From contig NW_026889758.1 of NCBI RefSeq assembly GCF_033153115.1, forward strand, positions 18,414,001 to 18,478,000: a stretch of DNA of 64,000 nt. The letters are read 5' to 3'. Shown here piece by piece: positions 1 to 64,000 of the stretch (position 1 is the stretch's first letter; every line of letters begins with the position of its first letter). The stretch is from Saccostrea echinata. Taxonomy: Eukaryota. The notes under the pieces were generated by a model that saw nothing but the letters and a program-made list of their open reading frames with translations, searched no databases and was not told the origin of the DNA. The position numbers were made by a program, and so were the translations under genes.

Positions 1-147
1 GTCCTACGGGGCAGATATTTTAGAGAATACTGTACGAGAGCTTAAATTTGCCAGTCTGTCATTCAGACGGGATTAGAGTGTTAAATGGAGGTGTTACGTC
101 AGTATCAATCAAACAAATCACATTAAGAAGCAGGTTTGTATACTTAC

Positions 148-2171
148 CAGCGACTTGTTCAGAGGTTAAATTGTTCTATATGAATAAGTAAAAATATAGT
201 TTTTTTTCATGAATACGATTAATTGTTATGTGGTGGTATATTACAGACCCTACATAAATTATGTCTACATGCAAGATAAGTATTTCTACCAAATATTATG
301 TTGACATGCAAATTACCAAAGTTTTTACAAAATCTGATTTTAATATGGTTAAATTTTCTTATTAACACCTAGATCTGACATCATACTTGCAAGATGTAGA
401 TATTTATATCGACATGCAGCTTATTTATGTCAACATGTATCATAATTATGTTGTCACGCAAGTTATGTAGTTTATGCTCAAGTGCGAGTTAAATATTTTG
501 ACATGCAGCATACGTATGTCAACATGCAAATTAATAATTGTTTCAAGCAAGTTGATTATGTTGACATGTGACTAGTTTTATTGCATGTTTTTACAATTAA
601 CTTGCATTTCAACGTAATTATTGTTCATATTGACATAAAAAATAGTCGACATAATTTTTTCGCATGTCGACATAAATTAGTCGCATGCTAACATAATGTT
701 CTATGTCGACATAAATAACTTGCAACATCCAGGCTTTTTGATATCATTGACAGCTGCTTTTTCAATAAAAATGGAACTCGTAAATTTACTTACCTTGTCA
801 TTGGTCATTTGCAAAATTATTTTGTTAAAAAACACTCTGATTGTACACACAAGTACTCTGAAGTTGACATTAAAAAGATGCTTGAGTTTCTGATTGACAA
901 TATCTATGTGGTTTTTTTTTTTTTGGAGACCAGGTCTTCCAACAATCTGTTGGAATTCCCATGGGTACCAATTGCGCCCCGTTATTAGCAGACCTTTTTT
1001 TGTATTCATATGAAGCAGAATTTGTCCAAAATCTTGTACGTGAAAAGAAGAAAACACTTGCTGTGGCCTTCAACTCGACATTTAGATATATCGACGACGT
1101 ATTGTTAATTAACAATGGCTATTTCCATTCTTATGTCAATACGATATATCCCGGTGAGCTTGAGATTAAGGATACCACAGAGTCTGACACATCTGTTTCA
1201 TTTTTGGATATTTTACTTGAAAAAAGACGTTAATGGTAATCTTACAACCAAGCTGTATGATAAACGTGATGACTTTAACTTTTCAGTCGTCAACTTCGAT
1301 CCCTTACTTATGTAGCAATATACCTTCATCACCTGCATACAGGGTATGTATCTCTCAGTTGACTCGATACGCAAGAGCATGCCCTACGTATGTACAATTT
1401 CTAAAACGAGGTAAATTATTGACAAACAAGTTGATGAAACAAGAATATCAGCTGTCTCGTTTAAAGTCATCATTTCGTAAGTTCTGTGGTCGATACAATG
1501 ACCTTGTCAGCAAATACAATTTATCACCGAGTCAAATGCTGACTGACGTTTTTCATAGTAATTGTTAGGCCATTATTTACACACTGAATTGTCGATGGAT
1601 TTTTCCGTTATTTCCCGATCATGGCAAGGAGCACACGGCGGGTGTGACCGGTCGGCAGGGGATGCTCACTCCTCCATGGCACCTGATCCCACCTCTGATG
1701 TTTGGAGGTCCGTGTTTGCTATGCTCCTATTTTGTATTGTTTAATGGACTTTTTAGCTTGAATACTGTTCGTTATCTCCATATATTTCATTAGTAAGTAA
1801 ATTCAACAATATTAAAATCAGATTCTCTTAAATGATTGGTATCTTTCATGTTAATTCAATATCTTGCACGTAGACATAATTATCGTGCATGTTGACATGT
1901 TTTTTTTTTATTGCATGTTGACAGAATTTATCTTGTATGTAGGCGGCAGAAATATGTCACCATAGTGTCAAACACATTCATCACAGATACATGTATAAGG
2001 ATTGTGTTGTCTGACATAGTGTTTTGTTTGTCATTCAAGCAAATTCATGGTACCGCCAATGACAAAAATATAGTTTATGCACAAAGACAAGATTGGCTAA
2101 ATAAACATGTCTAACAGAGTCAAAGAAAACAAAGAAAAAGATTACAAATATAAGAATAAAAATCTTACCAT
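148..2171 (-). CDS. 5' part of a calmodulin-like (EF-hand) gene; continues beyond the left edge of the window
   Basis: Exon 1 is ATG|gtaag (2169-2171) next to a CCGGAA ETS-like motif. Exon 2 is 148-175, tag|AAC...GCT G|gtaagt, giving M-NNLTSEQVA-(E/D). This matches the calmodulin N-terminus MADQLTEEQIAE and its typical ATG-only first exon followed by a short phase-1 exon. Only 10 codons are visible. Confidence 0.65.
229..1964. mobile_element. MITE-like element with long imperfect TIRs and ATGTTGACAT/ATGTCAACAT internal repeats, interrupted by a Penelope-like insertion
   Basis: tgtggtggtatattacagaccctacata (229-256) is an imperfect inverted match of tatgtaggcggcagaaatatgtcaccata (1936-1964). 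About 260-360 also mirrors about 1795-1880. Confidence 0.7.
730..1790 (+). mobile_element. 5'-truncated, frameshifted Penelope-like retroelement (Naiad-like): RT C-terminal half plus 3' UTR
   Basis: Motifs QQSVGIPMGTNCAPLLADLFLYSYE, FRYIDD, FLD, KLYDKRDDF and SQLTRYARAC are spread over frameshifted ORFs 961-1568. The stop at 1568 is not preceded by a GIY-YIG domain. Confidence 0.9.
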
Positions 2172-3005
2172 TTTAACTTCAACCGGAAATGACAAATTTG
2201 TGTCCCTAAACCAAAACAAACCAGCATTTTGTCCTAGGTTTCATGTCTCTCCGACACCTCGAATTGTATATCAGTACTCTGCATGAAAAGACGGTATACA
2301 AATCATATTCATGATTGTATCAAAGTTTCAATGATATCTATATAACACATCTTGATATAGCCTACCCATAATGAGTTTGGCTTTATCTTTGTGGGAGAAG
2401 TCAAGGTTGAGGGGTTAGATTGTTTATGAACAATTTATTCTGGAAGCCCAGTCTCTAGCTGTGCTTTCAGGGCATTCCTGTCAACTGACATTGTATTTGT
2501 GCAACGTTATAGTGTTTTGAAGAGATGGCCTCCAGAAATTGAGCCGAAGGTCAGAAATGGTATTGAATGCGCACTCTTCGGTACTACAGACCTATATGTT
2601 GCCTTATTCTACTTCAACCTGATTAGATTATTTAAACCAATCTGCCAATGTCCCCTTCCATTCAAAAACTTTGGTATTTTTCCATGTGTCCATGCATACA
2701 ACTCATTTATGTTCTCAATTGCAAGAGACATCAAGATGTTTTCCCATCAAGATATCAAACATTAATTATTGGTTTAGTCTATACCTGTACTGATAATGAT
2801 ATTCCGCTGAACAATAGGTTATTCCTACGAAAGCACTAGTGTTCTCGTTAACACTAATTCACTGTCGCAAAACTTTCAAGGGCTGCTTCAAATTAAAAAA
2901 AAAAAAAAAGGCCACTTACCCTTTCGCTGAACATATCTACTGCTGTGCACAGAAGGGTTTAAAAATTTTGTATAAATAGAAAGATATGCAAAAGGTACTC
3001 ATGAA

Positions 3006-3012
3006 TTTTATA
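3006..3012 (-). promoter_or_regulatory. Candidate TATA box (TATAAAA) for an alternative first exon of the calmodulin-like gene
   Basis: TATAAAA on the minus strand about 70 nt upstream of ATG TTC AGC GAA AGG|gtaagt (2934-2920). Confidence 0.35.
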
Positions 3013-3506
3013 GTCATAAATCTGCAAATGAGCTGACCTGCCGCGATTATACTTCAATTATCGCCTTAGACCTTTAAGTAGGATTTGGGTAAAAGTACAA
3101 GACCGTGGAGAACAGATTTCCAGCATTTAAAATTAGAGTATGTGCGACGTTAAATATCTTTAAATTATAGGTGCAAAGCACAAGTTTGGAAGAAAGAAAT
3201 GAAAATGCTGATTGGTCATACATGTATATTAGATTGTAGTGATGTGGCATCATATAGATAATTGTCATATAAATCCTCTGATTTGCACTTAGAACTAAAT
3301 CAGATAAGTTAATATGCTTACAAGTAAATATAAAAAGAAAGTTAATATACACACTCTTAGTAAGTTTTTTGGGATTGTATGCATCTAAACCGATAATCCA
3401 AAATAACTGCATAATTACCATACATGCAATACTTGTAAGTAGAGCTTCATTCATCAAATTTATACCCACTATTTTTATACGTCATGTAAGTATATTGACG
3501 AATAAA

Positions 3507-3842
3507 TATCATGTATTATTGCTATTTTTTTTTAGGTCAATACGATGATTTAGACACCTGATGAGTACAATATTCACCGAGCCCGAAGGGCGAGGTAAAT
3601 ATATTGTACTCCGAAGGTGTCTAAATCATCGTATTGACCTCAAAAGAGAGCAATAATTGTTTTATTATATGATTATCTATTTTTGGTCCAATGTAGAATA
3701 AATAATTCCTTATATTGACCTGGAAATAATTCCTTATATTGACCTGGAAGGTCACGTGCAGGCCAATTTTAAGTAGTATTTTTTTAAACATCGATGAATC
3801 TCAGCCAATCAGAGAGATGGGAATTATTCAATCATATAATAA
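3507..3842. mobile_element. Non-autonomous hairpin-bearing element
   Basis: Near-perfect 107-bp palindrome at 3534-3640 centred on gcccGAAgggc; 24-bp tandem duplication near 3702-3749; CCAAT-containing end. Confidence 0.6.
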
Positions 3843-5964
3843 TGTTTTACATTTCTGGAAGTATGTCCATTGAGTAATCAGGCACTAAATTATTAGAATC
3901 TTGGACATTGTTTTTTATCTAGCTTTAGATTTAGTCATTAACTTTCTTGCTTTTAATATTATTGCTTCTTCTAATTGTACGTGTGGTCAGAATAAGGATG
4001 TTTTACATATATCGTTCATGTGTTTGTTACAGTTTGGCTCTCGGGTCCGAGTAAATGTATGTGAACCCAGTCAATAAATGTATCATTATGAACAGCTACT
4101 GCAAGACAAAATGTGTTATTTGATGTTAGGGGTTCACTCGAAGGAGAGTTAACTGTCATAACTCTTAGCTAAATATTAGATTTGAAATATTCATGTTATT
4201 TCCTATCCAAACATTTACGCTGGTTAGCAAATTTTCCAGTTTCGTGTATGAACAATATGACTAGTCTGGCTGTCACATTACAAAATGTTTTGATGTTGGA
4301 AATTCTGTACACTTCATGAACTCTTCTATGATTGTCTGCTTAGACGAAGTTTTACAAATCAATACCAAAAAAAGTATTCAATTGTGGTGAAAACGTTTCC
4401 TTGTCGCAGTAAAGAATTTATATATGTCTGGATCTTCTATGACCTTCGTATTGGGCACCTGAGAAAATAACTGTGCAGTAACAATTTGCATTGAATTTCG
4501 GGTCAATAATTTCTCATTGTTCCTGTGTTAATGTATCTATTAGTGGTATAATGTAAATTCATACATACATAGTCGTTATAGAGATATGCCGCAGTGCGAC
4601 ACCCGAAATATATATAGTGACATTGCCTCTCGGCCGGTGGCCTGATTATTTCCAATTGTGTACCCTTTATTGATCAGGATCTATAATTAAATAAAGGGAT
4701 TTTTTCTCTTAATCATATGGGCTAATTTAATTCTAATCTGTTTGTCGTCTTTGTCGTCTGTCAACAGAGTGAAGACGTCGTGTTAAGTTTCTTTTTTTTT
4801 TTTAAGCCGTAAAATATTTGGTTCCAGAGATAAATAAAAATTGACCTTTGGGAAGTATATGTATAGATTAACGTAACCCAATCGATGGATTTGATGCTTT
4901 GTTGTTTTTCTCTTGGAGAGCCTTCGAGGTGACCGTTCAATAACAACTAAGGGCAATTAAACAGACGATTGCCACTTAAAATGGTCCGCAGATGACAATT
5001 TGCGGCCAAAACCAATAGAAAATGACCATGGCTTGCTAAGTGGCTTGTCATATTTGGCTAAAATGGATTCGTTACTGAATTTGTCTATGTGTTTGATCGA
5101 GGATATTATGTCAGATACCCTGCTCCTTCGAAACATTTCTTTGTTTGTTCTAAGTTACCAGTATTGTTATACTTCTTTTATATAAATGTAAATCAATTTC
5201 TTTTAAATAAAAGATTAGGCTTGTTTAATCAATTAGAACTTCAATTAAAAGGGATTTTATTGCGGTCAAGGGTAACCGCTTGTGTCGCAATGCGACATTT
5301 CAGCAATCGGTTTATCGGGCAATCGATCTAAACGATCGATATCTCTCGATGTACTCCACTGATCGTACTGCATTGCGGCTTAAATTTGATCAAAGGAAGC
5401 CGAGACAACTTCTGAAGAAGTTCAATTGTTATTATAAATTTAACAGGGCAAAATTAAACATGATTTCAAATAAAACTTCAATCCAATAGCAAAGAATATT
5501 GTAACGAAAAAAGAGGAAGAAAAGAATAAGCAGTGTCTCATTTCATTAGATTAGTCGTATTTTCAATATACCTGATAAAAATTTGACTTTAAATAGCTAC
5601 TTTCTATGCATGCAAATATGTTTTGAGATTATGACTTCCAAAATCTCTCTTTGTAGCTATATCGTCCCTGAGAAAATACATGATCGCTTTTCCTTGTGTG
5701 CTTTCTTCTATTCTAAAAAGATAATGCAATCAAAAGAATTTTTTTGTCATATTATTATTATTATTACCCCTGTATTATGTTTATTATTTTTCAATTTTAT
5801 AATTCAATTGCATGTGACAAAATATTCAAAAAAAAATCAAAACATTGTATATAGCAGAAAAAAACAACAACAAATGTTTTTAACGTGCAGAAAATACACG
5901 TAAAATATTATCGTGCAGCAAAAAAAAAAACATAAAAAAAACTAGTGAGTATTATTATCATTGA

Positions 5965-6670
5965 AAAGCAGGGGCTGTATTGTGGTGGGGGTGTATATTC
6001 TTCCGTCCGTTTGTACGTCCGTCCGTTAAGCATTGGGGTACCCATCTCTTATCCGCAACTTCTCCAATACCAACGAATAACATTTAATTATACTTTCAAT
6101 ATAAAAAAAAAATATAATGATACTTTCAATTTTTATTACACAAAGCATGGACACTGTCATTCTTTCTATCGGGGGTACTCATTTCTTATCCGCAACTATA
6201 AAAATGATACTTTCACAGAATCTTTATTACAGATCGAGTGCCATTATGCACTTCCTGCTTTATATTTTGATCAGACATATATTTGGGATATCCCATGGCN
6301 NNNNNNNNNNNNNNNNNNNNNNNNNNNNNNNNNNNNNNNNNNNNNNNNNNNNNNNNNNNNNNNNNNNNNNNNNNNNNNNNNNNNNNNNNNNNNNNNNNNN
6401 NNNNNNNNNNNNNNNNNNNNNNNNNNNNNNNNNNNNNNNNNNNNNNNCCGTTTCTCTTATGATAACCATCCCTTATCCACTCAATGTAATATTAAATGAA
6501 ACTTTCACAAAATCTTTATTACATGTATAAAGTGGCATTGTACATCTTCTATTTTCCTTTCTATCCGACACATGGCAAAACATGGGCCCATGTCTTATCT
6601 GCAACTCCTCCTATACCACTAAATAAAATTTAATCACAAAATATTTATAACACAGTGCCATTGTGAACCT
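5965..6670 (+). mobile_element. Helentron-associated non-autonomous element fragment with internal tandem units (spans the gap)
   Basis: (ccgt)n microsatellite head followed by repeated cccatctcttatccgcaact...tttcacagaatctttattaca units. The same head occurs at about 22101-22280. Confidence 0.55.
6300..6447. other. Assembly gap (148 N)
   Basis: Run of N inside a tandem-repeat element. Confidence 1.
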
Positions 6671-6678
6671 TCTATCAA

Positions 6679-6995
6679 CTGGAATTAGTTGTTCATACTA
6701 CAACATTCTTTAAATGAGTGAAATGGTCATCTCATTGCCGCTAGAGAAACCAAAATCTTTCAAAAACCGATCATATGAACTTAATTTTCCGCCGAAATAT
6801 GGTTGAAATATTGCCGACTCGGTGCTAAGCACTAATCAATCAATTGATCTAACTAAACATCTGAAGAAAAGTCAGTAAGCTATTTTAGTTTTTTTTTTAA
6901 ATTAAAAAAAAATATTCATAAAAAAAATCTTTGCATTTATGAGATGACCATTTCACTCAGTTAAAGAATGTTGTGGTATGGACAACTGATTCCAG
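6679..6995. mobile_element. MITE with ~55-bp TIRs just upstream of ATXN3, containing a short SINE-like 3' tail
   Basis: ctggaattagttgttcatactacaacattctttaaatgagtgaaatggtcatctcat is mirrored at 6939-6995. A (caat)n-tailed fragment lies at about 6790-6845. Confidence 0.7.
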
Positions 6996-7193
6996 ACAAT
7001 GAAAGCAGCGTTTCGGTATGTATTTTTGTGCCATCTTCACCCATTTGCTATTTGAACACTCTTGGACTTTCACATACAGTCAAAACTGTCTTAGGGCCCA
7101 CAGCTTTTCTTATTAGGTATTTCAATCGGGATCGAAGTTCCTATTATTCGTAAACAATATGATTAGAAAAACTTGAGAGAGAAAAAAAGGGCT

Positions 7194-10100
7194 ATGGACG
7201 CAATATTTCACGAAGAAGTGAGTTATTTTGTCGTCTATTCTTTACGTTAACATAGACTACAAATAATTAAATTACAAGAATTTGTGACAGTTTAAATCTG
7301 GCAAAGGAAACCAGTCCTTATCAGCTGCTTATGAGATACTAGTTTCACATCTCGCAAAAATGCAATGTAAATAAAAATTACTTTAAATACTTAGGCCCAT
7401 CTCTTCGCTTACTCTCATGGAATTCTTATAGGTATAAAGTGTATTAAAGCTCATAGATGTAATAACATGTATAGTCCATACCCAGATTGCAGTCATCATA
7501 AAGGGGGTATGCCACACCAAAAATTTATTAAATGGATGCTTTTGACATATGATTTCCATTAAAAGACCAATATAAGCTCTTAATATTTTGCCCGAATTTG
7601 TTTATCAGAGAAAATGGAAAAATTGCATAGTTAATTTTTTTTTAAAGTTTTCCACCTGTTGAAAAAAAATCAGAACAAGTGCAATTTTGCATTGACATTA
7701 TAATAACTTGAAATTTTGCTGCTTCCAACAAAAGGCAGCATTCTTGGTTCAATTTTGGATACATGCAAACAGAATTAAATGTCAAAATCACAATCTATCA
7801 GTAGCACAATGTTTCTAGTACTCATCAGTATAGCTTTAATTATTCTTTTATAATAATAAACAGTCTGTTGAAAATATTTTATGAGACTGTTTACTAGGTT
7901 TCTTTTGATTTTGAGTATTTTGAAATCTTGCGACTCAGCGAGATTGGTATTGAAATGTGAAGTGATATTTTCTTTTATTTCCTATGTAAGCTTTGATTGG
8001 TTACAAAGTCGGGTGTAAATTTCCGTACACCGGACTTAAGCTGGGGGTAAAAAACCTGACATCACAATGCATAGTTCTTCTATGATAAAAAGCAAATGAC
8101 ATGACGTCATGATGCATATAGTAAAATCTTATCGATAGCTTGAAACAGTTGATTGGACTTGTTTACATGATTGACTTGATTTGGGTACGTAGGAAATAAA
8201 ATTGTTATCCAGGTTCCATCAAGGGTGTACGGGGATTTACCTTCGGCCTCAGGGTGTTTGGAATAAAACCTGGGGTAAATCCTCATACACCCTTGATGGA
8301 ACCTGGATAACTAGTATTAAGCAATACATTGTATTTGAGAGTACAAGAATCATTGTGTGTTAGACATTTAATTTGGATCACAAATATCAAAAAATAGAAT
8401 CCAGATGGAGGAGGCAAAATTTCCACTTTTCATAATGGCACAGGTTCTGAAATTTTCCTGGCACTTTAAACATCAAAAGCCTGGAAAATGTCAGATACTT
8501 CAGAGTCAGACTAGTTGCAAAAAAGGCATTTTGGATCTTGAAATTTACTGTTAATGTGTTTCAATCGAAACTGCTTTGTCATTCATTCATTACAAGCAAG
8601 TGCTAAATATACAATAATATGGGAATTCAAAATTAAAGTTTAAAAAATTGACTGAGGCAAATATCAAGTTTGCCAGGAATTTAATCAGTCATGGACTTAT
8701 GGGCATATGTTAATTTCCAGCCCTGCATCATATATAAATATTTTTAAGCATCATTATGTTATGTAGTGTATATTCAGGTTGGTTCAAAACATGACCCCAA
8801 GAATTTGTGATTTACCAGTGTCTCTCTCAAAAAATGTCAAGAAAGTTTTGACATTCTAAATATGGAGAAAATGATTTAGAAATATTTTGTTATTCATAAT
8901 GAGAGTGATAAAAAATTATTTCTACAATTTTCTTTATTTTACAGCAAGAGGGGTCATTATGTGCTCAGCATTGTTTAAATGCATTGCTACAGGGACAGTA
9001 TTTTAGTGCAGTTGACTTAGCAGACATTGCGCGTCAGCTTGATGAATCAGAGCGATTACAGATGGCAGAAGCTGGAACCCAGAGTATAGAGTATCAGAGA
9101 TTTATACAGGTCTGCTCAATATCTTTTTGTTAAGTTAAAAAGTTAAATCCTTCTGCGAGCCCTGAAACTCCTAAGGCTGTTGCTTTTACTGAAGTTTCTG
9201 TGGTGCTAAGCAGATGTGAGTCATTTACCCCCCCCCCCCCCCCCCCCCTGAATGGGACACCAGTTCATCACAGGTTAACCTCTGGTACCCACTGCAGCTG
9301 TGTGGACTGAGACAATGCAGATAAAGTGCCTTGTCTAAGGACACAACACTTAATTTTAATAGATATTTTTTGGATGCAAAGACAAAATGGACTCAATATT
9401 GTAATGATGCTAAATGTTTTGCTAGATATGTGATAATGTGTGATTTTTTTTTTTTTTTTTTTTTGAATGAGCTTTACAAATTTTGTCCTTTTCCTTTCTT
9501 TTAATTAGCAAGCTTCTTCCAACTTTGATGACAGTGGATTTTTCTCCATACAAGTCATAGACAAAGCATTACAAGTATGGGGGTTAAATGTAGTGCAGTA
9601 TAATTCTCAGGATACTATTGCAAGGGAAGCTCGACAGAACCCAGTGTGAGTAACTGAGTTTATTACAAAGAATACCTCTTGAAACTTTCTAAAGATCTTT
9701 TAGTTTCATACTGCTAGAAGTATAATTATATCTGTGAGGTATAGTGTGCCCTCATTTCAGTGCATGACATCCCCTCTCCCATACACGCTTAAACTTTAGA
9801 TAAGTGTGGCATGGGAAAAAATGTAGTGTATACGCATTGTATATGAACAAGCAATTCTTTGTTAAGTTTTGAAAAAATCAATATATGAAATATTAGAAAT
9901 TTCAGCTCAGGGGGCTAGAAAAAATTTATTTAATGTTCAAAGTTTGAAAAAAAATCAATTGACAGCTTTTCAGTTATAGAGGTAACTTTTGGAACTTTTC
10001 CTCCTCCCTCCCTCTATATTTCTTTTTCTCAAAAACTAGAATTCCCCCATATCCTACAAACATCTGATGTACCGGTAGTCTTGGAGTAATCAATAGGCAC

Positions 10101-12859
10101 TCAGAATGATTCACTCAATAATTGCCCCAATTATTAATAGTAAAAGCAGTATAAAATACATGACAAGTATTTTTGCAAGAAATTCTTTTTTCCTTTCAGG
10201 GCACAGAATGCTTATATCTGCAATTTTCGTGACCATTGGTTTTGCATCAGGAAGATTGGAAAACAGTGGTTTAATCTGAATTCTCTCTTGACTGGTCCTG
10301 AACTTATTTCTGACACTTATCTGTCTCTGTTCCTTACACAGCTCCAACAAGAAGGCAAGTGATATTATCTCTGAATTATCTGTCATTGATGGATTTCACA
10401 TTTTTCTATCTACTGTCAGTATATTGACATGCAAAGAGAATTAACTCTATTTACAGATCATGATATTAACACCTACATTGTACTTTGTACAGGTTTTATG
10501 TTCTTTCTATGATTGATGTCAAACGTATGAAATCTGAAAAAGAAAAAAAAAACATTTAAAATGAAAGGAGTCTCATTTTTATAATGAATGCATGTGTTGT
10601 AAATTTTATACCCTTTTTAGAGAAATTAACATGATTCTGAATGTAAATATCAGTCGAACCTCGTTATCTTGAAGTCAGTGGGACTGAGAAAAACTTCAAG
10701 ATATCCAAGGGTTGAGAAATTGAGGGTATGATACTTTTAAGATAAAGTGCTTGGGACTTCTAAACAATTTGACATACCCATGGTATGAAAGTATGAGATA
10801 AAAGTGTTTGAGATACCCATGATCAGCTGTAAAGTACATGTTTACAAGAAATGCCTATGAGCACATGCACATAAATCATCTTAAACTGGCCAAGATGTGA
10901 ATACCTAGTAAAATATCAAGCACCAAATTAATGCACCGATATATTTTTTATTTTGTTTAATTGAAGAATTAAACACAATCTTCTTTGTTTAACAGGATAC
11001 TCTATATTTATTGTAACTGGTCGACTACCAGAGTGTGAAGCAGATGATATCCTTAACTTGGCCCCAGCAGTACAACTCATCAAACCTCGCCTAATTAATG
11101 AAAATCAATCTATTAGCAAGTCTGACGCCCAGACAGATGACCCTGAGTTACAGCGAGCTCTGATGGAGAGTCGCTGTGAGGATGAGAAGGACGATAAAAT
11201 GTTACAGAGAGCACTACAGATGAGCTTAGAGGGTAATGTCTGACACGTTTCATATTGAGACAATTTATGACGTCGCATTGTACATGAAAAATTATAAAAA
11301 GTATCTTTAAAAAAAATGAATACTTTTCAAAACTGCCTTTGAAATACGAAAATCTTTCCAAAGCCACAATTTTACATTAACTCCCCTAAAATCTACCTAC
11401 CGGTAATACAATCATACAAGAAACAATAGCTACTGATCTGATTGACAGGCCAGGTACCTGTGCTACCTATTGATCCGAATTTGGATGTGTTGATTACAAG
11501 TACCAGGTACCTGGCTCAAGTTATTCCTTATGCTATTGATAAGTTGCTTTGAATAAATACAGGTACATAGAAAATAATATCACTGTATTGGGATACCAGT
11601 AATTTAATATTAAAAAAAAAAAGAAATGTAGCTTTGGTGTCTGTTTATGTACTCAATTACTTTCTGTATGGGTTTAAATTTATGAGGTGTTGTTGTGCTT
11701 GAATTGAAAGGTATATATATCAATAATTCTTACACTCTTTATTAGGATATATAATAGAAGATGACAATACTCCAGGACCAAGTGAAGAGAAGTTAGAAAC
11801 CGTGTCCAAAGAAGTTAAACCTCCCTCACAAGAGGAGGTGAGACAGAAGAGACTGGCCTTTCTACAGCGATTAGACCAGACTGCCAATGCCGATTGTGAG
11901 AATCCTAACCAAACAGCCAATACTGATCTCGAGAATCCGAACCAGACTTGTGTAACGGACCAACTTCAGCCAATGGAAAAAGGAGGTTTAGTAGAGGAAA
12001 AACTGACAGTGGAAGAATGTTCAGAAGGTACACTGTTAAACCATTGTAAACCTTGCTGGGGTGAAGTTTTGAAAATAAACAACTGTTAAGAGTCATACAG
12101 AATTCACTGAACTAAAGAAGGAGACAACAAAGTGAAGAGAAAATTATATGGTTAATTTTGAAAAAATAGGAAAATTATCTACATGAATGGAAAAAAGAAT
12201 TATGACATTTTGTACATTCCCTTCCTAATGATAGCTAAAAGCTATTGTGTTTGTGTTTGTAAGTTCCACAACTTTTCTGAGATATAAATTTACTAATAGA
12301 GGAGTTTAGTCTCTTTGGTACTGGTGTCTGCTATGTTAACATTCCCAGCAACAAATGATTTAAAATGCACAATTTGATTGGTCACAGTTAAAGCAAATCT
12401 ATGGTTGGTCAGGAGGGAAACCCCCAATGAACCTTTCGGAACTTCATTTTGAGGTGAACTCACTAGGTACACCTCAGGGAACTTGAGTCTTAGACCGTCA
12501 GAGAGCATCAAAATTCCTGATTAAATAAAAACTAAATGTAGGATAATGAGAGGTAAATACAAGTATTATGGTGACTGGATAATACATCAACAGGTAATTA
12601 CTAAATAAATAAGGAAACTTACAGGGGAATTTCACAATTGCATGTGACAGGATAACGCATACTAGAATGAGTCGCAAAGTAGGTTACAGTATTTTAATAT
12701 CTAGAGATCTCATATTTACTTGTATAATATGGAATTATATTTCCAGATTTGGTTTGTTCAGAAAAACAAAATTTCATTCTTTTTTTTTCAGATGAAATGC
12801 CAGAGGATGAAATGCTAAAACAGGCAATAGCTATGTCAATGGAAGGTGGTCAAGGATAG
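7194..12859 (+). CDS. ATXN3: Ataxin-3 (Josephin deubiquitinase with three UIMs and a VCP-binding motif), ~355 aa, 7 coding exons
   Basis: Exons 7194-7217, 8945-9109, 9509-9645, 10200-10354 (GC donor), 10996-11232, 11746-12027, 12792-12859 total 1068 nt in frame. Motifs MDAIFHEEQEGSLCAQHCLN (catalytic Cys), DHWFCIRKIGKQWFNLNSLL (His, Asn), UIMs LQRALMES, LQRALQMS and LKQAIAMS, and VBM EEVRQKRLAFL. Confidence 0.97.
8205..8312. repeat. Palindromic hairpin (MITE-like) in ATXN3 intron 1
   Basis: gttatccaggttccatcaagggtgta ... tacacccttgatggaacctggataac inverted repeat. Confidence 0.8.
9136..9350 (-). mobile_element. Truncated CORE-type SINE in ATXN3 intron 2
   Basis: Reverse complement reads gtgttgtgtccttagacaaggcactttatctgcattgtctcagtccac, a CORE-SINE-like central domain. 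Confidence 0.55.
10651..10831. mobile_element. pogo/Tigger-like MITE (CAGTCGAACCTC ends); related copies at ~34708-34875, 35867-36214 and ~49530-49633
   Basis: Shared termini cagtc(g/a)aacctcgttatct / ag(g)tt(t/c)(g/a)actg, mostly with TA flanks, and shared internal sequence among copies. Confidence 0.65.
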
Positions 12860-15116
12860 AAGGCTTGTCTTTTGAATAATATAGAGGAAATCCAAGCAGT
12901 GGTGCTACTGGCCACCAAAATGAACAGTCAGAGGAGTCTATAGTCACAGTGCCATCTCTATTTTACAGTAGATTCTCCATAATTGAAGCATGTGTACTTA
13001 TTTAGTTCCCCCTGTGAGGTCATCTAATGCCATCTCACTGTAAGAAGCTGATATTTATACATCAGCTGAAGGACATTGTGTTCTGTAGTCATGGCTACAG
13101 AAGTCTATGGTGCTTCCTGTGTGTTGTTTTGCTGCCTTTTTTGGTGCTGTATAAACAAATCTAAAGGAAAAAAAAGATGTACTGTATGTAATTTTTCTCA
13201 AAATATGAATCATAGCCATGTAGTGGTTTACATTACAGATGCTGTACATATACAATATTGTATAGGATTTTTTTTTTTATTTCACTCAGTAACAGTTTCT
13301 TTGGATCTTTTTTTTCTGAGAATTTTTTACCTTAAAAGCACACGTTTTACACTGCAAGACATAACAATGGAATTCAAGCATTTGCAGATACATGTATATG
13401 TGGGCATTCTTTTTTCGAGTGATGATACAGTATGAGGCAAATAATTTTCCATATTTAATAGTGCTGGGAAAAAAATACTTTATAAGAATAGACCATTTTT
13501 TTATGCAGTTGGCTGGCATGAATTTCAAGCAGTTTTTTTTTTTAATTTATTTTTTAACACAATGCAATAAACATAAGCATAAAGAAAAATTACCTGAAGT
13601 GAATTCTTTAGTTATATACATCAGCTATCAGTAATTCATATGAAAATTTGTAAGTTGATCCTTTATGTTATGAACTTTTTTTTTACATTATCAAAGTCAA
13701 AAAAACTTTTTTCTTGTGGCGTTTTTCTTTTTTGTTAATTTGCAAATTTCTTCAGAATTTTACTGATACAGGCATTCTTATTAAATAAAATGTTTGTTGG
13801 TTGTGTTAATTATGAATAAATATTAATCCCCACGGTCTGAATTAGTTATTTTCATATGGAGGTGGTACAAATATAACTGGCCTTAACTATTTTTGGATTT
13901 TATCTTTTTCTTCATAATCTCCTTTTAGTATTACATGCAAACTTCTGTCATCTTTGTTCCAATGCCTGGAACAATTCAGGAGGTTTACATTCACAGCACT
14001 CCCTAACAGTCAGAATTGGATGTGATGTTATCAGAGCTTTTCTTTTATTCTCCCGCAATAAAGTTGGTGGGGCAGTGGCATACAGCTAAAAGCTATTCAG
14101 TTTCTGGCTTTTATGTATGGATATACCGGTATATCCACATCATGTGGATGTGTTGCATCTGTGGCTAGCTATAAATGAGTTGCATGTTTTTGTGTCCCGG
14201 CTGAGGGTGGGGAATGTATAAGTCCCAACAGGACAACTCTAGTATAGAGTAAGAAATTGGAAGTAATTGTTGGGCAATGTCCATAGAGTATTTTGGATAA
14301 GGATAACTTTGAAACGATTGGGGGGGGGGGGGGGGGGAGGTCCTACTCTCTTATCACTAAAAAGACTTTAAACTATACTATGAATAAAGGAGGCCGGGAA
14401 TGTTGACCCTTGCACTCCATTTCCCTGGATAACTCTTCCGGTAAATGGACCACTAGATTAAAGCATTATGACCAATGATAATTTGGCCCGGGGGGGGGGG
14501 GGGGGATTCTACACTTGCGGATTTAGAGGAGGCAGCCCCCCCCCCCTTGTGTCCAAAAATATACATAATAATTAATAAATCAATTTTTGGGGTTTGGTCC
14601 CTGGGCCCCCACCCCGACCATCAGCTGCCCCCCCCCTTTCAAGAATTCTGGACCCTCCACTGTTCTATCAGTGTGCCCTTATAATCCTAAAATGCGGCCA
14701 TGGCCTTTCCAGCTAATGGCCGCCCAAGGATTTTTTCGGATATAGTGACCCCTCCATTATTTACCCATCCATAATTTGCTCTTTTTATTTGGGATTATAA
14801 GTGCTGTCTCATAGTAAAACATATGGATGTGCTTGACGGGGAGCCTCATATTTTTGAGAAATAACTACTAGTATTTTTTTGGTAATTAAAGGAAGGGAAA
14901 GGTATCTACATTTCAAGTGCCTTTGATAAATCATGGACTTTCTGACTCATTTCAGCATATATGCAGAATAGATCTAGAGGTCTTTCAGGGCGCTCATTAT
15001 CCTCAAGATTTGTTATACCCCGTTTAAGCTCCACTACCCAAAATTTTACATGTGATCATGAATTTGAAAAACAACTTTCCTATTTGAATTGCTTTCAAAA
15101 ACTGGCTACATGTTAG

Positions 15117-15236
15117 TGGGCGACCATTTGATTCTATAAGGGGGCGCCAAATTTTGTTAAGTCAGATTCTCTCGCAGGAAAGAATACATGTATTTATTTC
15201 CAAGATGGCCAGACAGAATCAAATGGTCGTCCCGTA
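15117..15236. mobile_element. Short MITE
   Basis: TIR pair gggcgaccatttgattct / agaatcaaatggtcgtccc. Confidence 0.6.
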
Positions 15237-15817
15237 AAGTCTATTGGAAATCCCTGGTAATTTGTATTTAAACAACACTGAACTTTCTAGGAAAAGAATC
15301 TTTCCAGAATCTTAGTTGACTTGCTTGAGGCAGAGTTAGTACTGGTAAATGACAAATCAAGTGACTGAATGCAAATCCTGTGTGGTTTCGTACAGTTTCC
15401 AATTTTTTAATCACCCTTGTGTGTGTGTTGGGGGGGGGGGGGTGACAAACCCTATGTTTAGCAATTTAAACTTGAGGTAATTTTACATTTGTACAATTGT
15501 ACTTTTTTAAATTACTAAATTAGTTAAAAACCACATATCTTTTCAAAAACGTATAGTGTGTTAATCTGACGAATTTGAAATTTGAGTTCCTTGTTTAAGA
15601 TTTTAATTCATGCACGGTAATCTAATTACTTTGAAGAAATGCGAAGTTCAACAATATTTTTATAGATTATTATAAAAGCAATTTCATAATCTACTTTGAT
15701 AGAGATGTAATAAGATGTTAAGTTAATAACTTTCTTGTGGTGGGTTGAATGGATTATTATAAGAATGGAGGGGGATATGTTTAACTTTACTTGTTTTAAC
15801 TTCAAAATTTATTTTTT

Positions 15818-15938
15818 GCACGGATACTTGGGTCTTCATTTATAAATATGTATACCTATTGATATGTAAAAAAAAAAAGTCGCTTTTTTAAGTACCTTTA
15901 GGTATACATATTTATAAACCAAGACCCAGGTGTCTGTG
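15818..15938. repeat. Palindromic hairpin element
   Basis: cacggatacttgggtctt..tttataaatatgtataccta is mirrored by taggtatacatatttataaa..aagacccaggtgtctgtg. Confidence 0.75.
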
Positions 15939-17456
15939 ATTTTTGGAAGAGACTTCTTTTTCAGTGGAGAGGGTCAACATTTTCAGCGGTCAAAACTTTC
16001 TCAGTGTCACATTATGTCATAAGAACAGCCAAAATGAAGTTATTTGTGTGAATTCATGTGGATAATGAAATAGAACAAGTCATTTTTTTTTCAATTTGAT
16101 GTGTGTCTGTTTGGGTTAGAATGATTTAAAAATTTCTCCATCAAGTTTAATTTGATCGGGATCGGTATTCCATGTTGGTAGTTTATTAGAGTGATATCCC
16201 TTTTGTGCAGCTGACAATGACATCATGAACATGGCAGAAAAATAGATAGGAAATATAATCAGTTAATTCATTTGATGCCAGTTGGCGAAAAATCAGCTTT
16301 GTTATCGACCTAATTAAAAGAAGCAAAAAAGTTTATATCAACAAACGAAGTGAGTCAATCTATCTATTAGACAGAAGTTTTGGAACGTAATTGTGACATA
16401 TATACTTTTTAATGTATCATAGACATATAAAAACAGAAAATGCATATTTTTGTTGAATAAGGCTGAAGTTACAATGAGCTTTAATATGATTTGGAGATGC
16501 TGGTTATAAAATGAAATATATGATCAGGAAGCCTATGCAGTACATAATATGATAATACATATTCAAACACATGTATTTTTGTATTTTAATATGTCCTGGA
16601 TTCAGTACTCTTTTGTATTTTATTTATTTACTTATTTTATTTTCTTAACTTTTGTGTATTTGGTAGTATATTTAGTAGCATCACTAGTCAGGTGCTCTAC
16701 CAACTGAGCTCACAGGCCAATATCTATGGCACAATTAAAACGTTACATTACTATATATAGAATATGGTTAGGGAGAGGGTGTAATAAATTTTTAGAACTT
16801 GTGTCCAATTCCTTTGTATAATTAGAAATTACAATAAAATAATTGTTCAATCCAACCAGAATATGGCATTACATTTATGGTCTGTGCTGATCAGGGATGG
16901 GGTGATTGTTATCAGTAATAGTAATTTATCAGCTGTAATTGATTACGGTTTGCTGTGTAATCATAAGTAATCAGTAATCACTCATTTTTATGATTAATAC
17001 CAGGACCAATATATTAAGTATAAATGTCCCTGTTATTACAACTAATTCTTATTTAATCAGTTACTCTGAAAAAGTCCTGTTATCATGATTTCTGTTTGAT
17101 TACTTTATGATTACAGTAAAACACACTTGTAGGGAATATGCTTATAATGAATTGACGTTTACAGTGAAGTGATTCTAAAATACATCTTCAAATCTGAGCT
17201 TATGAAAAGTTTTAAGTGAAATCCCTAATTTTGATTTTCCAAACCTGTTTTATAACATGTTCCTCCCCTTTTAAATGAATTTATAAAGTTGTTCATTTAC
17301 TATAAAGAAAAAAATGAAATTATGAAGTATAACTAAGTAATTTAATTTTTTAATGTCTGGTTTCTATTTTCCAAAAATTCGTAAAACCTTAATATAATAA
17401 TAATATACATAATTCCAATGAGTAATATTGATTCTCTTTAGATGCCTATCTGAAGA

Positions 17457-18954
17457 ATGGATAGAACTTTTCAAAGACAAGACAGTGTTGGTATGTATTC
17501 TGAATCTGTAATTGTAGACTTTATTTTTATCTTTAAATATTATAAGCAAATGTACATTATTTAACATTGTGGTGTTTCTATTAATGTATTGCTTATGAAC
17601 AAGGTTCACTTAAATCCTTTTTTGGCCCTGTGAATTTCTGAAAAATCAAAACTGCTCAGTTTTAGTTGAAAATACATTTAATTTCAGTTGGACCCTTGGT
17701 GATTGCATATCTATTAAAATTGACATAACTTTCTCGCTAGTCCCGGTATTATGACATCATGAATTGCATCATTATCCTCAAATCCTGAAAATTTCTTCAA
17801 AAATGGCCAAAAATTTAAGCTATTTTTCAATATTTTGCATTGACCCCAACCTCTGATCCAAAATGTTCAATTATATAATAGAACAATTCCATATTTTATT
17901 TTTTGGATCAAGGTGTGAGCTCATATTTTAATTCTTTGATGAAGGTACTCAAATACACCCATTTTCTTCAAAATTCAAGAACAGTGCAATTTTACAAAAC
18001 CCGTTTTTCAATACCTGTCTCTAAGGGAAACTTTTTTATAGGAATGAAAGCACTTCTGGTATCTTTACTTTATATTGATGTTTGAAATGGGGCATTGGGA
18101 CTTGGTCAGTTAATTAGTATATGAGCAGGTCGGGCCATTTAATGAAAAAAGTGAACCTAGCTCTTTGCTTTCTGTATGGTAGTCATATACATGCAGATAA
18201 ACAATTAAAAAATCATTGACTTTTTGTAGCATATAGTTCCAGTCACTCAAGTTTGGATGGCATACCATTTAAAATTGGACCAAATTTTACACAGAAACAC
18301 AAGGTATTAAATATATATTTTTGCTCCAGAAATTTTGAAGATTGGGAAAAGATAAATTTATGTATTTAATGGCTCTTTTGAAATTTTTAGATGCAATTCC
18401 ACAAATAATGTAGGAGCATTATTCTGACTTTTTGTGTTGCAAATTAGGAAATTTGATAAATTATGGTAGACAAGTCATTAGTATACTCAGAACTAGTGTA
18501 TTGAAACATACTTTTTACCTATACTGACTTCCTTGTCAAATATTTTATGAAAGGCATAGCTTTGGTATATACATGTGTATTTATTAAGAAAAGAGGTGGA
18601 CACAGTAACTTTTTCCTTTGAGCTCTCAGCAAGAACTAAATCTTGATCTCCTATATTTTTTTCCCAAAATTGTCAATATTTGCAAGGTATTGTGGTAATC
18701 AGGAAATTGTGGGAACCTGAAAATTTGCTAGATCAGTGTGCAGATTTCAATTCCAATTTCCTCTGTTCTTACTCATTTGTTATATCTCACTTTGCGAGCA
18801 GCCTACTGTACTGCTGGCTGTGCTCAATTAATATACACATCCAAACTACTTGAGAAAGCCATTTTTAACTCACTTGAGCTGATAGCTGAATAGAGCTTTC
18901 CTGATCAAAATTTGTTGTCTGTCAACGGCGTTGGCATAAACTTTGCTTAATTTT

Positions 18955-19002
<48 letters not shown>

Positions 19003-19003
19003 G

Positions 19004-19044
<41 letters not shown>

Positions 19045-22000
19045 TGGCCAGACCCTCTTTCAAGGGGAAATAATTAAGAATTAGTTTTTCTCAAGAACCA
19101 CTGTGCCAGAAAAGATGGAACTTAATGAAAGCTTCATTACATTGTGTATATTTAAGCTTGTTCAAGTTATAACCCTCAGAGGTAGGTTAGGAGTTAGGAC
19201 CACAAAAGGCAATCAAAGATTTAAATTAGAATATATAAATGAAAATCTTTAAAAATCTTCTTTTCAAGAAATACCAAACCAGAACAGTTGAAACTTATGT
19301 GGAAGCTTAATTACAAAGTGTAGATTCAAATTTGTCCAAATCATGATACCCGGGGATACATGTATGATGGGGTCGCAATAGGTGATTAAAGTTTTCCATA
19401 GGAATATATAGGAAAAAATATGGAAAAACCTTATCCTCAAGAACCACCAGGCCAGAAAAGATGCAACTCTTGCATGAAAGCTTCATTACTAGTGTATGTT
19501 CAAGTTTGTAAAAATCATGACCCCCATGTGCTTCATGTTCTTATGAAAGATCTACATGTAAGTAATGGTATTTTAACTTTATTTCAGGTTATCAGCCCAA
19601 GAGACTTTAAGAATCTGACCAGAGCACATGCAGTGGAGGAAGAGGTACTGGTTAACCTATTAATGTACATAGAATAAATACTAGTAAATGTAAAAGACTA
19701 AGTAAATAAATGAAAAGTGAATGTCATCAGTGTGGTATAATGCTAGAATCAGCTTTAGCTTCCTATCTTAATGCAACAAATGTAAATGTCAAATTTCATT
19801 CAGAAGTACCGTAAACAGACTTAGCATAGAAGCAAGTACATGTACTACCGGAAGTTGGTTTTACTGTTTGTCTGCTTTGATATTTTGCTGTATGGTGGAT
19901 ATCTTTTTCAGTATGACTTCTCCTTAGAGGAAGGAGTCCTGAAATGGGCAGATGAGAGACAAAAACAACTTGCTGCCCAGCAACGAGCAGAGGAAGAACG
20001 TCGAGTGAGAGCACAGCAGGAGGCTGATGATAAAAGCTCGGACTCGGATCAGTCAGAGCATGAGTATGAAAATGATGGGTGGCAAAATAACAAAGTCATC
20101 TCTCCACCCGCGGCAGTGACACAGGCTCCAACCAGACCTGTGTTACCAGCTATATCTAATGATATCTTGACGCCTGTAGATGTTTCATGTCAAAATGACT
20201 CTTCCAACCAAACTAATTCGGATTCACAGAAACCTGTGGATTTTTCATTGTTTGAAACAGAGGATGATCCCTTTGATAGATTTGAGAGGTTGACTCTGAA
20301 TGACTTAACTGAGTTAAAAAGTGTGTTTGACAACAGTGGTAATGCAAAAGACACAACTGGAGGGTCAAAGAAACAAGAAACTGTGTATGAAAACACAAAG
20401 ATATTGAACAATCCTCCCAATGGTGTTGTGACATCAAGCTCTTCTGTAAATTCAGTGACTGACAAAGAAGATGGAGGGAATTATGTTGAATTGGATATAA
20501 CAAAGAAGCCAGAACGGCCCAACGGAAATGTCAAGAATAAAATTGTTAGAAAACAAAAAACATACAAGGGTAAAGTCATACCCCCAGTTCCTCCACGACC
20601 AAGCTTGGCTGCCAAAAGCCCCCTTCCACCTATAGGAATAGGAGCTAATGACAGTTCAGCACCCAGTGGCACTGGAAAATCAACAAATCCCTTTAAACAA
20701 GATGAGACTGATGGTTCCCATGAAAAACCAGTGTGTAAAAGTGAATTCCAATCAAACACTTATGAAAATGTGAGTGTTATGAGTGATCAACAGTCTGTTA
20801 GTTTTTCAAAGGCACCAACTTTTGGCATTGTTAATGATACTGATGGTTCATTACAAAGTACCAATCCATTCCTACCTACAAATCAACAACCAAAGGAGAC
20901 ATCATCTAAAAACTCTAAAGCATATGTAAATGTGGCTCCTGTTAAACCTTTTGGGGTTCCTCAACCCAGACTGACCAGTAGTTTACCAGATCCATCAAGT
21001 AACCAGAGTCAAGATTTACCCCTCCCACTCACAATCTCACCTCCACCAAGACCCTCCTCCAAACAGGTAAAATCACTTGTGCAAACGATTGTTCAGTGAG
21101 TAATGAAACCATTTTGATTAACCTCGTTTCTCAACACTAACACTTCAAAATTCTTTATTTTTATCTCCTTTTTGTTGTTTTAATAATGAATTGTGATTCA
21201 CTTTTGCATCTTTTTTCATCTGTTTAGTTGAAAGAATTTAACACTGCTTTGTTCATGTTGTTATATATATATATATCAAAAACTATTATTCATTAAGTTG
21301 TGTACAAGCTTTCATACAAAGTAGTGCATAAAACAGTAACCACATTGTCAAACTTTGAGTGTTGTGTAATGTATATAGATATTAGAGCCTGTGTCTTTCA
21401 TTCTTTCATGTAAATTTTTAACAGGATCCACCAGGAAACATACAAGCAGTAAGTATGAAGCACCCCCCCCCCCCCCCACTTCCTGTTGTAATGTTTCCCT
21501 AGTTCTGCCTTTGTTCTGCATTGCATGTAGTCATCAGAATTAACAGGAAGTTTTCTCCCAAGGCCATTCCTAATGACCTTAAATGTACAAGAATTATTAC
21601 TACCCAATGCATGTATTGTTTCACCTACTTATCGTGTTTTCTAAGTATTGAGTTAATAACAACAGTAAAATACAGTGACATACATCCTCCACAAAAGTTT
21701 AGGGACAGCTGAAAATTTGGCTTTGTAAGTGGTTAATAAAATTTTACATAAAGATGACATTATTTTAGAGTATATGAGACAAAATTATGCCTTTGTTTCA
21801 ATAATGTTTTCACTATTAGCACGGTGACTGCATAAACATATTTTACTGCCATAGCTTAAACAGGTGCTAATACACTGGTCAGTCTCTCTTCACTAGCTTA
21901 GATTTTTTTGTACCTATTATAACAGATTCTAAAACACTTATTAGGCCTTCTTCACAAGCTTAAATCTTCTGTACCTATTATAACTTGTGCTAATCCACTT

Positions 22001-48719: not shown

Positions 48720-51700
48720 TTAGTTGCTGCTGTGGCGAAGCTTGATGTTTTTCTTTGATGTCGATGACTTCAATTTCTCTTGAGCCTTTCTCGATACAGT
48801 TTTTGATTGTCCAGCATATTTTTGAACATCATTCCTAAAATAAATATTTCAACTATAAAATGAAATATTCCTTGACAAATATTTTTTCTCAAATTATCAT
48901 TCATTGTTAAATGTACACGTATATTTAGAACAGTACTTGCCTGCTCATTCTAGTCTTGTCTCTGCATCCTTTTCCCCCTTCCCAGAATGCGGTGCGGACT
49001 TGAGTCATTGACTTCTTGCATGCCACACAGGCTTTATCCAGTGCAAAAGGCTGTTCTTTACAACAATGTCCACAAATCATTCTGGTGGCAAGCAGCATCT
49101 CGTGATCCCCTTCCTTCATCTCATGGCAGATGTCACATGGGTAACACTTACCACAGCAGGGAAACCTAAAAGAAGAACAGGTCCATGTTAGTAAGATTTA
49201 AGTTCTATTGTCCTCTATAGATGTTACAGGACTAATCATTGCTAAAAATAAAGGTATGTAATTCTGAAAATTAATCTACCTGAACCATCGATAACTTTTC
49301 TTGTAATGTTTACATGTCCCATCATCAGGCAGAGGGCGACCTAATTGGATCTCCGGTTCTTTCAAATTTTTCTTTGGTTTTAAGACTGGTACTTTATGCA
49401 AACTCTTCTCATCTGAAAATGTAATCCAAACATTTCGATGGAGAATACACAAATAAGCCTCTAAAACACAGTTAAACTTAGGTATCGAAAACATAGGCGT
49501 GCTGAAGTGAGTTGAAAGTTCCAACCACTTTTTCTTTATGTATTCTAACCTCAACATCTCAAATCCTCAAAAACATGTATATTGAATTTTTTTCTCAGCT
49601 ACATCTAGTTCAAGATAATGAGGTTTGACTGTATCTACAGTCAGCTAATCAGCAAGCTGTAAAGTGATACCTGTTTCTGGCTCTGAAGGAAGAAGCTGGG
49701 CAAACTTGACAGACTCTGCTGACACTTTCATTTTTCCATGACATGTAGAGCACCACGTCTCTGTAACTTGTCCAAAAGCCATACTCTATTTCATGAAAAA
49801 TTAAGTTGGCATAAACACAAACAGGATATTGAAGACAGAACTAAAAGATCTTCTTTTATTTTTTCTTTTGCCTTCAATAAATTTACAAATTTATCTACAG
49901 TTAACATTTTTTTCTATAAAATATACCTTGGCTTTCATTTCTTTGTTGCAGCTGAAGCATCCTAGCTTAAACATACAGTCCTGAAGAATGACATCAAATG
50001 GAAGACAGCCATCTAAATCCAGATAGCCAACTACAGACGAGAACTGATGCATGATTGCTGAACGGAAGGTCAAAACCTGAGGGTAGCTGCATTTTAAACA
50101 AGTCACCAGGTTAGGCCTCCCTGAGGGTGTGCTGACATCCATCTTGTTTTTGCAGCGTGCACATTGAATGATGATTTTCAGACTACAGCAGGTAAGTGTA
50201 GAGGCATTGTCTTTCAGTGTCAGATTCCTCAGCTTTATTTCTGTGCCCCGTCTTTCATCTTTTTCTGGTTTGTTTTCAGTTATGGCAGACTCAATCAAAT
50301 CATCATCCTCATCTGATGAAGATTCATCATCTTGCTGTGGACCTGCAAGACATTTCGAAATTACAATGGTTAATCATCAATGGGCAAAGTATATAAAGGG
50401 GCATTACTCAATGAAAATCTTGTCTCATCAAGACTGAATGAATTATTCCTGTACATAAAACACTTCACACTTACCTGTATAAACTAGGTCATCATCTGTC
50501 TTTCTGTAGGCAACTCCTTGAAACATATTGCTTTCATCCTCACCCTCCTCTTCCTCCTCCTCCTCATTCCCCTCCTCATCATCATCACTTACTGCTGCTT
50601 TTACTTTTTCTTGTAGTTTGGATGCTGGAATAAACTGTAGTCCTGCTGCTTTGGCTTCCAGCTCCTTCTTTAACTGAAATTATTTTTAAGAAATCGTCAC
50701 TCCTTTAAAACCTAGATTTTATTACTTCCATCTTTAAAAAATATTTTTACACCATACAGATCACAAAAATACATCTTTTTATAAAAGGAGGACTTCTACA
50801 GAAATTTGAAGTTATATGAGAGTATATATTAATTGCATACATTTTTAAGATTACTAACCTGTTTTAGAGCACCTGTAACAATAGATTCCAGACTCCTGTC
50901 CAGCCATTTCAGAAAAGGTCGAAACTCCAGTCTAACAATTCCGGCACTTATCAACTCTGCCTGTTTCGTATTTACCCAGTCTTCTAGAGATGCTTCTATG
51001 TACCTAAATAAAATAGTTTACAAACATTACTGTTTACATTCCAATTCCACATAAGTCTTAAAGCATGGATTAAAATTGTAAATATTGTATATGAAAACAA
51101 GAATACTTTGTACTGTCAGTATATATTACCATCAAATTACACAATGTTGAAATTTACCTTCGTACTGTCTCTGGTAAATTCTGTTCATCAGGTAGTCTAA
51201 CAACAAACATCTACAAAAACAAGAGTATTGTTTTCCAGCAAAAGTTTCAAAAGCACATCTTATTCATCATTGTGCTTATTGCAATACCATAAAGGTCTGA
51301 AACTATAAATGTAAGTTACCTCCAGTGGGTATTCCTGTGGTATCATGACTTGCAAATTGAATACTTCCACATCATATGGCTAAAAAAAAAAATAGACATT
51401 TCAAAATTACATAAGAACATGTTTGAAAAGCTTATGTGTAGGAAAATCTTATTCAGTAAGCAACCTCAGTTTCACAGAATTTTAATTATAAATGCACTTA
51501 TTAAAATCTTACCCAGTCTGGGTCACTAGATGAAAAGTCAAACTGGATACAGAAGTTGTCTTTGCTGTCAGTAATGACTTCTAAATTAGATGATGCAAGC
51601 CTCTTTTTCAGTTGTTCAATTTCTGTCAATCGGAGTTGTTCAACCTCTTTTTTAGTTAAACTATCTCTCTTAAATTCCTTCACTGGCTGGACTGGTCTGG

Positions 51701-52367
51701 GTACCACTTTTCTCTGGCCAGATCCTGGTGTAACCTTTTTTGGTTCCTTTCTGTCATTGGTGTGGCCTGCTAATACTCCTTTATTATAACCATCTTCTTC
51801 TTTCTTTGCTTGTTTCCCATCCTCTGCTATTATGGCATCCGAAATATCTCCTTCACCAACTTCATCTGAATGATAAAATCTGCAATCAGCTCCCTTCTGG
51901 CAATGACCTGCCAGATAGTAGTGACAGGTTCTCTTTCTTCCTTGGATCTGCTGATTTTCATTTCTCTTACTAGAATCATTCTCATGTTTTCTCTCCGATT
52001 TCAAACTTCTGTCAGATTTTTGTACCTTAAAATGTGTTTTCTTTGGCAATGCATGAAGAAAACGACACTTATTCCCATATCTGCAATTTCCATGTTTTTC
52101 AAAACTGAAACAGAGTTTTTGTGTTGTGTCTTTTTCCTTGTTTACCGTCTCATGATTCTGATTTCTTAAAGACAGCTGAGAAACAGTAGTAGAAAGAGGG
52201 TCGGCTTCTAAATGCTCGTTTACTGGCGTTCCATTTTCTTGATAATCTGGTATTGATGGACTAGAAATACTTGTTGAAGGAGAATGCAAAAATTTACAGT
52301 TCTCTTTGAATTTACAACCACTTTTTGTGTTAAAATACTGGCAAATTGGTTTTGATCTATTTAGCAT
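48720..52367 (-). CDS. Uncharacterised 3xCCCH zinc finger / RWD-like / CHY zinc finger protein (S. pombe C18H10.09-like), ~771 aa, 10 coding exons
   Basis: Exons 52367-51513, 51379-51320, 51210-51158, 51003-50859, 50673-50475, 50342-49927, 49785-49671, 49412-49280, 49165-48941 (GC donor), 48834-48720 total 2316 nt in frame. Three C-x7/8-C-x5-C-x3-H fingers; SDPDWPYD...IPQEYP; four CxxC pairs; GTCKHYKKSYRWFRFPCCGKCYPCDICH; FWEGGKGCRD. Confidence 0.9.
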
Positions 52368-52711
52368 ACTACGATAACCGACCTCAGATGAAGAGTTTTG
52401 CCCGTAGAACAGGTTTGTTGTAAATTCCTTACCACAAATCGAGATTACTTCCAACAGTGTAATGGAAAGCGATGAGTTTTTACTGTAACCTCCGCCGAAC
52501 ACAGTTGATACAAGCCTATCAAGTTTTGAAGCGACGTGTGCAAGCTCGACAGGTGAGCTTACACTCAGTGATGAAAGAAAACTTAGTTTTAGGAAGGTTG
52601 GTCTGGTACGATGAACGCCCAAAGGGCTGTGGTTTTGCTTCTAAATATGTCGTCCTATATATACTGTTTTCAGAAAGCTGAATTAGGTCATAAAATTGCA
52701 CAATGTATTGG

Positions 52712-52719
52712 CCGGAAGT
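52712..52719 (+). promoter_or_regulatory. ETS/GABP-type motif CCGGAAGT in the likely promoter or leader of the CHY-finger gene
   Basis: Exact motif in a CpG-enriched region about 350 nt upstream of the ATG. Confidence 0.4.
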
Positions 52720-52882
52720 GGTGAAACTTTGATAACGAAGTTGGCAGGCGGTAAATCTAGTACTGAAGAAGCCCGACTGTCCTGCATTGTGGATTTTCCT
52801 CCGCAACATTGATATTGGACACATTTGCAATGTTAGAATATAGATCTACATACACCAATATATACATATCAACAATGTTGTA

Positions 52883-53600
52883 CAGAATAGAATAGAATAT
52901 TTATTTAACCAATTTGGGCCTGCAGTGGAGAATAAAGATGAACAATGTCCGAAATCATAGTTATAAATAACAAACAATTGTATACTGAACAGAGAGTTAG
53001 CTGTCAACTTTTAGGATGCATAAAATGTATACAAATAGTATATGTACAATTGACTGTAATGCCTATATTGTACTATATTGTTTTCTCATATTGAAATTTG
53101 CATTTAAACGTTGGCATAATAAAACAACAAACTCAGAATCTTCATTTGACATAATCCATGTAAACAGGTCAATATTATTAAGCAGTATTAAAATTTTAAA
53201 GATTTTATTTAAAAACTCTCCTCTGCAATCATTATACAGTGGACATTCTAGCAAAAAAGGTATCTCATTCTCAGTTGGACTTGAGGTACAATAGATCTAA
53301 TGACTGACTCTTAAATTACACCTATGAAGAATTCCATTTTTACCACATTTATTAAGTTTCCTTTCATATTTGCCCGTTTCTACCCTTAAGCAATGATTAC
53401 TAATTCTGAATTTTGTGAGAATTATAATATTCGATTGTCCCGGGTTTTTTTTTTTTTATATTTAAGTATTTTTCAAAATTGAATGACCTTTTTATACTTA
53501 AAATATGTACTTAATTTACCAAATCCTTCTAAATATCTTTCCAAAATCTTTTAAAAATATTATGTAATTCCTTTTTAATGTACAATTAAAAAAATTGTTT
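52883..53600 (-). mobile_element. Decayed 3' end of a non-LTR retrotransposon (RTE-X-like C-terminus)
   Basis: Minus strand encodes LTKFRISNHCLRVETGKY...ENEIPFLLECPLYNDCR with an internal stop, ending in aataaa plus a (ttcta)n tail at about 52883-52905. Confidence 0.7.
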
Positions 53601-53805
53601 TCACTTAATTTTTGCAAAGGGGCAATATGTAGTTTTATATAATACAATAAACTAGACTTGTCACCTACACAAAAGCGGTAAACACTGGTAAAGCTAGTAC
53701 TGCAGAAATTGATATAGTAAAAAACAATTTTAAAAAACTGTCGTTTTCCCTTTCGTTTGTTTTTAATAGTGCATGGAAATTAAAAATTATGTCAGTTAAA
53801 TAATA

Positions 53806-54006
53806 CAGGCCCGTAGCAACAGATTCAAAAGGGGGGGGGGGGGCAAAAAAGAAGAAGAAGAAAAACCTAATTAATTATCTCACCTTAGAGCAACAAAAAT
53901 GTGGGTGGGGGGTTGGATGGGGGCAACCAGAATCTATGGGAAAATTTACTATAGCAAAATACTATACTCAGTAAAAAGCCCCCCCCCCCCGCGTTCTACG
54001 GGCCTG
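53806..54006. mobile_element. Short TIR MITE (CAGGCCCGTAG ends); second copy at ~61573-61794
   Basis: caggcccgtag / ctacgggcctg TIRs and shared interior aaaatttac.atagcaaaa.tactatactcag. Confidence 0.7.
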
Positions 54007-55613
54007 TAATATACCTTGGTCTTAAAACGGCGGACTATTTTTGATGTATGGGATTGGGTGAAAATCATGAAAAATAGAGAACATTTTAACAAAAACAAAA
54101 ATGCAATTACACCCGTAAACATTATTCATGTGTAAATAATTTTATATCCAAAAATGTGACAAAATAAGACCTAAACCAGAACAAAATAAAATAAAAATCT
54201 CGAGATGCTTTGGCCGTATCTACATATGATTTGATTTGAAATGTATATTCATCGTCGAATAGCCAAGGGTCTCGTCTTTTACTCATCACCTGAGTGTCGA
54301 GATCTTCCGTGAGTACTAGTACATGTATTCGAGGATGACACAGATTTTGCCCATATTTCTCGATTTTTTTCCATATCCCATATCCATCCTTGTGGCTGGC
54401 CGGCATACGCGGATCTAGAGAGAGAGAGGGGGGGGGGGGAGGGGGTTCGGGGGTCCGCAACTGACGTGTGGATAGTGAGATCCCCCCCCCCCCCCCACAA
54501 AAAAAATCATAATAAGCTTTAAAAAATATCGACTGGCAATTTTTTTTATGCTTACTAAAATAAAAACTGACTACATGTGCAGACCGATTGACGGCGAAAT
54601 CATACATTTTGAAGAATTAGGTTTCTAAATTTATTTCATATAATCATGCTATCCACAGGTTACGTTGCATTAATTGTGATTAAATTACTTTTTAAATAGA
54701 TTTCAGTAAACTGGTAAAAGGGTTATAGAGTTGTAAATACGTCATGTATCAGTGAAGTTTGAAATAAAATTTTATTTTCAGAAAATGTTCCGAATATTCT
54801 ACTATCGTTCGAATAATACAATCGAATAATCGATTAAAGAAAATAAATATTTTGATATCCCTATTTATCCACTAACCCTTCTTTAAGTACTCTCACCCCC
54901 CCCCCCCCTTCTCAACGCATTAGCAACGTAGAATATTTCTCTAAACTTCCAACCAGACCGTTTGGCACAACATTTTAGGGTTTTGTAGTCAAGTCTGGAA
55001 ATTTTGATTGTCATTGTTCCATGTACCTAAAAATTATAACCTTTCACCAAAGGTACTTGTGGATATCTCCTCCCTCCCCATCCCTTTATATTCAACCCAT
55101 GGGCTTTAAGGACTTTATTTTCTTCTCTCTTATTATACGTATGGTCGAGAATTTTTATGGGGGGTGGGGTGGGGGGTCCAGATTCTCCTATTGTATACAT
55201 AAATGAAAAGAATAAATAATAATTTATCAAAAAAGTCCAATCCAAGGGGTTGTATATTCTGTGGGTGGGTGGGCTTTTACTATTCATAAGTACCTGTGAT
55301 TTTCAGTTGCAATGAAAATTTTTAAACAGATGAGCGGAAAAAATAAAATAAACCATCTACTGGGATTTTTTTCCCTTCAGATTTTATTAATAGCATTCAT
55401 TTCACCTAAATCCATTATTTAGCTGCCATGCATTCTTTGAATTAACTTATTAATACATGTAATGCATTCTTTTGCTAAATCTTACATCCTTTACTTGTAT
55501 TTTACTTTTTAAATAAAAGCACAATAAATAAATTCAGGTTCCAGTTTTATCAGCAAAACACAATGTAGACTGATAAACATAAACAAGCATGAAAAAAATA
55601 ATCAAAAGTAATA

Positions 55614-56741
55614 TCAGTGTTCAGATTTTTTGTGTTTGTGCTTGTGTTTATGCTTGTGTTTATGTTTATCTCTGCTATGCTCTCTGCTTCTATGCTCTCG
55701 GCTTCTGCTTCTATGCTCTCTGCTTCTATGCTCTCGGCTTCTGCTTCTATGCTCTCGGCTTCTGCTTCTGTTTCTTTCCCTGTCCTTATCATGCTTCATG
55801 TCCCTTTCTCTGTGTCTACTTTTTTCACGACTTCTGCTCCTGTGTTTATTTCTGTGATAAGATGTATCAAGTCTTCTTCTTCTGTCTTCGTCTTTTTGTT
55901 GGACATCAGCATTTTGTTTTCCATCAATCTTTTCTGTAACTGTTACAGTGTCCTCAAAGTCCTTTGTATGCTCTGTCAATGTGTGTCTTTCCGTGACTTG
56001 TTGGTCACATTGCTGATCTTGTTTTAATATCTCTGTGAGATATTCTGTTTGATTTTCAATCACTTCCTTGATGATCTAAATAATAAAAATACATGCAAAG
56101 AAATTTTCATCAAAACAGCATATATGTAAAAGAACAGCTTAATAGCCAACTCATGGAGATGTCACATGATTGTAATATTTAAAGGATAGTTAAAAAAAAC
56201 CCCATACTTCTATGCAACAACTACTCTAACACAAATGAGTCTGGAGATTACAGGTACCTCTGTATAAGATTTCCTCGTGATGTGTACATTTTTTGCTCTG
56301 TATGACTGCCTCCTTCTCTTGTAGTCTCTCATAGCCTTCAGATACTCTGTATAACTTGTAGGCTTACTATTCTGTCCCTCTGCAAAACATTTAGAATATT
56401 TAGTTAATGGTGACAGACACATCACCATGTATCTTTTCTCAAAAAATCTTAAATAAAACCTTACTTTACTGAAAGATGCATCATATATCAAACTTGATGT
56501 ACTTGACATCTCAACAGATTTTTTTCTATTACCTAAAGCTTTCTTTTTAACAATTTCTTGAAAATCTGCTGTCAGCAGAGTATCTGTTTCCAGTCCTTGA
56601 ATATTTCTTTGCTCTTTGGCTCTGTTTATTATATAGCTATGAAGGGCACCACGTTCACTTGGGGTAAGCAAAATGGTTTCCTCCTCAGTTGTCAAAGGGA
56701 CTTCACTCTTGCCATAAAAAACTGCACATGAAATACAAATA

Positions 56742-56812
<71 letters not shown>

Positions 56813-57931
56813 TTAGATGGTACTGTTGTACCATGAGTATTTACTTATTTATTTATTATATTTATTTTTTTTTTTTTTTGATAAACAATAATTGAAAACC
56901 AAGGTATGGTCAGCCTGTTCATGTGATAAATCCTTACAGAAAATAATGTGTATATTACCAGTACTGTGATAATAACCTTGTTCTGTTCTTGTAAAGTAAT
57001 TACAAAAAGATCACCATCAAAAATAGAATACACTTCTTTCTTACTTGAGTGGTTTGTCACATGATGCTCCCACAGCACTTTGTTTAACGTCTCCTTGTCT
57101 ACAATTCATTGTTGTTTTTTTTTTATAAGTTATCGCAACTAAAGAAGAGAGGATTTATTGGAGGATTGGCATGGAAACCAAACATTTCTAATGTTGAACA
57201 AATGCTAGATGATAAACTGATGCATACCAATAGGAACATTGCAGACACTGTTTATATTCCTGTAGAAAAACTGTGATGTTTTCTTTGATTCATCCTACAA
57301 AATATTTTACACACTGTAAAAAAATTAGTAATGTCAAATCAAAAACATCATCACATATAATACATAAATTCTTTTGATTTTCATCTGTATTAAGCAACTT
57401 AGTCTATTTTTTAAAATGATTTTTTCTCTTTTTCTCTTACTTTAATACTTAATGGTTTAACTTACAAGATTGTCATTCATATCAGTGACCTGGTCTCAAA
57501 TATATTATTTACTCAAATAATAAAGATTTTTTTTACATATACTTATCACTTCCAGGTTTAACAAGAGTATACACATATTACCAGAGCCTCTGTTTTTGGG
57601 ACCCCTCTAGAGGTAAATCTACATATCGGCTCGTGTTTCTTCAGTTCCTCTTTACTCATTATATGCCCTGGGTCATAGCAGCAAACTCCCATCTCCTTTT
57701 GCTTGATTAAAATATTAAATAATGATAATTAAAGTATGGGCAAATGAATATATTGACTTTTCAAACTGGTTTAAAAAAAAGCTGGATAAGAATTATATTT
57801 AGTACCTGTATAAAATGGGAAGGTGACCAGTCCATTTGTTGCAGGATATTACTGAATGTGTTCTGGCAAGTCTGCAAGAATGTCTTAGTCTCCTCTATAA
57901 ACTCTTGTCTTTTCCTTTCCTTCTCCCCCAT
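55614..57931 (-). CDS. SNRNP48: U11/U12 small nuclear ribonucleoprotein 48 kDa protein, ~379 aa, 7 coding exons
   Basis: Exons 57931-57806, 57701-57582, 57294-57228, 57098-57045, 56721-56533, 56379-56258, 56075-55614 total 1140 nt in frame. CHHC zinc finger CCYDPGH-x9-H-x3-C and the signature RDYKRRRQSYRAKNVHITRKSYTE. Confidence 0.95.
56745..56810. repeat. (AT)n microsatellite in SNRNP48 intron 4
   Basis: About 33 perfect AT units close to the acceptor. Confidence 0.98.
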
Positions 57932-59570
57932 ATCAGATCTACAAATTAAAGATTAACAATACAAAAAAGGATTGCATAAACACAATGGTGACAGGAAAGA
58001 ATTTATTTATTTCTAATTCAAAGCCATGAGTAATTTCCCATGTGGTTAGATGCAAATGCTATACTATTACTTAGAAAACACTGATGCAAGATACCAAGTC
58101 TAACAAACTAAAAGAAATCACAATCAGCAGAAATGAAAGACTAACAAACCACTTTAGTTATTTTTAGAAACAGTGTTTTGTTAGAGTTTCATTAAATGCT
58201 ATACTATCAAACTACTTTAACAAATAATGAAAGAATATTTTGTTGGTAGTTTGTTGATGTTTTATGAGTAGTTTGTTAAAAAATATTTTCGTTTGAGAAA
58301 CATCAAGCTTCACAAATGTTAAAATACCTTCAGGTGCCCCTTGGATCTCCTAATTTTAAATAAGAGATCAATTTAAACTTTTGGCCCAGATTTTACATAC
58401 GAAAAACATACACTATAAATAAAAGCAACAAATATGGAACAAGTTGTTTTTGTCCATTTTTGATACTAAATCTTGCATTGTAAGTTTTCAATGAGCAAAT
58501 AGTAGGTGGAATAGTGGTTTTTGTACAGTCTAATTCAATAAATACTTTAACATACAAGAAGCCAAAACCTATTTACCGTAAAACATTCCAACGAGGATTT
58601 AACTGCTTACAATCAAAAATGAGTATTTCAAAAGTTCGAATTTCCTCCAGTGTTTCATGCTTGCCGAGGGGGGTGAATTTAGTAATATTGATTACCTTGT
58701 ATAATTATCTAATGTAACTTTCGTTGTTCACACAACCGGTGAAAATTCAATCGGATTCTTAAACTCTCTGTCTCAGTACTTAGACTCCAAACTGAACACA
58801 ATTATAATGTGAGAGCTTTGTGACATGACACAGATCAGACAGTCAGACACTTCCCGTCTTCCCTTCATAATTTACATCGGGTTTGGACAATTCATTATAA
58901 AATTCAGACCAACAAAGTCCTATTCCGAAATTAAAATTTGATTACCATGATTACAATAATAAAAAAAAATGTTTATCAAATATATAATTAAATCATTATT
59001 TGTTTTAATCATTATGATATATAGGAAATTATTTATAAAAAGACTCTTTACATTTTTATCATTTTATTTTTATTTTAAAATAAAAATTAAAATAAAAACG
59101 GTGCTACTGATCACTGCTGATTAACGTCACAATAAGGGAATGATTGACGTCACAATAAGGGAACAGAAACAATGAAATTTTTGAAGTCTTTCAGGATTTT
59201 TAGCTATTCGGCTTCTAAACTTGCGATAATGCCTGCTTTACTTCATCCTCTGTATGAATTTCTGAACTGGTAGGTACATGTCATGACGTATGTACAGTAC
59301 TTGTGGTCGTATGCACGAAGTAAATGTTAAAGGCAAATTTTATGTGTTGGAAACGGGCATGGAGAAAGCTGGGACTCAAAAGAACTTATGATCATCTCAA
59401 TGCTAGTTATCTCTATGAAATTTGAAACTCTTTAGATGCTTTATATTCATTTTAGAGTATAACATATTGACCTTTGTCCTGTAATTGAGAATCGTATCTT
59501 GAAAATTTTATAGATCTATCATTGTAGAGTGCACATATGTTTACAGCGTGGCTTATAATAGTCAATAGCT

Positions 59571-59653
59571 TATTCTCTTTAGAGAAGTTGACAGGCCATC
59601 GCCTACATCCAGTGGATGTAGGCGAAAGCCTGTCCAGTTCTCTAAAGAGAATA
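59571..59653. repeat. Near-perfect 83-bp palindrome
   Basis: tattctctttagagaa..gacaggc..tcgcctacatcca g tggatgtaggcga..gcctgtc..ttctctaaagagaata. Confidence 0.9.
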
Positions 59654-60432
59654 CCTATAGCTATGTCCTAGCTGCACAAAGCACTTTTTTGTCTTTCACT
59701 GTTATAATTAAATATCTTCAAATCATTATATACTTTCAGCAGTGAACCAGAAGTATCCCTTTGGGATGTTGTTTCACTAGCAGATTTTGCAGGTTGTGAT
59801 AGAGATACAAAGTGTTCAAACCCATTCGACATCAGGATCATCATTGTGAGTTTTATAAACATTTTTTACAATTTTTTTTAAAAAAGAGATATTTGCCAAG
59901 TATTCATAACATTTATTAAAAAAAATCTTTAAAAAAAAATAAATAAAGTTAAAAAAAATTAAAATCAGGAACGAATTCACCCGGGGGGGGGGGGGGGGCT
60001 GGGTTAAAATATTTCTTTACAATCAAGCAAAAATCGCCTGTTAAAACTGTTTTGCTACGCTACAAAGAAATTTAATTTGGTTCAAACGACATAACGTTTC
60101 AGTCTTCAATCTGCGTATACTTTTGTTGAAAAAATTGAGGAACATTCTTAAAAAGGGTATGCGGCATTTCCTTAGATATTTAATGCGCTACCGAAAAAAA
60201 ATCATTCTAAAAATTATTGTCGGGATTAATTTCCACAAAATGTTTAGCCAGGACAGAATACTTGAAAACTGTTAAAGAGTGAACAATGTTTTAATGGGGG
60301 GAAAAACGGAAGATCTTTTAATACTTTCCTCGCATTTGATTGAAAAAGCCCATGCAAATTCGACCATTTTTTTTTTTATTAGCATACTAATTCTGATTCA
60401 ACTTTATATTTTCTCGCGCGACTTACATTTTT

Positions 60433-61479
60433 ACGAAAGCCTATTAGGATCAAACTACGGTAAAAAAAAAAAAATTAAAAGGCGTTATAACGCCATAGAC
60501 ATTAACTTTTAGATTCACTTGTCCTTTGGGCAAGTGATCTCAGACTTGGACTTGTCCGAATGCAAAACTTGGTTGCCCAAAATTAGGGAAGAAAAATATT
60601 ATTTATTACTATAAACTGAGAAGAAAAAATGTGACCAAATACACTACTGTCAACTTGGCAAGTTGAGCTACATAAAAAAGTAATTTCGATGCTTCGTTTG
60701 TACATGTGTATCACTGTCCTTGTCAATTTAATATGCTAACACACTGCCATGCAGCATTATCCCTCCGTTTTCTTTTAATAAACTTCATATTTTTAAAAAT
60801 TAATTTCCGTAGAATCCTTTTGTGAATCGTGATTTTCAGAGATAACAAGCAACAGTAAAGGAAGACAATTGCTATGAAACATACATATCTGGATTGGGAT
60901 ACATCGTGTTACTTATATTCTGTGAATGAATTTCCTAATTAGAAGTTAACAAATTTGTTATAAGTAGAGCGTATTTCTCACGAAAGAAAACAGAATAATG
61001 AACCCGATTTTTAAATGGTCCGTAACGGTATATTCTAGAAACGCTACCAGGATTTCCTAATGTAAATCAATGACAGTCATGCAGGTATCTGGCGGAAATC
61101 AAGTATTTAATTTATTATTGTTTTATTCATAAATTAATGTAAACTGACTAAATATGTACATTTCTATGAGAAAAATTCACTTGCCCGATCGGACAAGTAC
61201 GTTGACAGTTTCACTTGCCCGAAATGAAGATTTACTTGTCCCGGGCAATCGGACAACCGTTAATGTCGATCCCTGTAACGCCTTTTGAAAAGGCGTTATA
61301 ACGCGAAAAAAGGCGTAATAACGCCTTTTCAAAAGGCGTTATAACGCGGGAAAAGGCGTAATAACGCAAATAAAGGCGTAATTACGCCTTTTCAAAAGGC
61401 GTTATAACGCGAAAAAGGCGTAATTACGCCACCTTTTAAATTTTTTTTACCGTAGTTTGATCCTAATAGGCTTTCGTAC
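60433..61479. mobile_element. TIR element with palindromic ggcgttataacgc tandem units, carrying a nested hAT-like insertion (~60493-61275)
   Basis: tacgaaagcctattaggatcaaactacggtaaaaaa is mirrored at about 61442-61479. Nested element ends are gacattaac / gttaatgtcgatccctg with acttgcccga subterminal repeats. Confidence 0.7.
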
Positions 61480-63254
61480 ATTTTCTTTGCGGGTTTTTCG
61501 AAAAGAAGAATTGAGCAAGGTCGAGTCTGTAACACATAAGTATAACCTAGAGCTTTTAGGACAAATATGTTACAGGCACGTAGCAACAGTTTCAGAAGGG
61601 GGGCAATTTCCAAAAAAAATCTGACAAGCAAAAAGTTATTTACTGCCCAAATCCTGGAATTTGCCAGTGCTAGACCTTACAACATCAAACAAAAAGGGGG
61701 GAGACAACCAGCATGTAAAGGAAAATTTACAATAGCAAAAATACTATACTCAGAAAAAAAGTGCCCCCCCCCCCCCCCGGGTTCTAGGGGCCTGTGTTAA
61801 AAATTTGCGGAAAAATTAGCTAGCAACGAAGAAATGTTGGATAACCAATTGGTGTACTGACATATGGCCATTATATATATATAAAACATGGTTTCTCAGA
61901 TACGGAGGTTGTAGAATTTACTTCCTGAAGCCAACCATAGTGGTTTTTGTCATGCGGAGCAATCATAAGCCATGGATGATGCTAAACCTGGTGCTGAGTT
62001 ATTGTCAATTACTGTTTATTGCTGTAAATCATGTTATTGCAGAAAGCGGTTTTAAAACTCGCAAATCTATTTTTTTTAATCAACTCCTATAGGGACTGGT
62101 GTCTCTCGTATTAATGGAGCTGGCGTATCTTTGGCTGATGTATTTTGAATTCAGAAAGGCTCCACCCGTCAAGGTATTTATATATAGTACCTTCCATGTG
62201 GTATTTATATCTTCTACAATTTAATAACATTTAATTAATCTATATTTTTTTTTAAATGTATTTTTTTTTTCAAAGGGACGAGGCTTGCAAGACCCGGGGA
62301 TACATGTAAGCTGGGTTGAAAGTGACGTCAGTGCAAGTACAAGTCCAGACCTAGAAATCAACTTGTAAATGGAGTAAATATCTGCAAACCAACATGTAAA
62401 TGGAGATTCCAAAAAATCAACCTGTAACTGGAGTAAATTGGAGTCCTGGCAGAAAATAACATTATATTAAACATCAAAATTGTATGAAAATCTGTAATTA
62501 AAAGTTATATACGTACTTGTTGCATAGAACACATTCTAAGCGTAAAGAAGTTTGAGAGAGAGAGATTTATATGTCAATTGAGCTCCTCATAAGAATTTTA
62601 CTCGGTGAATTTCAAACGACACCAATAACAATACAGCTGGAGATGAAACAATTACAGAAAGGGTCTTTCTTGAATCGTTGCAATGTGTTTTGTTTGCAGT
62701 TACCCTTTGGTTCTTCATTCTTATGATTTGTTTATAGAATCCCCCCCCCCAAAAAAAAAAACAAAACTTAAATGTTGTGAATAGTGTTTACGTGAACAAA
62801 ATCATTCCAAAGTCAATGAAAATGGTGGTAAGTTCCATTCATTTTCTAGCCAATTGGTATGATAATTCTGATGTGCATGTTCTAGGCAATATAAGGATAT
62901 TTGGTCCCAAATTATTCAAGTCAAAATCTGATTTCGCTGAATGATGCGGATCTCACAGTCCAAAATAAAAATATCAAATATCATACCAATATATTGCAGT
63001 TATCTGCTAATTTAGAGTTTCGGTTCACTATTAATCATATAAAAGCCTTATTTATAACAAGATACTAGTAAAAGGCGTAATAACGCAAAGTAAAATGGCA
63101 TTATAACACAAAATAGGCATAATAACGCGAATCAAAAAAGCGTATTAATGCCATAAAAGGCCTTAATTCAAAACGAAAATTAAACTTTCAAAAAGAGTAT
63201 TAAGCCTTTTGAAAAAAAAGGGCATGCCTCTGTACTATATGACTATAAAATCAT

Positions 63255-64000
63255 GTTTTGCTGGTTATGAGAAGATGATTTTTAAAGATATTTCCTATAT
63301 ATTCCTATGTAAAACATTGATCCATCATTGTTGCTCCACCCTACCACCAGGGGTCGTGATTTCTACACTACTTGAGAATGCTTCCATATCAATATTACTA
63401 ACCATGACTTTGTTATTGAGAAAGTTTTGAAATATTTTCTCCTACATATTCCTATGTCAAACTTTGATCCCCTGAATTGGCTCAATCCTATGAAAAGTTT
63501 AAATATAAAAGTGGTTGGGGGGAGGGTGGGGGGGTATTACAATTTGAATGAACTTCAATCTACACCACCTAAGGATGCTTTTGAATTAATATGACTAAAA
63601 TGGCTTTGCTGTTCTTAAAGAATTTTTAATTGATATATCCTTTTTATTCCTTTGTACAACTATGATCCCCTGTAATGGCCCCTCTATACTCTGGGGGTCA
63701 TGACTTGAACAAATTTGAATCTTCATGAGGATGCTTTTATTTTATAATGACCAATCAAGGCTTTGCTGTTCTTGAGAATAAGATTTTTAATGATCTTTTC
63801 TTCTGTTTTCCTACGTAAAACTTTGATTGCCCACTGTGATCCCACCCTACCTCAGGAGGTCATGATTTGAACAAACTTGAATCTACACTATCTGAGGATG
63901 CTTCCATATAAATATGACCAATCATGGCTTTGTTGTTCTTGAGATAAGATTTTTAAAGATTTTCCCTATGCATTCCTATGTAAAACTTTGATCGCCCACT
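63255..64000 (-). repeat. Cg170-like satellite array (HINE interior), running off the right edge
   Basis: Reverse-complement units of the 22400-23600 array: tcatgatttgaacaaacttgaatctacactatctgaggatgcttcc. Confidence 0.85.

What the first reader, a model, noticed from the sequence alone, without database searches (positions are those of the whole stretch)
48720..52367. Uncharacterised multi-zinc protein joining RNA-binding CCCH fingers to an RWD-like module and a CHY finger
Seen: three CCCH fingers; an EIEQLKKR...SDPDWPYD...LQVMIPQEYP segment resembling an RWD (E2-like) fold; long acidic tracts; four CxxC pairs (CARC, CLKC, CFSC, CSTC); a CHY finger; and a basic WEGGKGCRDKTRMSR tail. Known: CCCH fingers bind RNA, and RWD and CHY domains occur in ubiquitin-pathway and ribosome-associated proteins; the C-terminal part resembles the fission-yeast uncharacterised C18H10.09 family (from memory). 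No RING is visible. Inference: a conserved but unstudied RNA/ribosome quality-control or ubiquitin adaptor, and the strongest candidate here for an undescribed system.
Basis: partly seen in the sequence, partly recalled or inferred. Interest (0 to 1): 0.7.

Follow-up and report, generated by a model that had tools for sequence, protein, structure and literature searches.

The report
Ribosome-hibernation fold in unstudied zinc protein
This is a real, spliced oyster gene from an old and unstudied eukaryotic family, whose predicted middle domain matches a fold so far known only from human C1orf123/CZIB and its relatives, including a parasite factor that blocks idle ribosomes, so it likely works as a ribosome-bound adaptor, though that role is untested.

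Summary
A single-copy, 10-exon minus-strand gene (52367-48720) encodes 771 aa, 89% identical to a Saccostrea cucullata protein; all nine introns appear as joints in one public run. Architecture: 3 CCCH, RWD (no conserved cysteine), acidic linker, four-CxxC domain, CHY finger, basic tail, no RING. The family spans animals, fungi, amoebozoans, CRuMs and an alveolate. CCCH fingers are optional; RWD-zinc-CHY-tail is the core.
New here: the four-CxxC domain is predicted (pLDDT about 97) to be an internally duplicated, two-zinc version of the CZIB/C1orf123/DUF866 fold (Z 9.1-12.2; best unrelated 3.8). That fold includes microsporidian MDF1, which blocks the ribosomal E site. The RWD matches Yil161w of the FAP-80S complex and RWDD3 about equally. 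The CHY finger has Asp where Pirh2 has its Ala-tail-binding Arg41.
Best reading (0.4): a non-catalytic adaptor on idle or stalled ribosomes. Against: no sequence-level link to CZIB, CZIB's hairpin and acidic motif are absent, and the fission-yeast RNA-capture signal appears to rest on imputed wild-type values. No functional study found in ten literature searches. Verdict: known but unstudied family with a new, testable structural lead.

The parts
51513..52367 (-). Coding exon 1 (aa 1-285): start codon, three CCCH fingers, low-confidence spacers, first half of RWD
   Evidence: joint to exon 2 in run X1
52284..52343 (-). CCCH finger 1 (aa 9-28)
52053..52112 (-). CCCH finger 2 (aa 86-105)
   Evidence: PF00642
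51870..51926 (-). CCCH finger 3 (aa 148-166)
50647..51665 (-). RWD (E2-like, no conserved cysteine) domain, aa ~235-380, spread over exons 1-5
   Evidence: model pLDDT ~96; VIA Z 12.0 Yil161w, 10.9 RWDD3, 10.3 GCN2; Pfam RWD in 16 of 21 segments; cysteine count
51320..51379 (-). Coding exon 2 (aa 286-305)
51158..51210 (-). Coding exon 3 (aa 306-323)
50859..51003 (-). Coding exon 4 (aa 323-371)
50475..50673 (-). Coding exon 5 (aa 372-438): end of RWD, first acidic tract
50260..50589 (-). Acidic, low-confidence linker (aa ~400-465, net charge -25), exons 5-6
49927..50342 (-). Coding exon 6 (aa 438-576): second acidic tract and three of the four CxxC pairs
49693..50250 (-). Predicted two-zinc CZIB/DUF866/MDF1-like domain (aa ~469-607), internal two-fold repeat, exons 6-7
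   Evidence: pLDDT ~97; Foldseek E 8e-6 to 3e-4; VIA Z 9.1-12.2 against best unrelated 3.8; repeat test
49671..49785 (-). Coding exon 7 (aa 577-615): fourth CxxC pair
49280..49412 (-). Coding exon 8 (aa 615-659): basic linker and start of CHY
49018..49314 (-). CHY zinc finger (aa 648-708), Pirh2-like N-terminal part only
   Evidence: PF05495; VIA Z 8.5 to Pirh2 7ynx, rmsd 2.0, 69 aligned
48941..49165 (-). Coding exon 9 (aa 659-734), ends at a GC donor
48720..48987 (-). Conserved basic tail (aa ~719-771, begins at the WEGG motif) and stop codon; coding exon 10 is 48834-48720
   Evidence: joint 48833/48940
52368..52686 (-). Likely 5' untranslated region (contigs of three runs cover parts of it; contigs do not show a start site)
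48485..48719 (-). Likely 3' untranslated region (covered by the spliced contig of X1)

Best explanation
The gene encodes a multi-zinc protein with no visible catalytic site that likely acts as an adaptor on idle or stalled 80S ribosomes. Shown: gene structure, splicing, domain order, conservation across eukaryotes, no RING and no conserved RWD cysteine. Predicted: the middle domain is a two-zinc CZIB/MDF1 fold. Inferred steps: (1) the CZIB/MDF1-like domain would sit in or near an empty E site by the L1 stalk, as MDF1 does; (2) the CHY finger and its conserved basic tail would anchor on rRNA; (3) the optional CCCH fingers (or an RRM in one lineage) would hold mRNA; (4) the RWD, tethered by the acidic linker, would recruit a partner such as an E2/E3 enzyme or GCN1, so that the ribosome is either kept silent or marked for ubiquitin-dependent quality control.
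For: The only strong fold matches of the middle domain among 48,161 representative chains are five CZIB-fold chains. Three are chains of microsporidian ribosome structures (6rm3_SNN, 8p5d_MD1, 7qep_MD; Z 9.1-9.7), next to human C1orf123 (Z 12.2, rmsd 2.9, 135 aligned) and 1zso (Z 10.1); the best unrelated row is Z 3.8 (same chains). MDF1 blocks the E site and contacts the L1 stalk like a deacylated tRNA (passages of PMC8807834; PMC10522483). The RWD's top VIA row is Yil161w in the FAP-80S complex (Z 12.0; chain named). GCN2, IMPACT, RWDD1 and RNF14 use RWD domains to bind GCN1, which binds collided ribosomes (passages of PMC10931611). The tail is basic (median net +7 in 145 rows) with W717 149/149, R724 148/149, K736 143/149; the CHY has R653 148/149 and R656 147/149 (P0001 numbering). 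Extra domains in 72 diverse members are mostly nucleic-acid binders: CCCH in up to 14, Myb/SANT in 2, RRM in 1. The S. pombe protein was among 10 uncharacterised candidates enriched on poly(A)+ RNA after UV crosslinking in an exosome-cofactor mutant (log2 1.76, p 7.6e-5 in mtl1-1).
Against: A shared fold shows no function. Structural identity to CZIB/MDF1 is 8-12%, and hhalign against a thin two-sequence CZIB profile gives 1.3%, inside the range of 40 shuffles. CZIB's own motifs are absent. CZIB has 30 residues with a GGRG loop between its CxxC pairs (P0282) against a median of 19 here, and the family's second half carries a second zinc site where CZIB has a W-DYD motif. I could not see which MDF1 residues touch the ribosome (original paper not held). 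In the papers I read, E-site binding is shown only in microsporidia; the human C1orf123 paper reports zinc binding and a CCS interaction (PMC6160046 passages). Yil161w is not clearly the closest RWD: RWDD3 is at Z 10.9, the Yil161w row's range runs beyond the RWD, and a family profile ranks UBE2L6 (6.8e-5) and RWDD3 (1.4e-4) above Yil161w (0.035). The S. pombe RNA evidence is weak. Its three wild-type pull-down values are identical to those of another protein in the same table, which points to imputed background (imputation described). No enrichment was seen in rrp6 or dis3 mutants. No experiment places any family member on a ribosome.
Confidence: 0.4

Rival explanations
1. It is an mRNP or RNA-decay adaptor that works off the ribosome: CCCH fingers and the basic tail bind transcripts, and the RWD and zinc domains recruit decay or exosome-linked factors.
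For: Two or more CCCH fingers in 107 of 121 hits of the animal set. The best sequence matches in the PDB are CCCH proteins such as tristetraprolin and CPSF4. The S. pombe protein rises on poly(A)+ RNA in mtl1-1.
Against: CCCH is absent from 106 of 148 representative hits, many partial, including the S. japonicus protein. S. pombe deletion gave no nuclear poly(A) retention and was not among the strains with raised tf2-1 RNA or a silencing defect (section read). The capture signal appears to rest on imputed wild-type values.
Confidence: 0.2
2. It is a ubiquitin- or SUMO-pathway adaptor unrelated to translation: the RWD binds an E2 (as RWDD3 binds UBC9), and the CHY pocket or the CZIB-like domain picks a substrate or degron for a RING partner in trans.
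For: RWDD3 is among the best RWD matches by fold (4y1l_C, Z 10.9) and by profile (1.4e-4). The CHY matches the degron-binding Pirh2 domain (Z 8.5) and keeps the Tyr23 equivalent (Y648 139/149). Many fungal members have two RWDs (73 of 270 stored proteins have two or more).
Against: No RING. Pirh2 Arg41, needed for Ala-tail binding (PMC10148881 passages), is Asp in 139 of 149, and the rest of the Pirh2 groove (residues 92-167) has no counterpart. The reading does not explain the basic tail or the RNA-binding add-ons.
Confidence: 0.2
3. It is a zinc-binding scaffold or metal/redox helper, like the CHY protein Hot13 (recalled) or the proposed metal-trafficking role of C1orf123.
For: At least seven predicted zinc sites, with invariant ligands in the middle domain and CHY. 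Human C1orf123 binds zinc through CxxC pairs and interacts with the CCS metal domain in two-hybrid assays (PMC6160046 passages).
Against: Four-cysteine zinc ribbons are usually structural (general knowledge). Strongly conserved non-ligand Arg/Trp residues in CHY and tail, the RWD and the CCCH fingers are not explained.
Confidence: 0.1
4. It is the nucleoporin NUP42, as UniRef labels many orthologues.
For: The label appears on many hits; NUP42 has a CCCH finger (recalled).
Against: One FG dipeptide in 771 aa (sequence). No nucleoporin family in the Pfam scans. The RWD-zinc-CHY core is not a nucleoporin feature (recalled). The label looks like automatic transfer from the CCCH finger.
Confidence: 0.02

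Closest known systems
Database family of S. pombe SPBC18H10.09 / zebrafish si:dkey-24l11.2 ('CHY-type domain-containing protein')
   Same: Same RWD-acidic-zinc-CHY-tail order; fish si:dkey-24l11.2 proteins are 45-48% identical over the C-terminal 281 aa; the S. japonicus member was recovered.
   Different: Nothing marks the oyster gene as other than an ordinary member. It has three CCCH fingers and one RWD, where many fungi have none or one and two. It has Phe where most animals have His716.
CZIB / C1orf123 / DUF866 (PF05907) and microsporidian MDF1
   Same: Predicted same fold over the whole domain (Z 9.1-12.2, 126-135 residues aligned); first zinc site from two CxxC pairs.
   Different: 8-12% identity and no profile match. 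Second zinc site, shorter first loop without GGRG, no W-DYD motif. Embedded in a 450-950 aa protein, not a 160-aa stand-alone one. The oyster has a separate true CZIB gene.
Yil161w of the yeast FAP complex, and GCN1-binding RWD proteins (GCN2, IMPACT/Yih1, RWDD1/Gir2, RNF14, RNF25)
   Same: RWD fold without conserved cysteine; an acidic stretch follows, as in RWDD1 (recalled).
   Different: No kinase, RING or DFRP domain. Family-specific DPD(W/F)P loop and basic end of helix 1. Orthology to Yil161w is not shown (profile E 0.035).
Pirh2/RCHY1 (Ala-tail C-degron E3 ligase)
   Same: CHY fold (rmsd 2.0 over 69 residues) and the Tyr23 equivalent.
   Different: Arg41 replaced by Asp; no CTCHY, RING or C-terminal domain; a WEGG basic tail follows instead.

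Membership tests
SPBC18H10.09 / si:dkey-24l11.2 family | RWD - four-CxxC domain - CHY - WEGG tail in one chain | tested here: met
   110 of 148 representative hits carry RWD, zinc domain and CHY by profiles built from the animal set; the other 38 lack a detected part, many being partial
SPBC18H10.09 / si:dkey-24l11.2 family | Direct sequence match to S. pombe SPBC18H10.09 | tested here: inconclusive
   S. pombe protein not retrieved; S. japonicus P0231 with the same label matches the zinc-domain (2e-28) and CHY (2.5e-45) profiles
CZIB/DUF866/MDF1 | MAL13P1.257-like fold | tested here: met
   predicted models
CZIB/DUF866/MDF1 | Match to PF05907 or to a CZIB profile | tested here: not met
   no PF05907 row; hhalign 1.3% on a two-sequence template
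CZIB/DUF866/MDF1 | Single zinc site, 30-residue GGRG loop, W-DYD motif, stand-alone 160 aa | tested here: not met
   four invariant CxxC pairs, loop median 19, fused protein
CZIB/DUF866/MDF1 | Binds the ribosomal E site | not testable with these tools
   needs sedimentation or cryo-EM
RWD domain proteins | E2-like fold with YP motif and no catalytic cysteine | tested here: met
   Y299/P300 in 118 of 121; the most cysteine-rich RWD column holds Cys in 13 of 121 and 22 of 134; fold
GCN1-binding RWD proteins | Acidic residues equal to GCN2 D37/E125/E136 | tested here: inconclusive
   residues named in 10.64898/2026.04.27.721104; no residue-level alignment to GCN2 was obtained. The family keeps D355 and E359 in the last helix (116 and 117 of 134) but has a basic end of helix 1
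Catalytic E2 (UBC) | Conserved active-site cysteine | tested here: not met
   UQ_con hits are below cut-off and cover only the first 60-70 profile positions
Pirh2/RCHY1 E3 ligases | CHY finger | tested here: met
Pirh2/RCHY1 E3 ligases | RING domain and Arg41 carboxylate pocket | tested here: not met
Nucleoporin NUP42 | FG repeats | tested here: not met
   one FG in 771 aa

The most novel reading that the evidence does not exclude
An ancient eukaryotic ribosome surveillance or hibernation factor, missed because human and budding yeast appear to lack it (recalled, not tested). A two-zinc, symmetric relative of the MDF1 fold senses an empty E site, and the same chain couples this through its RWD to GCN1 or ubiquitin signalling. 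It would be a first direct link between E-site hibernation factors and ribosome quality control, and would show the likely ancestral state of the CZIB fold.
Probability: 0.2. Interest if true: 0.8.

Novelty: new variant of a known kind. Interest (0 to 1): 0.52.

Why it matters
A family kept across several eukaryotic supergroups, with over 20 invariant residues, has no described function and is often labelled NUP42. Assigning its orphan domain to the CZIB/MDF1 fold gives that fold a second family and a concrete test (E-site binding) in organisms with a deletion strain already made (S. pombe) or easy genetics (zebrafish). If it is right, it adds a factor to ribosome hibernation or quality control that work in human cells and budding yeast would probably have missed. 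For intertidal animals such as oysters it would be a candidate for translational shutdown during emersion (speculation).

Tried and rejected
Complex prediction of the RWD part against the zinc-CHY-tail part of P0001: no answer, score 0.01, alignments not used; not counted either way.
Sequence-level link to CZIB: none.
Orthology to Yil161w: not supported beyond a shared RWD.
Pirh2-like Ala-tail receptor: rejected.
Catalytic E2: rejected. The 24 HPN-Cys regex hits were not located by the script; in the one fungal sequence I read (P0011) that motif lies in the CHY finger, so I did not count them.
ESM Atlas: only CHY-family clusters (best 0.87) and generic RWD clusters (0.80), all under 0.9; leads only.
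PDB sequence search with P0001 found only CCCH proteins at E<0.001.
Sequencing runs: no holder is on record as RNA. X2-X4 covered little of the gene when laid, despite word shares near 0.5.
Wild-type RNA-capture values for SPBC18H10.09 first looked like enrichment but were set aside as imputed.
No mention of the gene in the readable supplements of PMC10547477 (3 files, which may be cut). The one supplement of PMC13345908 was a scan and could not be searched.
Barandun 2019 (MDF1) and Li 2022 (Fap1) were not held, so their interface residues and supplements are unseen and may bear on the claim.
No earlier scan findings were returned.
Neighbouring genes show no functional link.
The Theileria 'C18H10.09' label was not checked.
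Absence from human, budding yeast, insects or land plants was not tested: only the top 120 of 470 and 150 of 1216 hits were listed.
Full report
1. The gene. The window is A+T-rich animal DNA, placed at G000:C9 in a 923 Mb assembly. The minus strand holds ten coding exons: 52367-51513, 51379-51320, 51210-51158, 51003-50859, 50673-50475, 50342-49927, 49785-49671, 49412-49280, 49165-48941 and 48834-48720. They give a 771-aa open frame, with a GC donor on the last intron. The product matches a Saccostrea cucullata protein (P0001, 768 aa) at 690/772 identities, so the host is an oyster close to Saccostrea. In 1 of 4 public runs laid, two contigs show all nine introns as joints at the predicted places, including exon 1 to exon 2; the other three covered little of the gene, and the runs are RNA by the tool's guess only. 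Two exons used as queries each found one match in the genome.

2. Anatomy. Pfam finds three CCCH fingers and a CHY finger, with only sub-threshold RWD/UQ_con hits in P0001. With 121 animal-set relatives, the RWD region (232-377) and the four-CxxC region (466-604) both reach pLDDT about 96-97, with low-confidence linkers and a poor CHY. Refolding residues 462-768 with 149 diverse relatives gave mean pLDDT 90.5, including the CHY. Net charges in the window protein: CCCH region +11, RWD -8, acidic linker -25, zinc domain +8, tail +12.

3. The family. A search with the C-terminal 281 aa gave 470 hits, of which 120 were listed: molluscs, annelids, brachiopod, priapulid, chelicerates, echinoderms, hemichordates, amphioxus, cnidarians and teleosts (si:dkey-24l11.2). 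A search with the fungal C-terminal part gave 1216 clusters at E<=0.001 and 403 at 1e-30, of which 150 were listed. I looked up 30 of those 150. The named non-fungal members carry RWD, zinc domain and CHY. Of 148 representative hits, 110 show all three parts. CCCH fingers number two or more in 107 of 121 animal-set proteins but are absent from 106 of 148 representatives. 73 of 270 stored proteins have two or more RWDs. The conserved core is RWD-acidic-zinc-CHY-basic tail, and the spread suggests an early eukaryotic origin (inference). Loss in human and budding yeast is recalled, not tested.

4. The new result: the middle domain. Foldseek and VIA-align agree on both models. The strong matches are human C1orf123/CZIB (5zrt: Z 12.2, rmsd 2.9, 135 aligned, 11% identity), Plasmodium 1zso (Z 10.1) and three chains from microsporidian ribosome structures (6rm3_SNN, 8p5d_MD1, 7qep_MD; Z 9.1-9.7). 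Then come Pirh2 for the CHY part (Z 8.3-8.5) and unrelated rows from Z 3.8 down. The papers on 7QEP and 8P5D describe MDF1 in those entries. It occupies the E site, mimics a deacylated tRNA elbow and closes the L1 stalk; the 8P5D assignment is called ambiguous by its authors (passages of PMC8807834, PMC10522483, 10.1101/2025.08.26.670498 and PMC7644102). The domain here is not a CZIB member. It has no PF05907 hit, no profile match to two CZIB sequences (1.3%, within shuffles), and the oyster has its own CZIB gene elsewhere. It has four invariant CxxC pairs (149 of 149) with median spacing 19-41-19, against two pairs 30 residues apart in CZIB. Its halves align to each other (probability 95%, score 36.6), above all 30 controls that keep the cysteines and shuffle the other columns (best 23.2). 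It is therefore best described as a symmetric two-zinc variant of the CZIB fold, perhaps close to the ancestral state (inference).

5. RWD. The top VIA rows are Yil161w in the FAP-80S stalled-ribosome complex (Z 12.0, rmsd 3.4, 126 aligned, range extending past the domain), RWDD3 (10.9), RWDD2B, RWDD2A, GCN2, RWDD1, Yih1 and RNF25 (8.8-10.6) (chain name). A 21-sequence RWD profile ranks UBE2L6 and RWDD3 first and Yil161w at E 0.035, so I claim an RWD, not a Yil161w orthologue. There is no conserved cysteine. Several RWD proteins bind GCN1 on collided ribosomes, while RWDD3 binds UBC9 (passages of PMC10931611 and 10.64898/2026.04.27.721104). Fap1 acts in 18S nonfunctional rRNA decay (passages of PMC9953336). 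Whether the GCN1-contact acids are kept could not be settled.

6. CHY and tail. The finger overlays the Pirh2 N-terminal domain. Pirh2 binds the free carboxyl of Ala-tails with Tyr23 and Arg41 (passages of PMC10148881). By the alignment, the family has Tyr at the first position (139 of 149) and Asp at the second (139 of 149), and it lacks the RING half of the groove. It is not an Ala-tail receptor; the pocket may instead bind a basic group, possibly from its own tail (inference). Positions 716 and 723 co-vary: His-Cys in 31 and Phe-Thr in 70 of 149. This suggests an extra zinc site in most animals that fungi and this oyster (Phe-Cys) lack. The CHY and tail are the most conserved part of the protein, with near-invariant Arg, Trp and Lys, as expected of an RNA- or partner-binding surface.

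7. What is in print. Ten full-text searches were run. The exact terms SPBC18H10.09 (word start) and dkey-24l11.2, and CHY+RWD+CCCH together, gave no papers. 'C18H10.09' anywhere gave 3 records, 2 listed. One is a table label in Theileria (passage). The other is a fission-yeast study (preprint section 9, journal-version passages and supplement rows). There the protein was one of ten uncharacterised candidates, up log2 1.76 on poly(A)+ RNA in mtl1-1 but unchanged in rrp6 and dis3 mutants, and its deletion caused no nuclear poly(A) retention. In the related wild-type dataset (PMC7397868, supplement row and passages) its three pull-down values equal those of the DUF866 protein digit for digit, which indicates imputed background. 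So RNA binding has weak, single-condition support. The searches on MDF1/C1orf123/CZIB, seen as listings, showed no title or abstract start that links the fold to this family. Subscription papers and unseen supplements may hold more.

8. Mechanism. Shown: an intact gene whose introns appear as joints in a public run, a conserved domain order, no RING and no conserved RWD cysteine. Predicted: CZIB/MDF1 and RWD folds. Inferred: a ribosome-bound adaptor in which the MDF1-like domain reads an empty E site, the CHY-tail unit holds rRNA, the optional CCCH/RRM modules hold mRNA, and the RWD on an acidic tether brings in an E2/E3 or GCN1 (0.4). The case rests on each folded module having close structural relatives among ribosome-bound or ribosome-quality-control proteins, which is suggestive, not proof. 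Rivals: off-ribosome mRNP adaptor (0.2), ubiquitin/SUMO adaptor unrelated to translation (0.2), metal scaffold (0.1), NUP42 (0.02); the remainder is for roles not considered.

9. Verdict. The gene is an ordinary member of a family that databases already hold but nobody appears to have studied. The added value is the fold assignment, which gives the CZIB/MDF1 fold a second, fused, two-zinc family and a direct experiment. Novelty: new variant of a known kind. Interest 0.52.

Noticed in passing
window 48835-48940: The last intron has a GC donor; the joint is seen in run X1.
   Followed up: yes
window 19825-21099 +: 424-aa open exon without a Pfam hit; resembles the middle of UBAP1 (recalled).
   Followed up: partly
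window 40026-41801 -: Exons of a mitochondrial carrier gene (PF00153, E 5e-18).
   Followed up: partly
window 55614-56812 -: Arg/Ser/Glu-rich exon and an upstream exon of the next gene on the same strand; no Pfam hit; resembles U11/U12 snRNP 48 kDa protein (recalled).
   Followed up: partly
window 898-1568 +: Two overlapping frames of a degenerate retroelement; weak reverse transcriptase hit (E 3e-4, below cut-off).
   Followed up: no
window 49509-49634: Part of intron 7 is hit by many short contigs with loose ends in several runs, so it is probably a small interspersed repeat.
   Followed up: no
window 52712-52719 +: A CCGGAAGT motif (ETS-type, recalled) lies just beyond the furthest contig end upstream of the gene (52686).
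   Followed up: no
P0284 (Vitrella brassicaformis), residues 182-229: A Myb/SANT domain is inserted between RWD and acidic linker (E 1.2e-7). 2 of 72 diverse members have one and 1 of 72 has an RRM. SANT domains also occur in the ribosome-associated chaperone DNAJC2 (recalled).
   Followed up: partly
P0001 positions 716 and 723: His-Cys versus Phe-Thr co-variation suggests a third CHY zinc site gained or lost; this oyster has Phe-Cys.
   Followed up: partly
G000:C62:4220050-4220160 (L001) and G000:C37:3751960-3752094: An exon of the oyster's true CZIB gene, and a second CHY-finger locus not examined.
   Followed up: partly
P0011 (Gyalolechia): The family member is fused to an N-terminal DUF3295 protein, probably a merged gene model.
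   Followed up: no
UniRef names: Many orthologues are labelled 'Nucleoporin NUP42', and some as a CPSF subunit or RCHY1; these look like automatic mislabels.
   Followed up: partly
window 6300-6447: A run of 148 N, far from the gene.
   Followed up: no
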